Shown one piece after another: positions 1-64,000 of a stretch of 64,000 nt of DNA. The notes under the pieces are model-generated. The model was given only the letters and a program-made list of their open reading frames with translations, was not told the DNA's origin and made no database searches. How positions within the stretch are numbered: the stretch's first letter is position 1; the number at the start of each line of letters is the position of its first letter. A program made the position numbers and the translations under genes. Source of the stretch: Clostridia bacterium (GTDB lineage: Bacteria; Bacillota; Clostridia; Oscillospirales; CAG-272); assembly GCA_017471825.1 (NCBI GenBank), contig JAFURQ010000027.1, forward strand, positions 59,478 through 123,477, given 5' to 3'.

Positions 1-758
1 GAGTGAGTCGGATTGCTTTCGGTGATTCCCGTGCCTGCAAAGATGTCGTTGATTTTGCCGACGGAAATAACCTGAAGTCCGTTCTCCTTCAGTGCATCAA
101 GTATGCTTTTTTTAGGAGGCGCGAGCGAAAAATCGCGTCTGTTAGCCGTGCGCTTATACACTCCGTTATCGTCGGTAAAGGGGCGCGCAATAACTCTGCC
201 CACGCCGTGCTTTCCCGTGAGAATCTCTCTTGCCTTGCGGCAATACTCATAAAGGGTATCAAGAGGCACTACGTCCTCGTGTGCGGCAATTTGAAAAACG
301 CTGTCTGCGGAGGTATAGACGATGAGCGCTCCTGTTTTTACGTGCTCGTCGCCATAGTCGCGAATAACGTCGGTGCCCGAATAGGGCTTGTTACATATAA
401 CGCGCCTGCCGGTTGCCGCCTCAAACGCCTTTATAATCTCGGCGGGGAATCCGTTTGGGTAAGTGGGTAGGGGCTCCTTTGATACTATTCCGGCAATCTC
501 CCAGTGTCCGATTGTCGTATCCTTACCCATGCTCATTTCGCGGAGGCGTGCAATGCTCGCGGTGTGAGAGGGAGGGCAATCGAGGTAATCCACTCCGTCG
601 ATGCTTCCTATGCCGAGCTTTATGAGGTTTGGTATATTGAATTTTTCGGAGTGGCTGATTCGCATAAGCGTATTTGCGCCAACGTCTCCGAAAAGGTGAG
701 CGTCAGGCTCGTATCCGATTCCCAGTGAATCGAGGACTATAAGGAAAACTCTTTTCAT
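1..758 (-). CDS. deoB: phosphopentomutase, partial (C-terminus lies outside the window)
   Basis: The reverse-strand translation from the ATG at 758 reads MKRVFLIVLDSLGIGYEPDA...GKDTTIGHWEIAG...VISVGKINDIFAGTGITES, which is typical of DeoB. Its ATG overlaps the deoD stop (ATGA). It is absent from the ORF track because it runs off the window edge. The plus-strand ORFs 3..470 and 504..728 are shadows of it. Confidence 0.85.
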   Translation of the reverse strand, partial: MKRVFLIVLDSLGIGYEPDAHLFGDVGANTLMRISHSEKFNIPNLIKLGIGSIDGVDYLDCPPSHTASIARLREMSMGKDTTIGHWEIAGIVSKEPLPTYPNGFPAEIIKAFEAATGRRVICNKPYSGTDVIRDYGDEHVKTGALIVYTSADSVFQIAAHEDVVPLDTLYEYCRKAREILTGKHGVGRVIARPFTDDNGVYKRTANRRDFSLAPPKKSILDALKENGLQVISVGKINDIFAGTGITESNPTH

Positions 759-1483
759 TCTTCAAATCTTATAGCGGTGTTAAGCGCTATCTCCATCATT
801 TCTGTAAACGAGCTTCTGCGGCTTTCCGCGTCGAGAGACTCGCCTGTGAAGAGGTGGTCGGAAACGGTGCAGATAGCAAGCGCGCGCTTGCCTGCGTATG
901 CGGCGTTCATATAAAGGGCTGCCGCCTCCATTTCGACACCGAGAATACCCATTCTCTTCCATTTTTTGCTCGCCTCGGGGTCTGCGTTATAGAAAATATC
1001 GGAGGAAAGCAGGTTTCCGACGGCGTAGCTCGCGCCGATTTTATCGGCTTCCTCGATAGCTACCTTCATAAGCTCGTAGCTTGCAATGGGTGCGAACGTA
1101 CCCTCAAGACCGTACTGAACGGCAAAATTGGTGGTGGTGGATGCTCCCTGACCGATGATTATATCGCGAAGCTTTATGCTTTCGGAGATACCGCCGGCAG
1201 AGCCGATTCTGATGATATTGTCTACCCCGAAAAAGTTGTAAAGCTCGTATGAATAAATGCCGATTGAGGGCATACCCATACCGCTCGCCATAACCGAAAC
1301 TCTTTTTCCCTTATACGTGCCTGTGTAGCCCTGTATGCCACGAACGTTGTTAACGAGCTTCGCATCCTCGAGGAAGGTTTCTGCTATGAACTGTGAGCGC
1401 TGGGGGTCGCCGGGCATAAGTACGGTTTTTGCAAAATCCTCGGGAGATGCGTTTATATGCGGTGTGTGAAATTTATTACTCAT
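755..1483 (-). CDS. deoD: purine nucleoside phosphorylase, DeoD type
   Basis: The 242-aa ORF carries VMASGMGMPSIGIYSYEL and GVEMEAAALY motifs and sits in a deo cluster. Confidence 0.9.
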   Translation of the reverse strand: MSNKFHTPHINASPEDFAKTVLMPGDPQRSQFIAETFLEDAKLVNNVRGIQGYTGTYKGKRVSVMASGMGMPSIGIYSYELYNFFGVDNIIRIGSAGGISESIKLRDIIIGQGASTTTNFAVQYGLEGTFAPIASYELMKVAIEEADKIGASYAVGNLLSSDIFYNADPEASKKWKRMGILGVEMEAAALYMNAAYAGKRALAICTVSDHLFTGESLDAESRRSSFTEMMEIALNTAIRFEE

Positions 1484-1497
1484 ATCAATGTCCTTTC

Positions 1498-2166
1498 TTA
1501 ATATCCTGTGATATTGCTTTCTGCTTTTGCTATTTTTACGATTCGGCTTGTGCCGAGTCTTTCTGCGCCGAGGGCTATGAAATCCTCCGCATCCGCAAGC
1601 GAGGATATACCGCCTGCCGCCTTGATTTTGAGCGTAGGAGCGATGTTTTCCGCAAAGAGCTTAACGTCCTCGCGCGTCGCGCCGCCCGTTGAAAATCCTG
1701 TTGAGGTTTTGATGTAATCGGCGCCGGACTCGGATACTATTTTACACATTGCCACCTTTTCCTCGTCGGAAAGAAGGCAGGTTTCGATTATTACCTTTAA
1801 TATTTTGCCCTCGCACGCGGCTCTTATCGCCTTAATTTCGGCGAGAATATCGTCGTATCTCTTATCCTTGAGCATACCGATATTGATTACCATATCAATT
1901 TCGTCCGCTCCGTTTTTCACCGCGTCTGCGGTCTCATATACCTTTGTTGCGGTGGTTGAATATCCGTTGGGGAAGCCGATTACCGTGCAGATGGCAAGCT
2001 TGCCGTCAACATATTCCTTTGCCGCCTTTACGTATGCGGGGGGGATACAAACGGATGCAGTACCGAATTTTATACCGTCATCGCAGATTCCCCGGATTTG
2101 CTCCCAGGTGGCGTTAACTGCGAGCAGGGTGTGGTCGCAGACCTCAAGTATTTTTTTAAGCTCCAT
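1498..2166 (-). CDS. deoC: deoxyribose-phosphate aldolase
   Basis: The sequence [15 protein letters not shown]...IKTSTGF is DeoC-like. The start was moved to the internal ATG at 2166, directly after the tdk stop, because the longer ORF overlaps tdk. Confidence 0.88.
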
Positions 2167-2167
2167 A

Positions 2168-2749
2168 TCAATCGTTTCCTTTCTGTTTCTTTTTTTGCCA
2201 GCACTTATGGCACATGGCAATATATCTGTCGTTACCTCCGAGAAGCACCTGCTTACCGGCGGTAAGAATTTTTCCATCCTTATCTATTCGCGCGTTTACA
2301 ATGGCCTTGGAGCCGCACTCGCATATCGTTTTGATCTCGGATATTGAATCGGCGATTTCAAAAAGGCGAAGGCTTCCCGGGAAGACTCTCGTCATAAAGT
2401 CGGTGCGCAGGCCGAAGCAGAGCACCGGTACGTCAAATTCGTCGACGATTCTGCGCATCTGGTCAACCTGATCGTGAGTGAAGAACTGACACTCGTCGGC
2501 TATAATAACGTCACAGTCGGAGTGCTCCCTTGTAAAAATATCAAAAATGCTTTCATCCTTTAATATAGCATCGCAGGTGGCGGAAAGACCTATTCTCGAT
2601 TTAACCACGGTTTCTCCGTCGCGCACGTCGGTCGCGGGCTTGATAAGCCACACGCGCATTCCGCGCTCCTCGTAGTTGAATTTGGTTATAAGCACCTGTG
2701 CGGTTTTGGATGAGCCCATAGCACCGTATTTAAAATAAAGCTTAGCCAT
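2168..2749 (-). CDS. tdk: thymidine kinase
   Basis: [16 protein letters not shown] is the P-loop, and C-terminal CxxC...CxxC zinc cysteines are present. The start at 2749 has a GGTGA Shine-Dalgarno-like sequence upstream. Confidence 0.9.
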
Positions 2750-2943
2750 TTTTTCACCGTCCATAATAATATATAAATATTATAGCACACTCGCGCGAAA
2801 AATAAAAGAAGGAAAGCGATGTGATTTTTACCAAACTTTTCATTTGTATTTTGTATAAAATTTCACTTTGGGGTGGAAATTTTCAAAAAAGTGTGTTACA
2901 ATATACCGTAATAAATCAAAAACACGGAAAAGGAGGCAGATAA

Positions 2944-5052
2944 ATGGTTCTGATAATCGCGGAAAAGCCGAGCCTTGCGCGTAATATCGTGGCTGGCATA
3001 GGTAAAATGGATAAAAAGGACGGCTATTTTATCAATTCCGATTATATAGTCAGCTGGGCGTTCGGTCACCTGTTTTCGCTCGTCGACGTCGAAACCTATA
3101 CCGGCACCACCGGCACAGGCTGGACCCTTGACACACTGCCTTGCTTTCCCGAAAAATTCAAGTTCGAGCTTAAACGCGGAAATGATAAGAAGGTCGATTC
3201 CGGAGTAAAAAAGCAGTTCTCCGTTATAGAAAAGCTCATCAACCGTCCCGACGTCGATACTGTTGTAAATGCAGGAGACGCGGACCGCGAGGGTGAGATT
3301 ATAGTAAGGCTTTGTATACAAAATTCGCTTAAATCTCCAAAGGAGCAAAAGCGTCTTTGGCTCCCTGACCAGACTCCCGAAACCGTCAGAAAGGCGCTTG
3401 CTGAAATGAAGGACGAGAGTGAGTATAACAGTCTTGCGGAGGAGGGCTTTGCCCGAACCTATATTGACTGGCTGTACGGCGTTAATTTGACACGGTATGC
3501 CACTATTCGCTCGGGACAGCTTCTCAGAGTGGGCAGAGTTATTGTTCCGATAGTCCGCGCAATATACGATAGGGATATAGAAATCAGAAATTTCAAGCCC
3601 GAAATATACTACGCCATACAATCAAGCGCAAAGACTCACGGGCAAAAAATTGACCTTGTAAGTAAACATAAGTTTGCAAAAGACGAGAAAAACAAGGCGG
3701 AAGAGCTCGCAACGCTTTACAATAATACGGGCGCTGTCGTATCTGCCGTTGAAAATAAAAAGGATACGATTTTCCCCGGAAAGCTTTACTCCTTGTCAAC
3801 TCTGCAAAACGTGCTTGGAAAAAAATATAAAATGAGCATGGCTGACAGCCTGAAAATTATACAAAAGCTCTACGAGGAGGGATACCTCACATATCCGAGA
3901 ACCAACTCGGAATACCTTGCAACTGCAGAAAAGGACAAAATGCGCTCGATAATCGCCAACGTTTCAAAGCTTGGATATCCCGTGCGCTTCAAGGACTCGA
4001 AATCAATATTCGATGACTCCAAAATCGAATCGCACTCTGCGCTTACCCCGACATACAAAATCCCCGACGTCAACAAGCTTGATGAAAAGGAAAAGCAGGT
4101 TTATTCCACCGTTTTCCGCAGATTTGTAGCGGTTTTCTGCGCCGAGGAGTGTATTGCGAGCAAGAGCGAGATACGGATAAAGGTTGGCGAGCTCGAGGAA
4201 TTTTCTCTCAAGGGTACGGTAATTCTTGAGCCCGGATGGACGAAATACGATGACTATTCCGGCAAGGATAAGGTCCTGCCCAAGCTTACAGTAGGGGAGT
4301 CGGTTAATATCGATTTCCAACCTACCGAAAAGGAAACCACACCGCCAAAGCATTACACTATCGAGACTCTCAATAAGTACCTTAAGAATCCTTTTAAGGA
4401 CGACAAGGCGAAGGCGCGCGAGCTTGAGGAGGCAGGCGAGGTCGACGATGCCGACGATTACCGCGCAATATTTGAAGGACTCGAGCTCGGCACCGAGGCT
4501 ACCCGTACGGGAATTATAGACAACGCCAGGAAAAGCGGATATATAAATCTCAAAAAGGATGTTTACACTATACTTGGCGGCGGTGAATTTCTTATAGAAT
4601 CGCTTGGACGCCTTGGTATCGCTATGGACAAGTATAAAACCAGCGAGATGGGCAAAGCGCTTAAAAAGGTTTTCCATGGAGAGATGAGCGCTGAAGAGAG
4701 TGTGAAGCTTGCAGAGCGTGAGATTCTCGAAATCTTCAAAAACGGAGGAACGGCGGTTGCTGCGGCGCCCGTACCGACAGGCTCGCTCGGTGAGATAGTC
4801 GGTCCTTGCCCCCTGTGCGGCAAGAACGTTATCAGAGGAAGACAGGGCTACGGATGTATGGGTTACAAGGAGGGGTGCGATTTCAGAATCGGGCTCACCA
4901 TTTGCAAAAAGACTGTACCGATAAATCAAATCCGCGCGCTTCTTGCGACGGGCACGACAGCAAAGCTTCGCGGTTTCATTTCAAAAACGGGAAAAAGCTT
5001 TGACGGAAAGCTGATAATAAAGGATGGAAAGGTTGTTTTTGATTTCAGTTGA
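2944..5052 (+). CDS. topB: DNA topoisomerase III with a C-terminal zinc-finger region
   Basis: MVLIIAEKPSLARNI is the Toprim N-terminus. YLTYPRTNSEYL contains the active-site Tyr region. The C-terminus has CPLCGKNV...GYGCMGYKEGCDF. GGAGG lies upstream of the start. Confidence 0.85.
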   Translation: MVLIIAEKPSLARNIVAGIGKMDKKDGYFINSDYIVSWAFGHLFSLVDVETYTGTTGTGWTLDTLPCFPEKFKFELKRGNDKKVDSGVKKQFSVIEKLINRPDVDTVVNAGDADREGEIIVRLCIQNSLKSPKEQKRLWLPDQTPETVRKALAEMKDESEYNSLAEEGFARTYIDWLYGVNLTRYATIRSGQLLRVGRVIVPIVRAIYDRDIEIRNFKPEIYYAIQSSAKTHGQKIDLVSKHKFAKDEKNKAEELATLYNNTGAVVSAVENKKDTIFPGKLYSLSTLQNVLGKKYKMSMADSLKIIQKLYEEGYLTYPRTNSEYLATAEKDKMRSIIANVSKLGYPVRFKDSKSIFDDSKIESHSALTPTYKIPDVNKLDEKEKQVYSTVFRRFVAVFCAEECIASKSEIRIKVGELEEFSLKGTVILEPGWTKYDDYSGKDKVLPKLTVGESVNIDFQPTEKETTPPKHYTIETLNKYLKNPFKDDKAKARELEEAGEVDDADDYRAIFEGLELGTEATRTGIIDNARKSGYINLKKDVYTILGGGEFLIESLGRLGIAMDKYKTSEMGKALKKVFHGEMSAEESVKLAEREILEIFKNGGTAVAAAPVPTGSLGEIVGPCPLCGKNVIRGRQGYGCMGYKEGCDFRIGLTICKKTVPINQIRALLATGTTAKLRGFISKTGKSFDGKLIIKDGKVVFDFS

Positions 5053-5128
5053 ACCAATTTTTGCCTTCAGCATAGTATAGTATTAGGCGGGCAAGAGCCC
5101 ACCGAAGTAACTCCCGGAGGCAAACATA

Positions 5129-5227
5129 ATGAACAACAACTGCTTGTGCCACATCTTTGATGACAACTGCACTTGGATTGTTATCCTTGCTATCGTTATA
5201 GTTTTCTGTTGCTGCTGCAACAACTAA
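5129..5227 (+). CDS. 32-aa cysteine-rich single-pass membrane peptide, possibly YjcZ-like (tiny sporulation-peptide family)
   Basis: The peptide MNNNCLCHIFDDNCTWIVILAIVIVFCCCCNN was read directly from the DNA. GGAGG lies 9 nt upstream of the ATG, and a strong terminator follows immediately. It is below the 60-aa cut-off of the ORF track. Confidence 0.5.
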   Translation: MNNNCLCHIFDDNCTWIVILAIVIVFCCCCNN

Positions 5228-5240
5228 TCTGTAATGTAAA

Positions 5241-5275
5241 AGCCGATGCGTTTCGCATCGGCTTTTTATTTTTGG
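5241..5275 (+). terminator. rho-independent terminator
   Basis: A perfect 10-bp stem (agccgatgcg ttt cgcatcggct) is followed by TTTTTATTTTT. Confidence 0.75.
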
Positions 5276-5333
5276 CATTATTATTGAACCGTCGGCATAA
5301 GATTAAACAAATAAAAGTATTTTTGGAGGAAAT

Positions 5334-5810
5334 ATGTTTGTATACTCTGTTCGCGCATCAACGGTAAAGTTTTTTGCCGTTATAGCTGTCACGCTTGCCG
5401 TGGTTATAAGTGCGATAGCGATAGGAAATTCAACCGCCGTTACAACCTCTGCGGCAGGTGGGGTTGATTTTAGCGGAATAAAAACGAATGAGGATAGGCT
5501 CGAATTTATTTCTCAATTCGGTATAGAGGTTACGGGAGAGCCAAAGGAAAGCATAAGCTTTGCCGTTCCCGAAAATTTCGATAGCGTTATATCGGGATAT
5601 AATGAAATACAGAAGTCGCAGGGTCTTGATATAAGCAAGTATAAGAATAAAAAGGTTACACGGTACACCTATGAAATAGACGGATACGGGGATTACAGCG
5701 GACCGGTCTACGTTAATCTTATAGTTTATCGTAATACCGTAGTTGCCTGCGACGTGTCCAGCGCAGACCCGTCGGGATTTATCGAGCCCCTTGTCAAGTT
5801 GAACGGTTAA
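5334..5810 (+). CDS. DUF4830-like membrane-anchored protein
   Basis: There is an N-terminal TM helix. The pattern ...RLEFISQFGIEV..EP...F.VPENFD.V...YNEIQKSQGLDISKYKNKKVTRYTY resembles the DUF4830 family as I recall it. Confidence 0.55.
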   Translation: MFVYSVRASTVKFFAVIAVTLAVVISAIAIGNSTAVTTSAAGGVDFSGIKTNEDRLEFISQFGIEVTGEPKESISFAVPENFDSVISGYNEIQKSQGLDISKYKNKKVTRYTYEIDGYGDYSGPVYVNLIVYRNTVVACDVSSADPSGFIEPLVKLNG

Positions 5811-5863
5811 TGCCACCCCGTGTCAAGAAAAACGCCCTCCAAAAGCAATCTGGAGGGCGTTTT

Positions 5864-6805
5864 TTATTCTTCATCTGCTGTATTTTGTACGTTTTCCTTG
5901 CGCTTTGAATACAAAATGAGAGAGAAGGAAAGAGCAAAGCCTATAATAATGAACAGTACGCTGATTATCCAGTACCAAGCATTCGGCATAAGCTCCCCGA
6001 GCGAGAGCCCAGATTCCTTTGCGGTTGATATAAATACGGTCGGAATTGAGCCGACAATGAAGCCGATAATTGCAAAATACGTACCGCGCGGGCATTTTGC
6101 CAGAAGAATCTTCATAATTATGCTGATTATGAAAAATCCAATCACAATTCCGGCGCCCGTTGTTCCGAGCACCGCGATGGAAACGCCGATATCGCGTCCC
6201 TTAAGCAGGTGGTCTGTGGCGATGGATATTATGGGGTTATAGTATCCCAGAATAAGAAGAAGCATGCTTCCCGATATGCCGGGAATGACGAGTGCCGCCG
6301 AGCCGATAAGTCCAACGAGGAACAGAAGCACGTAGCCGCCAAAATTAAGGTTCAGTAAATTTACGTCTGCACTTACCGGTAGGAATGAGAGCGCCAGGGC
6401 GAAAAGAAGGGGGATTATCAAGGCAATAATATTGGTTGCGCTCGGCTTTCCCTTAGTTTTGTCGGTTATGGAGAAAAGTCCGCCGAATGCAAGTCCTACG
6501 AAAATACATACGGTAGGGATGGGAAATGCCTCAAGCGCCCAGCCGAGGGGGAAGAGCAGGGCGAGAACTCCCGCCACCATTCCTATCGCTACGGGCAGAA
6601 GGGTTAAAACGCTTTTCTTAAAATTCTTGAATATGTCTGCAATGGCATCGATAAGCTTCTCATAAATTCCAAGAATCGCAGCTATTGAGCCGCCTGAAAA
6701 TCCAGGGATTATGAAGGCAATGCCGATTAGCATTCCATATATTATATCCGTGAAAAAGGTTTTCACCGCGCAGGATGCGCCAACCTTATTTTCATTCATT
6801 TTCAA
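5864..6805 (-). CDS. DUF368 family polytopic membrane protein (family implicated in undecaprenyl-phosphate recycling)
   Basis: The duplicated IPGFSGGSIAAILGIY / IPGISGSMLLLILGYY motifs are characteristic of DUF368. Confidence 0.75.
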   Translation of the reverse strand: MKMNENKVGASCAVKTFFTDIIYGMLIGIAFIIPGFSGGSIAAILGIYEKLIDAIADIFKNFKKSVLTLLPVAIGMVAGVLALLFPLGWALEAFPIPTVCIFVGLAFGGLFSITDKTKGKPSATNIIALIIPLLFALALSFLPVSADVNLLNLNFGGYVLLFLVGLIGSAALVIPGISGSMLLLILGYYNPIISIATDHLLKGRDIGVSIAVLGTTGAGIVIGFFIISIIMKILLAKCPRGTYFAIIGFIVGSIPTVFISTAKESGLSLGELMPNAWYWIISVLFIIIGFALSFSLILYSKRKENVQNTADEE

Positions 6806-6855
6806 TACTCCTTTTGTTAAGTGTTATTCTGTAATCACGAATAACGTTTGTCGGA

Positions 6856-7701
6856 TTATCTTTTCAATGCTTCAAGCGCATTGAAAAATTCGGTGGGGAC
6901 TGCAAGCGTGCCGCGCCCCGTGCCAAGCTCTATTCCGGGCTTGCGCCAGCCGTGAAAATCGCTTCCGCCGCTTTCAAAAATCCCGTATTCACTTGCAATT
7001 TTTCTTGCAAGAGCCGTTGTTTCATCATCAAATTTAGAATAGAGAGTTTCCATAGCGTGAAGCCCGGCGGCTTTTGCTTTGGGAAGAAATTCGCGTAGCT
7101 CGGGCTCCGAAAGATTAAGGAACGGATGCGCAAGCACAGACACCGCGCCTATGGATTTTATGAATTTGATAACCTCGAACACGTCAAGTCTTTTAGGCTG
7201 TGTGTAAAATTTTCCGTTCTTGCTCAAAAGAGTGTCAAACGCCTCTTCTATGCTCTTAACGTATCCTGCCATCATCAGTTGATGCGCAATATGCGCGCGG
7301 TTTATCTGTCCGCGTGACTCACCGTGCAATTTTTCGAGATCTATGATATAGCCGCCTGCGTTAAGCCGTTCAATAAGCTCAAGGTTGCATTTTTCCTTGC
7401 GTTTTTTCAAATCGTCAACGAGGGCGTTTATCTTTTCGTAGCTTTCTTCTTTTATAAACAGTGCAACTATATGAAGCTCGGTTTCTCCGTAATCGGTTGA
7501 AAATTCAACCCCCGGCACCGCCTTTATCGGCTTTCCTTCGGCGGCGCTTTTAAATTCCGCAAGTCCCGAAATGCAGTTGTGATCGGTGAGCGCAATTGCC
7601 GAAAGACCAAGCCTTACGGCTTCGTCTATCAGCTCAGCCGGGGTGTAGGTTCCGTCGGAAAAATTCGAATGTGTATGCAAATCACAGTAGGGCTTTATCA
7701 T
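6856..7701 (-). CDS. PHP-domain metal-dependent phosphoesterase
   Basis: CDLHTHSNFSDG...ALTDHN is the PHP signature. Confidence 0.8.
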   Translation of the reverse strand: MIKPYCDLHTHSNFSDGTYTPAELIDEAVRLGLSAIALTDHNCISGLAEFKSAAEGKPIKAVPGVEFSTDYGETELHIVALFIKEESYEKINALVDDLKKRKEKCNLELIERLNAGGYIIDLEKLHGESRGQINRAHIAHQLMMAGYVKSIEEAFDTLLSKNGKFYTQPKRLDVFEVIKFIKSIGAVSVLAHPFLNLSEPELREFLPKAKAAGLHAMETLYSKFDDETTALARKIASEYGIFESGGSDFHGWRKPGIELGTGRGTLAVPTEFFNALEALKR

Positions 7702-7728
7702 TTTTCACTCTTTTCGTAGTTTTTATGG

Positions 7729-8727
7729 TTAACGGTATTCATCAAGCACGCTTTTTAATAGCTCGGGGTTATCCGTCATAATGCAGTCACATCCCAGCTC
7801 AATAAGCTCGCGCATTTCATCGGGATCGTTGATAGTCCAATACTGTACCGCAATATTTCTCTTGTGGGCGCGCTTTATGATAGTTTTCTTCGTCAGATTG
7901 AGCTCTATACCGAGATCGTAGCTCATGGGAATCTGAAGGCAGGCAAAATCACTGTTGTCAAAAATATTTACACCAAGAAATTGCGTTATGATAAATTTTG
8001 CGGCGGTGCCTGTGGGGGCACCTCTCAAAAGATCCGGGTATTTAGCCTTCAGCTCATCCTCAATTTCGTCGTGGAAGGTACCGACAACTATCTGATCTCT
8101 GTAATTGGGGTATTGATTAAGCGTAGCGTTTAAAATTTCACACGCCCTGTACCCAAGCTCTCCGTCGTTCTTAATTTCAACGATAAAAAGCAGGTCGGGG
8201 TGGCTCTCGTAAAATTCCGCAAAAAGCTTGTCAACGGTTGCAATCTGAAGCCCTGATTCCTTAAGCTCCACGGCGTCCTTGTGTATTCTTTCTCCGTTTT
8301 CATCCTCAAAGTAGTATCCGAAATTATACTGCTCAAGCTCGGCAAGCGTCATATCCTTTATGTAGTGGCGGTTTGCCTTGTCCTCGCAAAGAGCCTCAAC
8401 CTCCTCGAGCGTGATATCGCCGTTTACGTTGCAGGTTTCATCAATGTACGAGTCGTGGTTGTATACGAGATAGCCGTCCTTCGTGAGATAAAGGTCGCTT
8501 TCTATTATATCTACGCCGATTGTCTTTACGGCTTCTCTGAATGCAAGCATCGTGTTTTCGGGGTTGTTATCACCGCCGCCTCTGTGTGCGGCAATCATAG
8601 GCAGCTCGCCCTCGGCAACAACAAAAGGGTTATTTTCAACGTTTGCTTTTGGCGGAATGAGGTTTATCACCAGCATAAATACTGTGATAACTGCCAGAAT
8701 TATAGCAATAATTTTTAAAGCTTTCAT
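7729..8727 (-). CDS. glycerophosphodiester phosphodiesterase family protein, membrane-anchored
   Basis: There is an N-terminal TM helix, followed by AAHRGGGDNNPENTMLAF...ESDLYLTKDG..V..HD (GDPD motifs). Confidence 0.8.
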   Translation of the reverse strand: MKALKIIAIILAVITVFMLVINLIPPKANVENNPFVVAEGELPMIAAHRGGGDNNPENTMLAFREAVKTIGVDIIESDLYLTKDGYLVYNHDSYIDETCNVNGDITLEEVEALCEDKANRHYIKDMTLAELEQYNFGYYFEDENGERIHKDAVELKESGLQIATVDKLFAEFYESHPDLLFIVEIKNDGELGYRACEILNATLNQYPNYRDQIVVGTFHDEIEDELKAKYPDLLRGAPTGTAAKFIITQFLGVNIFDNSDFACLQIPMSYDLGIELNLTKKTIIKRAHKRNIAVQYWTINDPDEMRELIELGCDCIMTDNPELLKSVLDEYR

Positions 8728-8740
8728 TTTTGCCTCCGAT

Positions 8741-9442
8741 TTATTTGTTCACCGTAAATTTGCAGTTGGGATAGTTTGAGCAGCCGTAAAACTCGCCGTT
8801 TCTTCCGTTTCTCAAAACGAGCTTACCGTTGCATCTGGGGCAGATACCCTTGTCGATTTTCTTCTGATTTTCCTTGATACTCTTCACGTGCTCGCGTGAG
8901 GAAACCGTGCGGCTTGCCGCCGCCTTTAGGGTTTCATATATCCCGTCAATCTCCTTGCGATTATACTTTGTGCCGTCATCGTAATGCGCGAGGTAGTGCT
9001 TCAGGTCGTCAAGGTTGACTACGTATGGCACGTCGATCTTGTCCGCGTTATTCTGCACCATAACTACGAGGGAATTGACCTTGTAGCTCGGGCCGAGCAC
9101 GCGCTCAAGCTGGCGTATGTGAGATTTGTTTTGCCTTATGGGGTTGTTATGCTCGTGCTTCAGATTGCCGAGCACCTGTACCCACTTTTCTCTCTCCTCG
9201 TCGCCGTAAATAATTCCTGCATAGTTTTTCGTTTCTATACAGAAAATTCCGTTGCTTCTGATCTCAACGTGATCGATCTGATGGCTGTTTCCGTATCTGT
9301 CAACAAGCATCAGATTGTTTATCGTTTTGTTGTATGTAGCATCAAAAATCAGGGGATTAAGCTTTGAGTTTACCTTTCTTTCTCCCGCCTTTCCTTTGGC
9401 GTTGTTTACAATGGGTTGTACCATTTTTTTGAAAAATCCCAT
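8741..9442 (-). CDS. NERD-domain protein with a C-terminal topoisomerase-type zinc ribbon
   Basis: GERKV...IDHV..R..GIFCIETKNY is a NERD-like core. The C-terminus carries CPRCNGKLVLRNG..GEFYGCSNYPNC. Confidence 0.65.
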   Translation of the reverse strand: MGFFKKMVQPIVNNAKGKAGERKVNSKLNPLIFDATYNKTINNLMLVDRYGNSHQIDHVEIRSNGIFCIETKNYAGIIYGDEEREKWVQVLGNLKHEHNNPIRQNKSHIRQLERVLGPSYKVNSLVVMVQNNADKIDVPYVVNLDDLKHYLAHYDDGTKYNRKEIDGIYETLKAAASRTVSSREHVKSIKENQKKIDKGICPRCNGKLVLRNGRNGEFYGCSNYPNCKFTVNK

Positions 9443-9491
9443 ACTGTTTCTCCTGTAAAGTGATTTATTTCTAAAGCTTTCAATTTAAATG

Positions 9492-10253
9492 TTAAGAAAA
9501 GGAAATTGTTTTTTTCATCCATACGTGTGGGCGTCCTTGCTCGTATTCTATGCCACCCACTCTTGAATATCCGTTTTTTGCATAGAAATTTTCTGCTGAG
9601 CATTGTGAATGCAATAAAATGCACTTACCGCCCATGCGGTATGCATATTTCTCTGCTTCATTAAGCATACGTCTGCCTACTCCGATTCTGCGATACTCTG
9701 CTAAAACGGCAAACCTGCCCAAGATATAGATATCCGTGTCGTCTTTTTTGAACAAACGGCAGGTGGCAATCGGCTTTTTACCATCCATTAAAAGAAAATG
9801 CTTGGCGCGCTCGTCAATATCATCCCATTCGTCGACTAGCTCTTGCTCTTTTGTAAATACCGTTGTGCGAACGTATTTTGCACCGTCGGGAAGACGGCTG
9901 TAAATTTCAATTTTGCCCTCTCGAGAACCTTCTGTATGTACAGCACTTTTAAAGTATTTCTCTTGAAAGGCTATCCTTTTAGTTATTTCCTCGGCGCTAA
10001 ATTCGACGCCATCGGGAGCGACAACCCATTTTTCTTCAACGTCATCCTCACGGCTAACGGTGGCAATAACGGTTCCGTTAAAGCTTTCGATAGGCTCATC
10101 GACACCCAAAACGTAGGCATCCTGTTCCTCACCGTCGCCTCCGATTATCCCGGGAATGTAGCCATAGTTTACCTCGTAAACTATATTTGCGTGCTCAGGA
10201 TGTACACTTCCGAGTGGTCTGTCGATAACTACGTGAACTCTTTTTCCTATCAT
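9492..10253 (-). CDS. fusion protein: inorganic-pyrophosphatase-like N-domain plus GNAT acetyltransferase C-domain
   Basis: The N-terminus reads VIDRPLGSVHPEH..IVYEVNYGYIPG..GGDGEEQDAYVLG. The C-terminus reads LGRFAVLAEYRRIGVGRRML..AE (GNAT motif A). Confidence 0.65.
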   Translation of the reverse strand: MIGKRVHVVIDRPLGSVHPEHANIVYEVNYGYIPGIIGGDGEEQDAYVLGVDEPIESFNGTVIATVSREDDVEEKWVVAPDGVEFSAEEITKRIAFQEKYFKSAVHTEGSREGKIEIYSRLPDGAKYVRTTVFTKEQELVDEWDDIDERAKHFLLMDGKKPIATCRLFKKDDTDIYILGRFAVLAEYRRIGVGRRMLNEAEKYAYRMGGKCILLHSQCSAENFYAKNGYSRVGGIEYEQGRPHVWMKKTISFS

Positions 10254-10262
10254 AATGCGGCG

Positions 10263-10487
10263 TTATTTTTCCACTTGCTCACTGTCGCACGGCGGATTTT
10301 CATTTTGTGTTATTGCCTCGTCTTGCGCATCCTCAGAGCTTTCTTGTATTTCGCTCATATATCCGGCGGTGATAATACCGGCAGGCAATGCGACTATTGC
10401 AATTCCGAGCACGGAAGAAATCATTGTAATAACCAACGATAAAAATGCACTTCTTGAACCTTCAATAAAAGCATTATTGAGAATACA
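10263..10487 (-). pseudogene. 3' remnant of an ion-transport (K+ channel-like) gene: last TM helix and acidic tail only
   Basis: The reverse frame reads ...SLVITMISSVLGIAIVALPAGIITAGYMSEIQE...EQVEK*, which resembles the post-pore S6 segment of bacterial ion transporters. The frame is closed by TAG at 10488-10490 and no pore or N-terminal part is present. The plus-strand ORF 10255..10545 is a shadow. Confidence 0.45.
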
Positions 10488-10503
10488 CTATTTTTCAATA
10501 TCC

Positions 10504-11238
10504 TTACCAATCGTTTTCTTCTTTAACAACAAATTTCCATCTTAGTTTTTCAGCTCTAATACTGCTATATTTTTTAATATGGTCAAAATCGACCTCATCA
10601 CTGTCTACCCAATAAACCATATCATCTTTAAATATTACACTGGAGGAATATATTCTGTTATATGGTCCAAAGGCAAAGTCGATACAGATACCGCCTTCAA
10701 ATTCTAAAATAGCATCAAACGCTGCTTGTGAGTTGAATTTTAATTGTACTGTAGCTTCTTCTTCGCAACTATAAGGATTTGATTTAGCTGTAATTGAAAT
10801 TAAATACCAATCATGAAATCCACCGGTGTGATTCATCATATCTTCTGCTTCATCTTCGTTAGTTATCTCATTCCATTTGTCAGGATCTATATTAGCATTC
10901 ATTTCTTTAGCTAAAGTTATATATTTTTCATCTACTTGATTAGATTGTTCAATAGCTTTAAATACACTGACGTCTTCAATTAACCAGGGATAACCGGCAC
11001 AACTATCGATTTCGCCCATATTAATTTTTAACTTTGACTTTCTAACAAAACCATCTTCATGTTCATTCATTAAACCAATTTGTCTATGACCGTCACATTT
11101 TGCTGAAAAATAAGCAACAATATCAAACTTTTCATCAATTGGATCATACACAACGTAATGAGGCATATAATCATACTTAAAGTAAGCGAATACATACGAA
11201 TAATAAACTTTACCTTTATACTCTATTCTTGCATACAT
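10504..11238 (-). CDS. hypothetical protein in an AT-rich island; the C-terminal half looks like a polymorphic-toxin immunity protein (speculative)
   Basis: The start was set at MYARIEYK (ATG at 11238) because it is preceded by AAGGAGAG. The longer ORF (to 11355) merely reads through a relic of the rumA 3' end. No family was recognised. Confidence 0.55.
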   Translation of the reverse strand: MYARIEYKGKVYYSYVFAYFKYDYMPHYVVYDPIDEKFDIVAYFSAKCDGHRQIGLMNEHEDGFVRKSKLKINMGEIDSCAGYPWLIEDVSVFKAIEQSNQVDEKYITLAKEMNANIDPDKWNEITNEDEAEDMMNHTGGFHDWYLISITAKSNPYSCEEEATVQLKFNSQAAFDAILEFEGGICIDFAFGPYNRIYSSSVIFKDDMVYWVDSDEVDFDHIKKYSSIRAEKLRWKFVVKEENDW

Positions 11239-11310
11239 AACATTTACGCTCTCCTTGTAAAGAATTTCGCCTGCGGGCGAAAGCGATATTATTTTGCTTT
11301 GCTCAATATA

Positions 11311-11355
11311 GTTTGTCTGACGCGTCAGACAAACGACACTCTCGACGTGGGTCAA
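11311..11355 (-). repeat. displaced copy of the rumA-family 3' end (encodes HVESVVCL), embedded in a 24-nt perfect palindrome
   Basis: Positions 11327-11349 (agacaaacgacactctcgacgtg) match 12872-12894 at 21 of 23 nt, and both encode HVESVVCL. The palindrome gtttgtctgacg/cgtcagacaaac spans 11311-11334. Confidence 0.6.
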
Positions 11356-11358
11356 GAC

Positions 11359-11416
11359 GCCAAAAGGTATATTTTTAGGCTAAAAACAGGGGTTGTAAAG
11401 CCAAAAGGTATATTTT
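11359..11416. repeat. 17-nt perfect direct repeat (gccaaaaggtatatttt) in two copies, 41 bp apart
   Basis: The copies at 11359-11375 and 11400-11416 were read directly. Confidence 0.8.
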
Positions 11417-11473
11417 ATTCTCTCTTTTCCCATTCTTTTGAACTGCGACTTAATTATTTATTTGATCGTTTTG

Positions 11474-12208
11474 TCAATCGCCGATAAACTTCCAATATTT
11501 TTTAGTTATAGCTTCTCTTATCTTATCTTCAAGCATAGCGGCGTGATCGTAATCTCGGCTCTCGTTCCATTCTTGACTACTGTAGCTTGCCGCCATTCTG
11601 CGATACTCCGCCCTTATCACTTCTCTTTGCTCCTCTGTCAGATAGCGAACAGGAGTTTTGCGTATGGTTTCCACATCGCACCCAAGCTCCTCGCCTCTAG
11701 CGCGCATTGTGCTATAATAGTTATCAAGAAGCACATTTTCGTCAATGGGATTTGTAATATCTAAGCTTTTGAGCATTTCGTTTTCACAGGGTGTCATATA
11801 TTCAAACGCGCTTATGTCCGTATAGCTTTTCGAAAAGCTCTCGCCGCGATGTAGAATTCTTTTTGTATCTCCATTCTTTATGTTTGGTGGAAAGTAGGCA
11901 AAGCTACCACTATCCAAGCCATGCTGTCCCCAGCCATAACCAAAAAATTGAAAATCCGGAAATGAATACTTACGGATACATACGTTTTTATCGTTTAGCA
12001 TTTCAATAAAAAGCGACTTTGCCTCGGGGCTTATGGCAACCTTTTCTACGCCGTTAACCTCCGTTTGGTATACAATCGAGTTATAGTTGCCGAATTGCTT
12101 TTTGCCCGCAACAGTGAAAATATATTTGCTATCCTCTTTTGCGGAATCGAAAACGAGCATATCCTCGCCGTTTTCGTCTTTATCAAGGTAAATTTTTATG
12201 TAGATCAT
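11474..12208 (-). CDS. hypothetical protein (244 aa), AT-rich island
   Basis: This is a long ORF with coding-like composition. No family was recognised. Confidence 0.55.
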   Translation of the reverse strand: MIYIKIYLDKDENGEDMLVFDSAKEDSKYIFTVAGKKQFGNYNSIVYQTEVNGVEKVAISPEAKSLFIEMLNDKNVCIRKYSFPDFQFFGYGWGQHGLDSGSFAYFPPNIKNGDTKRILHRGESFSKSYTDISAFEYMTPCENEMLKSLDITNPIDENVLLDNYYSTMRARGEELGCDVETIRKTPVRYLTEEQREVIRAEYRRMAASYSSQEWNESRDYDHAAMLEDKIREAITKKYWKFIGD

Positions 12209-12283
12209 AGTTATTCCTCTCTGTATGTTAAAGATACCGCTATAAAATGAACTTTTGAGTTTTGCTCAAAAGCAATATTGTCC

Positions 12284-12637
12284 TTAACTGTTTTCCTTTG
12301 CAGTGGTGATAGATTTAACTAACATACGGCGGATGATTCCACATTCTTGCAAAAGTTCTTTTGAAATTTGTTCGCTTATTGCATTTGAGCCGACGAGCAT
12401 TTCAATCCAATATTCTGTTTCACCGCACTCTTTTAGTGCAATATGGAATTTGTTTATAAAGTCTGCTTTGCTTACAGCATAGTTAGCCTCATGAATATTT
12501 GCTCCAATAGAGGTTGCACTCCTCACGATTTGATTTACAAGAACACCTCTGCCTTTGCGAGTGTCAACCTCGTCACAGACAGCGATTATGTGTAGAGCAA
12601 GTGCCTTTGCTCTTGTGCGTAATTCGGAATCTTTCAT
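12284..12637 (-). CDS. four-helix-bundle protein (23S rRNA intervening-sequence protein / DGR Avd-like family)
   Basis: The 117-aa protein carries ...QIVRSATSIGANIHEANYAVSKADFINKFHIALKECGETEYWIEML..., a typical TIGR02436/PF05635 pattern. Confidence 0.8.
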   Translation of the reverse strand: MKDSELRTRAKALALHIIAVCDEVDTRKGRGVLVNQIVRSATSIGANIHEANYAVSKADFINKFHIALKECGETEYWIEMLVGSNAISEQISKELLQECGIIRRMLVKSITTAKENS

Positions 12638-12659
12638 ATTCTTCCCCTTTGTGTGGTTG

Positions 12660-12850
12660 GTGAAGTTTTGCTCCTTCGTCGCAAAGTGAAGTTACTCACT
12701 TCGTTCGTAGTGAAGTTGTTCGCTTTGCTCACAGTGAAGTTAAGTTCGCCTCAAAATTACTTCTCACTTGCGCCGCAAGCGACGCAAACTTCACTTCGGC
12801 GGTAGCCGAAACTTCACTGCTTTGCAACTTCACTCGCCGCAGGCGAACTT
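12660..12850. repeat. motif array: GTGAAGT four times in direct orientation (24-26 nt period), then ACTTCAC three times (plus one variant), each separated by a different short hairpin
   Basis: GTGAAGT occurs at 12660, 12686, 12710 and 12734. ACTTCAC occurs at 12788, 12811 and 12827, with the variant acttctcac at 12769. The intervening hairpins are ttcggc-ggta-gccgaa, tgc-ttt-gca and tcgcc-gca-ggcga. A 9-bp pairing aagttcgcc (12742)/ggcgaactt (12842) could close the domain. Confidence 0.7.
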
Positions 12851-14229
12851 AGTTGTCGAGTCTGTCGTTTGAGACAAACGACAGACTCGACGTGTCCTGT
12901 CGCAGGAAAAAGGTCGAAGGGTGTAACTGTGCCGGGGGTATAGCCGAGGTCGGCAAAGAGGCGGCAGTCACGGGCAAGAGTCGTCGGATTGCAGGAGATA
13001 TAGACAATTCGTGAGGGGGAAAGAGATGCCGCAAAGCTTACAAGACGGGCATCGCAGCCCGCACGTGGCGGATCCAGAATTACAACGTCGGGGCGGATGG
13101 TGCGGCCAAGCTCGCGCTCGGCGCGTTCAAGGAGCTTTTCGGTGTCTTTGGCGTCACCCGTGTAAAATTTTGCGTGCTTTATATCGTTGGCGGCGGCGTT
13201 TTCGGTGGCGCATTTTACCGCGCTGTCAATGATTTCTATGCCGATAAGCTCGCCGCACTTGTCAGCCATTGAAAGACCGATTGAGCCTGCGCCGCAGAAA
13301 AGGTCGAGCACGGTGTCAGAGCTCTTTGGAGCGGCGAGCTCGCGTGCCTTGGCGTACAGCATATCCGCCGCCGCGCGGTTTACCTGATAAAACGAGGGGG
13401 CGGTTATCTTCAGCCTTACACCGCCGAGGGTGTCGAAAATGTAATCCCTGCCGAAAAGCGTGCGCCATCCGTTGCCGAGAATTACGTTCGTTGCCGCTGT
13501 GTTGGTATTCAGAAGTATTCCTACTATTTCAGGGTATCTCTCGTTCATTATCCGAACAAGCTCACGCTCGCAGGGAATTGAATCACCGTTTATAACGAGA
13601 GTCAAAAGAACCTCTCGGCTGATTTCGCCGCGGCGTAAATATACGTGCCGCAGGAGCCCTGTGCCGCTCTCTTCATCGTATACCGAAACAGAGTGCTTTT
13701 TGAAGAAGGTGGCAAGCGTGTCAAGAATTTCGCCGAAAATTTCGGGCGCAAGAGGGCAGTGGCGCGCCTCGGTTACCCTGTGCGATTTCGGCGCGTAAAA
13801 GCCTATTACGTAATTGCCATCCTTGCCGATAGCGATGGGGTACTGCGCCTTGTTCCTGTAGCCGACAACCTCGGGGGAGGGAACAGCGGGTGCGATTGCC
13901 ACCTCGCGCAGTCCCTCGTGAGCGAATGCCTCGCGCACGGTTTTCTCCTTCAGCTTCAGCTCATGCTCGTAAGAGATGCTTTTGTATGCACAGCTTTTGC
14001 AAGCCGATATATCGCATCTTCCGTCATGGCGCAAGGGGGATTTTTCTATATATTTCTCTACACGCCCTATGGCGTATGATTTATTTACCTTGATAATTCT
14101 CGAGTCTATAACGTCGCCGCTGATAGCATCCGAAACAAATACTATCTGCCCCTCGTGTCTGCCGACACCGAAGCCGAGATTTGTTATGTCGTTTATTTCG
14201 AGTCTGATAATATCGTTCTTTTTAAGCAT
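12814..14229 (-). CDS. 23S rRNA (uracil-5-)-methyltransferase, RumA/TrmA family (TRAM plus Fe-S plus SAM-methyltransferase domains)
   Basis: There is a TRAM-like N-terminus and a Cys cluster CDISACKSCAYKS. DLFCGAGSIGL, DPPRAGC and YISCNPTTLARD are class-I methyltransferase motifs. The C-terminal tail after HVESVVCL runs into the repeat array. Confidence 0.85.
   Translation of the reverse strand: MLKKNDIIRLEINDITNLGFGVGRHEGQIVFVSDAISGDVIDSRIIKVNKSYAIGRVEKYIEKSPLRHDGRCDISACKSCAYKSISYEHELKLKEKTVREAFAHEGLREVAIAPAVPSPEVVGYRNKAQYPIAIGKDGNYVIGFYAPKSHRVTEARHCPLAPEIFGEILDTLATFFKKHSVSVYDEESGTGLLRHVYLRRGEISREVLLTLVINGDSIPCERELVRIMNERYPEIVGILLNTNTAATNVILGNGWRTLFGRDYIFDTLGGVRLKITAPSFYQVNRAAADMLYAKARELAAPKSSDTVLDLFCGAGSIGLSMADKCGELIGIEIIDSAVKCATENAAANDIKHAKFYTGDAKDTEKLLERAERELGRTIRPDVVILDPPRAGCDARLVSFAASLSPSRIVYISCNPTTLARDCRLFADLGYTPGTVTPFDLFPATGHVESVVCLKRQTRQLSSPAASEVAKQ
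12855..12891. repeat. 16-bp perfect inverted repeat overlapping the last conserved codons of the rumA-family gene
   Basis: The sequence gtcgagtctgtcgttt gagac aaacgacagactcgac was read directly. Confidence 0.85.
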
Positions 14230-14293
14230 TTTTATCCTTTCTGCCTACCCGTGTGAAAAATATCGGCAGATTTAGTAAATAATTATTTACAAA

Positions 14294-15133
14294 TCAAATA
14301 AATCCTTCGCCGAATTTCGAGCGGTATTCCTTTGGCGTCATACCAAATGCCGCCTTGAAGGATTTGGTAAAATACGAGGCATCGGTAAAGCCGCATTCCT
14401 CGGCTATTTCCGCGATTGATTTGTCAGTCAGCTCGAGCATTCTCTTTGCCGCCTTGAAGCGATAGGCAATTATGTACTGCCTCAGCGTTATCCCCTTTTT
14501 TTCCTTCAGCATACGGCTGACGTAGAAGGGGTGATATCCGAATATAGCGCCGATTTCGGTGTTGGAAATCTCCTGGTGCGCGTTTTCCCTTATGTAGCTG
14601 TCGAGAGCCTCGACCATTCGCGCAGGCAGGGCATTTTCGCTCTGCGTTTCCGCGAGCTTCAGAAGCAAGAGCTTCAGCTCCGCTGAAACTTGCGCGCGCC
14701 ACTCGCCCTCAGCCGACGTCGCAACGTTGCACATATTGATTATTTTGTCGCGCTCTCCCTCTGCATCCTCGAGCAAGAGCCACTTGTCAAACGGCTCGAT
14801 ATCGGCAAATACGTGTGCCCTCGCGACGTCAAATTCCTCTGCCGTGCTCGGCATAATTTTCTCTATCGGCTCGGGCATTTCAGCAGTTATATCGAAGGCG
14901 AAAACGCAAGCGCGAAGATATTTGCCCTTTAGCTGATATGCGGTGCCTGCCGGGATGTAGAGAAGGTTTCCTGCTCCGAGGTGGAATTTTTTCTCATTAT
15001 CTATCCCAACCGTAACGTCGCCCGATATCAAATATATCAGCCTCGCATCGTAAGCGCGGCACTTTTTTGTGTTTGTTATTTTTTCATAAATTCCCGCTTC
15101 TCTGACAACGGGATTAAGACGTCTGAAATCCAT
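14294..15133 (-). CDS. AraC-family transcriptional regulator (cupin N-domain plus HTH)
   Basis: The C-terminal SIAEIAEECGFTDASYFTKSFKAAFGMTPKEYR is an AraC HTH. Confidence 0.8.
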   Translation of the reverse strand: MDFRRLNPVVREAGIYEKITNTKKCRAYDARLIYLISGDVTVGIDNEKKFHLGAGNLLYIPAGTAYQLKGKYLRACVFAFDITAEMPEPIEKIMPSTAEEFDVARAHVFADIEPFDKWLLLEDAEGERDKIINMCNVATSAEGEWRAQVSAELKLLLLKLAETQSENALPARMVEALDSYIRENAHQEISNTEIGAIFGYHPFYVSRMLKEKKGITLRQYIIAYRFKAAKRMLELTDKSIAEIAEECGFTDASYFTKSFKAAFGMTPKEYRSKFGEGFI

Positions 15134-15292
15134 AAAAGCTCCGTTTCTGCTGTCAAAATATCATACTCCATACTAATTTTAACACTAAAAACCGAAAAAA
15201 GCAATGCTATTTGCGTCTTTTTTGTTTTTAACCACTTTACAAAATGAATCCCTTGTGATAAAATATTCTCAATTCATTAAAAGAGGCGTCCT

Positions 15293-16300
15293 ATGGAGAA
15301 GATAAATACCAAAAATAACGTTAAGCTTTTTGCTTACGCGGGAATAATATTCGTGGTGCTCGTCTGGGGCTTGGTGCCGCCAACGGTATCCTACATATAT
15401 GATTTTTACTCGGGTGCAGTTTACAGCGCCGCGACCTCTCTTATTGCGGCGGTATCGCTTTTGCTCCTCTCGGTAAAAAAGCTTGATTTACTGACGAATG
15501 ATATGCTCAAAATCGCTATCCCCACGGGAATCTTCAACGGCCTTGCCGACCTCGTGCAAAAAATCGGTCTGCAGTACACCACCCCCACCAAATACGCGTT
15601 TCTTGAAAACCTCTCCTGCGTTGTCGTACCGATACTCCTTTTCATCCTTATCAGAAAAAGGCCCGGAGTTCTTACGATAATTGCAAGCATAGTCTGCCTT
15701 GCAGGCTCGTTTGTGCTCACGGGCATGAATTTTTCCGACGGTGCGGCATCCTTTGGCATAGGAGAAATCCTTTGCGCCCTCGCAGGCTGCTTCTATGGCG
15801 TCAATATCGCCATAACCGGTACGTATGCCAAAAAATTCTACGCTCCCCTCTACGTAATGGTGCAAATCTGGGTGCGCTTCGTTATTTCGAGCGCAACTGC
15901 GGTTGTCCTCAATTTCATAAATATCAACGGTCAACCGATAGAGCAGTTCAAATTTTCCTTTGATATATGGAATCTTCTCGTGCTTTTGGCGCTCGGACTC
16001 GTTTCCAACACGCTCTGCTGGACGATAAGAACCAACGCTATGAAGCACATCTCGCCCAACGCTGTCGCAATCATTATGCCGTTTGCCGCCGTTGTCACAG
16101 GCGTGGCTTCAGTAGCGCTCGGTATGGATGAGCTGACGCCCAATCTCTTGATAGGTGCGGGGCTCGGACTCGCCGCCGCCCTGATGTGCAGTTTTGACGA
16201 TATACTTGAAGGGAAGAAAGCGAATAAAAATAAAAGCTCGGATTCTGACGTTTCAGATTCGACAAACGCAGTTGAAGAAGCAACCGAAAAGATAAGCTAA
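15293..16300 (+). CDS. DMT-superfamily (EamA-like) transporter
   Basis: It has roughly 10 TM helices in two EamA-like halves and is divergent from the AraC regulator. Confidence 0.75.
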   Translation: MEKINTKNNVKLFAYAGIIFVVLVWGLVPPTVSYIYDFYSGAVYSAATSLIAAVSLLLLSVKKLDLLTNDMLKIAIPTGIFNGLADLVQKIGLQYTTPTKYAFLENLSCVVVPILLFILIRKRPGVLTIIASIVCLAGSFVLTGMNFSDGAASFGIGEILCALAGCFYGVNIAITGTYAKKFYAPLYVMVQIWVRFVISSATAVVLNFININGQPIEQFKFSFDIWNLLVLLALGLVSNTLCWTIRTNAMKHISPNAVAIIMPFAAVVTGVASVALGMDELTPNLLIGAGLGLAAALMCSFDDILEGKKANKNKSSDSDVSDSTNAVEEATEKIS

Positions 16301-16302
16301 CA

Positions 16303-16330
16303 AAAAAGCGCCGATGAGGCGCTTTTTTGT
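16303..16330 (+). terminator. rho-independent terminator
   Basis: The stem aagcgcc gatg aggcgctt is followed by TTTTTGTTT. Confidence 0.7.
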
Positions 16331-16363
16331 TTGTAATTAGCGACGAAGAACTCGTGGGAGAAT

Positions 16364-16407
16364 CTGCCCCGTCCTACGAGGCTTCTCACAGAGAAGCGAC
16401 GGGGCAG
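16364..16407. repeat. nested hairpin (10-bp outer stem, 7-bp inner stem) at the 3' end of the 4HB pseudogene
   Basis: The outer stem is ctgccccgtc ... gacggggcag and the inner stem is gcttctc aca gagaagc. Confidence 0.8.
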
Positions 16408-16769
16408 GGATTCGGCCTCCACTTTAGTTTCTTTTCTATCGTGATACAAGATGAGGTAAGCATTCTTTTTATTCTGCCGCAAAGATTACGGAGCGACTTG
16501 AAGGTTTGCTCGTCAATTGCACCCGATGCAAAGATAAGCTTGAGCCAAGACTCTGTTTCTGCACATTCTTTCCTTGCAATTTCGAGCTTGGAATGCATAT
16601 CTGCAAGGCTCTGGGGATATTGCGCCTCGGTAATATTGGCAAATACGCTTGACTAGGATTTCTTGATTTGAAAAACGGTGTTGGAGTCAATTTTGTGCTC
16701 ACTGCAAAGCTTGACAATTTTAACTGCCAATTCTTCGCTATACTCTAAAAGCAAATTGCGTTTTGCCAT
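16386..16769 (-). pseudogene. four-helix-bundle (Avd-like / 23S IVS protein) gene interrupted by an in-frame TAG
   Basis: From the ATG at 16769 the translation reads MAKRNLLLEYSEELAVKIVKLCSEHKIDSNTVFQIKKS*SSVFANITEAQYPQSLADMHSKLEIARKECAETESWLKLI.... The TAG at 16653-16655 sits where the family normally has Gly (G-[TS]-S-[IV]-x-A-N-I). AGGAGAAG lies upstream of the start. Confidence 0.7.
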
Positions 16770-16792
16770 CGTTCTTCTCCTATCCGTCCTAA

Positions 16793-16885
16793 ATCACGGC
16801 AGAGCCGTGATGCCATACGCCCGATGGGCGATTCCATACAATTCGCGAGAGCGAATTGATGCCATGCACAAGACCTTTGGTCTTG
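16793..16885. repeat. motif-hairpin array: GAT(G/T)CCAT(A/G)C three times, alternating with four different short hairpins
   Basis: The hairpins are at 16793-16811 (8 bp), 16819-16829, 16840-16857 (7 bp) and 16869-16885 (7 bp). The linker motifs are at 16809-16818, 16830-16839 and 16858-16867. Confidence 0.7.
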
Positions 16886-16893
16886 AATAAAAA

Positions 16894-16923
16894 AACCTAA
16901 ACCGAAACAATTCGATTTAGGTT
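16894..16923. terminator. bidirectional terminator-like hairpin
   Basis: The 8-bp stem aacctaaa...tttaggtt is flanked by an A-run upstream and a T-run downstream. Confidence 0.5.
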
Positions 16924-16928
16924 GTTTT

Positions 16929-17038
16929 TGGCGCAGAGGGAGGGATTCGATTCTCGCGCGAACTGCGCGCTCGGTCTTCCACGGTCGCGGACGTCCACAG
17001 GAAGTCCGCTCTACACCGTTTCCCCTTCGAATCCCTCC
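16929..17038 (-). other. unassigned 110-nt GC-rich element closed by a perfect 12-bp inverted repeat and ending in ...TCGAATCCCTCCCTCTGCGCCA (tRNA-3'-end-like)
   Basis: ggagggattcga (16939-16950) pairs with tcgaatccctcc (17027-17038). There is an internal 6-bp hairpin gcggac/gtccgc. The minus-sense 3' end resembles a T-loop, acceptor and CCA, but no cloverleaf can be drawn. Confidence 0.3.
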
Positions 17039-17049
17039 TTTTACAAAGC

Positions 17050-17077
17050 AAAAACGTCCGAGCTTTTGCTCGGACGT
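17050..17077 (-). terminator. rho-independent terminator after tRNA-Glu
   Basis: The 10-bp stem acgtccgagc tttt gctcggacgt is followed by a T-run on the minus strand. Confidence 0.7.
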
Positions 17078-17084
17078 CTTTACT

Positions 17085-17159
17085 TGGTGACCCGTGGGAG
17101 AATCGAACTCCCGTTTCAGCCTTGAGAGGGCCGTGTCTTAGCCGCTTGACCAACGGGCC
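17085..17159 (-). tRNA. tRNA-Glu (anticodon CUC)
   Basis: The minus-sense sequence GGCCCGTTGGTCAAGCGGCTAAGACACGGCCCTCTCAAGGCTGAAACGGGAGTTCGATTCTCCCACGGGTCACCA folds into a cloverleaf. The anticodon loop is CT-CTC-AA, the T-loop is TTCGATT, and CCA is encoded. Confidence 0.9.
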
Positions 17160-17178
17160 GTGTCATATTCGCTCGATT

Positions 17179-17207
17179 ATTCTACCACAGTTTTTTTCGT
17201 TTGTCAA
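17179..17207 (-). promoter_or_regulatory. sigma-A type promoter for tRNA-Glu
   Basis: On the minus strand TTGACA is followed by a 17-nt spacer and TAGAAT, which ends about 20 nt upstream of the tRNA 5' end. Confidence 0.55.
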
Positions 17208-17549
17208 GTGTTTTTGGATAACTTTTCAGAAAATTCTCACTTTTGTCTTTTTCGCTTGACGACAGGCAAAATGTAGAAGATGTACGCTTTTATGTATTAT
17301 AAATATAAGGATACTCGGCGAAATGTCTTTTTGCACAAAAAACCTGCGCCAAAATGTTCATTTTGCTACTTTTTTTACAGAAAAGTTAAAAAAATGTGAA
17401 AAACGTTATTGACTTTCATTGTTATATAGAGTAAACTCGACTTACAAGGTTTTGAAACGTGGGCGCTATGGGGAAGCGCCTAAAGCGTTTTTTTGCCCCT
17501 TGTGCAAAATGAATTCTAAAAATTTTTATATGAAAGGAATTTCACTCCA

Positions 17550-20500
17550 ATGAAAAAGTCAATCAAAATTTTGACTCTTGTCCTCGCGTTGGCGTTGATA
17601 TGCGGTGCGCTTGTTGTAAGTGCATTTGCTACTGAAGAAGCGGCTGTAACAGGCGTTACTCAGAGCATACTCATCGACTTCCAGGACTCTCCCACAGAAG
17701 AGGCGTCCTATTTGGACGGCGTTGCTCAATCTGACATTTCAACCGTTCCCACATCTCAGGGCGCAGTTCCTAAGATCGTTTGGAAGGAAACAGGTAAGAT
17801 TAAGATGACTACCTCCGAGTATGACACGGAAAACAAGTACATGCTCTGGACCACGACGGTTGGTGGCAGCACAACCTACATTGACTGTTATCTTCATAGC
17901 AAGCCCTCCGCTTCCGGCGAAGTGCTTAATATGACAGGTAAGGCAGGCACCGATGTAAAATACATCGTTATGGACGTAGACCTTATGCTTCCCACCGAAG
18001 GTGTTGCTCCTAAGAACGCAAACATTCAGTTCCTCAGAAGAACCGTTGCTGACGGCGCTACCGCTAACTCCTTCGTTGATAATGCTACTAAGTACACCGG
18101 TACGGGACTTCCCACAAGCGTTCTGAATATTCAGGCAGACGGTAAGATCAACTGCTATAATTCCGCCGGCGCTTGGGTAGCTAACGGTAAGATCGTCCTC
18201 GGCACCTCTTGGACTCACATTACCGTAGTTCTTGAGAACGAGATTCTTCAGGACGGTGACGGCGTTAATTATGTTAGAACCACCGAGTATTTGTATGCAA
18301 ACGGTGCTCTCGTAGACTCGTTCGTTTGGTTCGATAACAGCGCATGTCCCGACGCATCGGTTTACTGGAATTCAGATAAGACCAACTTCAACTACTGTGA
18401 CGTCAGAGTTAACGTAGCCGGTAACGATACCGAGGCTCAGCTCGCTATCGATAACTTCAACGTTCGTATGCTCAGCAATGAGTACAACGGTAACCTTAAG
18501 ACCGTTCTTACCGACGGCACAAGCATTACCCTCGCTGACGTTAACGTTTACGACCCCGAGAACATGCCCTTCGGTACTCTCGCGGCTACCAACGAAACTC
18601 AGGGCACCTACTACGATAGCTTTAACAAGGCTGTTGCAGCAGCTGCTGATGACGACGTGCTCCTTCTCAACGCTGATCTTACCAAGGACGTAACCCTTGA
18701 TAAGTATCTTGAAATCTACCCCGGCGAATATTCCGTAGGCGATCACCTTAAGGTTGCTGAGGGCTGGCAGGTTGAGTACGATGATGTTGCACTCTGCTAC
18801 TTCACCTCCGAGATTACCGACCCCTACACCGTTACCTGGGGCGCTTGTAACTGCGGACTTGCTGAATGTGATGCAACTCACCCCGGCAACGCTACCTCCG
18901 AGCTCGGTATCGGCGCTAACATCTACGACGCATACGAGCAGGCTGTTGAAAACGGCTACGCTTGGGGCGTTACCGTAGACGGCCGTTACTACTACCTTGC
19001 AGGCTGGACGAACGCTGATACAAGCGAAGAGCTTGCAGCTGACGCTGTAGTAACCGACGAAATGCTCGGCACGAGCGTTACCTACAACCCCATCATCAAG
19101 AGCAAGCTTCCCCTTTACTCTTACGTTGATGCTACCGGCAACGCAGCTATCGGCTTCGACGATAACACTCTTTCTGAGATAGTTGAGCTTGCAAAGCCCA
19201 ACTCCACCATCACCCTTCTTGCTGACGTAGTGATTCCCGATACGGCTCCTATATCAATCAGCAAGAACCTTACCATTGACCTCAACGGTCACGTACTCTC
19301 CGACGTTAAGGTTACCGCTAAGTATGCTACCTTCTCTCCCGGTGCTAACTTCACCATCAAGGGTGACGTAGAAGGCTCTACCGTAGTAAAGGCTCACAAT
19401 ACCAGCGGTACCAACTATCAGGGTGTATTTATTCAGCCCTCTTCTTCATCGGCTGTTATCAATTTCGAGGGTGAAAACCTCGCTGTATTCGTTCCCTGTC
19501 TTGTTGCTTCCTGGGGCACCACCATCAACCTCAACATTGACGGCGGCTACTATGCTAAGGGTAACTCCTCCGACAACGGCGGTTACATGTATGCAAACGC
19601 AAGCGCTAAAACAAACGTTAGCCTTAAGAACGCAACCTTCGGCGATATCCACGGCTTTGATATCTATTATACCAATACCGTGCCTCACACCTTCACGGCT
19701 GATAACTGTATATTCCTTGACTATGTAATTAACGTATTCGTCCCCGGACTTACGGACGCAACTATCACTAACTGCTACATCGCATCGACCGCTAAATTTA
19801 AGTATGAGGCTTCGTGGAAGAACAATGGAAGCCCTGCAGACCTCGGCGGTTCTGCATACCTCGGCGCAGGCAACTGGATTTCAGCCGATGCTGAGATCTC
19901 GCTTCTCAAATACTCAGAGAATATCGATGCTTACGATGCAGCTAACAGCATAGTTGTTCCCGTACAGAAGATCACCTTCTCGACCACTAACGGTGTTGTA
20001 AGCTACGCTATAGCTACTACCGAAACCACCTACACATTCCAGAAGTACACTGCAGACTCTTCCAAGCTTGCTAACGTTACCTGGTATGACACCGACGGCA
20101 CTACCGTTCTCGGCACTACCGTAGGTATCCCCGGTCTTAACGCTTCTGCTCCCGGCGTTCCTGTTGCTGACGGTTGGGTAAATGCTCATTACACCGATTG
20201 GACCAACGCTAACGGCGAGAAGACCACTCTCGTTCCCACCGATGCAACCGAGGTTGCCTTCACTCTCGTTGCGGGCTCCGCGGCTGATTACACCGTAGGT
20301 AAGGTTCCGCTCTGGATGAACTGGGCATATCTCTCTCACTCCAGCATTAACGTTTACGTTCCCGCAAACGCTCCCGCAGGTGTAACTCTCACCGACGCGA
20401 GCCTTAACGGAACCAACCGTTGGGCTAACCTTAACGCTAACACCGGATACACCGTTGCTGACACTGCAGTTAACTGCATGTCCGTATGGCCTCAGATCCA

Positions 20501-21152
20501 TCAGGTTGACAACGGTATTTCCGTTTCCGTAACCTTTACCTACGAGGGCAAAACTCTCACCTATGCTATTACTGCAAACGTAGCAAACTACGTTCAGAGA
20601 GTTCTTGAGAACAACCACAGCCAGGCACAGAAGGAAGCTATCGCAGCTTGGGCAGGCTACGTTATTGCAGCTAACAATGCTGCAGGCGAAACTACCACCG
20701 ATGCCTTCCTTGCAGTTTACAACGGCATAGCTCAGGAATATCTTCCCGAGGCTCGTGAGCTTGGCGTAACCGCAGCTCCTGACGTATCCGCTCTCAGCAC
20801 CTACATTGAATCTGTAACCGGTGCAGTCGGCGCAGACAGCCTTGGCTCCTTCGTGTTCAAGATTACTCCTAAGGCAGCTCTCACCGAGGCAGGCTACACC
20901 ATCACTTGCTCGGTTGCAACTCCCGCGAAGAAGTCCGACGGTAACTATTATATTCAGAACGCTAATGCTCACTACCTTGACAACGAGTTTACTATCAAGG
21001 TTATGAACGGTGAAGAGGTTGTTGCACAGGCTAACTACTCTCTTGCAGGTTACCTCTACTCCATTCAGGGTCAGACCGGCACCACCCTCACTGAGCTTGC
21101 TGAGGCTGCTTGGCTCTACTTCGGCGCAGTATCCGCTATTAAGAATTATTAA
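17550..21152 (+). CDS. large secreted protein (1200 aa) with a signal peptide; candidate surface or S-layer-like protein
   Basis: The N-terminus MKKSIKILTLVLALALICGALVVSAFA is a signal peptide. The composition is rich in Thr, Ala, Asn and Val. Segments such as NLTIDLNGHVL resemble beta-helix/adhesin repeats. Codon choice visibly resembles that of the ribosomal genes. No LPXTG, SLH or other anchor motif was recognised. Confidence 0.75.
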   Translation: MKKSIKILTLVLALALICGALVVSAFATEEAAVTGVTQSILIDFQDSPTEEASYLDGVAQSDISTVPTSQGAVPKIVWKETGKIKMTTSEYDTENKYMLWTTTVGGSTTYIDCYLHSKPSASGEVLNMTGKAGTDVKYIVMDVDLMLPTEGVAPKNANIQFLRRTVADGATANSFVDNATKYTGTGLPTSVLNIQADGKINCYNSAGAWVANGKIVLGTSWTHITVVLENEILQDGDGVNYVRTTEYLYANGALVDSFVWFDNSACPDASVYWNSDKTNFNYCDVRVNVAGNDTEAQLAIDNFNVRMLSNEYNGNLKTVLTDGTSITLADVNVYDPENMPFGTLAATNETQGTYYDSFNKAVAAAADDDVLLLNADLTKDVTLDKYLEIYPGEYSVGDHLKVAEGWQVEYDDVALCYFTSEITDPYTVTWGACNCGLAECDATHPGNATSELGIGANIYDAYEQAVENGYAWGVTVDGRYYYLAGWTNADTSEELAADAVVTDEMLGTSVTYNPIIKSKLPLYSYVDATGNAAIGFDDNTLSEIVELAKPNSTITLLADVVIPDTAPISISKNLTIDLNGHVLSDVKVTAKYATFSPGANFTIKGDVEGSTVVKAHNTSGTNYQGVFIQPSSSSAVINFEGENLAVFVPCLVASWGTTINLNIDGGYYAKGNSSDNGGYMYANASAKTNVSLKNATFGDIHGFDIYYTNTVPHTFTADNCIFLDYVINVFVPGLTDATITNCYIASTAKFKYEASWKNNGSPADLGGSAYLGAGNWISADAEISLLKYSENIDAYDAANSIVVPVQKITFSTTNGVVSYAIATTETTYTFQKYTADSSKLANVTWYDTDGTTVLGTTVGIPGLNASAPGVPVADGWVNAHYTDWTNANGEKTTLVPTDATEVAFTLVAGSAADYTVGKVPLWMNWAYLSHSSINVYVPANAPAGVTLTDASLNGTNRWANLNANTGYTVADTAVNCMSVWPQIHQVDNGISVSVTFTYEGKTLTYAITANVANYVQRVLENNHSQAQKEAIAAWAGYVIAANNAAGETTTDAFLAVYNGIAQEYLPEARELGVTAAPDVSALSTYIESVTGAVGADSLGSFVFKITPKAALTEAGYTITCSVATPAKKSDGNYYIQNANAHYLDNEFTIKVMNGEEVVAQANYSLAGYLYSIQGQTGTTLTELAEAAWLYFGAVSAIKNY

Positions 21153-21253
21153 TCTCGGTAACTGATAAAGTAAATAAATGGTGTTCCTAAAGGAACGAAA
21201 CAAATTTTAATTTAATAACACGAATAAAGCATTAGATTGATTGATTGACATTA

Positions 21254-21283
21254 AAGGCGCGGGCAACCGCGCCTTTTCTGTTT
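21254..21283 (+). terminator. rho-independent terminator
   Basis: The stem aaggcgcgg gcaa ccgcgcctt is followed by TTCTGTTT. Confidence 0.7.
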
Positions 21284-21411
21284 GTTCCTTACCTTTCCTC
21301 ATTTACCATATATTTTGCATTGCTATTTATGCATAGGCTGTGATACAATATTTCACATAGCGGGTACGGGGCCACTGCCGTGCCTGCAATACAAGGAAAG
21401 GAAGGTAATGA

Positions 21412-22353
21412 ATGAATAAAAAGCTAACGAAAATTTGTGCTGTAATATGTATTGCCGCGGCGCTTACGGGATTCACCGTACCGTCATCTGCGGCAGGTAG
21501 TAGCGATGCTTACGGACAAGCCGCGGCGGCAGAGGCACGGGTAGCCGATGCAAGAGCGATTGAGCGAGAATACAGCTTATCCACGGTTTCACAGAAATCC
21601 GTGTACGCATATTCCGCGAGTGATGTCTACCTCGGCTCACAAAATCTCGGCGGCATCGGCAGGGTGATAAACGGCGAGGTGTACATACCTATAAGACAGT
21701 TTATAAGCTCGGTATCATCGCTCTCGGTGAACTATAATTCGAGCTCCCGCACCATAACCGTTACCGGCGGCGGTCACAACGTATCCGTATCGGACGGGGC
21801 ATACGCCCTGTATGCAAACGGCAGGGTGTTTTTCTCCTCCACACCGTCTGTTATTCTTTCAAACGGAAGAATGTACGTGCCTGCAAGGACCCTTGCGCGT
21901 GCGTTTTCATTGACTCTTACGCAGGATGGCAGTGCGGCAAGGCTTACGGGCAATATAGCACCCGTTAAGAGCGGCGCGAGCTTTTACGATGCGGATGCGG
22001 TCTACTGGCTTTCGCGAATTATAAGCGCGGAGAGCAGGGGAGAGCCGCTCATAGGTCAGATAGCCGTTGGCAACGTAGTGCTCAACCGCGTGCGCTCGAG
22101 CGCGTTTCCAAACACTATATGGGGCGTCATATTTGACAGAAAATACGGCGTTCAGTTCAGCCCCGTAGCAAACGGAACGATATATCAGGCACCTACGGCA
22201 AGCGCGGTTTTAGCGGCAAAAATATGCCTTGACGGCTTCTCCGTATCTCCTGATGCGTTATACTTTTTGCGCCCCTCCGCCTCCGAATCGTCGTGGATAG
22301 TGAAAAACAGGGAATATCTGTTCACCATAAGAAATCATTATTTCTTTGCCTAA
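21412..22353 (+). CDS. cell-wall hydrolase, SleB-like (copper-amine-oxidase-N-like stalk plus Hydrolase_2 domain)
   Basis: There is a signal peptide. VYIPIRQFISS / MYVPARTLARAF repeats are present. The C-terminus reads YWLSRIISAESRGEPLIGQIAVGNVVLNRV...FP..I..VIF....QFSPV. Confidence 0.75.
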   Translation: MNKKLTKICAVICIAAALTGFTVPSSAAGSSDAYGQAAAAEARVADARAIEREYSLSTVSQKSVYAYSASDVYLGSQNLGGIGRVINGEVYIPIRQFISSVSSLSVNYNSSSRTITVTGGGHNVSVSDGAYALYANGRVFFSSTPSVILSNGRMYVPARTLARAFSLTLTQDGSAARLTGNIAPVKSGASFYDADAVYWLSRIISAESRGEPLIGQIAVGNVVLNRVRSSAFPNTIWGVIFDRKYGVQFSPVANGTIYQAPTASAVLAAKICLDGFSVSPDALYFLRPSASESSWIVKNREYLFTIRNHYFFA

Positions 22354-22473
22354 TAAAAAGGGTGACTCCGTATTTGCGGTGTCATCCTTTTTATTTTTAT
22401 TTGCGTAACACTTGCTTTTTTTCCTTTTTTATTATATACTATATATGTAAGTTAATTAAAAGAGGTTTTTGAC

Positions 22474-23025
22474 ATGGTTTATACTATTAAGGTAGCGGGG
22501 CTCGAGCGCGATCTTCCTCTTTGCCCCATTTCAGGCGCACTTAACATAGGTGCATTTATTCTTTTTGGCGACGTGGAGCTGACAGAGCGCTGTGCCGAGG
22601 AGCTTAACAAGCTCGCACCCGAGCACGACGTTATGATTACCGCGGAATCGAAGGGTATTCCTCTCATTCACGCAATGTGCCGCTATTCGGGTAAGAACAG
22701 ATACGTTCTCGCTCGCAAATCGGTCAAGCTCTATATGCGCGACGTGGTAAAGTGCGAAACGCAGTCCATCACCACCGCGGCAAAGCAGACACTTTATATC
22801 AACGGTGACGATGCCGAATTTATGAAGGGCAAGCGTGTTCTTATAGTTGACGACGTAATCAGCACGGGCGGCTCGCTTCTTTCGCTTGAAAACCTTGTAA
22901 AGCAGTCCGGCGGCGAGGTCGTTGGTAAAATGGCAATACTCGCAGAGGGCGAGGCGGCTGAAAGAGAGGATATAATATATCTTGAAAAGCTTCCTCTTTT
23001 TGACAACGAGGGTCACGCGCTTTAA
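22474..23025 (+). CDS. phosphoribosyltransferase family protein
   Basis: VLIVDDVISTGGSL is the PRPP-binding motif. Confidence 0.7.
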   Translation: MVYTIKVAGLERDLPLCPISGALNIGAFILFGDVELTERCAEELNKLAPEHDVMITAESKGIPLIHAMCRYSGKNRYVLARKSVKLYMRDVVKCETQSITTAAKQTLYINGDDAEFMKGKRVLIVDDVISTGGSLLSLENLVKQSGGEVVGKMAILAEGEAAEREDIIYLEKLPLFDNEGHAL

Positions 23026-23064
23026 TTTGAAGTGAAATTATTTACATAAAGAAAGGACTTTATT

Positions 23065-23679
23065 ATGGCAGATCTTTTAAATACAGTAACCTCGGCGATT
23101 GATTCGCTTGGCGGCGGCTCGATTCCGATTCTTATCGCTATCGCGGCGGCTTGCATAGCCTTTGCGCTCTTCGGATACCAGATTTTCAGAATACTTCTCG
23201 GCGTTGTCGGCGCATTCCTCGGCGTCTGGGGCGGAATTTTTATATGCAACCTGTTTGAGATAAATAACCTTATAGCAAAGGTTGTTATATGTATTATTCT
23301 CGCAATAGTCGTTGCTGTTCTTATGCTCGGCATATACAAGCTTGCGCTTTTCTTGAGCGGTATGGCGGCAGGCGCTATGCTCGGCTCGTTTGTTAACGGA
23401 CTGGTTGTAGCGGCAGGCTACGAAATGTTCGCCGAGATGCCTATGAACCTCATCATTCCCATCGTTCTCGGCATTATTATAGGTATTCTTCACGTTGTTC
23501 TTTTCAGAATCCTGTTCATTATTGAAACGAGTATTGGTGGAATGGTAGCCGCTATGTATATCATTATGGTTATGATTTGCGGTCTTGCTAACCTCTGGGT
23601 TCCTCTTGCTGTCGGTGTGGTTCTCGGCATTGGCGCGTGCGTTTTCCAGTTTACGTTTGGCAAAAAGGACACGGATTAA
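23065..23679 (+). CDS. polytopic membrane protein of unknown function
   Basis: It has 5-6 hydrophobic helices. No catalytic motif was recognised. Confidence 0.6.
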   Translation: MADLLNTVTSAIDSLGGGSIPILIAIAAACIAFALFGYQIFRILLGVVGAFLGVWGGIFICNLFEINNLIAKVVICIILAIVVAVLMLGIYKLALFLSGMAAGAMLGSFVNGLVVAAGYEMFAEMPMNLIIPIVLGIIIGILHVVLFRILFIIETSIGGMVAAMYIIMVMICGLANLWVPLAVGVVLGIGACVFQFTFGKKDTD

Positions 23680-23689
23680 AAAAATAATA

Positions 23690-23717
23690 AAAAAACGCCC
23701 GTTGGGGCGTTTTTTTA
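23690..23717. terminator. bidirectional terminator
   Basis: The stem acgccc gttg gggcgt is flanked by an A-run and a T-run, and lies between convergent genes. Confidence 0.7.
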
Positions 23718-24494
23718 TTGCATATAGCGGCGCAGCTTCTCGATAGCACCCTTTTCAAGACGTGATACCTGAGCCTGACTGATACCTATCTCGTCGGCGA
23801 TTTCCATTTGTGTTTTGCCCTTGTAAAATCTGCGCGAGATTATATTCATCTCACGTGAGCTGAGCTTTTTGAGCGCCTCTCTTAGTGTTATGCTTTCAAC
23901 CCAATCGCCGTCCGTGTCCGAATCCATCGTCAGCTTATCAATTACGAACATACTGTCCTCGCCGCCATCCGAAAAAACCGAGTCATAAAGTGACACGGGC
24001 TCGACTATTGCTTCCATAGCCGCGCCTACGGCGCGCTCACTTTCGCCGAGGATTTCGGCAATTTCGGCAAGGGTTGCATCTCTTTGCTTCGTTGCGGAGA
24101 TTTCCTCCTTCACCTGTAGCGCACGGTAGGCAAGGTCTCTCATACTGCGCGAAATACGCACCGAATTATTATCACGCAGGTGTCTGCGCACCTCACCGAT
24201 TATCATTGGCACCGCGTAGGTGGAAAATTTAACGTCAAGTTCGAGATTAAAATTATCAATAGCCTTTATAAGTCCTATACACCCTACTTGGAAAAGGTCG
24301 TTTGCACTGTCGTTTTTTGAGGAAAACTTGCTTATAACGCTCAAAACAAGCCGTAGATTACCAACGATAAGCTCCTCGCGCGCCGCCATGTCGCCCTCCT
24401 TTGCCCGCTCCAAAAGCTCACGCTTTTTCGCCTCGGAGAGCGTTGTCAGGCTTGACGTATCAACACCGCATATCTCCACGTAATTTTTTCTCAT
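23715..24494 (-). CDS. sigG: sporulation sigma factor SigG
   Basis: VEICGVDTS..L..L...GNLRLVLSVI.KF...DLFQVGCIGLIKAIDNF...VKFSTYAVPMIIGEVRRHLRDNN..R.SRS.RD.AY.ALQV closely matches Bacillus SigG as remembered. SigF cannot be fully excluded. Confidence 0.8.
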   Translation of the reverse strand: MRKNYVEICGVDTSSLTTLSEAKKRELLERAKEGDMAAREELIVGNLRLVLSVISKFSSKNDSANDLFQVGCIGLIKAIDNFNLELDVKFSTYAVPMIIGEVRRHLRDNNSVRISRSMRDLAYRALQVKEEISATKQRDATLAEIAEILGESERAVGAAMEAIVEPVSLYDSVFSDGGEDSMFVIDKLTMDSDTDGDWVESITLREALKKLSSREMNIISRRFYKGKTQMEIADEIGISQAQVSRLEKGAIEKLRRYMQ

Positions 24495-24681
24495 ATCAAC
24501 ACCCCGAAAAATTCTGTTAAGGCGTTTTTGCCTCTATGTTAGAATTATCTCCAAAAGAGGTGAAAATACACACTAAAATAGGGGGCGTGTAACTTTTTAG
24601 AGCAAAAATATTTGTTCACGGAGTGAATAAAAAGCAAAGAAACATTTACATATAGGCTTGCCGATTTTTCTCAAAAAGAGT

Positions 24682-24710
24682 TTGACAGAAGAGAAGTTTT
24701 ACTGTATAAT
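24682..24710 (+). promoter_or_regulatory. consensus sigma-A promoter upstream of nrdG
   Basis: TTGACA (24682-24687) is followed by a 17-nt spacer and TATAAT (24705-24710). Confidence 0.6.
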
Positions 24711-24740
24711 ATATACATCAAGAATATCACGGAGACAGTA

Positions 24741-25427
24741 ATGGTAATTAAAGGACTTCAAAAGCTGACACTGCTTGATTATCCCGGCAAAATCGCCGCA
24801 ACGGTTTTTCTTGGCGGCTGTAATTTCCGTTGCCCGTTTTGTCACAACGGCTCTCTCGTTCTTGGCGACGGGGCAGAGGGGATAAGCGAGGGGGAGCTTT
24901 TCGCTTTTCTTGAATCAAGGCGTGGTAAGCTCGGCGGAGTTTGCATATCCGGTGGCGAGCCGACTCTTTACAAGGAGCTGCCCGAGCTTATAGTAAAAAT
25001 CAAGGAAATGGGCTTTGCGGTAAAGCTTGACACCAACGGTACAAATCCCAAAATGATAAAGGAGCTTGTTGCAGCAGGGCTTGTTGATTATATCGCGATG
25101 GATATAAAAAGCTCGCCTGCGGGCTACGCGCGCGCCTCCGGAATAAGCGGTCTTGACTTGTCTGCAGTGTCCGAGAGCGTTGATTTTTTGCTTTCCGGTG
25201 CGGTGGAGTATGAATTCAGGACGACCGTTGTGCGTGAGCTTCATACAAAAGAGGATTTTTTGGAAATCGGCAGATGGATACGGGGAGCACGTGCATATTT
25301 TCTTCAACCGTATAAGGACTCCGAGGACGTCATTGAGCATGGTTTTTCGAGTTATTCCGAGGCAGAAATTTCGGCACTTCTCGACGTCGTTTTTGCGTAT
25401 GTACCAAATGCACAAATAAGGGGATAG
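24741..25427 (+). CDS. nrdG: anaerobic ribonucleoside-triphosphate reductase activating protein (radical SAM)
   Basis: It carries the CNFRCPFCHN cluster and is adjacent to nrdD. Confidence 0.85.
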   Translation: MVIKGLQKLTLLDYPGKIAATVFLGGCNFRCPFCHNGSLVLGDGAEGISEGELFAFLESRRGKLGGVCISGGEPTLYKELPELIVKIKEMGFAVKLDTNGTNPKMIKELVAAGLVDYIAMDIKSSPAGYARASGISGLDLSAVSESVDFLLSGAVEYEFRTTVVRELHTKEDFLEIGRWIRGARAYFLQPYKDSEDVIEHGFSSYSEAEISALLDVVFAYVPNAQIRG

Positions 25428-25428
25428 G

Positions 25429-25475
25429 CATACTATATATTGTGACAAAAATCAAAGAAAACACAATATTTTGAT
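25429..25475 (+). promoter_or_regulatory. two candidate NrdR boxes
   Basis: catactatatattgtg (25429-25444) and aacacaatattttgat (25460-25475) are both AT-rich imperfect palindromes of the acaC-TATATA-gtgt type. Their centres are about 31 bp apart. Confidence 0.45.
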
Positions 25476-25484
25476 TTTTTATTA

Positions 25485-25513
25485 TTGACAAAGGTCGGTG
25501 GATATACTATACT
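25485..25513 (+). promoter_or_regulatory. sigma-A type promoter upstream of nrdD
   Basis: TTGACA is followed by a 17-nt spacer and TATACT. Confidence 0.5.
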
Positions 25514-25582
25514 AATAGTACGCCGACTTTTTTGTTTCGGCATTTTTTGACAATAAAATTACAATGTATATAGGAGAGCAAA

Positions 25583-27961
25583 ATGTACACAGTTTTAAAA
25601 AGAGACGGAAAAATCGCTGACTTTGACATTCAGAAGATAGCAAAAGCGATTTCCCTTGCGTTTGACGCGCAGGAAAGGGATTACAATCAGAACATCATCG
25701 ATTTCCTCGCTTTGAAGGTTACGGCAGATTTTGAGCCTAAGATTAAGGATCATCACATTGCCGTTGAGGACATTCAGGACAGCGTTGAGTCGGTTCTCAT
25801 ACAGGCAGGCTATGATGACGTTGCAAAGGCGTACATTCTTTACCGCCGCCAGCACGAAAAAATGCGTAACCTTAAATCAACTATTCTCGACTATAAGGAA
25901 ATAGTTGACAGCTACGTAAAGGTTACAGACTGGAGAGTAAAGGAAAATTCCACCGTTACCTATTCGGTTGGCGGACTTATTCTTAACAACTCCGGCGCAA
26001 TCACCGCAAACTACTGGCTCTCCGAGGTTTACGATGATGAAATAGCAAACGCGCACAGAAATGCCGATATACATATTCACGACCTAGCTATGCTTACGGG
26101 CTACTGTGCAGGCTGGTCGCTTAAGCAGCTCATTCAGGAGGGACTCGGCGGAGTAACGGGCAAGATCACCTCGGCTCCCGCGAAGCACCTCGCAACCCTT
26201 TGTAACCAGATGGTAAACTTCCTCGGTATTATGCAGAACGAGTGGGCAGGTGCGCAGGCATTCTCCTCCTTTGACACCTACCTCGCTCCCTTCGTTAAGG
26301 CCGATAATCTTTCCTATGACGCGGTTAAGAAGTGCATTGAGTCATTCATCTACGGCGTTAACACTCCGTCAAGATGGGGAACACAGGCCCCCTTCTCGAA
26401 CATAACTCTTGACTGGACCGTGCCTGCCGATCTCGCAGAGCTTCCCGCAATTGTAGGCGGCAAGGAAATGCCCTTCAAGTATAAGGACTGTAAGGCAGAG
26501 ATGGATATGGTAAACCGCGCCTTTATTGAAACTATGATAGAGGGCGATGCTAACGGCAGAGGCTTCCAGTATCCTATTCCCACCTATTCCATAACCGCAG
26601 ATTTCGACTGGTCAGAAACCGAGAACAACAAGCTTCTCTTTGAGATGACCTCGAAGTACGGAACCCCCTACTTCTCCAACTACATCAACAGCGATATGGA
26701 GCCCAGCGACGTGCGCAGTATGTGCTGCCGTCTTCGTCTCGACCTCCGCGAGCTCCGCAAAAAGTCGGGCGGCTTCTTTGGAAGCGGTGAAAGCACCGGC
26801 TCGGTGGGCGTTGTTACGATCAATATGCCCAGAATTGCATATCTCGCAGGCGATAAGGAGGATTTCTACAAGCGCCTCGATCATATGATGGACATTGCGG
26901 CTCGCTCCCTCAAAATCAAGCGTACCGTTATCACCAAGCTTCTTGACGAGGGCCTCTATCCCTATACCAAGCGCTATCTCGGCACCTTTGCAAACCATTT
27001 CTCCACCATCGGTCTTGTAGGTATGAACGAGGTTGGACTCAATGCGAAGTGGCTCGGCAACGATATGACCGATCCCGCAACGCAGGAATTTACCAAGGAA
27101 GTGCTCAACCATATGCGCGAGCGCCTCTCCGACTATCAGGAGGAGTACGGCGATCTTTACAACCTTGAGGCAACTCCCGCAGAGTCTACGTCCTACCGTC
27201 TTGCAAAGCACGACGTCCGCCGCTATCCCGCAATCAAAACCGCATCGGATCCTCAGAAAAACGAGACTCCCTATTACACCAACTCCTCGCATCTTCCCGT
27301 TGGCTATACCGACGACATCTTTGCCGCACTCGATATTCAGGACGAGCTCCAGACTCTTTATACCTCGGGTACGGTATTCCACGCATTCCTTGGCGAAAAG
27401 CTTCCCTCGTGGAAGAGCGCCGCAACTCTTATCCGTACTATCGCGGAGAATTATAAGCTTCCGTATTACACCCTCTCGCCCACATACTCCGTATGTAAGA
27501 GCCACGGCTATATAGCAGGCGAGAAGTATACCTGTCCTACCTGCGGCGAAAAAACCGAGGTTTACAGCCGTATCACAGGCTACTACCGCCCCGTTCAGAA
27601 CTGGAACGACGGTAAGAGCCAGGAGTTCAGAGATAGAAAGGTATATGCTAAATCCAAGCTCACAGGCAAATCTCCGCTCAATCTCTCGAAGGTTGTTGAC
27701 GAGGAAAAGCTGATGGAGGCAGATACTCTTGAGGAAAAGGTTCTTCTTTTTGCAACTCCCACCTGCCCCAACTGTAAGGCGGCTACACTCTTCCTTGAAA
27801 AAGCAGGAATCCCCTATGAAAAGCTGATGGCGGCAGACCACCCCGAGCTTACCGAAAAATACGGAGTCCGTCAGGCTCCCACTCTTATCAGCATAAGCGG
27901 CGGTAAGGTTGAGAAGATAGTAAATCTCTCCAATATCAAAGCATTTACCGAGCGTAAATAA
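25583..27961 (+). CDS. nrdD: anaerobic (class III) ribonucleoside-triphosphate reductase with a fused C-terminal thioredoxin/glutaredoxin-like domain
   Basis: There is an ATP-cone N-terminus and the glycyl-radical motif SRITGYYRPV. A zinc site CPTCGEK is present. A roughly 100-aa extension follows, containing TCPNC in a thioredoxin-fold context. Confidence 0.9.
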   Translation: MYTVLKRDGKIADFDIQKIAKAISLAFDAQERDYNQNIIDFLALKVTADFEPKIKDHHIAVEDIQDSVESVLIQAGYDDVAKAYILYRRQHEKMRNLKSTILDYKEIVDSYVKVTDWRVKENSTVTYSVGGLILNNSGAITANYWLSEVYDDEIANAHRNADIHIHDLAMLTGYCAGWSLKQLIQEGLGGVTGKITSAPAKHLATLCNQMVNFLGIMQNEWAGAQAFSSFDTYLAPFVKADNLSYDAVKKCIESFIYGVNTPSRWGTQAPFSNITLDWTVPADLAELPAIVGGKEMPFKYKDCKAEMDMVNRAFIETMIEGDANGRGFQYPIPTYSITADFDWSETENNKLLFEMTSKYGTPYFSNYINSDMEPSDVRSMCCRLRLDLRELRKKSGGFFGSGESTGSVGVVTINMPRIAYLAGDKEDFYKRLDHMMDIAARSLKIKRTVITKLLDEGLYPYTKRYLGTFANHFSTIGLVGMNEVGLNAKWLGNDMTDPATQEFTKEVLNHMRERLSDYQEEYGDLYNLEATPAESTSYRLAKHDVRRYPAIKTASDPQKNETPYYTNSSHLPVGYTDDIFAALDIQDELQTLYTSGTVFHAFLGEKLPSWKSAATLIRTIAENYKLPYYTLSPTYSVCKSHGYIAGEKYTCPTCGEKTEVYSRITGYYRPVQNWNDGKSQEFRDRKVYAKSKLTGKSPLNLSKVVDEEKLMEADTLEEKVLLFATPTCPNCKAATLFLEKAGIPYEKLMAADHPELTEKYGVRQAPTLISISGGKVEKIVNLSNIKAFTERK

Positions 27962-27973
27962 TAGGAGACATCA

Positions 27974-28888
27974 ATGTACGATATTATAATAGTTGGTGCC
28001 GGCCCTGCAGGTCTTACCGCGGCGCTCTATGCGCGCCGCGCAGAAAAGACCGCGCTTCTGATTGAAAGGTCCACCTTCGGCGGTCAGATTACCCATTCTC
28101 CGAGAGTCGAAAATTACCCCGGCTTTCTTGCAATGAGCGGCAATGAGTTCGCTGAAAAGTTGCTTGAACAGGTAATAACCCACGGCGTAGAAATTGAGCT
28201 TGATGAGGTCAAATCAGTTGAAAAAAGTGACACGGGGTACCTCGTTATCACCGAAAACAATGCGTTTGAGGCAAAAAGCGTTATAATTGCGACAGGCTCG
28301 CGCCACCGTCCTCTCGGCATTGAGCGCGAGGATGAGTTTGTCGGTGAGGGTATATCCTATTGTGCAGTATGTGACGGAGCCTTCTATAAGGGCAAAACCG
28401 TTGCTATAATCGGTGGCGGCAACACCGCACTTCAGGAAGCCGTGCTACTTTCGGAAACCGCCAAAAAGGTCTACGTTATCCAAAACCTCGCATTTTTCAC
28501 AGGTGAGGAAAGCTTAATCAATAACATCAAGGCTCGCGCAAACGTCGAGATAATTCTCTCGCACACCGTTGCTCGCCTCGTTGGTGATTCGGAGATCAAA
28601 GGCATCGTTATAAAAAATGAGCTCGGTGCCGAGCGCGAAATATCTGTTGACGGAATATTTGTCGCAATCGGTCAAATCCCGGAAAACACCCCTTTCGCTC
28701 CTCTCGTTGAGCTTGACGAGTGCGGATACATAGTTTCCGGCGAGGACTGCCTTCCCAAAACCGCGCAAAACGGAATATTCGTTGCCGGTGACTGCCGTAC
28801 AAAATCCGTGCGTCAGGTAACAACAGCGACGGCAGACGGCGCAGTAGCGGCATTATCTGCTTGCAGATATATAGATTCTCTTAACTAA
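27974..28888 (+). CDS. trxB: thioredoxin-disulfide reductase
   Basis: IIIVGAGPAGLTAALYA is the FAD-binding motif. CAVCDG is the redox-active disulfide. GGGNTALQEA is the NADPH site. Confidence 0.85.
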   Translation: MYDIIIVGAGPAGLTAALYARRAEKTALLIERSTFGGQITHSPRVENYPGFLAMSGNEFAEKLLEQVITHGVEIELDEVKSVEKSDTGYLVITENNAFEAKSVIIATGSRHRPLGIEREDEFVGEGISYCAVCDGAFYKGKTVAIIGGGNTALQEAVLLSETAKKVYVIQNLAFFTGEESLINNIKARANVEIILSHTVARLVGDSEIKGIVIKNELGAEREISVDGIFVAIGQIPENTPFAPLVELDECGYIVSGEDCLPKTAQNGIFVAGDCRTKSVRQVTTATADGAVAALSACRYIDSLN

Positions 28889-28893
28889 AAATC

Positions 28894-28950
28894 AAACGGT
28901 CTATCCACCTAAAACTCCACACGGGGTAGGGGATAGACCGTTTTTTGTTT
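28894..28950 (+). terminator. terminator-like long hairpin
   Basis: aaacggtctatcc ... ggatagaccgttt forms a 13-bp stem with a large loop and is followed by TTTTTGTTTTTT. Confidence 0.55.
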
Positions 28951-28969
28951 TTTATAACTTTAGAATTAT

Positions 28970-30178
28970 TTAAATGCTTTTTTTCGCAATAGCTGTGAAA
29001 TATGGACGCATATTTTCGAGAATTTCATCCTCAGTTTCAGCCGAGGGACAATCTGTCCAAAGACAGAAACCGGCGCCCTTTACTTTTTCATTTGGGGCAG
29101 AAATAATGTTTCCGGGCATGAACGGAGGAAAAATGTAAGTATTGTCGGTTGTACACTCAGAGTTCTTGGGAGCAAAAATGTAAGGATTCCACTCCTTCAT
29201 AATAGCCTCCGGAGTAACATACGAGGGTGCTTTATCCGGGTAAAGCGTGTAGTAGGTATAAAGCCTTGCAAAATTATATACATTGTGTCCCTTGTCAATA
29301 TAAAATTGCGCTGTGCCCTCGCCGTTATTAGTGTGCGGCGACCAATACTGTATGTCTATCGATTTGTCGATTTCTGCCGCGCATTGCCAGTCCGTATCGG
29401 ATATGCGATAAACGTCATCATTCCACATGCGAACTGATTCGTAGCCGATGCTGCGCAGAAGTGCCGTAATATCGTTCATATAGAGTATGAAGGCATCGTA
29501 TGCAACAGCGTTTTCTTTTCCTGTGCGAACTTTTGCATATTCCTCCCAGTGATCAAGGTTAGACCACTTGGAAACGGTGGGGTCAATAAGCTCCGCGCCT
29601 CCATCCGAGCAGCTCGTCACCTCCGATGTCAAAGCTGCGGCAACCAAGCTCATAAAAGAATTTGCCGTATTCGGTGTATATCTCTCTCGCAAAGGCAACC
29701 GCCTCGGGGTTTGATATATCTATTCCTCGGGAATACAAATTCTGTGATGTTTCGTTGCGTTCGCCTGTTGATTGAACAAGTGAAACCTTTCCGTGCTTGT
29801 GGAAATAGTTGCCGAGGTCAACTCCGTATTTTTGGTGGTATTTTTTTTGTTTTTAGCCTTAAGGTAGCCGTCGTTAAGACAGTTTTCAAGGAAAGGTCTG
29901 TTATCATACCAATACCAATCGTAAATGAATACGTTGATTCCGTGGTTGTAAGCACAGTTGATCTCCATTTCCATAACATCGGGGTTCGCTTCGTTTACGT
30001 ATCCCCATAAAGGCTGCCTGTCCCACACGTAATCAGCAGGCTTGTCGGCGCTGTTCTTTAGAACGTTTTTTACTGTTTACCATTCTCCAAATCCTTCTGG
30101 CCAAAACATTCTTGCACGCAGATCATCACCTGTATATGCCGGCCATACATATGCGGCAACATCATAGTTTTGTTTCAT
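28970..30178 (-). pseudogene. composite decayed glycosidase locus: GH99-like (WbsX-type) N-terminal part joined to a GH20-like part, with one nonsense codon and at least two frameshifts
   Basis: From the ATG at 30178 the translation reads MKQNYDVAAYVWPAYTGDD...GFGEW*TVKN..., with TAA at 30077-30079, then ...PLWGYVNEANPDVMEMEINCAYNHGINVFIYDWYWY. The frame is lost at the A/T tract near 29840. The next frame gives ...SFDIGGDELLGW (GH20 H/D-GGDE-like), with another shift near 29600. The last frame is ORF 28970..29698. Confidence 0.6.
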
Positions 30179-30252
30179 ACGCAACTCCTTACATTGATTG
30201 CTTCAGGTGCTAGTTAATTATAGTTTATCAATGATAAATAGTCAAGTGGTTT

Positions 30253-30274
30253 CTCTCAAATTTTATTTATGCAG
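30253..30274. repeat. 22-nt perfect repeat, copy 1 (ctctcaaattttatttatgcag), covering the stop and flank of spoIVB relic 3
   Basis: An identical 22-mer occurs at 31852-31873. Confidence 0.85.
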
Positions 30275-30388
30275 CTTTTGGTATTACTCCGTTTTGTGCG
30301 CGGTCCCAATCGGTAACGCTTGCAACGTAAATGAGTATAACATGGGTCACCGCGCCGATAAGCTCGCTGTTTTGAATGATATATAAGC
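30267..30388 (-). pseudogene. degenerate relic of the spoIVB 3' end (third copy)
   Basis: The reverse frame reads GLYIIQNSELIGAVTHVILIYVASVTDWDRAQNGVIPKAA*. The intact SpoIVB reads [47 protein letters not shown]. Confidence 0.5.
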
Positions 30389-30417
30389 CATTCCGGTGTG
30401 TAACAAAGATAATAAGT

Positions 30418-30660
30418 TTATTTTATTTCTTGTTCCAGCTTGTTGAATTCTTCGGTGTTGAAAAATTCAATCAGTGTTATTCCAAAACCGTCACAAAGCA
30501 TTTTTAAGGTCACTATTCCGGGATTTTTGCTTTTTCCGTATAAAATATTTTTTATTGACGAGGGAGCGACCGCCGATTCCATAGCAAGCCTGTGTATTGA
30601 CATTTTTCTTTCGCCCAGTAATTGTAATATTCTGTTTTTTACCGTAGTGTAAGTATCCAT
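30418..30660 (-). CDS. XRE-family helix-turn-helix regulator (80 aa)
   Basis: ...ERKMSIHRLAMESAVAPSSIKNILYGKSKNPGIVTLKMLCDGFGITLIEFF is a Cro/CI-type HTH. Confidence 0.8.
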   Translation of the reverse strand: MDTYTTVKNRILQLLGERKMSIHRLAMESAVAPSSIKNILYGKSKNPGIVTLKMLCDGFGITLIEFFNTEEFNKLEQEIK

Positions 30661-30694
30661 TCTTGCTTCTCCTCAAAATACTTTAGTTTAATTG

Positions 30695-30755
30695 TAGCCT
30701 AAACTCCTTGACAAAATGGGCTATATATGATACAATGTAGGCTATAAGTAGCCTT
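30695..30755 (+). promoter_or_regulatory. divergent promoter region with candidate operator half-sites
   Basis: TTGACA (30708-30713) is followed by a 17-nt spacer and TACAAT (30731-30736). TAGGCTA-taag-TAGCCTt forms an inverted repeat at 30738-30755, and another TAGCCTA lies at 30695-30701. Confidence 0.5.
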
Positions 30756-30782
30756 ACGGCTATTGGAAAGGAAGAAGTTAAA

Positions 30783-31724
30783 ATGAATAAACTATCTGTT
30801 ATTAATCCAGAAGATATTAATTCGGAAGACCTTGGTGCGTTGTGGGAGGAAACCAAGAAAAGACAAGCGGAGCTCGTTGCAAAAAGCAACGATTTAGAAT
30901 TAAAAATAAAAAATGAGTGTAAAGAGGTTTATCAAAGAAGCATAACCAATTCTGAAAACCAATTTGCAGCTGCATCAGGAAGAGTTAAAGAAATGATTAA
31001 AAGCAGAAATAAGTGTAGGCGTTCGCTTTCAAAATCGGCAGGTGCGGTTTTTCTTTATGCTTTTATAATTATTTGCTTATCCGTAGTTGTTAATCTGTTC
31101 ATTTTAAAGCTTGAAATAGTAAGTCCCGTGCTTACATATTTAATTTTCGCTGCGGCATCGTTTGTTATTTCCGGAATAACGGTTAAGCTTCGCAATAATC
31201 AACTTAAGAAAAAAATTACACAAATAAATGAAGATGAAGAAATTCTTGAATATGATAGAGCTGAAGCTGAAGCGGGTACACAAATAGAAAGAGAAATTGA
31301 TTACATAGAAAATGAAAAGTATAAGGCTGAAAGAGCAGAAATAGATAGATTGATGAAGGAAAACAACTATGAGGCTGTATTAAACGCTGTAATGAAACAG
31401 AAATACGGCGACACAGTTATGTTTTATTTTAAAAAATTTTCTTCGCTTAGCTATTATGAAATAAAAATGGACGGCGTAGTGTTGTTTAGTTCTAAATCTG
31501 TCAAATATCAACAAGTCAGACTTAATCCCGGTTATCATACAGTAACACTGATTCTTACGACTGAAACAAGTGAAACTATTTACACTAACACATTTACATA
31601 TCAGTATTGTGAAAGTGATTTGCCCGTATTTTTTGTTTGTTCGGAGGTTTGCGGTATAAGCGGCAGATTAAAGCAAGTAGATGCCGAAGCATTCCAAAAG
31701 GAAAGCGGCGTAAACATTTTGTAA
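30783..31724 (+). CDS. hypothetical membrane protein: coiled-coil N-terminus, two TM helices, charged coiled-coil, C-terminal beta-rich domain
   Basis: This 313-aa ORF is divergent from the XRE gene. No family was recognised. Confidence 0.6.
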   Translation: MNKLSVINPEDINSEDLGALWEETKKRQAELVAKSNDLELKIKNECKEVYQRSITNSENQFAAASGRVKEMIKSRNKCRRSLSKSAGAVFLYAFIIICLSVVVNLFILKLEIVSPVLTYLIFAAASFVISGITVKLRNNQLKKKITQINEDEEILEYDRAEAEAGTQIEREIDYIENEKYKAERAEIDRLMKENNYEAVLNAVMKQKYGDTVMFYFKKFSSLSYYEIKMDGVVLFSSKSVKYQQVRLNPGYHTVTLILTTETSETIYTNTFTYQYCESDLPVFFVCSEVCGISGRLKQVDAEAFQKESGVNIL

Positions 31725-31821
31725 TTAGTATTTATTTTTATTGTAATTGTGATACAGTGTAGTTTCTAAGCAATCTGAAAAGTATACATTTTATTGCTCT
31801 CATAGAGCATATAAAGTAAAT

Positions 31822-31856
31822 ACAAAAAGAGAGGGAAGCCTTAGGGCAACCCTCTC
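31822..31856 (-). terminator. rho-independent terminator (minus strand)
   Basis: The 7-bp stem gagaggg...ccctctc is followed by TTTTTG on the minus strand. Confidence 0.6.
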
Positions 31857-31873
31857 AAATTTTATTTATGCAG
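31852..31873. repeat. 22-nt perfect repeat, copy 2 (ctctcaaattttatttatgcag)
   Basis: It is identical to 30253-30274, but here it lies 38 nt downstream of the xylA-fragment stop. Confidence 0.85.
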
Positions 31874-31910
31874 TTGTTTCGCCTTTTGGATAGCAATTTC
31901 AGAGTAGCTT

Positions 31911-32367
31911 TTATCCAAACAGCGTTCTGTTCAGAACGCTCTCCAAATATTCCTGTCTGCCGCTGTTCGGTGTCGGGCAAGTGCGCATTTTTTCCGCGTG
32001 TTCTGCAAGCTCGGCAAGAGTTGTTTTTCCTGCTCTTATCTTCTGTCCAAGCTCGCTGTTAAAGCTCGAGTATTTTTTCTCAACGAACATATCAAGCTCG
32101 CCGTTCTCGATGAGCTCTGCGGCCTTGATAAGACCGAGCGCAAAGGTATCCATACCAAGAATATATGCATAGAACATATCCTCGTAGGTGTTTGAGGGTC
32201 TGCGGTTTTTTGCATCAAAGTTGAGGCCGCCCGTAAGACCGCCTGCCTTAAGCACCTCGTACATGCACATAGTGCTCTCGTATACGTCGTACGGAAACTC
32301 GTCAGTATCCCAACCGAGCAAATAGTCGCCCTGATTTGCATCAATAGATCCAAGCATTGAAAATGGC
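31911..32367 (-). pseudogene. xylA: xylose isomerase, C-terminal fragment only (about 150 aa)
   Basis: GSIDANQGDYLLGWDTDEFP...GGLNFDAKNRRPS...MDTFALGL is the XylA C-terminal third. The upstream part of the frame is unrelated sequence. Confidence 0.75.
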
Positions 32368-32673
32368 TTGTTGCGTGCTATATTTGATTTTATTGATAAC
32401 AATTTTAACAAAAGCTGTACTCTTGAGGATTTGAGTATCGCCATTGGATATAACAGCTCCTATCTCTCCAGATATTTCAAGGAATTTACCAATATGACGT
32501 TTGTTTCCTGCGTCAACCGATACAGAATCAGCAGGGCATGCTATATGTTAAAAAACAGTGATAAAACAGTGCTTGAATGCGCATACGAATGCGGATACAA
32601 ATCCTTGAGGAGCTTTAACAGAAATTTTATGCTGTACGTTGGGGTAACACCAACCGATTATAGAACAAACTAA
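32368..32673 (+). pseudogene. AraC-family HTH domain fragment (no sensor domain)
   Basis: The 101-aa fragment covers only the two-HTH DNA-binding domain (LEDLSIAIGYNSSYLSRYFKEFT..., ...ECGYKSLRSFNRNFMLYVGVTPTDYR). It abuts the xylA fragment head to head. Confidence 0.55.
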
Positions 32674-32685
32674 AACAAATAAAAA

Positions 32686-32728
32686 AGCAAAATCAGACCT
32701 GAAACGGAATGATTTTGCTTTTTATTTT
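32686..32728. terminator. bidirectional terminator-like hairpin
   Basis: The 10-bp stem agcaaaatca ... tgattttgct is flanked by an A-run and a T-run. Confidence 0.6.
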
Positions 32729-32873
32729 ATGCCGCCTTCGGCATAGCATTGAATTCTGCCGCGTTTAGCATATTCTCAATGAAAATTCCATACCCTTCAG
32801 TTGGATTTGCTACCATAACGTGAGTTACAGCGCCGACGAGCTTCCCATCCTGTATGATAGGGCTGCCTGACAC
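32727..32873 (-). pseudogene. displaced relic of the spoIVB 3' end (48 codons plus stop; second copy)
   Basis: It encodes [47 protein letters not shown]. It is colinear with the last 48 codons of the intact gene, but the DNA has diverged by roughly one position in four to five. Homology stops abruptly after atagggctgcctgaca (32857-32872), which is identical to 35618-35633. Confidence 0.75.
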
Positions 32874-32898
32874 GAGTGTGTTCAAGTAGGGACAACAG
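32874..32898 (+). repeat. 22-nt motif copy A (gagtgtgttcaagtagggacaacag), abutting spoIVB relic 2
   Basis: It matches 35312-35334 at 22 of 23 positions. Confidence 0.8.
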
Positions 32899-33082
32899 AT
32901 TTTAACAAATTATTGACATCTTCGACACCATTTATTGAGAAAAAACGTCTTTAGTCGTAGTATTTTAGCATATTTGCCACCCAAACAGCTGATAGCGAAC
33001 TATTTTTCTTGATTTTTTAACGTTTATAAGCGAGGGAATTCATAGGACGATTCCCACCCAAATAATTTTTGTTTCCATTGTT

Positions 33083-33229
33083 TTACTTTGGATTTTTTTG
33101 GGCCTTCTTTGACGATTGTTGATTTTTCTTTTTGTAATAATCCCATATAGCAAACTTCTGTTTGCGGCGGTTTTCGAGTGTTATGTTTTTTGATGGTTTG
33201 CCCTTTTTCAAAAAAGGAGATTTAGGCAT
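33083..33229 (-). CDS. possible 48-aa lysine-rich peptide, translationally coupled to the upstream gene
   Basis: The peptide is MPKSPFLKKGKPSKNITLENRRKQKFAIWDYYKKKNQQSSKKAQKNPK. Its ATG overlaps the upstream stop (ATGCCTAA). It could be a chance ORF in AT-rich DNA. Confidence 0.25.
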   Translation of the reverse strand: MPKSPFLKKGKPSKNITLENRRKQKFAIWDYYKKKNQQSSKKAQKNPK

Positions 33230-34019
33230 TGCTATCACCCCCTAAAATGAAATTTTCTTTTTCGTCAAATTTTCCGTTTTCAACGAGTATGTTTATTTGC
33301 TTGGATATTTCTTCGTTCGGCTCGCGCATTGTTTTCTCAAGTAAAAGTATTTTGCTGACATTGTAAATAGGAATAGAGTACAAAGTGTCAAATTTATCTT
33401 TTTCGAAATATAACAAATACCAATGCTCTTTTTTTACCGAAAACTCAAGCGCTGCGCAAAGAGCGCGTATAACCCTGCCGCCAATGTTAAATTGAAGAAT
33501 AAGCTCGTTCTCTATAGCCTCGTTCAGTTTGTTATACTCCTCGTTAAAGCAAATTCGCTCTTTTTGATATTCGGACTGATTAAAGTATTCGTGAATTAAA
33601 TTGCGAAGATATGCGCTGCGTTTTATTCCTATAGAATCAAGTCTGGCAAACAGCTCTGCATATAAATCTTCGTTTTTAACGTCAAATCGAATATTAATAA
33701 TATCATCGCACTCGTATTCGCTTTCGTCAAAATACAAGTAATCAAATGACTCGGCTAAAAAGTCGAGTATTTTTTCTTGCATTCCTTCAGCTATGCTTGC
33801 TTTAATGTTTTTATCAAGATATTCGCGCAAAAATCCTTTCTTGTAAGCGCGATAAGCAAGCATGTTAGGAAGCATTTTGTTGAAAAATTCATTTTCGTTT
33901 CCAAGTCCGTTTTTCTTAATGAAATTTCTTTTAGAAACTTCAGCGGTCATAAGTCTTGCTAACAAGCTCGGAACACGTAATGTCATTGTTTGTGGGTAAA
34001 ATTTATCTCTCATAATCAT
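33222..34019 (-). CDS. hypothetical protein with a WYL-like C-terminal region (possible ligand-sensing regulator)
   Basis: The segment ...ILQFNIGGRVIRALCAALEFSVKKEHWYLLYFEKDKFDTLYSIPIYNVSKILLLEKT... fits the WYL pattern (x-WYL-x(8-12)-hydrophobic-x-[IL]-x-R/N-[IV]). The N-terminal part is unassigned. Confidence 0.5.
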   Translation of the reverse strand: MIMRDKFYPQTMTLRVPSLLARLMTAEVSKRNFIKKNGLGNENEFFNKMLPNMLAYRAYKKGFLREYLDKNIKASIAEGMQEKILDFLAESFDYLYFDESEYECDDIINIRFDVKNEDLYAELFARLDSIGIKRSAYLRNLIHEYFNQSEYQKERICFNEEYNKLNEAIENELILQFNIGGRVIRALCAALEFSVKKEHWYLLYFEKDKFDTLYSIPIYNVSKILLLEKTMREPNEEISKQINILVENGKFDEKENFILGGDSNA

Positions 34020-34178
34020 AGTATATCATAAATGTAATGCAAAATCAATATATTTTTTGATATATATCAAGTAATATTCACTATTCTTAATAAATAAGTG
34101 TAATACAATATATGAATGCGATTGTATGCTATTATTCTTGTTTTGCTAGTGCTATAATATGAGTGCAATCAAAAAAGA

Positions 34179-34207
34179 TTGACAAATATATGAAAGGATG
34201 TTATAAT
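34179..34207 (+). promoter_or_regulatory. perfect consensus sigma-A promoter
   Basis: TTGACA (34179-34184) is followed by exactly 17 nt and TATAAT (34202-34207). The first ATG of the downstream ORF is at 34211. Confidence 0.6.
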
Positions 34208-34210
34208 TTT

Positions 34211-34702
34211 ATGGGATTAATAAAACTTGTTAATCAGTGGGTATATAAGCACTCTCGAAAGCCGGAGCATTACAAAAGAGTGAAAAATCCGCCAAAAACG
34301 ATTTCCGAAAAGATAAAGCGACCACAAGATGCACGTCAGCAACAGTATAACAATTGGTGCAAAAGATATGGCGTGTATAGCGGTTCATATTTGCCGAAAA
34401 ACCCGGATGCTCTTACGCGAAAAGGGTGGAGAGAAACCACTAATGTGAAAGATAAGACTAAAAAGCATAGGGAATTCCAACGCAAATCAACTTCTCAGAT
34501 GGTTCGATATGATAGCAAAGAGTTCAAAAAAGGGCGATATGAAGATGAACACTACCACTGGGAAAACGCCAAAAGCATTAAAGAAAGAAGAAAGCTTGGC
34601 GAGATGGAAAAATATGTTGATAGGTATGGAAACGTGTGCGCGGATGGCTCCAAGGAGTCGCACTTAGCACCAAAGGACAAAACGTACAACTTTAGGAGAT
34701 GA
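34211..34702 (+). CDS. small, very basic protein resembling a stand-alone polymorphic-toxin C-terminal (nuclease-type) module
   Basis: MGLIKLVNQW...LPKNPDALTRKGWRETTN...HREFQRKSTSQMVRYDSKEFKKGRYEDEHYHWENAK...YVDRYGNVCADGSKESHLAP is Lys/Arg-rich and has His-containing motifs (H-Y-H-W, S-H-L). The start is uncertain: GTG at 34163 or ATG at 34211. No family was assigned with certainty. Confidence 0.5.
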   Translation: MGLIKLVNQWVYKHSRKPEHYKRVKNPPKTISEKIKRPQDARQQQYNNWCKRYGVYSGSYLPKNPDALTRKGWRETTNVKDKTKKHREFQRKSTSQMVRYDSKEFKKGRYEDEHYHWENAKSIKERRKLGEMEKYVDRYGNVCADGSKESHLAPKDKTYNFRR

Positions 34703-35133
34703 TTACAATGAAAAAGCAAGAGTTATTAGATCTGCTTAACAAGGCGGCTGATAGTATAAATTTGCACGATGCAAGCATGTATGGCTTCAAGTGGATAAAC
34801 AGCACCGTTGAGTTTATTATATGTCTTGGCAGCTATCACTATATCATTAACGAGTTAGAAGAACTTGTCGACGATGTAAATAACCGTGTTGTTTTAACCT
34901 TGAAATTTGATGGTATTGAAAATGTTGAATGCGAGTTTTGCGAAGATTTCAGATACGACGATGCTGAAATAATGGAAAATAATCAGCTTGAAAACGGAAC
35001 TTTTGAATTTGTTTTTTTAGAATGCGGTAACCCCGGTAAAATATCATTTAGATATACCAAATTTGAGTGGGATGTTGTTGGTGAATTCGATTATGAGCAA
35101 ATCAAACAGTGGTGTAAAGAAAACGGGCTATAA
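34699..35133 (+). CDS. acidic 144-aa protein, immunity/antitoxin-like partner (speculative)
   Basis: Its start overlaps the upstream stop (ATGA). It is acidic. The pattern LHDASMYGFKWINSTVEF...VVLTLKFDGIENVECEF... resembles immunity proteins of polymorphic toxin systems. Confidence 0.55.
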   Translation: MITMKKQELLDLLNKAADSINLHDASMYGFKWINSTVEFIICLGSYHYIINELEELVDDVNNRVVLTLKFDGIENVECEFCEDFRYDDAEIMENNQLENGTFEFVFLECGNPGKISFRYTKFEWDVVGEFDYEQIKQWCKENGL

Positions 35134-35222
35134 AAAGGAATATATGGATATATCTCTTGATATAGATATGAACATCACCATAACATAAGTTCTATATGAT
35201 GCGGCATTGTCCAGGGAATACC

Positions 35223-35246
35223 AGTGTGTTATAATAGGGATAACAC
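35223..35246 (+). repeat. 22-nt motif copy B (agtgtgttataatagggataacac), degenerate
   Basis: It shares AGTGTGTT-A-A-TAGGGA-AAC with copies A and C. It is also internally palindromic (gtgttat...ataacac). Confidence 0.65.
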
Positions 35247-35283
35247 AATTACTATTAAAATCGAATAATGCTCGGACGAAAGA

Positions 35284-35297
35284 CTGTTGTCCCTATT
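35284..35297 (-). repeat. inverted partial copy of the 22-nt motif (ctgttgtccctatt)
   Basis: It forms a perfect 12-bp inverted repeat with 35323-35334 (aatagggacaac) across a 25-nt spacer. Its 12 nt ctgttgtcccta are the exact reverse complement of tagggacaacag at 32887-32898. Confidence 0.8.
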
Positions 35298-35311
35298 ATA
35301 ACTCACTCGTG

Positions 35312-35334
35312 GAGTGTGTTCAAATAGGGACAAC
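35312..35334 (+). repeat. 22-nt motif copy C (gagtgtgttcaaatagggacaac)
   Basis: It matches copy A at 22 of 23 positions. Confidence 0.8.
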
Positions 35335-35340
35335 TTTTTC

Positions 35341-35470
35341 TATAATCAAGCGAAGCGAATCGACAAGCTTGATTGTCAGCAAGCGAGCGCAGATTGCCCC
35401 GCGAGCGCTCCGTAAACGGAGCAATACACGAAGTGCCGCCGCTCGAGCGGCGAAGCTCGCAAGGAGTATA
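35341..35470. repeat. GC-rich cluster of short palindromes just downstream of the spoIVB stop
   Basis: The palindromes are aatcaagc...gcttgatt (8 bp), gcgagcgc in two direct copies, ctccg-taaa-cggag, and the 16-nt perfect palindrome cgccgctcgagcggcg. Confidence 0.7.
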
Positions 35471-35487
35471 ATTTCACTTTTTCCTCA

Positions 35488-36627
35488 TTACGCCGCCTTT
35501 TGCTGCACCTGACTTTCTGCCGCGTTTAACATATTCTCTATAAAAATCCCGTATCCTTCCGTTGGGTCAGCAACCATCACGTGGGTGACCGCTCCAACTA
35601 ATTTCCCATCTTGTATAATAGGGCTGCCTGACATTCCGCGGACGATGCCGCCCGTGAGGGCTATCAGGGTTGGGTCGGTGACCTTGATTTTGAAGGATTT
35701 TGAGCCGGTTGAGGAGTAGTCAACGTCCTTGATTTCGACGTTGAATATACCGCGCTTGCCGTTCTTGACTGTTGAAATTATTTGTGCCGCGCCGCATTTT
35801 ACCTCGTTGCTTTTTGCGGCGGGCATCAGCTTGTCGCAATAGTCGGGTAGGGTATCGAGCGTACCGAAAACGCCGCACTCGGAATTTTTGGCAATAGAGC
35901 CGAGTGTTGCTTGCTTCAGCACTCCCGTAAGCTCGCCTGCGTGTCCGACCTCGCCCTTCTTACAGCCGCCGAGAGTTACAGAGTTAACCGTGCCGCTTCT
36001 GACGCTGACGTAGCCTGTTCCGTCTGCGGCGGAGACCCCGTGACCAAGACCGCCAAAGGCGAGCGTTTCGGGATCGATAAACGTGACAGTGCCAATGCCT
36101 GCGGTGTGAGCGCGAAGATTTACGCCGAGCTTGTAGACTCCGTCACAGAGCTTGGGTACGGCGGTTACGTTAAGTATTTCTCCGCCTCGAATTATTTCAA
36201 GCTCAAGCTTTTTACCGCCGGAATTTTTCACCGCATCCTCCACCTCGGAGCATTCGTGGACATCTTTACCGTTTACCTTTAATATTCTGTCACCGACAAG
36301 GAGCACGCGTGAGGAGGAGCCGCTTGTCACGGATACGCCGTCCTCGTTAATTATAAGCCCAAAGGCAGAGCCGCCGGGGTATAGCATAATAGCCTCGTCG
36401 TCTTTCCTTTTACCGCCGAAGAAGAGCTCGTAGATTCTTGAGGAAACCTCAACGTTTTTTGATACCGCAGCAACGCCGCCGTCGCTTAAGGTGGCAGGCG
36501 TGTAACATTTTTCACTGTATAAATCGGCAAAACCTGCTGATGCAGAACCGCTGACGGCGGTGCCGAGCAGGCACGCAAGCATACAAACAGCGGTTGTAAA
36601 TTTTAACAATATTTTTCTCATTCCCAT
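35488..36627 (-). CDS. spoIVB: SpoIVB peptidase (S55 family, PDZ plus serine protease)
   Basis: There is a signal/TM N-terminus and a PDZ-like region. GTVTFIDPETLAFGGLGHGV contains the catalytic His, and GMSGSPI contains the catalytic Ser. Confidence 0.85.
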   Translation of the reverse strand: MGMRKILLKFTTAVCMLACLLGTAVSGSASAGFADLYSEKCYTPATLSDGGVAAVSKNVEVSSRIYELFFGGKRKDDEAIMLYPGGSAFGLIINEDGVSVTSGSSSRVLLVGDRILKVNGKDVHECSEVEDAVKNSGGKKLELEIIRGGEILNVTAVPKLCDGVYKLGVNLRAHTAGIGTVTFIDPETLAFGGLGHGVSAADGTGYVSVRSGTVNSVTLGGCKKGEVGHAGELTGVLKQATLGSIAKNSECGVFGTLDTLPDYCDKLMPAAKSNEVKCGAAQIISTVKNGKRGIFNVEIKDVDYSSTGSKSFKIKVTDPTLIALTGGIVRGMSGSPIIQDGKLVGAVTHVMVADPTEGYGIFIENMLNAAESQVQQKAA

Positions 36628-36740
36628 TCATCCCATCGTTTTTACTGAATTTATTTTTCCTCGCAATAGCGGTTGTATGAGAAGAAAAAACAGCCAAAAA
36701 AACAGGTATGAAAAAGCTTCATACCTGTGATTTGTTTTTA

Positions 36741-37232
36741 TTATTCTTCAAAGAAAACCTCTATAAGAGCATTCATAATATGCATCGGACCGGAAGAATA
36801 AATGCACATGTAGCTACTCGTTCTTATCGGGGTATAAAGTTCAATTATTGTACCTGATGGATTTTTCTTGAGCTTAAATCCAGATTGCTCGGCGATTTTA
36901 ATCATTTGAGAAAAATCAACCGATATATCGCCGCAATCTACCTTTATTTCAACAAGATCCGGACTGCATTTGATTTTTGCGGATATTTCCGCTTTGGCAT
37001 TAATCTCGGTGAGCAGCATTTTGAGAAAATGCGCAAAGCCCCTTGCCGATACGTCGATATATCCCATCGCATTGTTAGTGATTTCGAGGTCTATCAGCCC
37101 GCGGAAATTTGAGTTTATAAATTTTTCAACGGCACTTGTAAATTCAAGGGACGAAAACGTAACTATACGGCATTCGGACGGTGAGGTATCTATTACCCTC
37201 GGGATTTTTGTGCCAAGCTTTTGGGGTTTCAC
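36741..37232 (-). CDS. hypothetical protein (163 aa)
   Basis: The ORF overlaps the upstream gene by 4 nt. No family was recognised. Confidence 0.5.
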   Translation of the reverse strand: MKPQKLGTKIPRVIDTSPSECRIVTFSSLEFTSAVEKFINSNFRGLIDLEITNNAMGYIDVSARGFAHFLKMLLTEINAKAEISAKIKCSPDLVEIKVDCGDISVDFSQMIKIAEQSGFKLKKNPSGTIIELYTPIRTSSYMCIYSSGPMHIMNALIEVFFEE

Positions 37233-38305
37233 TGCATTGATATAGATGCGCGGTCAAAGGCTTCAAAGCCGTTTGCAAATTCAGCGCTTACCAGAAGCGC
37301 CACCTTGACTGCATCGATTTCCTTTCCAATAGTATTCTGGATATAAACCGCTTCTATTTCATCGTAAGCATTTTCAAAATGCTCAGGTGATTTATCGGCA
37401 ATATACAGGATGTAATAGCCGTCGTTCATGCCCGTAACTACCTTAATTACATCAGTGGTTCCGTAGAGCTGAGTCGAGAATGCCGCATCGGTGTACCTTT
37501 CGTAATATATCGGGTCGAGCGCGTATTTTCCTATTACAACGCCGTTACGAAGGCTTTCGGAGGCGGTGGAGTTGGCTATCATATACGTAGCAACGTCCTC
37601 CTCGTTACTTTGATTTGATACGCCGTCGCGTATCTCACCAACGCGCTCCTCTGTGAAATATTTGTCCGAAAAGAAGATTTGGAGTGCTCTTACACATTCG
37701 TTACTGTTGTAAAACGCCTCAACATCCTCGCGCATAAATCTTATGACCTCGCCGTTTGCGCTCTTGTCCGCATAATAATTGTCAAGAAGCTCGGAGCAAA
37801 CCGAATATCTGAACATAAGCTCTTGCACGGAGTAGTTCATATTCATATTTTTCAGATATTCAAGATAGGCGTCGTAATCACCGCCAAAGCCCTCGAGAAG
37901 CATACCGTCAACGCTTCCGCCCTCGATGCTTGCCGTGATATAGTCATCGATTGATTCTTCGACAATATCTGAATAAATATCAATGCCCACCTTTTTACAA
38001 AGATGAAAAACGGCATAAATATCAGAAATATGCTTAAAAATAATTTCATCTATGCGCCGGATATACGTTTGCTTGTTTTCTCCGCTCCAAACGCTTTCGT
38101 CACCGCCGTCTATCACGCTTTTATATTGCAAAAACAGCGCGCGGTAGAGCTCGTAGCGTATCTCATACGTTTCACCGTCTGCTTCTATTGTAATGACGGT
38201 TTTTGCTTCTTCCTCGGTGCTTTCAACAGGGGGATAATCCTCGCCGCAAGCGATAAGTGAAAAGCATAACGTTATCAGTAAAATAACGGCAATCAGTTTT
38301 TTCAT
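37229..38305 (-). CDS. putative lipoprotein
   Basis: MKKLIAVILLITLCFSLIACGED is a lipobox. The start was moved to 38305. Confidence 0.6.
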   Translation of the reverse strand: MKKLIAVILLITLCFSLIACGEDYPPVESTEEEAKTVITIEADGETYEIRYELYRALFLQYKSVIDGGDESVWSGENKQTYIRRIDEIIFKHISDIYAVFHLCKKVGIDIYSDIVEESIDDYITASIEGGSVDGMLLEGFGGDYDAYLEYLKNMNMNYSVQELMFRYSVCSELLDNYYADKSANGEVIRFMREDVEAFYNSNECVRALQIFFSDKYFTEERVGEIRDGVSNQSNEEDVATYMIANSTASESLRNGVVIGKYALDPIYYERYTDAAFSTQLYGTTDVIKVVTGMNDGYYILYIADKSPEHFENAYDEIEAVYIQNTIGKEIDAVKVALLVSAEFANGFEAFDRASISMQ

Positions 38306-38485
38306 TTTATCAAAATACTCCGCATCAATAATATAAATATATTTTATCAAATAAAAGAAGAAAAATCAATACCGAAAAAATATATGAGAAATTTTTAGAA
38401 AAGGTTTGCATTATTTCGGCTTTTGTGTTAGAATAAATTGAAAATGCTTTTGATGTTGCCGCACGGCGACAGAATGGAGATTATT

Positions 38486-39418
38486 ATGGAAGAAAACTAT
38501 AAGGTAGCGATGTCGAGGATAATCGATCAGTTCAACCTTGAAACGATTTATTTGCCCGACCTGCCGGAAAATATAGAAATATGCTGCTCGCGCGTTAACC
38601 GCCCGGGGCTTCAGCTTGTTGGCTTTTACGACCATTATGAGCAGGCACGAATTCAGATTGTCGGTAAGGTTGAAAATCTTTTCCTTACACAGCTTGATCC
38701 CGAGGAGCGCCATCGCAGGCTGGAGGACTTTTTCCGCTCTGCGCCTGTCGGTGTTATCGTTACGTCCTCGATAGAAATCGATCCCGCCACGGTTGAGATT
38801 GCGGAAAAATACAAGGTACCGCTCCTTCGCACGAGCGAGCGCACCTCAGAATTTATGGCTGCTCTTATCGCCTTCCTGAACGTTCAGCTCGGCCCCCGCA
38901 TCACCCGACACGGAGTTTTGGTTGAGGTTTACGGCGAGGGTATTCTCCTTATAGGAGATTCGGGCATAGGTAAAAGCGAAACGGCAATAGAGCTTGTAAA
39001 ACGCGGTCACCGTCTTATAGCCGATGATGCAGTTGAGATTAAAAAGGTTTCCGCGACAACGCTCGTCGGACGTGCCCCCGATCTCATTCGTCACTACGTT
39101 GAGCTTCGCGGTATAGGCATAGTTGACGTTCGCCGCCTTTTCGGTATGGGTGCCGTTAAGGAGAGCGAGAAAATCGACCTCGTAATCAATCTTGAGAACT
39201 GGCAGCAGGGTAAAATGTATGACCGTCTCGGACTTGAGGCAGAGACCGTGGACATACTCGGTATCAGGGTGCCGAGCATAGTTCTTCCCGTATGCCCCGG
39301 TAGAAACCTTTCGGTAGTTATCGAGGTTGCGGCAATGAACAACCGCCAGAAGAGAATGGGCTATAACACGGCAGAGGAATTTAATAAAAGACTCATGGAA
39401 TCTATGGGTATGCAATAA
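38486..39418 (+). CDS. hprK: HPr kinase/phosphorylase
   Basis: GVLVEVYGEGILLIGDSGIGKSETAIELVKRGHRLIADD is the Walker A and signature region. The start at 38486 has GGAG 8 nt upstream. Confidence 0.9.
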   Translation: MEENYKVAMSRIIDQFNLETIYLPDLPENIEICCSRVNRPGLQLVGFYDHYEQARIQIVGKVENLFLTQLDPEERHRRLEDFFRSAPVGVIVTSSIEIDPATVEIAEKYKVPLLRTSERTSEFMAALIAFLNVQLGPRITRHGVLVEVYGEGILLIGDSGIGKSETAIELVKRGHRLIADDAVEIKKVSATTLVGRAPDLIRHYVELRGIGIVDVRRLFGMGAVKESEKIDLVINLENWQQGKMYDRLGLEAETVDILGIRVPSIVLPVCPGRNLSVVIEVAAMNNRQKRMGYNTAEEFNKRLMESMGMQ

Positions 39419-39524
39419 TCTTAAATATCATAAAAGGAACGCAAGAAGCGTTCCTTTTTCTTTTGTTATGTATATTTTTTGCGTGTCCTTCATAGTATTG
39501 AATGAAAATGCTACGGAGGTGTAT

Positions 39525-41054
39525 ATGAACAAGCAAATAAAAAAAGATATTGAATCGGGGTGCGATTATATTCTACCCGATTATATGGGTGACATCAAAA
39601 AAATACTTTCCGGTAGGGCGCGGTGTGTGCCAAACGGAAAATTCTTGACCGATTCGGGTGTTGAAATTACCGGAGCGGTTGAATACGAGGTGCTTTACGC
39701 AGACTCCGAAAATCGGCTTACCGCCATCAACATAAGCTCGGATTACTCCGCCGTTGTTCCTGCAAACGCAGAGCTCTACGTAGATACATGGGCGGAGGCG
39801 CGAGTTGGTAGCTTCAATATAAGGATAACAGGGCCGCGCAAGATGAGCTTGAAATCGGCGGTTGAGGTAAATGCAACGGTAAGCGAGCACTCGAGCATCG
39901 GTATCGAGGGAGATGCCTTTGAATCAAGCAATTCGGTAGAAAAAATAAGCCGTGTAATAAACGTTGAAAACTCGCTCTACGGAAAAACGCTCGAGAGGGA
40001 ATTTGCCGAGGAGGGAGAAAGACTTCCTAACACACTCCCTGAGGATATTGAGATAATAAGCGCCACCGGCAGTGTCAGAGTCTACGAAACGCGACCCGTA
40101 GATGACGGTGTGGAAATAAAGGGAGAGCTGGTTATCGTTGCGATAGTGCGGACAAATGAGCAGCCCCCATTTGCGATCAGAAGGGCGATTCCGTTTGAGG
40201 AAGTAGTGGAAATTGAGGGAATAACGCGCGATATGCAGGTAATGGGCGACGGCTATATAACGAGCGCCGTTTGCAGTATTGCCGAGGAGATGGAGGAAAG
40301 CGTTATAAACCTGAACGTTATTGCGGAATTTGAGGCATGCGCCTACACAACCGAAGCAATAGACGTGGTAACAGACGCATATCTTAAAGAATCCGAAACC
40401 AAGTGCGCTTATGAGGTGCTTGAGTACCAAACGTCGGGGGCGTGTCAAATTATTGACGCCGTGATTAATGAAAAGGTTGCCCGTGCAGACGTTGCCTGCG
40501 CCGAGGCTCGTGACATTATTTCATTGAATTGTGATGCAAGGGCTTCGGAATGTGCCCTGACCGCATCAGGCGTTGAAATCAGCGGTGAATTAGCGATTAG
40601 TGGGGTAGCGTGTGAAATTAACGTGGATAATACGGAAACCTATATACCCATTAAGATTACAGTACCTTATCACACTAATGTAAACTTAAATTGTCAAATC
40701 ACGGATAAATCGAGAGTTTCCTGCTTTGTTACGCCTGTTCTTTGTGAGGGCTCGTTTGATGCAGAGGATATGTACTTGAAATGCGCGCTCAAGGTGAAGG
40801 TAAAGGTTGATAATATTGAAAGCGTTACAAGGCTTTCGGAGTGCTACGTCGGAGCTGCCGTCACCGAGGTGCCGACCTCTTCGCGCATAACGGTTTATTA
40901 TCCCGATAAGAACGATACGCTTTTTGGAGTTGCAAAGCGCTTTCATACAACGGCGGCAAAGCTTGCGTGTGATAATCCATTACCCGATGAGGCAACCGCG
41001 GCAATTGATGCGGCATCCTCGCTTGCGGGAGTTAAAAAGCTTATAATAAGATAA
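39525..41054 (+). CDS. DUF3794-domain sporulation protein with a C-terminal LysM (SipL/SpoVID-like)
   Basis: ...DYILPDYMGDIKKIL... is the DUF3794 hallmark. The C-terminus ITVYYPDKNDTLFGVAKRFHTTAAKLACDN is LysM. GGAGG lies upstream of the ATG at 39525. Confidence 0.65.
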   Translation: MNKQIKKDIESGCDYILPDYMGDIKKILSGRARCVPNGKFLTDSGVEITGAVEYEVLYADSENRLTAINISSDYSAVVPANAELYVDTWAEARVGSFNIRITGPRKMSLKSAVEVNATVSEHSSIGIEGDAFESSNSVEKISRVINVENSLYGKTLEREFAEEGERLPNTLPEDIEIISATGSVRVYETRPVDDGVEIKGELVIVAIVRTNEQPPFAIRRAIPFEEVVEIEGITRDMQVMGDGYITSAVCSIAEEMEESVINLNVIAEFEACAYTTEAIDVVTDAYLKESETKCAYEVLEYQTSGACQIIDAVINEKVARADVACAEARDIISLNCDARASECALTASGVEISGELAISGVACEINVDNTETYIPIKITVPYHTNVNLNCQITDKSRVSCFVTPVLCEGSFDAEDMYLKCALKVKVKVDNIESVTRLSECYVGAAVTEVPTSSRITVYYPDKNDTLFGVAKRFHTTAAKLACDNPLPDEATAAIDAASSLAGVKKLIIR

Positions 41055-41058
41055 CGGA

Positions 41059-41096
41059 AAAAGCGGAGATTTCATTTGAAATCTCCGCTTTTTTTA
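41059..41096. terminator. bidirectional terminator
   Basis: The 11-bp stem agcggagattt...aaatctccgct is followed by a T-run. Confidence 0.75.
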
Positions 41097-41570
41097 TAAA
41101 ATAGCTTCCATAACAGTTTTTTGCGGGACAAGTCCCATTTTTTCGTAGAATCTTTTTGCGCCGGGATTGCATTCCCAGACGTTAAGGGTGAGATTATAGC
41201 ATCCAATGCTCTTTGCATACTCTTTTACGTACGTGTAAAGCATTTTTCCTATGCTTGCGCCGCGTTCGTTTTCGTCAACACAGAGGTCGTCAATGTACAA
41301 AGTTTTCATATCGCAGAGTATATTGTCACCCTCGGTCAATTTTATTACGCAAAAGGCGTATCCCACGACCCGTGTCGCATTTTCGGCAACGAAAATCGGG
41401 GTTTTATCATCTGAAATTATGCTTTTCAGCTCGTTATCCGTATATTTTCTGCAATTCGGTTTAAAAACGTCGGGTCTGCCGTTATGGTGTACGGTCAGCA
41501 CCTGCTCGAGCAGATTGCAGATGGCGCTCATATCCGACGCGGTGGCGCGTCTGATTGAAATTTCCGTCAT
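41094..41570 (-). CDS. GNAT-family N-acetyltransferase
   Basis: ...LCVDENERGASIGKMLY... is motif A. Confidence 0.75.
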   Translation of the reverse strand: MTEISIRRATASDMSAICNLLEQVLTVHHNGRPDVFKPNCRKYTDNELKSIISDDKTPIFVAENATRVVGYAFCVIKLTEGDNILCDMKTLYIDDLCVDENERGASIGKMLYTYVKEYAKSIGCYNLTLNVWECNPGAKRFYEKMGLVPQKTVMEAIL

Positions 41571-44113
41571 ATAACCACCTCATCCTGCTCAAGCCAATTT
41601 TTACCGGAGCTTACGTCAACGGTGAGCGGAACAGAAAGCTGCGCGGCGCCCTCCATCTCGGTTTTTACTATTCGCGCGCATCTTTCCACATCCTCGTCGC
41701 GAACCTCAATAACAAGCTCGTCGTGGACTTGCATAACTATTTTTGCATCGGGAAGCTCGTTTTTCAGCGCATTGAATACTCGAATCATCGCGAGCTTCAT
41801 TATATCCGCCGCGGCGCCCTGTATCGGTGCGTTCATAGCCACTCGCTTTCCAAACGCACGCATATTGCCGTTCGTTGAGGCGAGCTCGGGTATATATCTG
41901 CGTCTGCCCATAGGTGTGGAGGTATATCCGTTCTCGGTCGCATTCTTTACCACCTCATCAAGATAACGGTCTATTCCGGGATAATTCATAAGATAATTTT
42001 TAATATATCTTGTAGCTTCCTTGGGGGTAGTTCCTATATCCTTGGAGAGAGAAAAACCGCCGATGCCGTAAACTATACCGAAATTTACTGCCTTTGCACG
42101 CTTTCGCATCTGCTCGGTAACTGCCTCTTCGGGAACTCCGAATACCGCAGACGCCGTCTTCGTGTGTATATCCGCTCCGCTTTTGAACGCCTCGCACATA
42201 TTGTAATCCTCTGAAATATGTGCAAGAATGCGCAGTTCAATCTGGGAGTAGTCGGCGTCAACGAGCGAGTAGCCGTCCTTTGCAATGAAATAGCGTCGCA
42301 TTTCCCGTCCCATTTTGGTTTTTATCGGTATGTTCTGAAGATTCGGGTCTGCGCTTGAGAGCCTGCCCGTTGCGGTGAATGCCTGCTTAAATTCCGTGTG
42401 GATTCTGCCGTTTTCATCGGCAACCGCAGGCATAGCCGCGGCGTACGTATTGCGAAGCTTCGTAACCTGACGGTATTCGAGAATGTCGTCTATAATCGGA
42501 GATTCCGCGCGAAGCTCCTCGAGTGTTTCCGCATCGGTGGAAAATCCGCTCTTCGTTTTCTTTTTGCAGGGAAGGCCAAGCCTTACGAAAAGAACCTCGC
42601 CAAGCTGCTTCGGTGAATTTATGTTAAATTCGCCGCCTGCCTGCATATAGATACACTGCTTCAAACCGTCGGCGAGCTCTGCGAGAGCCTCGGCGTATTC
42701 AAGCATTCCGGAGCAGTTGATTTTGAAGCCCGTCTTTTCAACCTGCGCCAATATGGGCACGAGGGGGAGCTCAAGCTCATCGAGAACCTTGTCCATGCCA
42801 AGCTCGGTGATTTTTTTGCGAAGCTCGGCTTCAAGAGATATGAGCAGAGAAGGGCAGGGAGCACCCTTTGAAACGGTTTTTGAAAGGAACATTGATGCAA
42901 GTGTCTCTATACCTGCGGTGCTTCCGCCCGGATTAAGAAGATAGCCGTACATCATCAGGTCAAGAAAATGCGTGCCCTGCGGCTCTATGCCGTATCCTAA
43001 AAGCGTGTGAATAAGAGACTTTGCATCGTAGCAAATTATTTTTTTGTTATTAAAAATCTCGGAAAGTACAGAAAAATCGCCTGAAAATACAAGGCTTTCT
43101 TCCATTTTGTTACATAAATAGAACTTTTTATCTATGAGCTGTATGGCGAAGGTATCGCCGCATTTTTTTAAGATTTCGTCAGCGCTTGATTCGATGAAGG
43201 TGAATTGCGCCTGCTCGGTTTCCTCGCATTTTTCCTCACCGTCCTGCTTGTCAAGACCGAATTTGGGAATGAAAGAAACAAGCTCAAGCTCCGTGAATTT
43301 TGCATAAAGCCCCGACTTGTCAATGCCACGGTAGCGAAGCTCCTCGAGAGAAAAATCAACCGGCACATCGGTTACAATTTTTGCAAGGCGTTGAGATAGA
43401 TACGCGTTTTCCTTGTCGCGTAAAAGCTTTTCTCTTACACCCTTCGATATCTGCTTGTCGTCAATATTTTCGTAGATTCCGTCAAGCGAGCCAAACGCCT
43501 TTATAAGATTTGCGGCGGTTTTTTCGCCAACTCCGGCAACACCGGGGATATTATCGGAGGAATCGCCCATAAGAGCCTTCATATCCACAAATTGAGAGGG
43601 GAGAATACCGTATTTTTCAACAAACTCCCGCTCCTTCATTGCTACAGTATCGTTATTTGTTGCGAGAAGAACCGTAATTTTCTCATCAATAAGCTGTAAT
43701 AAGTCGCGGTCGCCTGAAAGTATATAGCTCTCGGTCGGCTCGTCACAGCTGTGAGCCATGCTCGCAACCGTTCCTTGAAGGTCATCTGCCTCGTAGCCCG
43801 CGAGCTCAAGCACCTTTATACCCATCAATCGCAGGCACTCCTTAGCATCGTCAAACTGCGACAAGAGCTCGGGCGGCGTGGGATGTCTTCCTGCCTTGTA
43901 CGCATCGTACATCTTGTGGCGGAAGGTGGGAGCCTTGAGGTCAAACGCTACTGCTACGTAAGTTGGGTCGATTGCCTTCATCTGACGGGAAATAATATTT
44001 ATCATGCCGTAGATTGCATTGGTATGTTTTCCGCTCTTTGTTGTGAGTGGACGTATGCCGTAGAAGGCTCTGTTGATTATACTGTTTCCGTCTATTACAA
44101 GTATTTTATTCAT
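41567..44113 (-). CDS. polA: DNA polymerase I
   Basis: There is a 5'-nuclease N-terminus. The polymerase motifs DYSQIELR, RRxAKxxNFGxxYG and QVHDE are present. The protein is 848 aa. Confidence 0.95.
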   Translation of the reverse strand: MNKILVIDGNSIINRAFYGIRPLTTKSGKHTNAIYGMINIISRQMKAIDPTYVAVAFDLKAPTFRHKMYDAYKAGRHPTPPELLSQFDDAKECLRLMGIKVLELAGYEADDLQGTVASMAHSCDEPTESYILSGDRDLLQLIDEKITVLLATNNDTVAMKEREFVEKYGILPSQFVDMKALMGDSSDNIPGVAGVGEKTAANLIKAFGSLDGIYENIDDKQISKGVREKLLRDKENAYLSQRLAKIVTDVPVDFSLEELRYRGIDKSGLYAKFTELELVSFIPKFGLDKQDGEEKCEETEQAQFTFIESSADEILKKCGDTFAIQLIDKKFYLCNKMEESLVFSGDFSVLSEIFNNKKIICYDAKSLIHTLLGYGIEPQGTHFLDLMMYGYLLNPGGSTAGIETLASMFLSKTVSKGAPCPSLLISLEAELRKKITELGMDKVLDELELPLVPILAQVEKTGFKINCSGMLEYAEALAELADGLKQCIYMQAGGEFNINSPKQLGEVLFVRLGLPCKKKTKSGFSTDAETLEELRAESPIIDDILEYRQVTKLRNTYAAAMPAVADENGRIHTEFKQAFTATGRLSSADPNLQNIPIKTKMGREMRRYFIAKDGYSLVDADYSQIELRILAHISEDYNMCEAFKSGADIHTKTASAVFGVPEEAVTEQMRKRAKAVNFGIVYGIGGFSLSKDIGTTPKEATRYIKNYLMNYPGIDRYLDEVVKNATENGYTSTPMGRRRYIPELASTNGNMRAFGKRVAMNAPIQGAAADIMKLAMIRVFNALKNELPDAKIVMQVHDELVIEVRDEDVERCARIVKTEMEGAAQLSVPLTVDVSSGKNWLEQDEVVI

Positions 44114-45162
44114 TCTCCGATATCTTCCTTTTCTTCAGTCTCGGAGCTATCGTCGGGAGCGTCCTCCGTAAAGAAGGTAACAGCCTCTTCCTCTTCTTGC
44201 TCGTCCTCTATATCCATAATCGAAATCTGATTTTCGTCAGGCTCTTCGGCAACTTCTTCGTTGGCGGTAATGGCATCTTCCACTGTTTCCGTGGGCGTTT
44301 CAAGCTCGGCGCTTCTTTCGGCGGAGAGCTTCATAATGCCCTCAACAACAGAGCTCGTTTTGTCCTCGGTGAGATAGCTCGCAAGAAGGAGCTTGAGGGT
44401 AATGAACACAAAGAACATGAGCGTGAGGACGTTTTCGTAGATAGACAGGGAAATTGTCTTTCCCTTTGCGAAATATACTATCAGCGCGGGGATTGACGAA
44501 TAAGCCGAGAGAAGTGCCGCCATAAAGCCAAAGGCGATATACTGCTTCCATCTTTCGCGTCCGAGCGAAAGTCTTATTTCATAAAGGAAGAAGAGCGCTA
44601 TAAACAGATAAGCCATTTCATCGGCTATTTTGTTGGGGGCATTCAAGGGAAGCGACGTGTCGAAATAAATAAACGCGACGTATGCGCAAAGGAACAAAAG
44701 GGTAATGAGGCCGTAATTCGAGCGCTTAATGCTTCTTCTTGATATATAAAGCGCGCTGACAACGAAATATCCGATAGCCAGAAGCGCGAGTATCGCCGCT
44801 ACAAGCGCAAACTTCTGGGTAAAGGTTACAAGCATTTGATTTGAAAATGCAACCGCAAAAAGCTGTACCGAGAGGAAAGCGAGTCCAACGGTTACAAGCG
44901 CACACGGAATATAGTTTGCAGGTGAGGAAAAGGAGGGGATGAGGTTTATCTCCTCGCGCGCACACCATATATATGAAAGGAAGAAAATTATCGCCGCCGC
45001 GGCTATGATGGCGGAAATATTTATAAGAGTAGAGCTTGAAAAATAGTAGCCGTCCTCATCAAGGTAGTTAAGGCAGGCTATGGATCTCAGCACCGTGCAA
45101 GCGGCAGTGAGTAATAAAAATATAGGCAAAAATATGCCGTAAAGCTTCGCTGTTTTCTTCAT
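44110..45162 (-). CDS. polytopic membrane protein with an acidic C-terminal tail, co-transcribed with polA
   Basis: It has 7-8 TM helices and overlaps the polA start by 4 nt. No family was recognised. Confidence 0.55.
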   Translation of the reverse strand: MKKTAKLYGIFLPIFLLLTAACTVLRSIACLNYLDEDGYYFSSSTLINISAIIAAAAIIFFLSYIWCAREEINLIPSFSSPANYIPCALVTVGLAFLSVQLFAVAFSNQMLVTFTQKFALVAAILALLAIGYFVVSALYISRRSIKRSNYGLITLLFLCAYVAFIYFDTSLPLNAPNKIADEMAYLFIALFFLYEIRLSLGRERWKQYIAFGFMAALLSAYSSIPALIVYFAKGKTISLSIYENVLTLMFFVFITLKLLLASYLTEDKTSSVVEGIMKLSAERSAELETPTETVEDAITANEEVAEEPDENQISIMDIEDEQEEEEAVTFFTEDAPDDSSETEEKEDIGE

Positions 45163-45478
45163 TTTCTGTTGCTGTTTCCTTCATTTTATATATTTGTTAT
45201 ATGCGATTACATTATAATCTCAAACAGTATGTAATTATTGTACTACAATATTATTAACAAAATATTACCAAATTAAAATTAGTTAAAAATAGTGCGCAAA
45301 TGCCGAAAATAACCATTAACACGGCTCCGGGTGTTTCAAAAAGAGCGAATCGAGGCGGGGAGAGTGTAGATGCGAAAAAAGCGGAAAAATCCCCATTTTT
45401 GTGAAAAGTGTACAAGCTTGGCAGATAAAATTCGTAAAAATTCATATAAAATTCTCTCTTTTAATTTTGAAAAAAGCC

Positions 45479-45507
45479 TTGATTTTTAAGACATTATAAT
45501 ATATAAT
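45479..45507 (+). promoter_or_regulatory. candidate promoter of the S10 operon
   Basis: TTGATT is followed by a 17-nt spacer and TATAAT. Confidence 0.5.
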
Positions 45508-45767
45508 ATAATAGCTTGAATGCGATGAAGCGGGAGGTGGCTACCCTTGAGGTAGGGAATTTCCGTGGAGCAGTCCGATATATTAACCGGGCGAAAAGAG
45601 AAGTTACGCCTATCCGGGCGTTCTGTGTTCGTTGTCGGTTCCGATAGTCACTGCGGAGACTGTCTGAACTGATTTTGTAAGGGCACAAAAGAAACGCACG
45701 GAGCTGTGTAAAACCTCTTGCCCTTCTTAAAACGGCTTAAGCAATACGTAAAAAGGAGGAAATTATA

Positions 45768-46076
45768 ATGGCACAGGGAAAAATCAGAGTAAGACTCAAG
45801 AGCTACGATGCAGCGATCATCGACGCCGCAGCACAGAAGATAGTTGAAGTAGCAAAGAGAAACGGAAGCAAAGTAAGTGGTCCTATTCCGCTTCCTACCG
45901 ACAAGGAGATCATCACGATCCTCAGAGCGGTTCACAAGTATAAGGACAGCCGTGAGCAGTTTGAAATGCGTACTCACAAGAGACTGATCGACATCCTTGA
46001 CCCCCAGCAGAAGACAGTAGAGGCTCTTATGAGCATCGAGCTTCCTGCAGGCGTTGAGATTGAGATCAAGGCGTAA
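45768..46076 (+). CDS. rpsJ: 30S ribosomal protein S10
   Basis: The sequence is conserved and the gene heads the S10 operon. Confidence 0.95.
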
Positions 46077-46193
46077 GCCGAAAATCGGGAGCTTCAAATC
46101 CCATAATTAACCCACAAGACCTTAGTGGTCAAGTTGGCGATGTCGCGAAAGCGGAAATTCAAACTCGTCAACCAATAACTACATGGAGGAAAA

Positions 46194-46823
46194 ATGAAAA
46201 AAGGCATTATCGGAAAGAAGCTGGGAATGACCCAGATCTTTGACGAAAAAGGCAATGTAATACCCGTAACCCTGATTGAAGCAGGCCCTTGCGTGGTAGC
46301 ACAGAAGAAGACCGTTGAAAATGACGGTTATGAAGCAATTCAGCTTGCTTACGAGGATGCAAAGAAGAAGCACCTCACAAAAGCTGAGCTCGGTCACTTC
46401 GAGAAGGCAGGCATCACCCCAAAGAAGCATCTCAAGGAATTCAGACTTGACGATTGCAGCGCGTATGAAGTAGGCTCCGTGGTAACAGTCGAAACCTTCG
46501 CCAAGGGCGACAAGGTCGACATTACGGGTATCACAAAGGGTTGCGGATATACCGGTTGTGTAAAGAGATGGGGTCACCACATTCTCAGAATGACTCACGG
46601 TACAGGTCCTATCCACCGTCAGCCCGGTTCTATGGGCGTTATTGACCCTGCGAGAATCTTCAAGAACAAGAAGATGCCCGGTCAGTACGGTAACGAGCAG
46701 GTTACCATCCTTAACCTCGTAGCGGTTAAGATTGATGCAGAAAAGAATCTTATCGCAGTAAAGGGTGCGGTTCCCGGTTCCAAGGGCGGCATCGTATTTA
46801 TTCGCGATTCGGTTAAAGCATAA
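46194..46823 (+). CDS. rplC: 50S ribosomal protein L3
   Basis: The sequence is conserved and the position fits the operon order. Confidence 0.95.
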
Positions 46824-46840
46824 CGGAAGGAGGAAACACA

Positions 46841-47467
46841 ATGCCTAATATGAAAGTTGTAGATATGGCAGGCAAGGAAGTAGGCGAAATCACACTGTCC
46901 GACAAGGTTTTTGGTGCAGAAGTGAATGAAGCAATCCTCCACGCCGCAGTAAGAGCATATCTTATGAATCAGAGACAGGGTACACAGTCCACTCTCACTC
47001 GTTCGGAAGTTTCCGGCGGTGGCAGAAAGCCCTGGAAGCAGAAGGGTACAGGCCATGCAAGACAGGGCAGCACTCGTTCTCCTCAGTGGACACACGGCGG
47101 CGTAGCGCTCGGCCCCAAGCCCCGCAGCTACCGCGTAAACCTCAACAAGAGCGCAAAGAGAACTGCACTTTTCAGCGCACTTTCCTCTAAGGTTGAGGCC
47201 GGCGAGATGATCGTTGTTGACAACATCACCGCTACTGAATACAAGACCAAGGCCATGGTTGCGATGCTCGCAGCACTTGGTACTGCAAAGAAGACTCTGA
47301 TCGTTCTCCCCGAGGTTAACAGCTTCGTAATCAAGAGCTGCGCAAACATCGAGGGTGTTAAGACGACTCAGTGGAACACCATTAACGTTTACGATATCCT
47401 CAACTGCGACAGCCTTGTTGTTGCAAAGGATGCGGTAACGAAGATTGAGGAGGTATATGCAAGATGA
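46841..47467 (+). CDS. rplD: 50S ribosomal protein L4
   Basis: The sequence is conserved and the position fits the operon order. Confidence 0.95.
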   Translation: MPNMKVVDMAGKEVGEITLSDKVFGAEVNEAILHAAVRAYLMNQRQGTQSTLTRSEVSGGGRKPWKQKGTGHARQGSTRSPQWTHGGVALGPKPRSYRVNLNKSAKRTALFSALSSKVEAGEMIVVDNITATEYKTKAMVAMLAALGTAKKTLIVLPEVNSFVIKSCANIEGVKTTQWNTINVYDILNCDSLVVAKDAVTKIEEVYAR

Positions 47468-47760
47468 AATCCTATGCAGATATCATTGTAAGACCTCTTA
47501 TCACCGAAAAGAGCATGGACTCTGTTGGCGAGAAGCGTTACAGCTTCGAGGTTGCGAAGGACGCTACCAAGGCAGAAATCGCAGCAGCTGTTGAGGCAAT
47601 GTTCAAGAAGACCAAGGTTGTAAAGGTCAACACCATTAACATGAAGAAGAAGCCCAAGAGATACGGCGTGCACTTCGGTTACACCAGCGAGTGGAAGAAG
47701 GCAATCGTTACTCTTTCCGAGGACTCCGCTCCTATCGCTTTCTTCGATAGCATGAACTAA
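47464..47760 (+). CDS. rplW: 50S ribosomal protein L23
   Basis: The sequence is conserved and the position fits the operon order. Confidence 0.95.
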   Translation: MKSYADIIVRPLITEKSMDSVGEKRYSFEVAKDATKAEIAAAVEAMFKKTKVVKVNTINMKKKPKRYGVHFGYTSEWKKAIVTLSEDSAPIAFFDSMN

Positions 47761-47780
47761 GGGACAGGAGGTAACACAAA

Positions 47781-48611
47781 ATGGCAGTAAAACAGTATAA
47801 GCCGACCACACCGTCGCGCAGAAATATGACCAGCCCTTCCTTCGCTGAGATTACCAAGTTTTCTCCCGAGAAGAGCCTCATAGTTACCAAGAAGAAGAAT
47901 GCCGGCAGAAACAGCTACGGCAAGATCACCGTTCGTCATCACGGCGGCGGAAACAAGCAGAAGTACAGACTTATCGATTTCAAGAGAAATGCTGATGAGA
48001 GCGCAAAGGTTCTCGGTATCGAGTACGACCCCAACAGAACCTCTTACATCGCACTTATCGAGAATGAAGCAGGCAAGAAGAGCTACATCATCGCTCCCGT
48101 AGGCCTTACCGATGGCGACATCGTAACCGCAGGCGCAGATGCAGACATCAAGCCCGGTAACGTTCTTCCTATTTCTCAGATTCCCGTAGGTACTATCATC
48201 CACAACATCGAACTCTACCCCGGTAAGGGCGCACAGCTTGTTCGCTCCGCAGGTGCTTTCGCTCAGCTTATGGCGAAGGAAAACGGCGTTGCACAGGTAA
48301 GACTTCCCTCTGGTGAGGTTCGCATCATTCGCCTCGATTGTAAGGCAACCATCGGTCAGGTAGGTAACCTTGAGCATGAGACCATCAAGCTCGGTAAGGC
48401 AGGTAAGACCCGCCACCTCGGTATCCGTCCTACTGTACGCGGTTCTGTAATGAACCCCTGCGATCACCCCCACGGTGGTGGTGAGGGTAAGTCCCCTGTA
48501 GGCCGTCCCGGACCTGTTACTCCTTGGGGCAAGCCTGCTCTCGGTTATAAGACGAGAAACAAGAAGGCAAGAACCAACAAATTCATTATTAAGCGTAGAA
48601 ACGCGAAGTAA
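47781..48611 (+). CDS. rplB: 50S ribosomal protein L2
   Basis: The sequence is conserved and the position fits the operon order. Confidence 0.95.
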
Positions 48612-48630
48612 TTGAAGAAGGAGAATAACA

Positions 48631-48912
48631 ATGAGCAGAAGCTTAAAGAAAGCACCCTACGTTGAAAAGAAACTTTTCGACCGTATAGTTGCAATGAATG
48701 AAAAGAATGAGAAAAAGGTGCTCAAGACCTGGTCGCGTTCTTCTACTATATTCCCTGAATTCGTAGGTCACACTATCGCCGTTCACGACGGTAGAAAGCA
48801 CGTGCCGGTATACGTAACCGAGGATATGGTAGGACACAAGCTCGGCGAATTTGCACTTACCCGTACCTTTAAGGGTCATGCGGGCTCAAAAACATCGAAC
48901 AACGGAAAATAA
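48631..48912 (+). CDS. rpsS: 30S ribosomal protein S19
   Basis: The sequence is conserved and the position fits the operon order. Confidence 0.95.
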
Positions 48913-48945
48913 TATCGCAAAAAAGCGAGAGGAGGCAATTCCATA

Positions 48946-49287
48946 ATGGAAGCAAAAGCACATCTTAAATATGTGAGAATTTCTCCGCGCAAGGTAAAGA
49001 TCGTACTTGACCTCATCAGAGGTAAGGATACAGACGCAGCAATGGCTATTCTTAAGAATACCAACAAGATCGCTTGCGAATCTCTCATCAAGCTTCTTAA
49101 GAGCGCGGTAGCAAATGCAGAACACAATTTCAACATGGATGCTGGAAACCTCTATGTTTCTGAATGCTTCGTATGCCCCGGACCCACACTTAAGAGGGTT
49201 CAGCCCAGAGCTCAGGGCAGAGCATTCCAGATTCTTAAGAGAACCAGCCACGTAACACTTGTAGTAAAAGAGAAGGAGGTAGGCTGA
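48946..49287 (+). CDS. rplV: 50S ribosomal protein L22
   Basis: The sequence is conserved and the position fits the operon order. Confidence 0.95.
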
Positions 49288-49289
49288 CA

Positions 49290-50057
49290 ATGGGACAGAA
49301 GGTAAATCCCCACGGTCTTCGTGTAGGCGTAATCAAGAACTGGGATTCCAGATGGTTCGTTTCCAAGAAGGAATTCGGTGATACGCTCGTATCAGACCAC
49401 AAGATCAGAGAATACGTTAAGACCAAGCTTCAGGGCGCAGGCGTTCCCAGAATCGAGATCGAGCGTGACAGTGCACGTGTAAGAGTATTTATTCAGTGTG
49501 CAAAGCCCGGTATCGTAATCGGATTCCACGGCGCAGAGATCGAAAAGCTCAGAGCAGAGCTTGAGACTATGGTTGGCCGCCCCGTAGTAGTTAACGTTAT
49601 CGAAATAAAGAACCCCGACGTAAACGCTCAGCTTGTTGCAGAGTCTATCGCTGCTCAGCTTGAGAAGAGAGTTTCCTTCCGCCGCGCAATGAAGCTTGCT
49701 ATCGGCAGAACCATGAGACTCGGCGTTAAGGGTATCAAGGTTTCCTGCGCAGGCCGTCTTGCAGGTGCAGAAATCGCTCGTACCGAGCATTACCATGAGG
49801 GTACTATTCCGCTTCAGACACTCCGTGCCGACATCGACTACGGTTTCTGGGAGGCTAATACCACTTACGGTAAGATAGGCGTTAAGGTTTGGATTTATAA
49901 GGGTGAGGTTTTCGCAGAGAATGCAGCATCCGACAGAAGATCCGACCGTCAGGACAGACGCCCCAGAAGAAACGACAACAATCGCCGCCCTCAGAACAGA
50001 GACGGTCGCCGCGATGGTCGTTCTTTCAGAAAGAACACAGAGGAGGGCAATAAATAA
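49290..50057 (+). CDS. rpsC: 30S ribosomal protein S3, with a roughly 40-aa Arg/Asp-rich C-terminal extension
   Basis: The core is conserved. The tail reads ...[36 protein letters not shown]. Confidence 0.95.
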
Positions 50058-50488
50058 TGTTGATGCCTAAGAGAGTTAAGTTCAGACGCGTTCAGCGCGG
50101 AAGACTTAAGGGTAAAGCTCTTCGCGGCAACACGATATCGAACGGTACGTTCGGTCTTGTTGCTCTCGAGCCCGCTTGGATTACATCCAACCAGATTGAA
50201 GCAGCCCGTATCGCTATGACCAGATACGTAAAGCGTGGCGGTAAGGTCTGGATCAAAATATTCCCCGACAAGCCTATCACGGAAAAGCCCGCTGAAACTC
50301 GAATGGGTTCAGGTAAGGGTTCTCCTGAGTACTGGGTAGCAGTTGTTAAGCCCGGACGCGTTATGTTCGAGATGGACGGCGTTACCGAGGAGCAGGCAAA
50401 GGAAGCAATGCGTCTTGCAGCTCACAAGCTTCCCATCAAGTGCAAGTTTGTTGCAAAGTCGGATATCGAAGCTAAAGAGGAGGTTTAA
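50057..50488 (+). CDS. rplP: 50S ribosomal protein L16
   Basis: The sequence is conserved and the position fits the operon order. Confidence 0.95.
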
Positions 50489-50491
50489 GCC

Positions 50492-50680
50492 ATGAATGCA
50501 AAAGAACTCAGAGAAATGACCGTCGAAGAGCTTACTAAAAAGCTTGGCGAGCTCAAGGAAGAGCTTTTCAATCTTCGTTTTCAGCTTGCAGTCAACCAGC
50601 TTGACAAGCCTCACAAGATCACAGAAGTTAAGCATGACATTGCTCGCGTAATGACAGTTCTTCGCGAGAAGAATGCATAA
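50492..50680 (+). CDS. rpmC: 50S ribosomal protein L29
   Basis: The sequence is conserved and the position fits the operon order. Confidence 0.9.
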   Translation: MNAKELREMTVEELTKKLGELKEELFNLRFQLAVNQLDKPHKITEVKHDIARVMTVLREKNA

Positions 50681-50695
50681 TGGGAGGAAATGAAA

Positions 50696-50956
50696 ATGAC
50701 CGAAACTCGTGAACTCAGAAAAGTAAGAGTTGGTAAGGTAGTAAGCGATAAGATGGATAAGACCATCGTTGTTGCTATCGTTGACAACGTTCGTCACCCC
50801 AAGTATGGCAAGATCATCAAGAGAACCGTGAAGATTCACGCTCACGATGAAGGCAATATCTGCGGTATAGGCGATAAAGTATCTGTAATGGAAACAAGAC
50901 CTCTCTCCAAGACGAAGAGATGGAGACTTGTTGAAATCATAGAAAAGGCAAAATAA
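50696..50956 (+). CDS. rpsQ: 30S ribosomal protein S17
   Basis: The second ATG was chosen because its spacing to GGGAGG is better. Confidence 0.9.
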
Positions 50957-51014
50957 TAAAAATCACTAAACCAGTACGCAGGTTAAAAGCTTGCCGAAAA
51001 AGGAGGAAAAAACA

Positions 51015-51383
51015 GTGATCCAGCAGGAATCGTTAATGAAAGTCGCTGACAACACCGGTGCTAAAGAGCTTCTTTGCATCAGAGTGCTCGGCGGTTCCGG
51101 ACGTCGCTATGCAAGCATCGGAGATATCGTTGTTTGCGCTGTTAAAAAGGCAGCTCCCGGCGGCGTTGTTAAAAAAGGCGATGTTGTTAAGGCAGTTGTA
51201 GTTAGAACTGTTAAAGAGATTCGCCGTGCAGACGGTTCTTACATCAAGTTTGATGAGAACGCTGCAGTTATTATTAAGGAAGATAAGACACCCAAGGGTA
51301 CTCGTATCTTTGGCCCGGTAGCAAGAGAGCTTCGTGAGCATGAGTTCACCAAGATTATGTCTCTTGCACCCGAAGTACTTTAA
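51015..51383 (+). CDS. rplN: 50S ribosomal protein L14
   Basis: The GTG start at 51015 gives (M)[17 protein letters not shown], which is the canonical L14 N-terminus. AGGAGG lies upstream. Confidence 0.92.
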
Positions 51384-51401
51384 TAAAGGAGGAAAACAAT
51401 A

Positions 51402-51728
51402 ATGGAAAAGCTTCATGTAAAAACAGATGATACCGTCGTTGTTATCTCCGGTAATTCCAAGGGTACTCGCGGTAAGGTAATCGCTACCTCTCCTTCCGAG
51501 AAGAAGGTTATCGTAGCAGGTGCAAATATCGTTTCCAAGCACACCAAGGCAAGAAGACAGGGCGAAACCTCGTCCATCGTAAAGACCGAAGGCGCTATGT
51601 ACGCGTGCAAGGTTCAGGTAGTTTGCCCCAAGTGTGACAAGGGCGTTCGTACTAAGGTCGGTTACAAGACCGTAGGCGACAAGCAGGTTAAGGTTCGTCT
51701 TTGCTGCAAGTGCGGCGAAGAAATATAA
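51402..51728 (+). CDS. rplX: 50S ribosomal protein L24, variant with four Cys in a zinc-ribbon-like arrangement
   Basis: The KOW N-terminus is conserved. The C-terminus reads ...[36 protein letters not shown]. Confidence 0.92.
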
Positions 51729-51744
51729 TGAGGAGGAAGCACTG

Positions 51745-52284
51745 ATGTCAAGATTTGCAGAAAAGTATAAGAGCGAAGTTGCTCCCGCACTCATGAAAAA
51801 GTTCAACTATTCTTCGGTAATGCAGATTCCGAAGTTCGACAAAATAGTTATCAACGTAGGCTGTGGCGACGCAAAGGATAACACCAAGATAATTGACAAC
51901 GTTATCGAAGAGATCTCCCTCATCGCAGGTCAGAGAGCAGTTCCCACCTACGCACACAAGTCTGTAGCTAACTTCAAGATCCGTGAAGGTATGAAGATCG
52001 GCGTTAAGGTTACCCTTCGTGGTGAGAGAATGTATGAGTTTATGGATAAGCTCTTCAGCTTCGCTCTCCCCAGAGTTCGTGACTTTAAGGGTATAAACCC
52101 CAACGGCTTCGATGGCAGAGGTAACTATGCTCTCGGTCTTAAGGAGCAGCTCATATTCCCTGAAATCGAGTATGACAAGGTTGACAAGATTCGCGGTATG
52201 GATATCGTATTCGTAACCACCGCAAAGACCGATGCCGAAGCAAAAGAGATGCTCTCCCTTATGGGCGCACCCTTTGCAGAGTGA
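51745..52284 (+). CDS. rplE: 50S ribosomal protein L5
   Basis: The sequence is conserved and the position fits the operon order. Confidence 0.95.
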
Positions 52285-52300
52285 TTAAGGAGGAAAAGAC

Positions 52301-52486
52301 ATGGCTAAGAAGTCAATGATACTTAAGCAGCAGAAGGAACCTAAGTTCTCTACTCGCGCTTACAACAGATGCAAGATCTGTGGTAGACCCCACGCCTACC
52401 TCCGTAAGTACGGAATCTGCCGTATCTGCTTCCGTGAGCTCGCTTATAAGGGTGAGATTCCGGGCGTAAGAAAGGCATCCTGGTAA
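52301..52486 (+). CDS. rpsN: 30S ribosomal protein S14, type Z (zinc form)
   Basis: The protein is 61 aa and carries [20 protein letters not shown]. Confidence 0.92.
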
Positions 52487-52642
52487 TTTAATTTTCACTA
52501 ATTAAATTCTCTAAACTATCGGTAGGAAATTACAAAAAGACCGTTGAAATTTCAAGCGGTACCTTGTGGTTTAACCCCCGATATGCCGCCGCGAAAGCGG
52601 CAGCAAGAATTAAGAAATGCTTGCATATAGGAGGATAAAAAA

Positions 52643-53041
52643 ATGCAGATTTCAGATGTAATCGCAGACATGCTCACAAGAATAAGAAATGCTAATGACG
52701 CAAAGCATGAAACTGTTGATATTCCCGCATCCAACCTTAAGAAGAGCATCGCTCAGATTCTTCTTGAGGAAGGTTATATTAAGAACTACCAGATCGTTGA
52801 AGACGGCAAGCAGGGCATCATAAGAGTAACTCTTAAGTATGCCGCAGGCAAGCAGAAGGTTATTCACGGTCTTCGTAGAGTTTCCAAGCCCGGTCTTCGT
52901 ATTTATTCCAATTGCGAAGATATGCCCAAGGTTATGAACGGTCTCGGTATCGCTATCGTTTCCACCTCTAAGGGCGTTATGACGGACAAGAAGGCAAGAC
53001 AGGCAAACGTCGGCGGCGAGATTCTCGCTTTCGTTTGGTAA
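52643..53041 (+). CDS. rpsH: 30S ribosomal protein S8
   Basis: The sequence is conserved and the position fits the operon order. Confidence 0.95.
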
Positions 53042-53059
53042 GAAAGGGAGGTAACTATA

Positions 53060-53599
53060 ATGTCAAGAATAGGAAGAGAGCCTATTGCGGTTCCCGCAGG
53101 CGTAACAGTCACTATTGCTGACGGTAACGTAGTTACTGTCAAGGGTCCTCTTGGAGAACTCACCCAGACCTTTAGCACGAACATCACTATCGCACAGGAG
53201 GGTGATAAGCTCATCGTAACCCGTCCTAACGATCAGAAGGAAAACCGTTCGCTTCACGGTCTTACCAGAACTCTTCTTAACAACATGGTAGTAGGCGTAA
53301 CCAAGGGCTTCGAGAAAAAGCTCGAGATCGTTGGTGTAGGTTACAGAGTAGAAAAGCAGGGAAGCAAGATCGTTCTTGGTCTCGGCTACTCTCACCCCGT
53401 TGTATTTGAAGAGGCAAACGGCGTTAAGTTTGAGATACCCGATACTACCACTATCATCGTTAAGGGTATCGATAAGCAGGCTGTAGGTCAGGTTGCTGCC
53501 GTTATAAGATCTAAAAGACCTCCTGAACCCTATCTTGGTAAGGGTGTTAAGTATACCGGTGAAAGAATTCGCCGCAAGGCCGGAAAAACCGGTAAATAA
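53060..53599 (+). CDS. rplF: 50S ribosomal protein L6
   Basis: The sequence is conserved and the position fits the operon order. Confidence 0.95.
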
Positions 53600-53617
53600 T
53601 GAAAGGAGATTAGTAAA

Positions 53618-53977
53618 ATGGTCAAGAAAATTGACAGTAACTTACAGCGTCTTAAAAGACACAAGAGAGTTCGCGGTAAGATCTCGGGTACTCCCGAAAG
53701 ACCCCGTCTCGCTGTATATCGCTCGAATATGCACATCTCTGCGCAGATCATCGATGACGTTAACGGCGTAACGCTGGTAAGCGCTAACTCTTATGAAAAG
53801 AGCTTTGAGGGCACCGGCTCCAACAAGGAAGCAGCTCGCAAGGTTGGTAACACTCTCGCACAGAGAGCACTTGAAAAAGGCATTTCCGCAGTAGTATTTG
53901 ACCGCGGTGGCTACATTTATCACGGACGTGTATCAGAATTAGCAGAAGGCGCAAGAGAAGGCGGCCTTAAGTTCTAA
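53618..53977 (+). CDS. rplR: 50S ribosomal protein L18
   Basis: The sequence is conserved and the position fits the operon order. Confidence 0.95.
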
Positions 53978-54030
53978 TCGCTGGTTTGTACACTGTTTCC
54001 ACAAGAAACATCTTATTAAGGAGAAAAAAC

Positions 54031-54534
54031 ATGGCAAAAAGAATCAATGCAGCTGAGCTTGATCTTCAGGAGCAGCTTGTAGTATTAAACCGTGTTTCCA
54101 AGACCGTAAAGGGCGGTAGAATCGCTCGTTTTGCAGCTATCATGGTAGTAGGCGACGGAAATGGACATGTAGGCTTCGGCCTCGGTAAAGCAGCAGAGGT
54201 TCCCGATGCAATCCGCAAGGGAATCGAGGATGCAAAGAAAAATATGATCGAAGTATCGCTTAACGGCTCCACCATACCTCACGAGGTTATCGGTGAGTAC
54301 GGCGCAGGCAGAGTTCTTCTCAAGCCCGCCGGCCCCGGTACCGGTATTATCGCAGGTGGTACTGTTCGTACTATTCTTGCTCTTGCAGGAATTAAGAACA
54401 TTCGTGCTAAGTGCCTTCGTTCTTCTAACCCCACGAACGTAGTTAAGGCTACCTTCGAGGGACTTAAGGCTCTTAAGACTGCTGAAGAAATTGCAGCTCT
54501 GCGCGGTATCAGCGTAGAAGACGTTAAGGCATAA
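54031..54534 (+). CDS. rpsE: 30S ribosomal protein S5
   Basis: The start was set at [14 protein letters not shown] (ATG at 54031), with AAGGAG upstream. Confidence 0.93.
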
Positions 54535-54547
54535 GGGGGTAACGGTA

Positions 54548-54727
54548 ATGGAAAACGTTAAGGTTACACTCGTAAAGAGCCTTATAGCTTGCAAGGCTAA
54601 TCAGATCGCGACTGCAAAGTCGCTCGGTCTTAAAAGACCCGGTGATTCCATCGTATGCGCAAACGACGCAGTTTTGATGGGCAAAATCAAGGTTATTTCA
54701 CACCTTGTAAAAGTTGAAACCGTTTAA
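54548..54727 (+). CDS. rpmD: 50S ribosomal protein L30
   Basis: The 59-aa ORF MENVKVTLVKSLIACKANQIATAKSLGLKRPGDSIVC...KVISHLVKVETV was read from the DNA. It is below the ORF-track cut-off. Its position between rpsE and rplO is canonical. Confidence 0.88.
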   Translation: MENVKVTLVKSLIACKANQIATAKSLGLKRPGDSIVCANDAVLMGKIKVISHLVKVETV

Positions 54728-54751
54728 TCGGAATTGAAAGGAGGATAAAAT

Positions 54752-55195
54752 ATGAAGCTCCATGAACTTTCACCCCAGGAAGGCTCCGTAAAGGCAAGAT
54801 TCCGCAAGGGTAGAGGCGCAGGTTCCGGAAACGGAAAAACAGCAGGTAAAGGTCACAAGGGACAGAACGCTCGCTCCGGCGGCGGTGTAAGACCCGGATT
54901 TGAGGGCGGTCAGCTTCCCCTTTACAGAAAACTTCCCAAAAGAGGATTTAATAACTACAGATTCGGCAAGAAGTATGCCGTAATCAACGTTCAGTCTTTG
55001 AATAACTTCAACAACGGCGACGTAGTTGACTGTGAGGCGCTTCTTGCTACCGGCATCATCAGCAAGTGCTACGATGGTGTTAAGGTGCTTGGCGAGGGCG
55101 AAATCACTAAGGCACTCACTGTTAAGGCAGCAGTCTTCTCGGCAACCGCTAAGGAGAAGATTGAAGCAGTAGGTGGAAAGACTGAGGTGGTATAA
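54752..55195 (+). CDS. rplO: 50S ribosomal protein L15
   Basis: The sequence is conserved and the position fits the operon order. Confidence 0.95.
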
Positions 55196-56647
55196 ATGCT
55201 TCAGACACTTAAGAACGCATGGAAAACAAAGGAAATAAGAGGTAAGATTCTCTTCACTCTCTTCATTCTTTTGATATACCGTATAGGTACAGTTATTCCC
55301 GTTCCTTTCGTCGAGGCAAACAATTTCGCGGGCTCATTCAGCGGAACCATACTTGACCAGATGAACATACTTTCGGGTGGCTCTCTTGGAACGGCAACGC
55401 TTTTTGCTCTCGGTGTATCACCCTACATTAACGCCTCAATTATAATTCAGCTTCTTACCGTCGTATTCCCTAAGCTTGGCGAAATTGGAAAGAACGACAA
55501 AGAGAAGATGAACCTTATTACTAGAATTACAACTGTTGCTCTTGCAATAGTTACCGCAATCGGATACTACTTCCTTCTTAAGAACAACGGCGCGCTTACC
55601 AACGCTGCTACAAGCGCTGATAGCTCGATGGCTTGGTTCTACGGAATAGTAATCGTTGCTTGTTATTGCGCAGGCGCTTCGATCATTATGTGGCTTGGCG
55701 AGCGCATTAACGAGAAGGGTATCGGTAACGGTATTTCAATGATCCTTTTTGCAAATATCATTTCCGTAATTCCTTCCTTCTTCTACAATCTTATCTCTCT
55801 TGTAGCTTCTACCTACAGCTACGAGAAGAACGTTTGGCTTTACGCTATACTTTCTACACTCTTCGCAATCGTTCTTATTGCAGTAATCGTTGCTATGTTT
55901 ATGTTCGTAATCTGGGTAACGGGCTCTGAAAGAAGAATTTCTATTCAGTATGCAAAAAGAGTTGTTGGACGTAAGATGTACGGCGGTCAGAGCCAGAACC
56001 TTCCCATTAAGCTTAATATGACCGGCGTTATGCCCGTTATATTCGCAAGCTCCATCGTATCTCTCGTTCCCACAATCCTCGCACTCTGCGGTGTAACCGA
56101 AGAAACAGAGGGCTTCTGGGGCGGTTGTGCAAGATTCCTTGCTGCCGATGGCGTTATATATCCTATACTTCTGTTCGTTCTTATTATTGCATTCGCATAC
56201 TTCTATACTCAGATCTCCTTTGATCCGGTTGAGGTTGCAAACAATATTAAGAGACAGGGCGGTACTATTCCCGGTATCAGACAGGGTAGACCCACCGCAC
56301 TTTATATCAAGAAGATTCTCGGCAAGGTAACTCTTGTCGGAGCACTCTTCCTTGGTATCGTAGCGGTTCTCCCCGTTGTTGCAGGTCCTCATATTCTCCA
56401 GCATATTATTGCTTGGATAGTAAACGGTTCTCCCGATGCTCTCGCAGCAGAGGAGCTTACCGCACAGGGCATGGGATGGTACGTAACAGGATATCTTGAG
56501 CCTATGCTTGAGCAGCGTGTTTCTTCGCTTACAAGCTCGTTCACCTTCGGTGGTACAACCCTTCTTATTATAGTAGGTGTTGTTCTCGAAACATTCAGAG
56601 AGCTTGAGGCACAACTCACTATGCGTAACTACAAAGGTTTCCTTTAA
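55196..56647 (+). CDS. secY: preprotein translocase subunit SecY (483 aa, longer than usual)
   Basis: The TM topology and motifs are conserved. An extra segment of roughly 45 aa lies before the last TM helices. Confidence 0.93.
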   Translation: MLQTLKNAWKTKEIRGKILFTLFILLIYRIGTVIPVPFVEANNFAGSFSGTILDQMNILSGGSLGTATLFALGVSPYINASIIIQLLTVVFPKLGEIGKNDKEKMNLITRITTVALAIVTAIGYYFLLKNNGALTNAATSADSSMAWFYGIVIVACYCAGASIIMWLGERINEKGIGNGISMILFANIISVIPSFFYNLISLVASTYSYEKNVWLYAILSTLFAIVLIAVIVAMFMFVIWVTGSERRISIQYAKRVVGRKMYGGQSQNLPIKLNMTGVMPVIFASSIVSLVPTILALCGVTEETEGFWGGCARFLAADGVIYPILLFVLIIAFAYFYTQISFDPVEVANNIKRQGGTIPGIRQGRPTALYIKKILGKVTLVGALFLGIVAVLPVVAGPHILQHIIAWIVNGSPDALAAEELTAQGMGWYVTGYLEPMLEQRVSSLTSSFTFGGTTLLIIVGVVLETFRELEAQLTMRNYKGFL

Positions 56648-56670
56648 TTTCTCGCATTGAGGTACGAAAT

Positions 56671-57303
56671 ATGAAGATAATTTTTCTTGGCGCTCCCGGC
56701 GCAGGCAAAGGCACACAGGCGGAGAAAACCTCCGTGCGCCTCGGTATTCCTACAATCTCAACGGGTGCTATCATCCGTGAGGCTGTAAAAACCGGCACTG
56801 AAATGGGACTCAAAGCCAAAAAAAGTATGGAGCAGGGTGCTCTTGTTGAGGATGATGTAGTAATCGGAATCATTAAAGAGCGTCTTGCAAAGTCGGACTG
56901 TGCAAACGGATTCATCCTCGATGGATTTCCCCGTACGGTACCGCAGGCAATAGCACTTGAAAAAATGGGCATCACGCTTGACAAGGTTATCTCGATAGAG
57001 GTTCCCGATGAGGTTATCTCCGCGAGAATGACAGGCAGACGCGTTTGCTCCACTTGCGGCGCATCCTATCACGTTACCGATAACCCCTCGCGTAACGGCG
57101 AAACCTGCGATAAATGCGACACGCCCCTTACCGTAAGGGCTGATGACGCTCCCGAGGTAGTGCTTTCACGCCTTGCAGTATATCACGAAACCACAGAACC
57201 CCTCAAGGATTATTACAAAGCGAAGGGTATGCTTGAAATCGTTGACGGAAACGGTCCTGTGGAGCAGACATCTGCTCGTACTCTTGAAGCAATAGGAAAA
57301 TGA
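56671..57303 (+). CDS. adk: adenylate kinase (zinc-lid type)
   Basis: GAPGAGKGTQ is the P-loop. The lid carries CSTCGASYH...CDKCD. Confidence 0.95.
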   Translation: MKIIFLGAPGAGKGTQAEKTSVRLGIPTISTGAIIREAVKTGTEMGLKAKKSMEQGALVEDDVVIGIIKERLAKSDCANGFILDGFPRTVPQAIALEKMGITLDKVISIEVPDEVISARMTGRRVCSTCGASYHVTDNPSRNGETCDKCDTPLTVRADDAPEVVLSRLAVYHETTEPLKDYYKAKGMLEIVDGNGPVEQTSARTLEAIGK

Positions 57304-58052
57304 TTATTATCAAAAATTCCGAGCAAATTGCTCTTATGAAAAAAGCCGGTCAGATCACGGCAGAGGCGTTGCTACTTGCCCGTGATCTTGTCAGACCGGG
57401 AATCTCGACTAAAGAGATTGATACCAAAATACACGCGTTCATAACGAAATGCGGCGCAGTCCCGTCTTTTCTGGGATACGGCGGATTTCCGGGCAGTGCT
57501 TGTATATCAATCAACGATGAGGTCATACACGGAATACCCTCGGCGAAGAGAATTCTCAATGAGGGTGATATCGTAAAAATTGATGTCGGGGCTCGCTACC
57601 GCGGCTATAATGGCGACAGTGCAAGAACGTTTCCTGTCGGCAAGGTAAGCGATGAGGCCCTGAGGCTTATTTCGGTCACTGAACAAAGCTTCTATGAGGC
57701 GATGAAGTTCGCGAAAGCGGGCAATCGCGTCGGGGACATCGGTTCTGCGGTTGAGAATTTCGTCATTTCAAATGGCTTCTCGGTAGTCAAGGAATACGTC
57801 GGACACGGCGTTGGAGCAGAGCTTCATGAGGATCCCTCGGTTCCCAATTATGGCAAAGCCGGTAAGGGCGCTCGCCTTTATCCCGGCATGACCCTTGCTA
57901 TAGAGCCTATGGTTAATGCGGGTGTCGAAGGAGTTAAGGTACTAAAGGACGGTTGGACGGTGAAAACTCTCGACGGTAAGCTTTCAGCTCACTACGAGAA
58001 CAGCATCCTGATAACCGAAGGAGATCCTATTATGCTTACTGTTGTGAGCTAA
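57300..58052 (+). CDS. map: type I methionine aminopeptidase
   Basis: The metal ligands are conserved and the gene follows adk. Confidence 0.93.
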   Translation: MIIIKNSEQIALMKKAGQITAEALLLARDLVRPGISTKEIDTKIHAFITKCGAVPSFLGYGGFPGSACISINDEVIHGIPSAKRILNEGDIVKIDVGARYRGYNGDSARTFPVGKVSDEALRLISVTEQSFYEAMKFAKAGNRVGDIGSAVENFVISNGFSVVKEYVGHGVGAELHEDPSVPNYGKAGKGARLYPGMTLAIEPMVNAGVEGVKVLKDGWTVKTLDGKLSAHYENSILITEGDPIMLTVVS

Positions 58053-58075
58053 AATATTAAAGAGGAGAAATTGCT

Positions 58076-58297
58076 TTGGCAAAGAACGATCTTATCGAAT
58101 TTGAAGATTGTGTGGTTGTGGAAGTGCTTCCCAATACTGTCTTCAAGGTAAAGCTCCCGAACGGTCACATTGTAACCGCGACAATTTCGGGCAAGCTTAG
58201 AATGAATTATATCAGAATTCTCGTCGGAGATACGGTAACAGTCGAGGTTTCGCCTTACGATATCTCAAAGGGTCGTATCACCTGGAGAAAGAAATAA
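58076..58297 (+). CDS. infA: translation initiation factor IF-1
   Basis: The S1-like fold sequence is present. The apparent start is TTG, with AGAGGAG upstream. Confidence 0.9.
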
Positions 58298-58322
58298 TAT
58301 CTCGAAAGGAAAGGTATTAAAA

Positions 58323-58436
58323 ATGAAAGTTAAGCCTTCCGTCAAAAGAATTTGCGAAAAGTGTAAGATCATTAAAAGACACGGCAAAATAATGGTCATC
58401 TGCGAAAATCCGAAGCACAAGCAGCGTCAGGGCTGA
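58323..58436 (+). CDS. rpmJ: 50S ribosomal protein L36 (zinc form)
   Basis: The 37-aa [40 protein letters not shown] was read from the DNA. Confidence 0.9.
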
Positions 58437-58497
58437 TATTCGGGTAGGAATTACGCAAATCCGACGACATTAAATTTAAAAAGGAGTATATATCGAA

Positions 58498-58866
58498 ATG
58501 GCTCGTATAGCTGGTGTTGATATTCCCAACAACAAGCGCGTTGAAATCGCGCTCACATACATTTACGGTATCGGTCTTAAGAGTTCTCAGGATATCCTTG
58601 CAAAAACAGGTATCAATCCTGACACTCGTGCAAAGGACCTTACCGAAGCTGAAGTAGCCGCGCTCCGTGATGAAATCGAAGCAAACTATCGTGTAGAGGG
58701 TGACCTCCGCCGTGAAGTTGCTCTTAACATCAAGAGCCTGGTTGAAATCAATTGCTATCGCGGTATCAGACACAGAAAGGGTCTCCCTGTAAGAGGTCAG
58801 CGTACCAAGACTAACGCAAGAACAAGAAAAGGTCCCGCAAAGACCATCGCTAATAAGAAGAAATAA
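58498..58866 (+). CDS. rpsM: 30S ribosomal protein S13
   Basis: The sequence is conserved and the position fits the operon order. Confidence 0.95.
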
Positions 58867-58879
58867 GGAGTGAGATAAG

Positions 58880-59272
58880 ATGGCAGTAGCTAAGAAAGTA
58901 ATCAAAAAGCGCCGCGAACGTAAGAACGTTGAAAAAGGCGTAGCACACATCCGTTCCACTTTCAACAACACAATAGTTACTATTTCCGATATGCAGGGCA
59001 ACGTAATTTCCTGGGGTACTGCAGGTGAGATGGGCTTCAAGGGCTCTAAGAAGTCTACCCCCTACGCAGCTCAGACCGCTGCTGAGCATGCAGCAAAGCT
59101 TGCTGTTGATAACGGAATGAAGACTGTTGAGGTTCTCGTAAGAGGTCCCGGAGCAGGTAGAGAATCTGCAATCCGCGCTCTTGCAACCGCAGGTCTTGAG
59201 ATAACTATGATTAAGGACGTAACACCGATTCCTCACAACGGTTGTCGTCCTCCTAAGCGCAGACGCGTTTAA
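58880..59272 (+). CDS. rpsK: 30S ribosomal protein S11
   Basis: The sequence is conserved and the position fits the operon order. Confidence 0.95.
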
Positions 59273-59291
59273 TCAAAGGAGGTAATGTAAA

Positions 59292-59918
59292 ATGGCAAGA
59301 TATACAGGCCCTAACTGTAAGCAGTGCCGTCGTGAAGGTTGCAAGCTCTATCTTAAGGGTGAGCGTTGCACAAACGGCAAGTGCGCATTCGACCACAGAA
59401 GCACCGCCCCCGGTCAGCACGGCGCGGCTCGTAAGAAGGTTGGAGAATACGGCAAGCAGCTTCGTGAGAAGCAGAAGGCAAGACGCTACTACGGCGTACT
59501 TGAAGGACAGTTCAAGCACTACTATGAAATGGCAGAAAAGATGGAAGGTATTACCGGTGAAAACCTCCTTATCCTTCTTGAAAGACGTCTTGACAACGTA
59601 GTGTACAGAATGGGTATGGCAGCATCCAGAAAGGAAGCTCGTCAGCTTGTTCTTCACGCACACTTCACTCTTAACGGTAAGAAGGTAAGCATTCCTTCCA
59701 TTCTCGTTAAGGCCGGTGACGTTATCGCGGTTAAAGAGTCCAGCAAGGAAAGCGTAAAGATCAAGGCTCTTGCAGAGCAGATGGCTACCACCACTACTCC
59801 CAAGTGGCTTGAGAACGATGCAGCTAATCTTACTACCAAGGTTGTAGCTCTTCCCGAAAGAGAAGACATCGACTTCGAGTTCGAAGAGCAGCTTATCGTC
59901 GAGCTCTATTCCAAGTAA
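59292..59918 (+). CDS. rpsD: 30S ribosomal protein S4 (with an N-terminal Cys4 cluster)
   Basis: [31 protein letters not shown]... is followed by the conserved S4 domain. Confidence 0.95.
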
Positions 59919-60041
59919 TCCCTCCGATACGAGCGCAAGAATTTTGGAAGATCTCGCTTCAATGCTACAGTCTTTCACAATTCTTCGCTTCATATCAGTT
60001 TATTTTAATTTAAACAAACACAAACAGGAGGTAATTTTAAA

Positions 60042-61019
60042 ATGATGAACGCAATAGAGAAGTTCAATATTAATGTGGCAAACGTTTCGGAAGATGAAAG
60101 CGAAGCAATATTCGTAGTTGAGCCCCTTGTGCGCGGCTACGGTATTACTCTCGGTAACTCTCTTCGCAGAGTTTTGCTTTCCACCCTCCCCGGCTATGCT
60201 GCAACAAGCATAAAGATTGACGGTGTTCTTCACGAAATCTCCGCTTGTAACGGAGTTAAGGAGGACGTTCCCGAAATCGTGCTTAACGTAAAGGGAATAG
60301 TTGCCAAGGTTGAATCCGAGGGTCCCAAGACCGTTGTAATAGACGTAACGGGTCCTTGCAATGTAACCGCAGGCGATATCACTCCCGATGCCGATCTCAC
60401 CATTCTCAACCCCGACTGGCATATTTGCACAGTATCCGAGAATGCTCGCTTCTATATGGAAATCACCTTTGACGAGGGCCGTGGATACGTTCCCTCCGAT
60501 GTAAACAAGCAGATTTACCTTGCAGAAGCAGGTGCGAACATGGGCGCTCCTATCGGTCTTATCTTCGTTGACTCTATTTTCACACCCGTATATAAGGTTG
60601 AATACAACGTAGAGAACACCCGTGTAGGTAATATTACCGACTATGACAAGCTTACCGTCAAGATAAAGACAAACGGCACAATCTCCGCAAAGGAAGCAAT
60701 CTCCCTTGCCGCCAAGGTTCTCAACGAGCACCTCAAACTCTTCATCGATATGTCAGACGAGGCCAAGAAGGCTGAAGTTATGGTAGAGAGAGCAGAGGTT
60801 AAGAAGGAAAAAGTCCTTGAGATGACCATTGAGGAACTTGATCTGTCGGTTCGTAGCTTCAACTGCTTGAAGCGCGCCGGCATAGATACGGTTGAAGATC
60901 TGATTGAACGTACCGAGGATGATATGATGAAGGTTCGTAACCTCGGCCGTAAGTCCCTTGAGGAAGTTATACAGAAGTTAAGTTCTTTGAACCTCAGTTT
61001 GAAGAAAGACGAAGAATAA
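60042..61019 (+). CDS. rpoA: DNA-directed RNA polymerase subunit alpha
   Basis: The N-terminal and C-terminal domains are conserved, including [17 protein letters not shown]. Confidence 0.95.
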
Positions 61020-61038
61020 GAAACAGGAGGAAACAGAC

Positions 61039-61398
61039 ATGAGAAAACTCGGCAGAACCACCGCTCAGCGTAAGGCTATGCTCAGAGGCATGGTAACTCT
61101 TCTTCTTGAAACCGGCAAGATCGAAACAACATATACCAGAGCGCAGGAAGTATCTGCAAAGGCAGATGAAATGATCACCCTCGGTAAGAAGGGCGACCTT
61201 GCTTCCTATCGCGCGGCTCTTGCTTTTATTACTAAGGAAGATGTTGCTAAAAAGGTATTCAGTGTTATCGCTCCCGCTTACGCAAACGTAAACGGCGGCT
61301 ATACTCAGGTATACAAGATGGGTCCCCGTCGTGGTGACGGAGCTGAAACCGCTATCGTAAAGCTCGTAGCAGTTAAGGCAGAGGAAACCGAAGCATAA
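61039..61398 (+). CDS. rplQ: 50S ribosomal protein L17
   Basis: The sequence is conserved and it is the last gene of the alpha operon. Confidence 0.95.
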
Positions 61399-61419
61399 TA
61401 GCCATTGGCTAAAAAGAAA

Positions 61420-61448
61420 AAGGAATCTCGTATGAGGTTCCTTTTTTG
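61420..61448 (+). terminator. rho-independent terminator of the alpha operon
   Basis: The stem ggaatctc gtat gaggttcc (with one G-U pair) is followed by TTTTTTG. Confidence 0.7.
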
Positions 61449-61553
61449 ATTGAAGAGATTAGTCATGAGGAACAAGATTTCCTTTATACTATTGACAATG
61501 AGAGTTATTTAAACTATAATTGTTTTAGTTAAAATAACTTTTGGAGGCTTATT

Positions 61554-62597
61554 ATGAGCAATATTCCTGTATATTGGAAAACAAGGCTTGACGAGGTTGA
61601 AGAAACCTTGAAGCTCGTAAAAAAGGGCGTTGTAACGCAGCCTGCGGTATCTGCCGGTGGAAGACCTATTTATATGGTTGAGTACGGAAAATCAACTCTC
61701 CCACCTCGTACCGCAAACTGTTCAAGCGCACTCGGTGCCTGCGGTAAAATTGAGTGCTACGCAGATAAGAGCAGCCCTGATTACATTCCCACAGTATTCC
61801 TTTGCGGATGTGTACACGGCGGCGAATTTGAAGGCACGGTTGCTATGCTTAATCTTATAAAGCTTATTGAAACCGGCACAGATTATCGCGGCGAGCGTAA
61901 TGATGAGCTTGTAGAGCTCGCGGAAAAGGTACACCTTATTCTTGTTCCTATGGTTAACCCCGATGGAAGAAGCCACATTCCGTTCGACTCCTTCGTTGGA
62001 AGAACGTTTTATGATCTTCGCTATTATAATCAGGGAACCTGGAAGGACGGCTCGCTTTGTGGCTGGCCCGAATGTAAAATGTTCCATCCGATAAAGGATT
62101 ACGTTGACTATCTCGGCGGATATTTCAATGACGACGGAGTGAATATGATGCACGAGGATTTTATTGGAGGTAAGCTCTCAACAGGAACACAGCTCGTTTT
62201 TGATATATGCCGCGAGCACGCTCCCGATTTTTCCATTCTTCTTCACGGCGGAGATAACTCTTATCCTCACATTCTTCCACCTGATTATGCATCTAAAAAG
62301 GCTAAGCTTGAGGTTCTTGCTGTAATGGATGCGGTGAAGGAAAGAAGTGAAAAGGAAGGAATCGGCTTCAGTCATTTGGGACTCAGAGAATCGGAGAACA
62401 ATCCGAAGCCTCCGTCATTCAATCTTATTTCCGCTATGCACCACTGTTGTTCTGAGCCTGCGATTACGTATGAATCAAATCAAGGTCTTATAGAGCACAG
62501 AGAGCCATGCTATACGCATGACCAAATCTATCTTTCACATATGATTCTTTTTGTTGAAACGTTACGTGTACAGCTGAAACGCTACAACAAGATATAA
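61554..62597 (+). CDS. M14-like zinc carboxypeptidase/deacylase family protein (tentative)
   Basis: VHGGEFEG is an HxxE zinc motif. ...LILVPMVNPDGR is a typical M14-like segment. Confidence 0.45.
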   Translation: MSNIPVYWKTRLDEVEETLKLVKKGVVTQPAVSAGGRPIYMVEYGKSTLPPRTANCSSALGACGKIECYADKSSPDYIPTVFLCGCVHGGEFEGTVAMLNLIKLIETGTDYRGERNDELVELAEKVHLILVPMVNPDGRSHIPFDSFVGRTFYDLRYYNQGTWKDGSLCGWPECKMFHPIKDYVDYLGGYFNDDGVNMMHEDFIGGKLSTGTQLVFDICREHAPDFSILLHGGDNSYPHILPPDYASKKAKLEVLAVMDAVKERSEKEGIGFSHLGLRESENNPKPPSFNLISAMHHCCSEPAITYESNQGLIEHREPCYTHDQIYLSHMILFVETLRVQLKRYNKI

Positions 62598-62689
62598 AAT
62601 TAAAAAAGCATGGGCGTTTGCCTATGCTTTTTTAATTTTATATGATAAAACAAAGAATTTTTCCATCACGGTATGGTAAAAATATAATT

Positions 62690-64000
62690 TTATTCGCCGT
62701 GCTTCTTTCTTAAAAATTCGACGTTCCTATCCACTTGCTTTTTGTGTAGCGGATACCAAAACCACAATATAAGCGACAGGGAACCAAATCCAATTGCGGG
62801 AATAAGCGTAGAGATGTTGAATACACCTTCAAGAACGTCGCGGTTAAATGCCGTCTCTTGCGTATATCCAACAATCGATAACAAAAGTCCCGATAAACCG
62901 GCAGACGCCGCTTGCCCCAGCTTTCTTGCGAAGGAATACATAGCATATATAGATCCGTCCTCGCGTATTCCGTGCTTTATTTCGGAATAGTCGATTACGT
63001 CGGTTATCAATGCCCACGACACCATAGCAAAAATTCCAAGTCCAATCCAGCTTATGAAATTAAGTCCCACGTATACCCAAACGTTTTGCGGTCGCAGAAA
63101 GAAAAGGAGAATGCAAACTCCTGCCGCCAGAAGATTTGACACAACGCTTATTTCCGCCTTTCCAAATCTTCGCGCTATCGGCTTTGCTATTGCGGCGGCA
63201 AAAATCATTCCAAACATCATCGCAAACGTAGAAATTGACTGCGCCGTGGAATTGTTATAATAATTGGGGTAAACGTAGTTCGCCATTGACTGAAGCGTGA
63301 GCTGTGCTAAAAGCATAACCACCGATGCAACTATTATCGAAAGCAGAGCCCTGTTTGATGCTACGTTTTTTAAAAGCTCTCCTACGCTTCCTTGCTTTTT
63401 TTGGCTTTTACTCTCTTCGGGAACAACTCTCTCTGTCACGAGAAAATAGCAAATAACATAGCAAGCTATGGCGAGTATTGAAAATACTCCTGCAATGGTA
63501 GTAAAGGTCTTACCGTCAAGTACGGTGTTTCCTTCTATCTTTTTATAAGCCAAAAGAGGAATTCCTGCGCCTACGATAACTCCCGCGAGCGTACTCCCCA
63601 TTGTTCTGAAGGTGGAAAGCGATTGTCTGTCGTCCGGCTCTCTCGAGATGGCGGATGCCATAGAGCCGTAGGGAATGTTTATAGAGGTATAGAAAATGGA
63701 TCCCCATAATATATACGTTACAGCGAGCCAAACAATTTTGAACCACATTGCCGCATCGGCAAGTGAGCTTTGATATATAAGAAATGAAGCGATAGCAACA
63801 GGACCGCACATTCTTATTATCCAGGGCTTAAATTTGCCGTTTTTTGTTACACGTCCCCTATCGCATATGCGTCCCATTGTAACGTCGGTGAACCCGTCTA
63901 TGAAACGCGCAATCATCATAATAGCGCCGACTATACCGGCGGATACGCCCATTACGTCTGTATAAAATTTCAATAGGAAGCTGGAAGATAAAATGAAGGT
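62690..64000 (-). CDS. glycoside-pentoside-hexuronide (GPH):cation symporter family transporter, partial (N-terminus lies outside the window)
   Basis: ...FYTDVMGVSAGIVGAIMMIARFIDGFTDVTMGRICDR... is the GPH signature region. There are about 11 TM helices. The frame stays open to the window edge. Confidence 0.8.
   Translation of the reverse strand, partial: TFILSSSFLLKFYTDVMGVSAGIVGAIMMIARFIDGFTDVTMGRICDRGRVTKNGKFKPWIIRMCGPVAIASFLIYQSSLADAAMWFKIVWLAVTYILWGSIFYTSINIPYGSMASAISREPDDRQSLSTFRTMGSTLAGVIVGAGIPLLAYKKIEGNTVLDGKTFTTIAGVFSILAIACYVICYFLVTERVVPEESKSQKKQGSVGELLKNVASNRALLSIIVASVVMLLAQLTLQSMANYVYPNYYNNSTAQSISTFAMMFGMIFAAAIAKPIARRFGKAEISVVSNLLAAGVCILLFFLRPQNVWVYVGLNFISWIGLGIFAMVSWALITDVIDYSEIKHGIREDGSIYAMYSFARKLGQAASAGLSGLLLSIVGYTQETAFNRDVLEGVFNISTLIPAIGFGSLSLILWFWYPLHKKQVDRNVEFLRKKHGE

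Follow-up and report, generated by a model that had tools for sequence, protein, structure and literature searches.

In the window (the whole 64-kb stretch of DNA that was analysed), a cassette holding the second of two genes for four-helix-bundle (4HB) proteins, 4HB#2, is bounded by a tRNA gene and an EamA gene. The features of this locus (locus 2), together with the sister array at the other 4HB gene (locus 1), are as follows:

17085 to 17159, minus strand: tRNA-Glu(ctc), the anchor gene (ARAGORN, Rfam)
16929 to 17082, minus strand: an extra mini-cassette with its own terminator (about 17045 to 17082) plus a 110-nt structure
16887 to 16923, minus strand: intrinsic terminator of the repeated unit (terminator scan), whose T-run abuts hairpin H0
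16796 to 16885, minus strand: surviving 5′ ('F') half of an array, collinear with full arrays up to hairpin H3 (alignment A2)
16885 to 16869, minus strand: hairpin H0, caagacc-aaa-ggtcttg
16867 to 16858, minus strand: linker GCATGGCATC, between H0 and H1
16857 to 16840, minus strand: hairpin H1, aattcgc-tctc-gcgaatt
16839 to 16830, minus strand: linker GTATGGAATC, between H1 and H2
16829 to 16819, minus strand: hairpin H2, gccc-atc-gggc
16818 to 16809, minus strand: linker GTATGGCATC, between H2 and H3
16808 to 16796, minus strand: hairpin H3, acggc-tct-gccgt
16770 to 16808, minus strand: deletion junction, with the degenerate final linker and the ribosome-binding site (RBS) (alignment A2 with L009, L025, L019 and L012)
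16386 to 16769, minus strand: the 4HB#2 gene (TIGR02436/PF05635), a pseudogene (ORFs, profile scores and relatives' sequences)
16351 to 16414, minus strand: distal junction element, a stem CTGCCCCGTC/GACGGGGCAG round a hairpin, then a degenerate tRNA-Glu 3′ end GATTCTCCCACGAG
12660 to 12855, minus strand: sister array at locus 1, upstream of the RBS of the intact 4HB#1 gene (12284 to 12637)

The minus strand from 16796 to 16885 thus consists of four perfect hairpins (H0 to H3) with three exact GYATGGMATC linkers between them, and 3′ of H3 follow gatttaggacggataGGAGaagaacg and then the ATG at 16769. The coordinates, the stems of 4–7 bp, the linker consensus and the start codon that the earlier note had given are all correct, and the ORF that begins there carries an in-frame TAG. 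Within the 64-kb window, the three linkers of locus 2 are the sole exact matches to GYATGGMATC. The RNA fold of 16770–16925 reaches −59.1 kcal/mol (z = −6.2), a stability attained by none of 200 shuffles. Moreover, a strict detector, which demands a chain of three perfect hairpins (stems of ≥4 bp) joined by two linkers of equal length (8–11 nt) that differ by at most 2 nt, returned one match in the window (16795–16858) and none in 30 shuffled windows. Based on the unique linkers, the fold and the detector match, the linker–hairpin pattern of locus 2 is confirmed as real and non-random.

The gene that follows is recognizable but damaged. With its stop codon masked, 4HB#2 scores 76.3 bits against TIGR02436 (cut-off 24) and 72.4 bits against PF05635 (cut-off 33.8), and it is 45% identical to the intact 4HB#1. 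Its codon 39 is an in-frame TAG (16653–16655) where relatives carry TCG or TCC, and its 3′ end is cut short and continues into the neighbouring hairpin element, where the relatives end in ...KLKQG and a stop codon followed by a terminator. The ORF is therefore not intact and the gene is, as judged from these lesions, a pseudogene; with the TCG-to-TAG nonsense codon and the truncated end, the window copy is a decaying relic, itself of little interest.

The informative copies are those in the relatives. The repaired 4HB#2 protein has about 1,500 homologues at 83–94% identity, mostly on contigs of <1.5 kb, and 4HB#1 has about 7,800. For comparison, 80 genome loci were fetched, all from metagenome-assembled genomes labelled Clostridia/Eubacteriales (some of them Oscillospiraceae, many from ruminant gut), and five further loci with 4HB#2 homologues were taken from metagenome contigs. 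PADLOC and PHROGs returned no match for either 4HB protein or for the neighbouring proteins of 244 and 283 aa, and a defence or phage identity for 4HB was rejected on that basis; carriage of 4HB#2 by phages was likewise rejected, as its family has no relative among 2.9 million viral contigs.

By comparing the 330 nt upstream of each 4HB#2-type gene, an intact element of about 200–230 nt was delineated, which begins immediately 3′ of the intrinsic terminator that ends a tRNA gene on the same strand. Its order is constant: the tRNA 3′ end, the terminator, H0 (for example, CAAGCC-GCA-GGCTTG in relatives), three units of GYATGGMATY plus a hairpin, GTAT with a pyrimidine-rich centre, three to eleven units of RATTCCATRC (the reverse-complement linker) plus a hairpin, GATTnnnnAC, the RBS and the ATG. 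The centre terminates in the reverse complement of the 5′ arm plus loop of H0, so that these two stretches can pair as a closing stem, P1, whose 5′ strand alternatively forms the local hairpin H0. The forward units are fixed at three and the reverse units vary from 3 to 11, unit numbers expanding and contracting between copies (L010 and L071); the Shine–Dalgarno (SD) sequence lies about 10–20 nt after the last linker. When at least three forward linkers, then at least two reverse ones, were strictly required, arrays were found at 69 of the 77 4HB#2-homologous loci with enough upstream sequence; the eight that did not pass include cuts at contig ends, one array split by an IS and degenerate linkers.

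Against this plan, the window copy is short by about 118 nt (alignment A2): the pyrimidine-rich centre, the 3′ strand of P1 and all RATTCCATRC units are gone, and beyond the gap the alignment picks up again at the 3′ arm of the final hairpin. At the junction, hairpin acggctctgccgt directly adjoins GATTTAGGAC, which is followed by the GGAG of the RBS. The alignment thus indicates an internal-deletion derivative, the first half of a larger, decayed element. The four-hairpin leader that the earlier note had described is present, but it represents half of the design, as intact copies possess the reverse-complement second half and a covarying P1, and it lies next to a pseudogene. With the second half of the array gone and the gene carrying a nonsense codon and a truncated end, the window copy is probably inert under any of the models considered below.

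Pairing was evident across the relatives. A total of 184 distinct spacers between like linkers were collected, all palindromes, of 8–23 nt, next to a constant part of 8–10 nt; the commonest consists of a 5-bp stem and a 3-nt loop. In these 184 spacers, the outer four stem positions are 92% Watson–Crick (29% when shuffled), and the stems are almost purely so (G–T 2.3%, A–C 1.4%). As the hairpins differ in length, 12 register-stable pairs were scored in a MAFFT alignment of 64 sequences: 94.9% of the cells are paired (77% in shuffles) and two-sided changes are found in 101 cells (22.5 in shuffles). The covariation score is 0.389, as compared with 0.084 for shuffled alignments (0 of 500 reached the observed value) and at most 0.064 with slid partners, a contrast in which the independence of changes is overstated since the sequences are related. 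For P1, the mean Watson–Crick helix is 9.4 bp, versus 6.4 bp in cross-locus controls, and at least nine covarying sequence types occur, for example, CAAGACCGAAGG/CCTTCGGTCTTG, CAAGCCGCAGG/CCTGCGGCTTG, CAAACTGAAAGT/ACTTTCAGTTTG and CAATCCGAAGGATT/AATCCTTCGGATTG. P1 is extended by G–U in 32 loci and by A–C in 14, which weakly favours the sense strand; the corresponding strand test of the hairpins gave 24 G–U and 16 A–C, and the loops are mildly T-rich on the sense strand, their composition being enriched in neither GNRA nor UUCG. Overall, the element is conserved and oriented with respect to the strand: the hairpins must fold yet are free in sequence, the linkers of 8–10 nt are constant, and the two halves carry complementary linkers.

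The same design is found at locus 1, where three copies of GTGAAGTT plus a variant are followed by four of AACTTCAC and then by the RBS of 4HB#1, and P1 is formed by AAGTTCGCC (12842–12850) and GGCGAACTT (12742–12750). The combination of a constant linker with variable mini-hairpins, which the earlier note had proposed for both loci, is therefore real and common to 12660–12850. The locus 1 array is conserved in L089–L094, and in three further genomes homologues of 4HB#1, preceded by the same array, immediately follow an RNA m5U-methyltransferase gene. Altogether, at least six linker dialects were distinguished, inverted linker symmetry being present in all six:

GTGAAGTT/AACTTCAC: locus 1 of the window and L089–L094
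GTATGGMATC: the 4HB#2 clade
GTATGTAATC/GATTACATAC: more distant 4HB#2 clades
GTATATCATC/GATGATATAC: L049, L061 and L062
GTTATGA/TCATAAC: upstream of a divergent 4HB (fourth clade) in L043
GUGAAAU or GUGAUAUU: Gut-1

The dialect tracks the clade of the adjacent 4HB, even where two clades share one contig (the window and L043). A reading of the linkers as restriction sites was discarded on inspection, as GANTC/GCATC is not common to the dialects, and a search of viral contigs with the GATGATATAC pattern yielded no array with hairpin spacers.

The last of these dialects ties the element to an Rfam family. The Gut-1 RNA motif (RF01706) was reported as a free-standing orphan small RNA, without gene association or function (PMC2864571), and the literature searched contains no paper on it besides that 2010 discovery report (Weinberg et al., PMC2864571). 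Like the class of locus 2, Gut-1 comes from gut metagenomes and alternates hairpins of free sequence with a constant short linker (GUGAAAU), to which GYAUGGMAUC of locus 2 is unrelated in sequence; three free-sequence hairpins with constant single-stranded linkers, by which Gut-1 is recognized, are present at locus 2 and at locus 1. No match of locus 2 to Rfam was obtained (10300–17400 and 16700–17100, at gathering thresholds and at E ≤ 10). The 5′ half of locus 1 aligns end to end with the Gut-1 model, at 31.8 bits (gathering score 50), and the type-1, -2 and -3 arrays as well as the GTGAAGTT arrays of L009, L014, L074, L062 and L089–L091 also fall below the threshold. Matches of the Gut-1 linker pattern in viral contigs were mostly due to chance; the real ones, L124, L155 and L204, score 59–78 bits (77 bits for L124 and L155). 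The Rfam model covers the first half only and lacks P1, but the flanks of the published Gut-1 alignment, as well as L124 and L155, carry the full plan of tRNA 3′ end, terminator, P1, three units, centre and reverse-complement linkers. Gut-1 as modelled thus appears, from these flanks and bona fide copies, to be the first half of the linker-plus-hairpin element class. It follows that the two loci, presented in the earlier note as independent occurrences, belong to a single element class that includes Gut-1. We consider it very probable that locus 2 is a decayed member of the Gut-1 class of modular linker-plus-hairpin elements, with its first half preserved.

How closely the arrays are bound to 4HB genes depends on the direction from which the association is approached. 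Given a 4HB gene of any of the four clades examined, an array in its own dialect is essentially always present, including all 4HB#1-type loci examined and the fourth, divergent clade in L043. For an array-first sample, metagenomes were scanned for three reverse linkers: 69 of the 80 matches were unrelated repeats without hairpins and 11 were true arrays, 10 of which had downstream room. Only 2 of these 10 have a 4HB gene downstream, and no 4HB gene was found at the canonical Gut-1 copies examined; other arrays precede genes other than 4HB, for example, in L240, L284, L285 and L298, where an ordinary promoter and an unrelated gene follow. Therefore, a role as a leader in cis is not the whole story: the link to 4HB that the earlier note had drawn is supported in so far as arrays lie upstream of 69 of 77 homologous loci, but they are not 4HB-specific leaders.

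These 4HB-less arrays (8 of the 10) bring a repeat-like origin into consideration. In the REP/BIME elements with their RAYT genes (REPtrons) of Enterobacteria and Pseudomonas, mosaic arrays of palindromic units, joined by conserved linkers, lie behind gene 3′ ends; many REP copies are protein-less, and a few flank the gene of a cognate protein, the family of which varies together with the type of repeat. The present arrays might likewise be selfish or architectural repeats of the REP/BIME or BOX kind, placed behind the terminators of highly transcribed genes without a specific tie to 4HB, whose genes would merely share the insertion-prone spots. They are indeed always found just after terminators, at times between convergent genes, they are modular, variable in copy number and built of perfect palindromes, and assemblies tend to break at them, with many short contigs and matches at contig ends. 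However, REP, BIME and BOX conserve their palindromic units, whereas here the linkers alone are constant. Furthermore, chance co-location hardly explains an array 5′ of the RBS of essentially every 4HB gene, in four clades and with a clade-specific dialect, nor that the two arrays found in the 64-kb window directly precede its only two 4HB genes. We therefore regard this explanation as quite unlikely.

The reading that we favour, though tentatively, is that the element works in single-stranded, folded form, with the hairpins as spacers and the linkers read by a putative oligomeric 4HB protein. The strand would most simply be a read-through transcript from the strong promoter of the tRNA gene; at locus 2, tRNA-Glu(ctc) has a near-consensus promoter at 17179–17207 (TTGACA-17-TAGAAT; promoter scan). 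A sigma-70 promoter scan of L009, L074 and the window placed a consensus promoter upstream of the tRNA and none within the arrays, and an internal promoter was rejected accordingly. The hairpins would need only to fold, and the constant linkers of 8–10 nt would be the recognized part, the likeliest reader being the oligomeric Avd-like 4HB protein encoded next door, an oligomer of which could bind several linkers at once. Beside its own gene, bound 4HB would cover the adjacent RBS and thereby autoregulate, and it may also act in trans on 4HB-less arrays of the same dialect. A 4HB oligomer is favoured as the reader because dialects are clade-specific even on a shared contig and because the nearest solved structure, 2RLD, has five chains in its entry, as is expected of Avd-like bundles. 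On the other hand, the match of dialect to clade would also be expected from simple co-inheritance of linked sequences. Being downstream of a strong terminator, the array may be transcribed at low levels. Moreover, the near-pure Watson–Crick stems with mostly 3-nt loops look more like DNA palindromes than typical structured RNA, and a linker and its reverse complement would not both be read by a single RNA-binding protein, an arrangement that fits double-stranded DNA binding or linker–linker pairing better.

Linker–linker pairing is the core of a protein-independent RNA switch, in which forward linkers, kept single-stranded in the junction closed by P1, would pair with reverse linkers, and the choice between H0 and P1 would decide whether the centre masks the SD, tuning translation of the following gene. 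H0 and P1 are mutually exclusive and both conserved; in minimum-free-energy folds of 12 test loci, P1 is present in half and pairing of the centre to the SD in several, and the SD is predicted to be paired in 69% of loci. In addition, complementarity of the linkers between the halves is the one property of all dialects, the 4HB-less Gut-1 included. Yet downstream of many arrays lies either a promoter with an unrelated gene or a convergent gene, which leaves no SD to regulate; the centre is very short in many loci; a conserved C–U mismatch lies between GUAUGGCAUC and GAUUCCAUAC; three fixed forward units face 3 to 11 reverse units; and G–U pairs are very few. Such a switch is thus deemed improbable. 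An invertible segment, with P1 as the inverted repeats of a DNA switch, was rejected, as no locus has the flipped orientation.

The genomic context raises a further alternative at the level of DNA. A same-strand tRNA gene lies upstream of 4HB in 53 of the 60 loci scanned, mostly ending about 250–450 nt before the start, and the anchors belong to at least eight tRNA species (Glu-ctc, Glu-ttc, Met, Val, Ala, Lys, Cys and Ser). In L009, L019 and L025, tRNA-Glu is directly followed by the terminator of the 4HB unit, and in L061 and L064 the duplication takes in terminator, array and gene alike; the terminator is part of the repeated unit. Tandem units (L061, L062 and L064) are separated by tRNA 3′-end-like fragments ending in CCA. 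In the window, a mini-cassette of 155 nt is inserted exactly between the CCA of tRNA-Glu and the terminator of the 4HB unit, and in L009, where it is missing, the CCA is directly followed by AAAACAACCTAAATCG; its 110-nt structure, closed by GGAGGGATTCGA/TCGAATCCCTCC and with ...CTCTGCGCCA (...GCGCCA) as its last letters, has no Rfam or tRNA match (16929–17082). The methyltransferase anchor behaves similarly: copies of its 3′ end are present in the window at 12870–12893 and 11330–11352, and L091 has a second cassette consisting of such a copy, a forward-only array and a GNAT gene.

At the distal side, the element at 16351–16414 is common to the window and to strain L233, whose EamA protein is 96% identical, and the sequences differ beyond it. 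On that comparison it marks the edge of a strain-variable segment, one that turns over between strains; an element of the same type also precedes a cassette in L029. L233 is the single close strain among the EamA homologues (on a 2.8-kb contig), the next relatives being 60% identical and non-syntenic.

The array may be a site that serves in cis when small cassettes without a recombinase of their own move. It would be folded as single-stranded DNA in the manner of attC, or bound in double-stranded form like a transposon end or attP arm, with a recombinase encoded in trans inserting units of terminator, array, gene and tRNA-like end after the 3′ ends of tRNA or m5U-methyltransferase genes. The repeated tRNA and methyltransferase 3′ ends between units, the exact placement of the mini-cassette after the CCA, the divergence of a 96%-identical strain beyond the 16414 junction element and the occurrence of an 83–94% identical gene behind at least eight different tRNA species all speak for it, as do the near-pure Watson–Crick palindromes, the inverted linker symmetry of six dialects, the expansion and contraction of unit number and the persistence of arrays without an adjacent gene. 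Nevertheless, Pfam annotation of the genes up to about 6 kb on either side of the gene at 15293–16300 (NERD, GNAT, methyltransferase, AraC, EamA and hydrolase) revealed no integrase, transposase, recombinase or reverse transcriptase, and no integrase, transposase or reverse transcriptase is among the called genes shown for related loci. Moreover, the repeated target segments lie outside the array, beyond the terminator, and would be the more natural crossover sites; the orientation to the upstream gene is identical in every locus examined; double-stranded DNA binding leaves the variable palindromic spacers unexplained; and there are no relatives in the 2.9 million viral contigs. On this balance, we rate a DNA-level mobility site as possible but rather unlikely.

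The reading of the linkers by 4HB, which we prefer, and the cassette-like context might be combined in a bolder proposal, which we put forward as speculation and believe to be unlikely as a whole: that arrays, terminators and tRNA-like CCA ends make up undescribed miniature cassettes of gut Clostridia, which stack behind tRNA and m5U-methyltransferase genes and whose PF05635 4HB protein recognizes the dialect of its own element, as a 4HB counterpart of RAYT or Avd. Stand-alone PF05635/TIGR02436 proteins are abundant and uncharacterized, and the literature retrieved gives them no function outside diversity-generating retroelements (DGRs) beyond an Avd-like or annotation label. If true, the proposal would provide a first function for them, would explain the orphan Gut-1 motif and would suggest a route by which intervening sequences that carry 4HB arrive in structured-RNA genes; the data possibly indicate that uncultured gut Clostridia harbour a mobile cassette system.

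Several known systems share part of this organization. As in type III toxin–antitoxin loci (ToxIN), a short-repeat array lies directly upstream of a small protein gene and a terminator is present; ToxI repeats, however, are near-identical and of 34–36 nt, and the toxin is an endoribonuclease, whereas the present units vary in sequence, the terminator stands ahead of the array and PADLOC gave no match. A CRISPR array was dismissed, given a constant part of 8–10 nt instead of repeats of 24–48 nt and no cas genes among the genes within about 6 kb of 15293–16300. Integron cassettes and their attC sites are similar in several respects: small, promoter-less, single-gene units stand in tandem at a fixed genomic anchor, and the site is conserved in structure rather than sequence, with inverted-repeat boxes. 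Yet no IntI is encoded nearby, R″/L″/L′/R′ boxes and a GTTRRRY core are absent here, the array is 5′ of the gene and behind a terminator, and the units are anchored at the 3′ ends of tRNA or methyltransferase genes. Tandem units between which these 3′ ends recur were found, but neither excision products nor empty sites were observed, the empty sites having been looked for through the EamA homologues, with their one close strain. With REP/BIME, the arrays share their position behind gene 3′ ends and terminators and the many protein-less copies. They differ in that REP palindromes are conserved (a unit of about 35 nt) and the palindromes here vary between constant linkers; unlike RAYT, moreover, 4HB is a 118-aa helical bundle without HUH or tyrosine nuclease motifs.

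On the protein side, the parallel is Avd of DGRs (PDB 4DWL), from a homologous, PF05635-like four-helix-bundle family; Avd forms a nucleic-acid-binding pentamer and cooperates with an adjacently encoded structured RNA, and Avd-type bundles are established as pentameric nucleic-acid binders (cited in PMC10053308). The locus differs from a DGR in that the genes called up to about 6 kb from the gene at 15293–16300 include none with an RVT domain. On the RNA side it is Gut-1, an orphan Rfam family since 2010 for which neither context nor function has been given, and which was described without a gene, whereas the element here heads 4HB genes. Relative to the literature searched, what is new is the larger architecture, the existence of dialects, the anchoring at fixed genes and the link to 4HB, and the locus itself is a sequence variant of the orphan Gut-1 design.

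Beyond the terminator of the 4HB (TIGR02436/PF05635 four-helix-bundle) gene, 30-90 nt after its stop codon, a right-end motif of the form GCCGACTTGT-loop-ACAAGCACACGCCACGGTGCCA is conserved; it was found in L004, L005, L009, L012, L014, L017, L018, L023, L028, L029, L034 and L042 (L-numbers denote related loci from Clostridia/Eubacteriales MAGs or metagenome contigs). The motif is present whichever tRNA is located upstream, and could fold into an acceptor-like stem with a CCA end. Two tRNA-related features were located in the window:

16929-17082, minus strand: 155-nt insert, exactly between the CCA of tRNA-Glu and the 4HB unit's terminator
16351-16414, minus strand: hairpin CTGCCCCGTC...GACGGGGCAG around an anticodon-arm-like stem-loop, then a degenerate tRNA-Glu 3′ end

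The insert, which is absent from L009, carries a terminator of its own and a 110-nt structure with the closing stem GGAGGGATTCGA/TCGAATCCCTCC, and ends in a tRNA-like ...CTCTGCGCCA; no match to it was found in Rfam or by ARAGORN. Elements of the 16351-16414 kind were also identified in the upstream region of L029 and in L233 (2650-2740), a strain with a 96%-identical EamA protein. As this strain shares the element with the window but diverges in sequence beyond it, the element looks like a cassette junction.

The RNA m5U-methyltransferase gene has its 3′ end (HVESVVCL...) repeated after the first cassette, both in the window and in L091:

Window, 12870-12893 and 11330-11352: methyltransferase 3′-end copies
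L091, 2243-2290 and 3571-3620: methyltransferase 3′-end copies

A 283-aa ORF in the window (10504-11355) has the repeat fused to its start. A gene of the 4HB#1 type (12284-12637 in the window) directly follows the methyltransferase gene in all three further genomes examined.

The number of array units varies through slippage or unequal exchange. In L010 (1-260) and L071 (2314-2470), blocks of one or two units have been duplicated in tandem, which enlarges the reverse half to 8-11 units. In L047 (580-2460) the reverse half is broken between AATTCCAT and ...TTCCATAC by an insertion sequence, the 516-aa ORF of which looks like a transposase. Behind the 4HB cassette, extra arrays are of other dialects, that is, linker types (GATGATATAC, GTGAAATATT), or are forward-only or reverse-only:

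L061, 640-900 and 2380-2520: extra arrays
L062, 2860-3100: extra array
L049, 2930-3040: extra array
L052, 3000-3168: extra array

Downstream of these arrays stand ordinary promoters with unrelated genes, or else a gene in convergent orientation. Among metagenome loci L239-L318, 69 of the 80 matches to the three-linker pattern were tandem repeats of an unrelated kind that lack hairpin spacers; many of these repeats come from samples Ga0307508 and Ga0307509.

Two unrelated 4HB genes each harbour a single in-frame TAG, derived from TCG in the window (16653-16655) and from CAG in L043 (about 4952-4954, minus strand); both are most simply read as pseudogenes.

One known leader was also located in the window:

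45517-45594: S10-Clostridia ribosomal-protein leader (RF03136), 48.8 bits

Such a leader is unremarkable and fits a Clostridia origin.

Follow-up and report, generated by a model that had tools for sequence, protein, structure and literature searches.

We have found that the 3′ end of the sporulation gene spoIVB is present four times, always in one orientation, across 5.2 kb of low-GC DNA in the window (the 64,000-nucleotide stretch of a Clostridia bacterium genome analysed here). We consider it probable that positions 30250-35640 are a fossil stack of mobile cassettes that docked serially at a single point in spoIVB. Reading outward from the gene, the ends are the functional end, relic 2 (which has a conserved sequence arm), site 4 and relic 3. 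The initial annotation had described three to four generations of one gene end stacked over about 5 kb and separated by unrelated accessory or decayed genes. That description holds, with four ends over the 5.2 kb and, between them, fragments of AraC and XylA2 genes, an XRE-type gene and an orphan ORF. The GC content of the island is 30-40%, against about 50% in its flanks, and a DNA profile search detected no further spoIVB relics in the window or in the 1.63-Mb genome. The features of the gene-proximal part and the cargo are as follows.

35488-36627, minus strand: intact spoIVB, 379 aa (Pfam Peptidase_S55, 1.4e-68, and PDZ)
35340-35470, minus strand: copy of the dispersed repeat GCel, 20 nt past the spoIVB stop
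35286-35334: degenerate attP-like palindrome of forward arm, CAC and inverted arm (repeat search; arm profile matches)
32874-32896, minus strand: conserved right-end arm GTTGTCCCTACTTGAACACACTC (profile match, E 1.8e-9)
32727-32870, minus strand: relic 2, a displaced spoIVB end of 47 codons and stop
32677-32728: relic 2 terminator (hairpin, z -5.4)
31911-32673: remains of the second cassette's cargo, in which a deletion has joined the C-terminal fragments of an AraC and a XylA2 gene
32368-32673, plus strand: the AraC C-terminal fragment (Pfam HTH_18/HTH_AraC)
31911-32444, minus strand: the XylA2 C-terminal fragment (XylA2_C)
30418-31724: accessory unit between the two copies of a 22-mer, an XRE-type HTH gene and an orphan ORF
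30783-31724, plus strand: the orphan ORF, 313 aa, membrane/coiled-coil
30418-30660, minus strand: the XRE-type HTH gene (Pfam HTH_26)
30217-30245: promoter TTGACT-17-TATAAT of a frameshifted WbsX-like pseudogene, abutting the relic 3 tail

The spoIVB gene of the window is continuous and not split. Junction alignment places its present functional 3′ end at 35488-35631 and the docking point after the ATG at 35632-35634, directly before the catalytic SGSP codons. Relic 2 is 85% identical to the functional end at the amino acid level and 82% at the nucleotide level, and is matched both by Pfam S55 (4e-18) and by the spoIVB DNA profile (E 9e-37). The arm at 32874-32896 is followed by GTG at 32871-32873, giving a junction of attR type in which the arm abuts the displaced target half with a fixed dinucleotide. 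Closer to the gene, the inverted arm of the palindrome at 35286-35334 is the left-end sequence of elements that split spoIVB in relatives, and there is an extra arm-like copy at 35220-35245. The palindrome lies directly behind a 300-nt piece made up of gene end, GCel and arm.

Cassettes combining AraC and sugar genes are seen again in the arrays of three relatives (G011, G037, G233). The 313-aa ORF was considered as a tracer of cassette mobility and dropped, homologues being absent from 40 relatives and from 5.8 billion protein clusters. An Rfam scan of 29.5-36.8 kb returned nothing relevant. Three other assemblies of the locus are 100% identical to the window, so no gain or loss within the species and no empty or alternative sites were seen. 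Synteny downstream is not conserved (polA lies 3′ of the relic in G010 and on the opposite side of spoIVB here) and gives no definition of the window's ancestral flank.

Docking site and recombinases in related genomes

The relics of relatives start at aa 331-333, both within the genus and in at least 12 other families of the order. Nearly every inspected relic junction is preceded by the conserved 23-nt arm, with the consensus TGTTGTCCCyWWTTGAmmACACTC-GTG; the inspected junctions that lack it (G012, one of the two in G241, and G233) are all worn. A strict arm-plus-SGSP pattern gave at least 119 matches in species genomes, all Clostridia, and an intact spoIVB lies 0.76-6.4 kb upstream in 46 of these 119 arm loci, which is the layout of the window.

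The arm marks the right-hand end of elements that carry large serine recombinase (LSR) genes in tandem; these genes stop about 25 nt short of it in about 10 genomes and in an IMG/VR contig of 31.8 kb. Pfam identifies a gene with Resolvase, Recombinase and zinc-ribbon domains beside the attachment site in relatives. In all 10 LSR genomes examined, the 5′ part of spoIVB stops at aa 333 and is separated from the 3′ part; one contig among them holds only the 3′ part, and on a single contig of G276 a distance of 72 kb separates the two. At the left end of LSR elements the inverted arm ATG(T)GAGTGATATATAATAGGGACAAC is found in eight split genes. Right arm and inverted left arm in relatives together form attP half-sites of about 50 bp, inverted around a central dinucleotide. 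The starts at aa 331-333, the arm and the link to LSR genes all support the earlier proposal that one integration hot spot has been reused. No recombinase gene is present at 30200-35640 of the window, and the search for a cognate LSR elsewhere in the genome (90% complete) returned only distant homologues of 30% identity or less.

The docking point is the TG of a Met codon, that immediately preceding the codons for the catalytic Ser-Gly-Ser-Pro. In relatives, elements of 30-70 kb carry the large serine recombinase genes at their right end, frequently as tandem sets of two or three, and have an attP of about 50 bp, composed of the arm GTTGTCCCTAyTTGAmCACACTC, (G)TG and the inverted arm. Autonomous elements split spoIVB, and small recombinase-less cassettes are built with a spare spoIVB end first and the arm last. 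Because such a cassette brings its own spare end, the gene stays intact and the previous end is stranded behind the arm.

Relic 3, site 4 and the repeated 22-mer

The two outermost gene ends are short and heavily rearranged.

31823-31892, minus strand: site 4, comprising gene-end tail, 22-mer and complete terminator
31866-31892, minus strand: site 4 gene-end tail ..YPKGETTA*, of which only the last 8 codons and the stop are left
31823-31856: site 4 terminator, a hairpin with U-run (dG -21.9, z -4.5, by folding)
30339-30392, minus strand: relic 3 head NGLYIIQNSELIGAVTHV, spoIVB-derived and in register with SGSPIIQ..GAVTHV
about 30282-30338, minus strand: relic 3 middle VASVTDWDRAQNGV, the 5′ part of GCel with an internal deletion
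30253-30281, minus strand: relic 3 tail, CCAAAAG CTGCA TAA (PKAA*) and the 22-mer

Relic 3 is confirmed as a real remnant of a spoIVB 3′ end, as judged from sequence comparison. Its minus-strand frame at 30267-30392 reads NGLYIIQNSELIGAVTHVILIYVASVTDWDRAQNGVIPKAA*, as in the initial annotation. At the protein level it matches Pfam Peptidase_S55 at the correct profile positions (177-195) with E 0.0036 and 17.8 bits, below the 25-bit cut-off, and it is the third-best tblastn match to the SpoIVB C-terminus in the genome (E 0.063; the next has E 19). At the DNA level the match is significant. A profile built solely from foreign sequence, the 3′ termini of 19 intact spoIVB genes, finds it at 30335-30380 on the minus strand with E 5.3e-7 over the 1.63-Mb genome (next match 0.039). 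The first 54 nt, aligned ungapped and in register, are 56-70% identical to 29 other spoIVB ends, and the maximum among 2000 shuffles is 50%, so that none reaches the observed identity. In addition, blastn aligns 75 nt (30306-30380) with the relics of three relatives at 76-79% identity (E 9e-13 to 5e-11). The spoIVB-derived parts are only the first ~55 nt and the last 15 nt. The initial assignment of relic 3 to spoIVB therefore stands for its head and tail, and fails for its middle, which is GCel. Reading the middle peptide VASVTDWD as a diverged VANPTEGY was rejected because its DNA aligns better to the repeat.

GCel is a GC-rich dispersed repeat of about 130 nt that, from alignments, starts with ACTCCTTGCG after TTAT and ends with CTTGATTAT. 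Of 16 genomes of the genus, 9 have up to eight copies each, among them the genome of the window, and none was found in 10 other families. In six related species GCel sits within the outermost relic at one and the same position (the named relics being those of G003, G005, G010, G012 and G023), and the arm-bearing relics of G010 and G023 carry it at the same position as relic 3, where the GCel piece sits after CACGTTAT. Relic 3 corresponds to the outermost relic of the related species. GCel struck it after CACGTTAT, the middle of GCel would later have been lost together with codons ~350-375, and the terminator would then have been cut away; this order of deletions is our reconstruction. The relic 3 tail is cut within the terminator stem, and the hairpin is absent.

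The 22-mer occurs perfectly at 30253-30274 and at 31852-31873, both copies exactly as first described (0.00 expected in shuffles). The suspicion that it might be a genome-wide dispersed repeat proved unfounded, these two being the only copies in the 1.63-Mb genome. It runs from the last two sense codons through the stop and a spacer into a terminator stem, of which it covers the first half. At site 4, as had been reported, it is followed by a good terminator and preceded by the xylA fragment (XylA2_C, 31911-32444); a simple terminator scan misses this hairpin owing to its loop rule, and folding reveals it (dG -21.9). Behind their outermost relics, G007 and G005 have terminators that match the one at site 4 (E 3e-7 and 1.6e-5, respectively), and the stop-to-stem spacer of both window copies is about 35 nt shorter than in those two genomes. 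Site 4 and relic 3 also have CCAAAAG in common. The 22-mer is thus the shared stop-to-terminator piece of one resident gene-end version. Since their tails are identical and lineage-specific, site 4 and relic 3 represent a single end in duplicate, one copy on each side of the XRE/orphan unit, rather than imports from separate donors, the possibility that the initial annotation had raised for each relic. A donor phylogeny has no power here because the ends are only ~120 nt long and synonymous sites between species are saturated; identities to all species, over 120 nt and 54 nt, fall within 73-81%, with third positions saturated.

Neither profile nor fuzzy searches detect an arm at relic 3 or site 4. 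TTGTTACACACCGGA was considered as an arm remnant, but its faint likeness to the arm end, seen by eye, is not significant. With no arm at these two sites, we infer serial integration there from their homology to the arm-bearing relics of relatives, and the two oldest junctions would then have come from the same recombinase reaction as the rest. The earlier idea that each event displaced the previous end outward is supported by the arm junction of relic 2, and would carry over to relic 3 and site 4 by homology. The perfect 22-mer and shared CCAAAAG contrast with the heavy decay of the relic 3 head.

This conservation is better fitted by a later local duplication or recombination than by two ancient separate dockings, and site 4 may never have been a functional end. 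A history with only two dockings, at relic 2 and relic 3, is possible though we favour it less. Site 4 would then have arisen secondarily, either when 1.6 kb was duplicated locally in tandem or when a circular copy recombined with the tail of the resident relic; the event would have copied the tail, with two deletions afterwards in either case. The tails that are identical over 22 nt, the common CCAAAAG and the shortened stop-to-terminator spacer all speak for it, as do the layout, which is a circular permutation (tail, terminator, cargo, relic body, tail), and the lack of an arm at both sites. It nevertheless requires three steps, a duplication and two deletions; the unit lying between the copies is orphan and AT-rich, as is the cargo of the other cassettes; and the common architecture elsewhere is a cassette led by a gene end with terminator.

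The stack might instead have come from relatives, all at once or in pieces, through homologous recombination in which spoIVB and the relic ends served as homology arms, without a recombinase building it in this lineage. The absence of a cognate recombinase would be expected in that case, blocks of 86-98% identity are common to the arm loci of different species genomes, and third-codon identity between the window and G003 shifts at the break, from 0.71 in the 40 codons before it to 0.38 in the 40 after, a shift that also counts in favour of docking. Import would account for the spread of arm-relic junctions but not for their origin, and the cargo here is orphan; we regard it as rather unlikely. 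It is very improbable that the relics are silent spare ends for swapping the SpoIVB C-terminus by cassette variation. Relic 2, an open and well-conserved 47-codon copy with its own terminator, would suit such a role, but every copy has the same, direct orientation, relic 3 and site 4 are no longer intact, and the encoded peptides are nearly identical, leaving nothing to vary. That the likeness of relic 3 to spoIVB and the 22-mer repeat arose by chance can practically be dismissed: against a Pfam score below the family cut-off stand the foreign DNA profile (E 5e-7), the best blastn match to relatives' relics, the shuffles, and the 22-mer expectation.

Comparison with known systems and wider significance

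The closest analogue of the proposed serial docking is the composite SCC islands at rlmH. SCC, SCCmec and pseudo-SCC islands of staphylococci occupy the 3′ end of rlmH (orfX) and are moved by the Ccr large serine recombinases. The resemblance extends to serine recombinases often encoded as a gene pair (here in relatives, and typed by Pfam domains only), to docking that hits a conserved chromosomal gene in its 3′ part and keeps the reading frame, to accessory cargo, and to recombinase-less units in tandem with the target repeated at each junction, which in the window are the 379-aa spoIVB and three direct-orientation end pieces. Unlike in SCC, the target is the catalytic-serine codons of spoIVB, the repeated piece is ~145 nt of coding sequence rather than a 15-18-bp site, and the autonomous relatives split the gene rather than preserve it.

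Several sporulation genes are split by elements that large serine recombinases excise, among them skin in sigK, SPbeta in spsM, gin in gerE, vfbin and yin (PMC5595907). The elements in the relatives similarly split a sporulation gene, carry one to three serine recombinase genes, and have an attP inverted repeat around a central dinucleotide. Those earlier elements, however, sit in genes of the mother cell, a terminal cell in which they are excised, whereas the spoIVB of the window is unsplit and carries a spare end. In B. subtilis, spoIVB is made in the forespore, which is the germ line. In the accretion of islands at tRNA and tmRNA genes by tyrosine integrases, the incoming element likewise supplies a fresh 3′ end and the ends that it displaces accumulate outward as direct repeats; here the target is protein-coding, the recombinases are serine enzymes and the cassettes are far smaller (0.8-6 kb).

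The stack also recalls integron arrays, in which short, mostly promoter-poor, recombinase-less cassettes are stacked at one platform with the newest adjoining it, each ending in a conserved recombination site. It differs in having no IntI tyrosine recombinase (a Pfam scan of the island ORFs found no tyrosine recombinase), no attI and no folded attC, in a platform inside a gene, and in a cassette mobility that is putative. Tentatively, gut Clostridia could be using the catalytic-serine codon of spoIVB as a platform for cassettes, with tandem serine recombinases acting in trans. The gene-end copy at the start of a cassette would make the left junction re-create the docking site, and the right junction (arm and old end) would act like an attP, so that stacking, excision and shuffling of cassettes would resemble those of an integron. 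The palindrome at 35286-35334 would then record an attL × attR reaction by which a once-split spoIVB was repaired. For this enzyme class we know of no precedent for recombination of cassettes led by a gene end instead of an inverted arm.

The gene spoIVB is essential for the forespore-to-mother-cell signal in sporulation. Our analysis indicates that in gut Clostridia it serves widely as a docking site of serine-recombinase elements, in two modes, one splitting the gene and the other preserving it with a spare end. The literature that we searched contains no paper tying spoIVB to serine recombinases, attB or intervening elements. The splitting of a gene that is forespore-expressed in B. subtilis raises the question of how lysogens sporulate. 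The candidate recombinases, with their predicted site of about 50 bp, could become new integration tools. Stacks of this kind gather accessory genes, including sugar utilisation genes with AraC regulators, collagen-like surface proteins and toxin-like modules. The collagen-like cargo, found in three families, was rejected as evidence for recent transfer since the proteins are only 27-53% identical. The combination of arm, GTG and SGSP provides a simple sequence signature by which the accessory genes of such stacks can be located.

The spoIVB island and relic 3

Downstream of the intact spoIVB gene, from ~35400 to 30200, G+C is 30-40%, against ~50% in the flanks, and every ORF of this island is accessory or broken. 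The source genome is a 90%-complete MAG of 33 contigs and 1.63 Mb, and its spoIVB locus is identical in three other assemblies. The features are as follows.

35488-36627, minus strand: intact spoIVB, 379 aa, with Pfam Peptidase_S55 (1.4e-68) and a PDZ domain
33222-35133: three ORFs of no assigned function
32727-32870, minus strand: relic 2, a displaced spoIVB end
31911-32673: AraC C-terminal fragment joined to a XylA2 C-terminal fragment
31823-31892, minus strand: site 4
30418-31724: XRE gene and an orphan 313-aa ORF
30339-30392, minus strand: relic 3, spoIVB head
30282-30338, minus strand: relic 3, 5' portion of the GCel repeat with an internal deletion
30267-30281, minus strand: relic 3, tail CCAAAAG-CTGCA-TAA (PKAA*)
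29720-30184: frameshifted WbsX-like gene

The initial annotation read relic 3 as a degenerate spoIVB end, and the minus-strand frame of 30267-30392 does encode the peptide NGLYIIQNSELIGAVTHVILIYVASVTDWDRAQNGVIPKAA*. Protein-level evidence is weak, with a low score at the right profile position (Pfam S55 E 0.0036, 17.8 bits for a cut-off of 25 bits, positions 177-195); tblastn with the SpoIVB C-terminus gives relic 3 as the third-best match in the genome at E 0.063, the next being E 19. We consider comparison at the DNA level decisive for a spoIVB end. A profile that draws only on other genomes (19 intact spoIVB genes, 3' ends) matches 30335-30380 (minus strand) at E 5.3e-7 across the whole 1.63-Mb genome (next match 0.039), so that the proposed kinship is significant on proper alignment; the same profile found no further spoIVB relics in this 90%-complete MAG. 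Compared in register and ungapped with 29 other spoIVB ends, its first 54 nt show 56-70% identity; shuffled controls reach at most 50% (n=2000). Across the spoIVB/GCel boundary, 75 nt (30306-30380) align to GCel-bearing relics at 76-79% identity (E 9e-13 to 5e-11). The deletion within the GCel part also took out codons ~350-375. Head and tail thus stand as spoIVB, whereas the middle peptide VASVTDWDRAQNGV is not SpoIVB sequence, because this portion aligns as GCel.

GCel is a dispersed, GC-rich repeat of ~130 nt. In relics of three relatives (G010, G012, G023) SGSPIIQ..GAVTHV-IL leads into ~125 nt of GC-rich DNA and then into the continuation VA(D/N).., and an insertion identical in kind lies directly behind the intact spoIVB of G003 and G005. 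The repeat starts with ACTCCTT(T)GCG after ..CACGTTAT and ends in ..CTTGATTAT; the window copy (35340-35470, minus strand) lies 20 nt past the intact spoIVB stop. Copy number reaches 8 in a single genome, and copies often sit at contig ends. The repeat is present in 9 of the 16 genomes examined from the genus, the source genome among them, and in none of 10 from other families. Hairpin-rich and genus-restricted, with another copy at C32:56849-56908 of the source genome (G000), the repeat has no Rfam match and no obvious terminal inverted repeats; it inserts after ..TTAT (or ..CCAT), has the terminus ..GATTAT, and recalls IS200/IS605-derived miniature elements.

The repeated 22-mer and the history of the stack

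The 22-mer reported at the stop codon and flank of relic 3 is perfect at both 30253-30274 and 31852-31873 (0.00 expected). It has no other copy in the 33 contigs, and the objection that it is a genome-wide dispersed repeat therefore fails. The second copy, at site 4, is preceded by a xylA fragment and followed by a good terminator, as described (hairpin -21.9 kcal/mol, z -4.5). Read along the minus strand, the xylA fragment's stop gives way to 21 unrelated nt, then TATCCAAAAGGCGAAACAACTGCATAA (YPKGETTA*), ATAAAATTT, the hairpin (GAGAGGGTTGCC-CTAA-GGCTTCCCTCTC) and a U-run. On folding, the relic 3 copy gives no hairpin (z +0.6), because it is cut after GAGAG and runs on into a TTGACT-17-TATAAT promoter. 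This near-perfect promoter (30217-30245, minus strand), which begins 8 nt past the 22-mer, stands with a good RBS ahead of the frameshift-broken WbsX-like gene.

The site-4 terminator AAAATTTGAGAGGGTTGC..GCTTCCCTCTC recurs in G007 (blastn E 3e-7) and G005 (1.6e-5), in each case behind the outermost relic, where the stop-to-stem spacer is ~45 nt; it is the same 9 nt in both window copies. The 22-mer is therefore a piece of one lineage-specific gene-end version, comprising its last two sense codons, stop, spacer and the 5' half of its terminator stem. This version is present twice, as site 4 and as relic 3, and the copies differ only in that site 4 has a 9-nt insertion.

Three to four stacked generations of gene end were originally proposed; the window preserves at least two displacements of the spoIVB end, probably three, with site 4 and relic 3 unlikely to be separate imports. 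When the window is compared with G003, identity at third codon positions is 0.71 over the 40 codons before the break versus 0.38 over the 40 after it, which fits exchanged gene ends. The arm, a conserved junction sequence, was not detected at relic 3 or site 4; both of these oldest pieces have lost it. Their identical tails make two independent imports unlikely. They favour either copying of the resident end by the cassette that site 4 heads, or a second copy produced locally by duplication or recombination.

The docking point in other genomes

Among 40 relatives, 11 carry extra spoIVB C-terminal pieces downstream of the gene, beginning at aa 328-337 or 348-350; one of these, from another family, has three relics. 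Of 251 genomes sampled evenly across the order, 22 have at least two spoIVB matches; among the 20 of these re-searched with the last 70 aa, at least 12 families showed relics starting at aa 331-333. Nearly every junction inspected has the arm, AAAAnTGTTGTCCCyWWTTGAmmACACTC, then GTG (rarely CTG) and the Ser-Gly-Ser-Pro codons; relic 2 has it at 32874-32896. Exceptions are worn junctions (G012 without arm, one of two in G241 degenerate, G233 eroded). This recurrence of relic starts and arm supports the suggested repeated use of one hot spot. A strict pattern of arm, GTG and SGSP, searched in species genomes, gave at least 119 matches; those listed all come from gut Clostridia MAGs (Oscillospiraceae, Ruminococcus, Oscillibacter, Flavonifractor, Lachnospiraceae and others), and one match is an IMG/VR contig. 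The window's architecture recurs in 46 of the 119 listed loci, where a same-strand, intact spoIVB precedes the arm by 0.76-6.4 kb.

In a second relic class the start lies after THV, at aa ~349-352, instead of at 332. It is seen in G125 (L040), where three such pieces are stacked, and in G005 and G003 (L026/L027), where these starts stem from GCel insertion and a deletion. Recognisable spoIVB is lacking in 17 of the 251 sampled genomes and in several members of the genus: G008 and G019 have none, and G009, G011 and G013 have fragments only, two relics persisting in G011 without an intact gene.

Recombinases, the proposed attachment site and cargo

Large serine recombinase (LSR) genes occur in 12 of the 119 listed arm loci, and at ~10 of these loci they read into the arm. 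spoIVB is split in all ten LSR-into-arm genomes, the 5' part stopping at aa 333 and the 3' part lying elsewhere (one contig contains the 3' part only); in G276 a single contig holds both parts on one strand, 72 kb apart (C1:106714-179885). These split-spoIVB genomes (G276, G277-G285) are without a spare spoIVB end. The left junction reads ..CAGGG(C/G) ATG (T)GAGTGATATATAATAGGGACAAC, or ATG GTAGTGAGTTATAATAGGGACAAC, the inverted arm. We infer an attP of ~50 bp with inverted half-sites around TG; inverted half-sites around a central dinucleotide are what phage-type serine recombinases usually have (PMC5595907). In the IMG/VR contig, LSR genes for 528 and 568 aa, together with a third LSR gene, end ~25 nt before the arm. 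G037 is an exception, its 594-aa recombinase gene beginning 16 nt past an intact spoIVB.

No recombinase gene was found in the window's island, and LSR homologues in the 90%-complete genome are at most 30% identical, all on other contigs. A degenerate arm palindrome lies at 35286-35334 (centre CAC, one base short), with a third arm-like copy at 35220-35245. Situated behind the functional end and GCel, this arm-CAC-inverted-arm palindrome looks like a degenerate attP, and suggests the footprint of an attL x attR type reaction that would have repaired a once-split spoIVB. Next to the palindrome, at 35279, a same-strain Logan contig (L044) breaks off, perhaps owing to the inverted repeat or to heterogeneity in the population. 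In B. subtilis spoIVB is expressed in the forespore, so excision would strip the element from the germ line.

The literature searched yielded no report that connects spoIVB to serine recombinases, attB or intervening elements. Among known systems, close parallels are offered by the SCC/pseudo-SCC composite islands at rlmH, by gene-intervening elements found in mother-cell sporulation genes (PMC5595907) and by genomic-island accretion at tRNA genes.

Relatives likewise carry accessory cargo between their relics: sugar genes with AraC, DeoR or LysR regulators, collagen-like/BspA proteins, Fic and a beta-lactamase-like protein. Pairings of an AraC-type regulator with genes for sugar or sugar-acid metabolism (xylose isomerase-like, Fe-ADH, class II aldolase, enolase-superfamily, GH10, GH3) recur between relics in G011 (L024), G037 (L021), G233 (L031) and the window (31911-32673). 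Collagen-repeat and BspA-type LRR proteins of 628-1184 aa, which may be spore-surface proteins, are the first cargo after spoIVB in three genomes, each from a different family (L022:2587-4473, L033:1472-4510, L035:1502-5056).

Follow-up and report, generated by a model that had tools for sequence, protein, structure and literature searches.

The duplicated spoIVB end in a 64-kb stretch of Clostridia bacterium DNA (hereafter the window) is one member of a widespread and apparently undescribed family of small cassettes that numerous gut Clostridia carry. We favor, with modest confidence, the reading that the 2.8-kb segment between its two gene ends is a unit of a non-autonomous family that uses spoIVB as a landing pad and enters by site-specific, trans-catalyzed insertion with replacement of the gene's 3' end. 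A 23-nt motif, M (GTTGTCCCTAYTTGAMCACACTC), recurs with the same architecture at 73 genome loci (about 65 contigs) from Eubacteriales/Oscillospiraceae MAGs and also occurs in 27 metagenome contigs, and every one of these matches adjoins a spoIVB 3' end. M had no match in viral contigs, cassette DNA including M had none in a plasmid collection, and no copy of the cassette unit has so far been found outside spoIVB. Units measure 1-5 kb, and about 63 species-level genomes carry them.

Both the intact spoIVB and the colinear second copy of its last 48 codons lie where a first-pass annotation of the window had placed them (Table 1). SpoIVB is 364 aa long from the start codon called in public assemblies, versus 379 aa for the ORF, and an identical protein (P0001) is present in ENA/Logan contigs. 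Copy B is recognized by Pfam as an S55 C-terminus (E 4.3e-18). The copies share 81% DNA identity across the last 48 codons (82% over 119 nt; 92 of 114 nt over the first 38 codons), and their codon differences are almost all silent (19 synonymous, 1 non-synonymous), so both evolved as working gene ends and the duplication, as had been proposed, is not a recent tandem one. The DNA between them is AT-rich, also as described, with 26-40% GC versus 50-58% for spoIVB. In the integration model, copy A would be the 3' end brought in by a cassette and copy B the earlier spoIVB 3' end, now displaced. A non-mobile origin, with the relic left by a local duplication or by a paralogous S55 peptidase gene (the latter raised in the first-pass annotation) and AT-rich strain-specific filler in between, has the bare duplication in its favor and nothing more. 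We consider it extremely improbable, given the dominance of synonymous changes, a junction that is the same in 56 cases, a relic without any upstream coding sequence of its own in the sequence or the ORF list, and a cassette common to distant hosts.

Table 1. Coordinates of features at the spoIVB locus of the window.
Feature	Position	Strand	Description
Intact spoIVB	35488..36627	-	379-aa ORF, PDZ + Peptidase_S55 (ORF list; Pfam E 1.4e-68)
Copy A	35488..35633	-	TG of Met331 codon, codons 332-379, stop; spoIVB 3' end in current use
MITE-like GC-rich insert	35342..35471	-	~130 nt, between spoIVB stop and M palindrome
Left-end module	35170..35340	-	M palindrome, AGTCTTTCGTCCGA stretch, third M, TTCCCTGGACAATGCC tail
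M palindrome	35334-35312 (Mf), 35308-35286 (Mr)	-	3-nt center CAC
Third M copy, M'f	35244-35222	-	Within left-end module
Cargo ORF, 144 aa	34699..35133	+	Second gene of divergent pair; no family match
Cargo ORF, 179 aa	34163..34702	+	First gene of divergent pair; 163 aa from ATG 34211
RHH + WYL-domain protein, 265 aa	33222..34019	-	Cargo
Small basic ORF	33083..33238	-	MPKSPFL...YYKKKN; cargo, always after WYL gene
Right-end module	32871..32912	-	A-rich flank, Mf* 32896-32874 (GTTGTCCCTACTTGAACACACTC), then GTG; TG 32872-32871 is the junction
Copy B (relic)	32727..32870	-	Codons 332-379 + stop; first codon is catalytic Ser
Terminator-like hairpin + T-run	32677..32728	-	After relic stop; inverted repeat I6, arms 32677-32695 / 32710-32728
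Further accessory DNA	28960..32673	.	Missing from L004
AraC fragment	32368-32673	+	In further accessory DNA
XylA2_C fragment	31911-32444	-	In further accessory DNA

Comparisons of DNA between hosts show that spoIVB cassettes have spread horizontally. The window and locus L008 share cassette DNA at 87% identity over 1.6 kb, inserted at the same spoIVB nucleotide, whereas their spoIVB genes have no DNA match and only 43% protein identity; more generally, cassette DNA is 85-97% identical across hosts in which the spoIVB bodies show 66-77% identity or cannot be aligned. Among loci whose cargo is 84-97% identical, mean identity is 76% for the upstream copies and 72% for the relics, and between the window and L064 it is 87-98% for the cargo (87-97% for the 144-aa ORF), 73-80% for copy A and 72-88% for the left end. 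Cargo is thus more alike than the 3' ends, indicating that the most recent transfers moved cargo alone and, since cargo and replacement 3' end move separately, that the unit is more modular than a single integrative element. The closest relative, L004 (SpoIVB 87% identical), carries neither cargo nor relic, and its convergent oxidoreductase gene lies at most 170 nt after spoIVB, versus 6.6 kb away in the window. Copy A is 73% identical to L004 over 114 nt, and identity just upstream of the junction is 85-89%. The empty site predicted in the first-pass annotation, with spoIVB ending in the relic version followed by the terminator, was not found; L004 does lack cassette and relic, as a related allele was expected to, but it keeps the A-type arrangement with an M palindrome.

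Homology between the two copies stops, as abruptly as had been described, within the Met codon of the GMSGSP block, at its TG, immediately 5' of the first Ser codon. The 16-nt run noted there (TGTCAGGCAGCCCTAT) is real and has no occurrences other than 35618-35633 and 32857-32872 (chance expectation about 0.01 matches), but it is not a recombination core, as family partners often share TG only; the 16-nt identity is a peculiarity of the window's genome. In all 56 relics that adjoin an M copy, from loci whose SpoIVB proteins are 33-65% identical to the window's, the junction nucleotide is the same and the catalytic-Ser codon opens the relic, with ...CACACTC[G/C]TG before it. Identity between partners at the junction amounts to TG alone in 13 of 34 pairs and to at most 4 nt in 20 of 34, which suits a serine-type recombinase or another homology-independent enzyme and is unsuited to a tyrosine integrase or to RecA recombination at the junction. 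The first six codons of the relic read SGSPII in 43 of 56 cases, with TCN as well as AGY Ser codons, and N/S at relic heads is 0.19, versus 0.07 in active genes. Such conservation with synonymous variation implies that the codons touching the junction were in use, and hence that exchange at TG is required. Neighboring copies differ family-wide at 432 synonymous versus 130 non-synonymous codons, and third codon positions of adjoining 3' ends are about 50% identical.

These junction data bear on whether homologous recombination could act by itself: DNA with a spoIVB 3' segment on it would spread the cassettes and enter by a Campbell-type or ends-in crossover within the 147-nt homology, the M/NTG junction would be a scar inherited from long ago, and double crossovers in the conserved end modules would exchange cargo. 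This would give a structure identical to that observed and fits both the exchange of cargo independently of 3' ends and a recombinase found nowhere; mosaic 3' ends, such as that of L008, whose head resembles the L010 head and whose tail resembles its own relic, show that homologous exchange is active here too. As the only process, we nevertheless judge it unlikely: the relic's first codons would have no route into an active gene and would be expected to decay, yet they are protein-conserved, and at the 70-75% identity often seen between neighboring copies RecA could not exchange 147 nt efficiently. Transfer between hosts with unalignable spoIVB DNA also argues against it, as does the conservation of M (0-3 mismatches in 23 nt among loci), which far exceeds that of adjacent silent sites and implies sequence-specific recognition.

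The order of a unit is spoIVB, replacement 3' end, short spacer, left module (an M palindrome with features resembling a terminator and a promoter, and usually a third M), cargo, right module and displaced 3' end. The window has three M matches at up to three mismatches, versus 0 expected, plus a fourth, degenerate copy, so the 22/23-nt motif reported earlier is present, as is the terminator hairpin after the relic. The left-end module, about 160 nt in the family and kept in about 40 loci, folds as a hairpin (z = -5.6) and in the window contains a promoter-like TTGAAC-17-TATAAT at 35323-35295. The right-end module, about 40 nt, consists of M followed by NTG, fused to the catalytic Ser codon of the displaced 3' end, and the same right end and junction occur in 56 relics. 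Consensus sequences of the target and the right end, read by eye, have no dyad symmetry and no mutual similarity. The unit ends form an inverted repeat (I1, 33 nt, 82%), as in a non-autonomous TIR transposon, which would span Mr through Mf* (positions 35311-32871), have 26-33-nt inverted ends (CACGAGTG...GGGACAAC) and be moved by a transposase in trans. Mf.Mr palindromes would then be abutted ends, like IS-circle or dimer junctions, accounting for the junction promoter; the palindrome's variable 3-nt center, with the -35 in one arm and the -10 in the other, agrees with this, and high-identity cargo stretches stop exactly at the outer edge of Mf*. However, removing such a unit restores no sensible target and leaves M fused to the relic, there is no short target duplication, neither a transposase nor a unit copy outside spoIVB has been found so far, and the functional 3' end before every unit and the constant junction codon are left unexplained, making a transposon very unlikely.

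Arrays of two to four 3' ends with differing cargo between them occur at L010, L023, L057, L063, L073 and L079, and the window's segment is one cassette of this array-forming family instead of the decayed one-off element that had been considered. Terminal relics, including that of the window, which has no M palindrome after its 3' end, are often without one and give way to unrelated DNA, as an original gene end should; some internal relics lack the palindrome too. A solo palindrome without a relic is present at spoIVB in L004, L012, L014, L031 and L038, and in L016 a hybrid M joins two cargos, with the crossover within M instead of at its edge.

Arrays of small recombinase-less units that have a conserved imperfect palindrome between them, its 3-nt center variable, recall integrons and CALINs, which are attC arrays without an integrase, and diverse, adaptive, TA-like cargo that is exchanged independently is a further likeness, here to chromosomal-integron cargo. 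M sites (palindrome, M'f and Mf*) could be attC-like, with cargo circles excised and inserted there; spoIVB Met|Ser would serve as the primary, attI-like site, and the segment with the 3' end would be a small cassette in its own right. The hybrid M in L016 and the solo palindromes would fit. We find this quite unlikely, since no locus has an IntI-like gene beside the platform, M by reading misfits the attC R/L box consensus, the palindrome is missing from some internal relics, the L016 crossover lies inside M versus at the M edge at relic junctions, and many cassettes bring promoters and regulators of their own. Unlike integrons, the cassettes have as their platform a coding sequence, the 3' end of spoIVB, and replace that gene end; to our knowledge integrons are essentially unreported in Clostridia.

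Under trans-catalyzed insertion, a circular form of the cassette would recombine through its TG at TG|Ser in the spoIVB already in place; the gene would then read into the incoming 3' end, and the former 3' end would be shifted downstream, behind the cassette's right end. Repeated insertion would build arrays, the catalyst would be a recombinase encoded elsewhere that recognizes M, and cargo may additionally be swapped between platforms via the conserved end modules or M sites. The first-pass annotation had proposed site-specific integration with a replacement 3' end; the footprint of a non-autonomous mobile cassette with a functional end is there, and the mechanism is one that we infer. Its statement that the cassette has no recombinase holds, in that none is recognizable by Pfam, PHROGs, NCBIfam or PADLOC. 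Heuristic regular-expression searches for motifs detected no tyrosine or serine recombinase in the 64-kb window and no recombinase across all of about 100 loci. None appeared among 83 cargo ORFs, judged by the 25 commonest Pfam families out of 60 and with 20 of the ORFs also scanned one by one, or among 30 ORFs from neighboring or open-ended regions, and phage and plasmid collections yielded no recombinase or autonomous partner. Against insertion, neither a circular junction, a restored attB of the predicted form nor the enzyme has been seen, the 3' end is not closely tied to the cargo in transfer, and solo palindromes are accounted for by simple insertion only via secondary deletion. The L016 crossover inside M, a target and right end without symmetry or similarity, and the mosaic 3' ends also count against it.

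Several known elements share parts of this design. Prophage e14 and phage 21 integrate inside the 3' end of E. coli icd, supply a replacement and leave an icd pseudo-3' end; as with the spoIVB cassettes, a gene that the host needs is entered within its coding 3' end, it stays intact because the codons it loses come with the element, and the displaced relic differs mainly at silent sites. Those are large prophages with their own tyrosine integrase and a sizeable identical core shared with the target, unlike the 1-5-kb cassettes, which have no integrase, a TG-only junction, arrays and M-motif end modules. CIMEs at the fda 3' end of Streptococcus thermophilus (ICESt1/ICESt3 family) are deletion derivatives of identifiable ICEs that have an integrase at the same site. 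They too are non-autonomous, have att-type bounds in a housekeeping-gene 3' end, accrete in tandem and presumably rely on a recombinase supplied in trans; the spoIVB cassettes differ in being short, highly modular and present in many species, and neither the roughly 100 loci nor the phage and plasmid collections yielded an autonomous partner. IMEXs (such as CTX, TLC and GGI) are likewise integrative without a recombinase of their own and stack in tandem at one chromosomal site, but they exploit host XerCD at dif and carry dif-like sites, whereas the cassette target is inside a gene and neither M nor the spoIVB site is dif-like by inspection. Firmicute sporulation genes also serve as attachment sites for elements such as skin (in sigK) and SPbeta (in spsM), which are moved by their own large serine recombinases, split the gene and need excision in the mother cell; the spoIVB cassettes have no recombinase of their own and never interrupt the gene, and spoIVB, in contrast, is expressed in the forespore. 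For serine recombinases a 2-nt crossover identity is sufficient, matching the TG-only junction.

Cargo in the family is diverse, with AraC and sugar genes the commonest type in our census, alongside AAA_14 ATPases and Fic/Phd pairs. The cassette is present at 32857-35633, where the first-pass annotation had put it, but accessory DNA runs on to about 28960; this further stretch, which also holds a 313-aa membrane protein, an HTH gene, a WbsX-like ORF and a 242-aa ORF, we take for what is left of older, decayed cargo. The window's divergent two-gene module beside a WYL-type regulator is possibly a toxin/immunity or defense module. Its 179-aa ORF, preceded by a putative promoter with a perfect TTGACA-17-TATAAT at 34179-34207, gave a confident structure model (pLDDT 93.6) with no PDB match and no known fold, and L005 has an EndoU_bacteria protein at the equivalent position; the position of the 144-aa ORF suggests an immunity-like role. 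The 265-aa RHH-WYL protein, which has 57 homologues, is a predicted ligand-sensing transcription regulator: its model (AF2 pLDDT 88.9) best matches 6oaw (WYL1, E 1.6e-8) in Foldseek, followed by DriD, CapW, PafBC and BrxR, and PADLOC gives a WYL match (2.2e-4). It is not a recombinase. ORFs of 47-50 aa homologous to the small basic ORF occur in L002, L007, L008 and L010. The GC-rich MITE-like insert is a separate small element outside the cassette backbone; it is missing at the equivalent spot in L004, and copies, several of which lie inside relics, are present in L010, L023, L043, L050, L060, L062 and L080.

The window's spoIVB gene is an intact PDZ and S55 peptidase gene whose last 48 codons recur downstream as a displaced second 3' end, the relic, confirming the duplicated gene end reported in the first-pass annotation. 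The two ends (copy A, in use by the gene, and the relic) are 82% identical over a 119-nt alignment, with 92 of 114 nt matching across the first 38 codons, and the DNA between them has a GC content of 26–40% compared to 50–58% in spoIVB. Homology starts at the TG of the Met codon in GMSGSP, and the relic opens with a Ser that presumably corresponds to the catalytic one in GDSGGP-type proteases. The 3' end of the target gene forms a direct repeat around the inserted DNA while the gene stays intact, an arrangement also seen in 34 neighbouring copy pairs at other loci. Identity to the closest relative, L004, is 73% for copy A and 75% for the relic, which does not decide which copy is native. The 16-mer TGTCAGGCAGCCCTAT occurs only twice, once per 3'-end copy; this run had been proposed as the recombination core and was ruled out, as 16 nt are shared in the window only and partner pairs across the family share TG alone in 13 of 34 cases (4 nt or fewer in 20 of 34), making the run incidental.

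Features of the spoIVB cassette in the window (window positions)
Feature	Position	Strand	Remarks
spoIVB, intact PDZ + S55 peptidase gene	36627-35488	minus	ORF list, Pfam
Relic, last 48 spoIVB codons again	32870-32727	minus	2.76 kb downstream of the gene's own end
M palindrome, two copies with 3-nt centre	35334-35286		~150 nt past spoIVB stop
Third M copy	35244-35222		40 nt beyond palindrome
Right-end M copy	32896-32874		GTG next, abuts relic
163-aa cargo protein	34211-34702	plus	AF2 pLDDT 93.6

All four copies of a 23-nt motif, M (GTTGTCCCTATTTGAACACACTC), found in the 64-kb window lie at this cassette. Across the family, the right end comprises ~40 conserved nt (A-rich flank, M and NTG), and the left end ~160 conserved nt (GGAAAATATATGAAAAAA, the palindrome with arms Mf and Mr, AGTCTTTTGTCCGA, usually a third M, then TTCCTTGGATGATGCC). 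The palindrome centre is variable and 3 nt long in 78 of 80 cases, CAC being commonest. The palindrome contains TTGAAC-17-TATAAT, has a folding z of -5.6 and is followed by a T-run in several loci, and its candidate roles are terminator, promoter, and accessory or second recombination site. We rejected a pure RNA terminator, since the arms are conserved in sequence and, in our reading of the alignment, changes in Mr are uncompensated in Mf; recognition of the arm sequences would therefore be more likely than recognition of structure alone. A likeness of M to the spoIVB target (CCCTATTATA) was dropped because it rests on silent codon choices of the window genome that are absent in other hosts. 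An Rfam scan of window 30–38 kb gave nothing meaningful.

In most loci a conserved mini-ORF, ATG AAA AAA GTT GTC CCT ATT TGA (MKKVVPI*), preceded by GGAAAATAT, overlaps the first palindrome M (for example at window 35334-35350 and L010:1955-1985), and in one subgroup of cassettes, which includes window 32915-32935, TGTCGAA-like boxes closely precede the right-end M. The 5' part of the window's mini-ORF is replaced by a GC-rich MITE-like element of ~130 nt (TATACTCCTTGCGAGC...CGCTTGATTAT; 35342-35471, minus strand) that inserts at TTAT/TAT-like sites, has no Rfam match and is absent from the matching position in L004. Other copies lie at L010:2773-2902, L050:2320-2451, L043:6790-6915, L062:549-684, L080:1771-1898, L060:4072-4201 and L023:1-72, several within spoIVB relics and one between Fic and Phd genes.

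A degenerate-motif scan of 185,579 species-level genomes identified 73 loci on ~65 contigs, all in metagenome-assembled genomes (MAGs) from the guts of ruminants and humans that carry the label Eubacteriales, Oscillospiraceae, Ruminococcus or Clostridia, and the JGI metagenome collection added 27 short contigs with the motif, many of which stop at an M copy. Every mapped motif adjoins the 3' end of a spoIVB copy, the totals being 47 for intact genes and 56 for M-preceded relics, and all 56 relics begin at residue 332 with ...CACACTC[G/C]TG in front. Arrays reach four 3' ends within one 4-kb stretch (L023), and one locus, L010, carries two tandem cassettes in the order WYL module, relic, palindrome, Fic/Phd module, second relic. 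The earlier reading of the window locus as a mobile cassette was right in essence but too narrow: the window holds one unit of a large array-forming family in which cargo and replacement end are separable.

L004 (SpoIVB 87% identical) has neither cargo nor relic and retains the M palindrome after the spoIVB stop; a convergent oxidoreductase gene lies within 170 nt of its spoIVB, and 6.6 kb away in the window (27974-28888). The predicted empty site, an allele ending spoIVB with the relic version, was not found among the relatives compared. Window 28960-32673 is also absent in L004, where the palindrome region directly joins the shared convergent terminator (window 28890-28955). This segment contains gene fragments (AraC HTH only, XylA2_C only, WbsX-like) and, at 30.4–31.9 kb, an AT-rich block encoding a 313-aa membrane protein and an 80-aa HTH protein. 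Past the relic, the AraC and XylA2_C fragments match the commonest cargo type of the family, and we read window 28.96–32.7 kb as decayed older cargo.

Cassettes are more similar between hosts than are the genes that house them. DNA identities of cassette versus spoIVB are 91% versus 77% for L016/L019, 85% versus 66% for L016/L056, 86% versus 68% for L055/L067 and 91% versus 76% for the window and L064. The MAG contig L008 shares the window's layout (gene end, palindrome, cargo, M, GTG, relic), a regulator that is 95% identical and cassette DNA that is 87% identical over 1.6 kb, whereas its host SpoIVB is only 43% identical and spoIVB cannot be aligned at the DNA level.

Cargo is not tightly co-inherited with either the upstream copy or the relic, which average 76% and 72% identity, respectively, in locus pairs whose cargo is 84–97% identical. 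Identity between the window and L064 is 40–70% in the gene body, 73–80% in copy A, 72–88% at the left end and 87–98% in cargo. Between L016 and L052/L067, the end of a 97% identical segment coincides with the outer edge of the right-end M, and at L016:4200-4290 two AAA_14 cargos, separated by neither relic nor palindrome, are connected by a hybrid M, its left half and flank deriving from a right end and its right half and tail from the third left-end copy, M'f. We read these data as two levels of exchange, a slow turnover of platforms (3' end plus end modules) and a faster swapping of cargo, for which recombination through the conserved ends, either M-specific or based on short homology, would be the route.

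Neighbouring copies within one array are 69–97% identical (median 79%, versus a between-locus background of 72%), and their codon differences comprise 432 synonymous versus 130 non-synonymous changes (19 versus 1 in the window). Because synonymous changes dominate, both copies diverged as working gene ends, and duplication in situ followed by decay is excluded on this codon comparison. The N/S ratio of relics is ~2–3 times that of active ends, slightly relaxed and far from neutral; the relics are young. Their six junction codons read SGSPII in 43 of 56 cases, with both TCN and AGY Ser codons occurring. Had homologous crossover within the 147-nt repeat been the only way in for cassettes, no active gene could ever have included the first relic codons; that they are conserved speaks for exchange precisely at TG.

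Tyrosine integrases usually use an identical core of at least 6–8 bp, and identity limited to TG argues against a tyrosine integrase with such an overlap. A shared TG suffices for what a serine recombinase requires at the crossover. TG-only identity likewise fits the attachment sites of large serine recombinases, where attP and attB are otherwise dissimilar and cross over at a central dinucleotide common to both, but no half-site dyad symmetry was seen in the sites, and the site on the predicted circular form would resemble attR rather than attP.

No cognate integrase was found in the cassette, the window, ~100 loci, or viral, phage and plasmid collections. Pfam showed no recombinase among the 25 commonest of the 60 families in 83 cargo ORFs, 20 of which were also scanned one by one, or in 30 ORFs of open-ended or neighbouring regions; heuristic regular-expression searches for tyrosine and serine recombinase motifs matched nothing in the window or any locus, and no recombinase adjoins spoIVB in any locus examined. 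A helper phage was rejected, as viral contigs contain no M and the sole phage-collection match, MT838563, lacks it; a helper plasmid was rejected, as the plasmid collection gave no match. MT838563.1 ("Bacteriophage sp.", 5.1 kb) holds an ordinary piece of bacterial spoIVB-spo0A sequence whose spacer has a Spo0A-box-like TGTCGAA; the record probably stems from bacterial DNA present in a virome.

The most economical model is that circularised cassettes would insert site-specifically at the TG|Ser junction of spoIVB, catalysed in trans, with each incoming cassette replacing the gene's 3' end and repeated insertion building arrays. This model accounts for the constant position of the junction, for both copies having served as functional gene ends, for the horizontal spread, and for terminal relics that, like the one in the window, continue into unrelated DNA; it accounts less well for solo palindromes (L004, L012 and L014) and for cargo being only loosely linked to the 3' end. 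Rivals are homologous recombination alone, an integron-like system centred on M, and a TIR transposon. The first is opposed by the conserved junction codons, and the second draws on exchanges such as the hybrid M; both are probably real additional processes rather than full alternatives. Arrays of M do exist, yet M sites are not attC sites: of the palindrome ends GTTGTCC / GGACAAC, only GTT/AAC fit the attC consensus RYYYAAC / GTTRRRY in our reading.

Known systems resemble the spoIVB cassettes only in part. Elements e14 and phage 21 in icd likewise keep their target gene whole, but the spoIVB cassettes have no linked or cognate integrase, and the family lacks the extended identical core expected of e14/icd-type elements. 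Streptococcal CIMEs at fda share non-autonomy and tandem stacking, although here no cognate integrase was found. Integrons and CALINs are alike in array form and cargo, whereas spoIVB arrays have neither attC boxes nor IntI. IMEXs also carry no recombinase of their own, but target dif rather than the Met331|Ser332 boundary of spoIVB; inspection recognised no dif-like 11-6-11 site in M. Skin-like elements interrupt a sporulation gene and carry a large serine recombinase that excises them during development, whereas here spoIVB is intact and no recombinase is present. Full-text literature searches found no description of a spoIVB attachment site or spoIVB-targeted cassettes. There is a substantial chance that these cassettes constitute a distinct gene-capture system. 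A broader reading, which we hold tentatively and at somewhat less than even odds, is that spoIVB serves gut Clostridia as a gene-capture platform not recognised before, analogous to integrons in function but different in build, at which M-recognised cassettes dock at the catalytic-Ser codon of this essential sporulation protease, restore the gene with a 3' end of their own and are moved by an unlinked enzyme, with cargo shuffled across genera; the mover could be a recombinase, either dedicated or belonging to the host, or an enzyme of a new kind.

The four ORFs of the window cassette have no match in Pfam, PHROG or NCBIfam. The AF2 model of the 265-aa ORF (pLDDT 88.9) has as its top Foldseek match the RHH-WYL protein WYL1 (6oaw, E 1.6e-8), with further matches to DriD, CapW, PafBC and BrxR, and a weak PADLOC WYL match (2.2e-4). 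It joins a WYL (Sm-like) ligand-binding domain to a DNA-binding domain, whose RHH part we infer from a beta-alpha-alpha pattern and a KRSAYLRNLIHEY motif. On its predicted structure this protein is a regulator of the WYL-domain class, and the RHH + WYL structure rules out a novel recombinase. A small basic ORF always follows the 265-aa gene, and a divergent pair (163/179 aa and 144 aa) lies behind a perfect sigma-A-type promoter. The 163-aa protein, which has 38 homologues and a conserved HYHW motif, matched nothing in the PDB by fold or sequence. At L005:8985-12419, the partners of a WYL-regulator homologue are a 176-aa EndoU_bacteria protein and a 121-aa ORF, adjoining an OLD-family nuclease gene (OLD-TOPRIM/AAA_15). 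By analogy with this EndoU pair, the window's divergent pair may have a toxin/immunity or defence role, and the L005 arrangement suggests that the WYL regulator controls interchangeable toxin-like or defence modules.

Cargo, surveyed as 83 ORFs in 34 arrays, comprises among others AraC regulators (10), AAA_14/DUF4143 ATPases (8), Fic proteins (7), BspA-type LRR proteins, dehydrogenases, BNR sialidase-like proteins, DHDPS-family lyases, NUDIX proteins, a fucosidase and a glycyl-radical enzyme. Thirty more ORFs of open-ended or neighbouring regions encode sugar kinases, glycosidases, transporters or housekeeping functions. If confirmed, the system would be one by which Oscillospiraceae and their relatives among gut and rumen Clostridia commonly gain and lose genes, with sugar-utilisation, surface-protein and TA/Fic modules and candidate defence genes parked as arrays behind one conserved gene. 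That small recombinase-less cassettes occupy the same nucleotide in distant genomes, with sharply defined sites (M and NTG|Ser), makes the missing recombinase a concrete, testable question in a family widespread in uncultured gut Clostridia. In annotation, surplus S55 C-terminal fragments and contigs that break off at M repeats mark such arrays and should not be taken for assembly noise, and the fixed junction in a sporulation gene could be a natural safe-harbour site for engineering poorly tractable anaerobes.

The same WYL regulator, small ORF and divergent pair also lie beside tRNA-Gln at L007:8890-11300 (GCA_054291065.1, JAZPHR010000066.1). This module contains no M motif and is flanked by three copies of a 77-nt repeat containing a terminator-like hairpin, together with a decayed tRNA 3' fragment, and may represent a second, different cassette platform.
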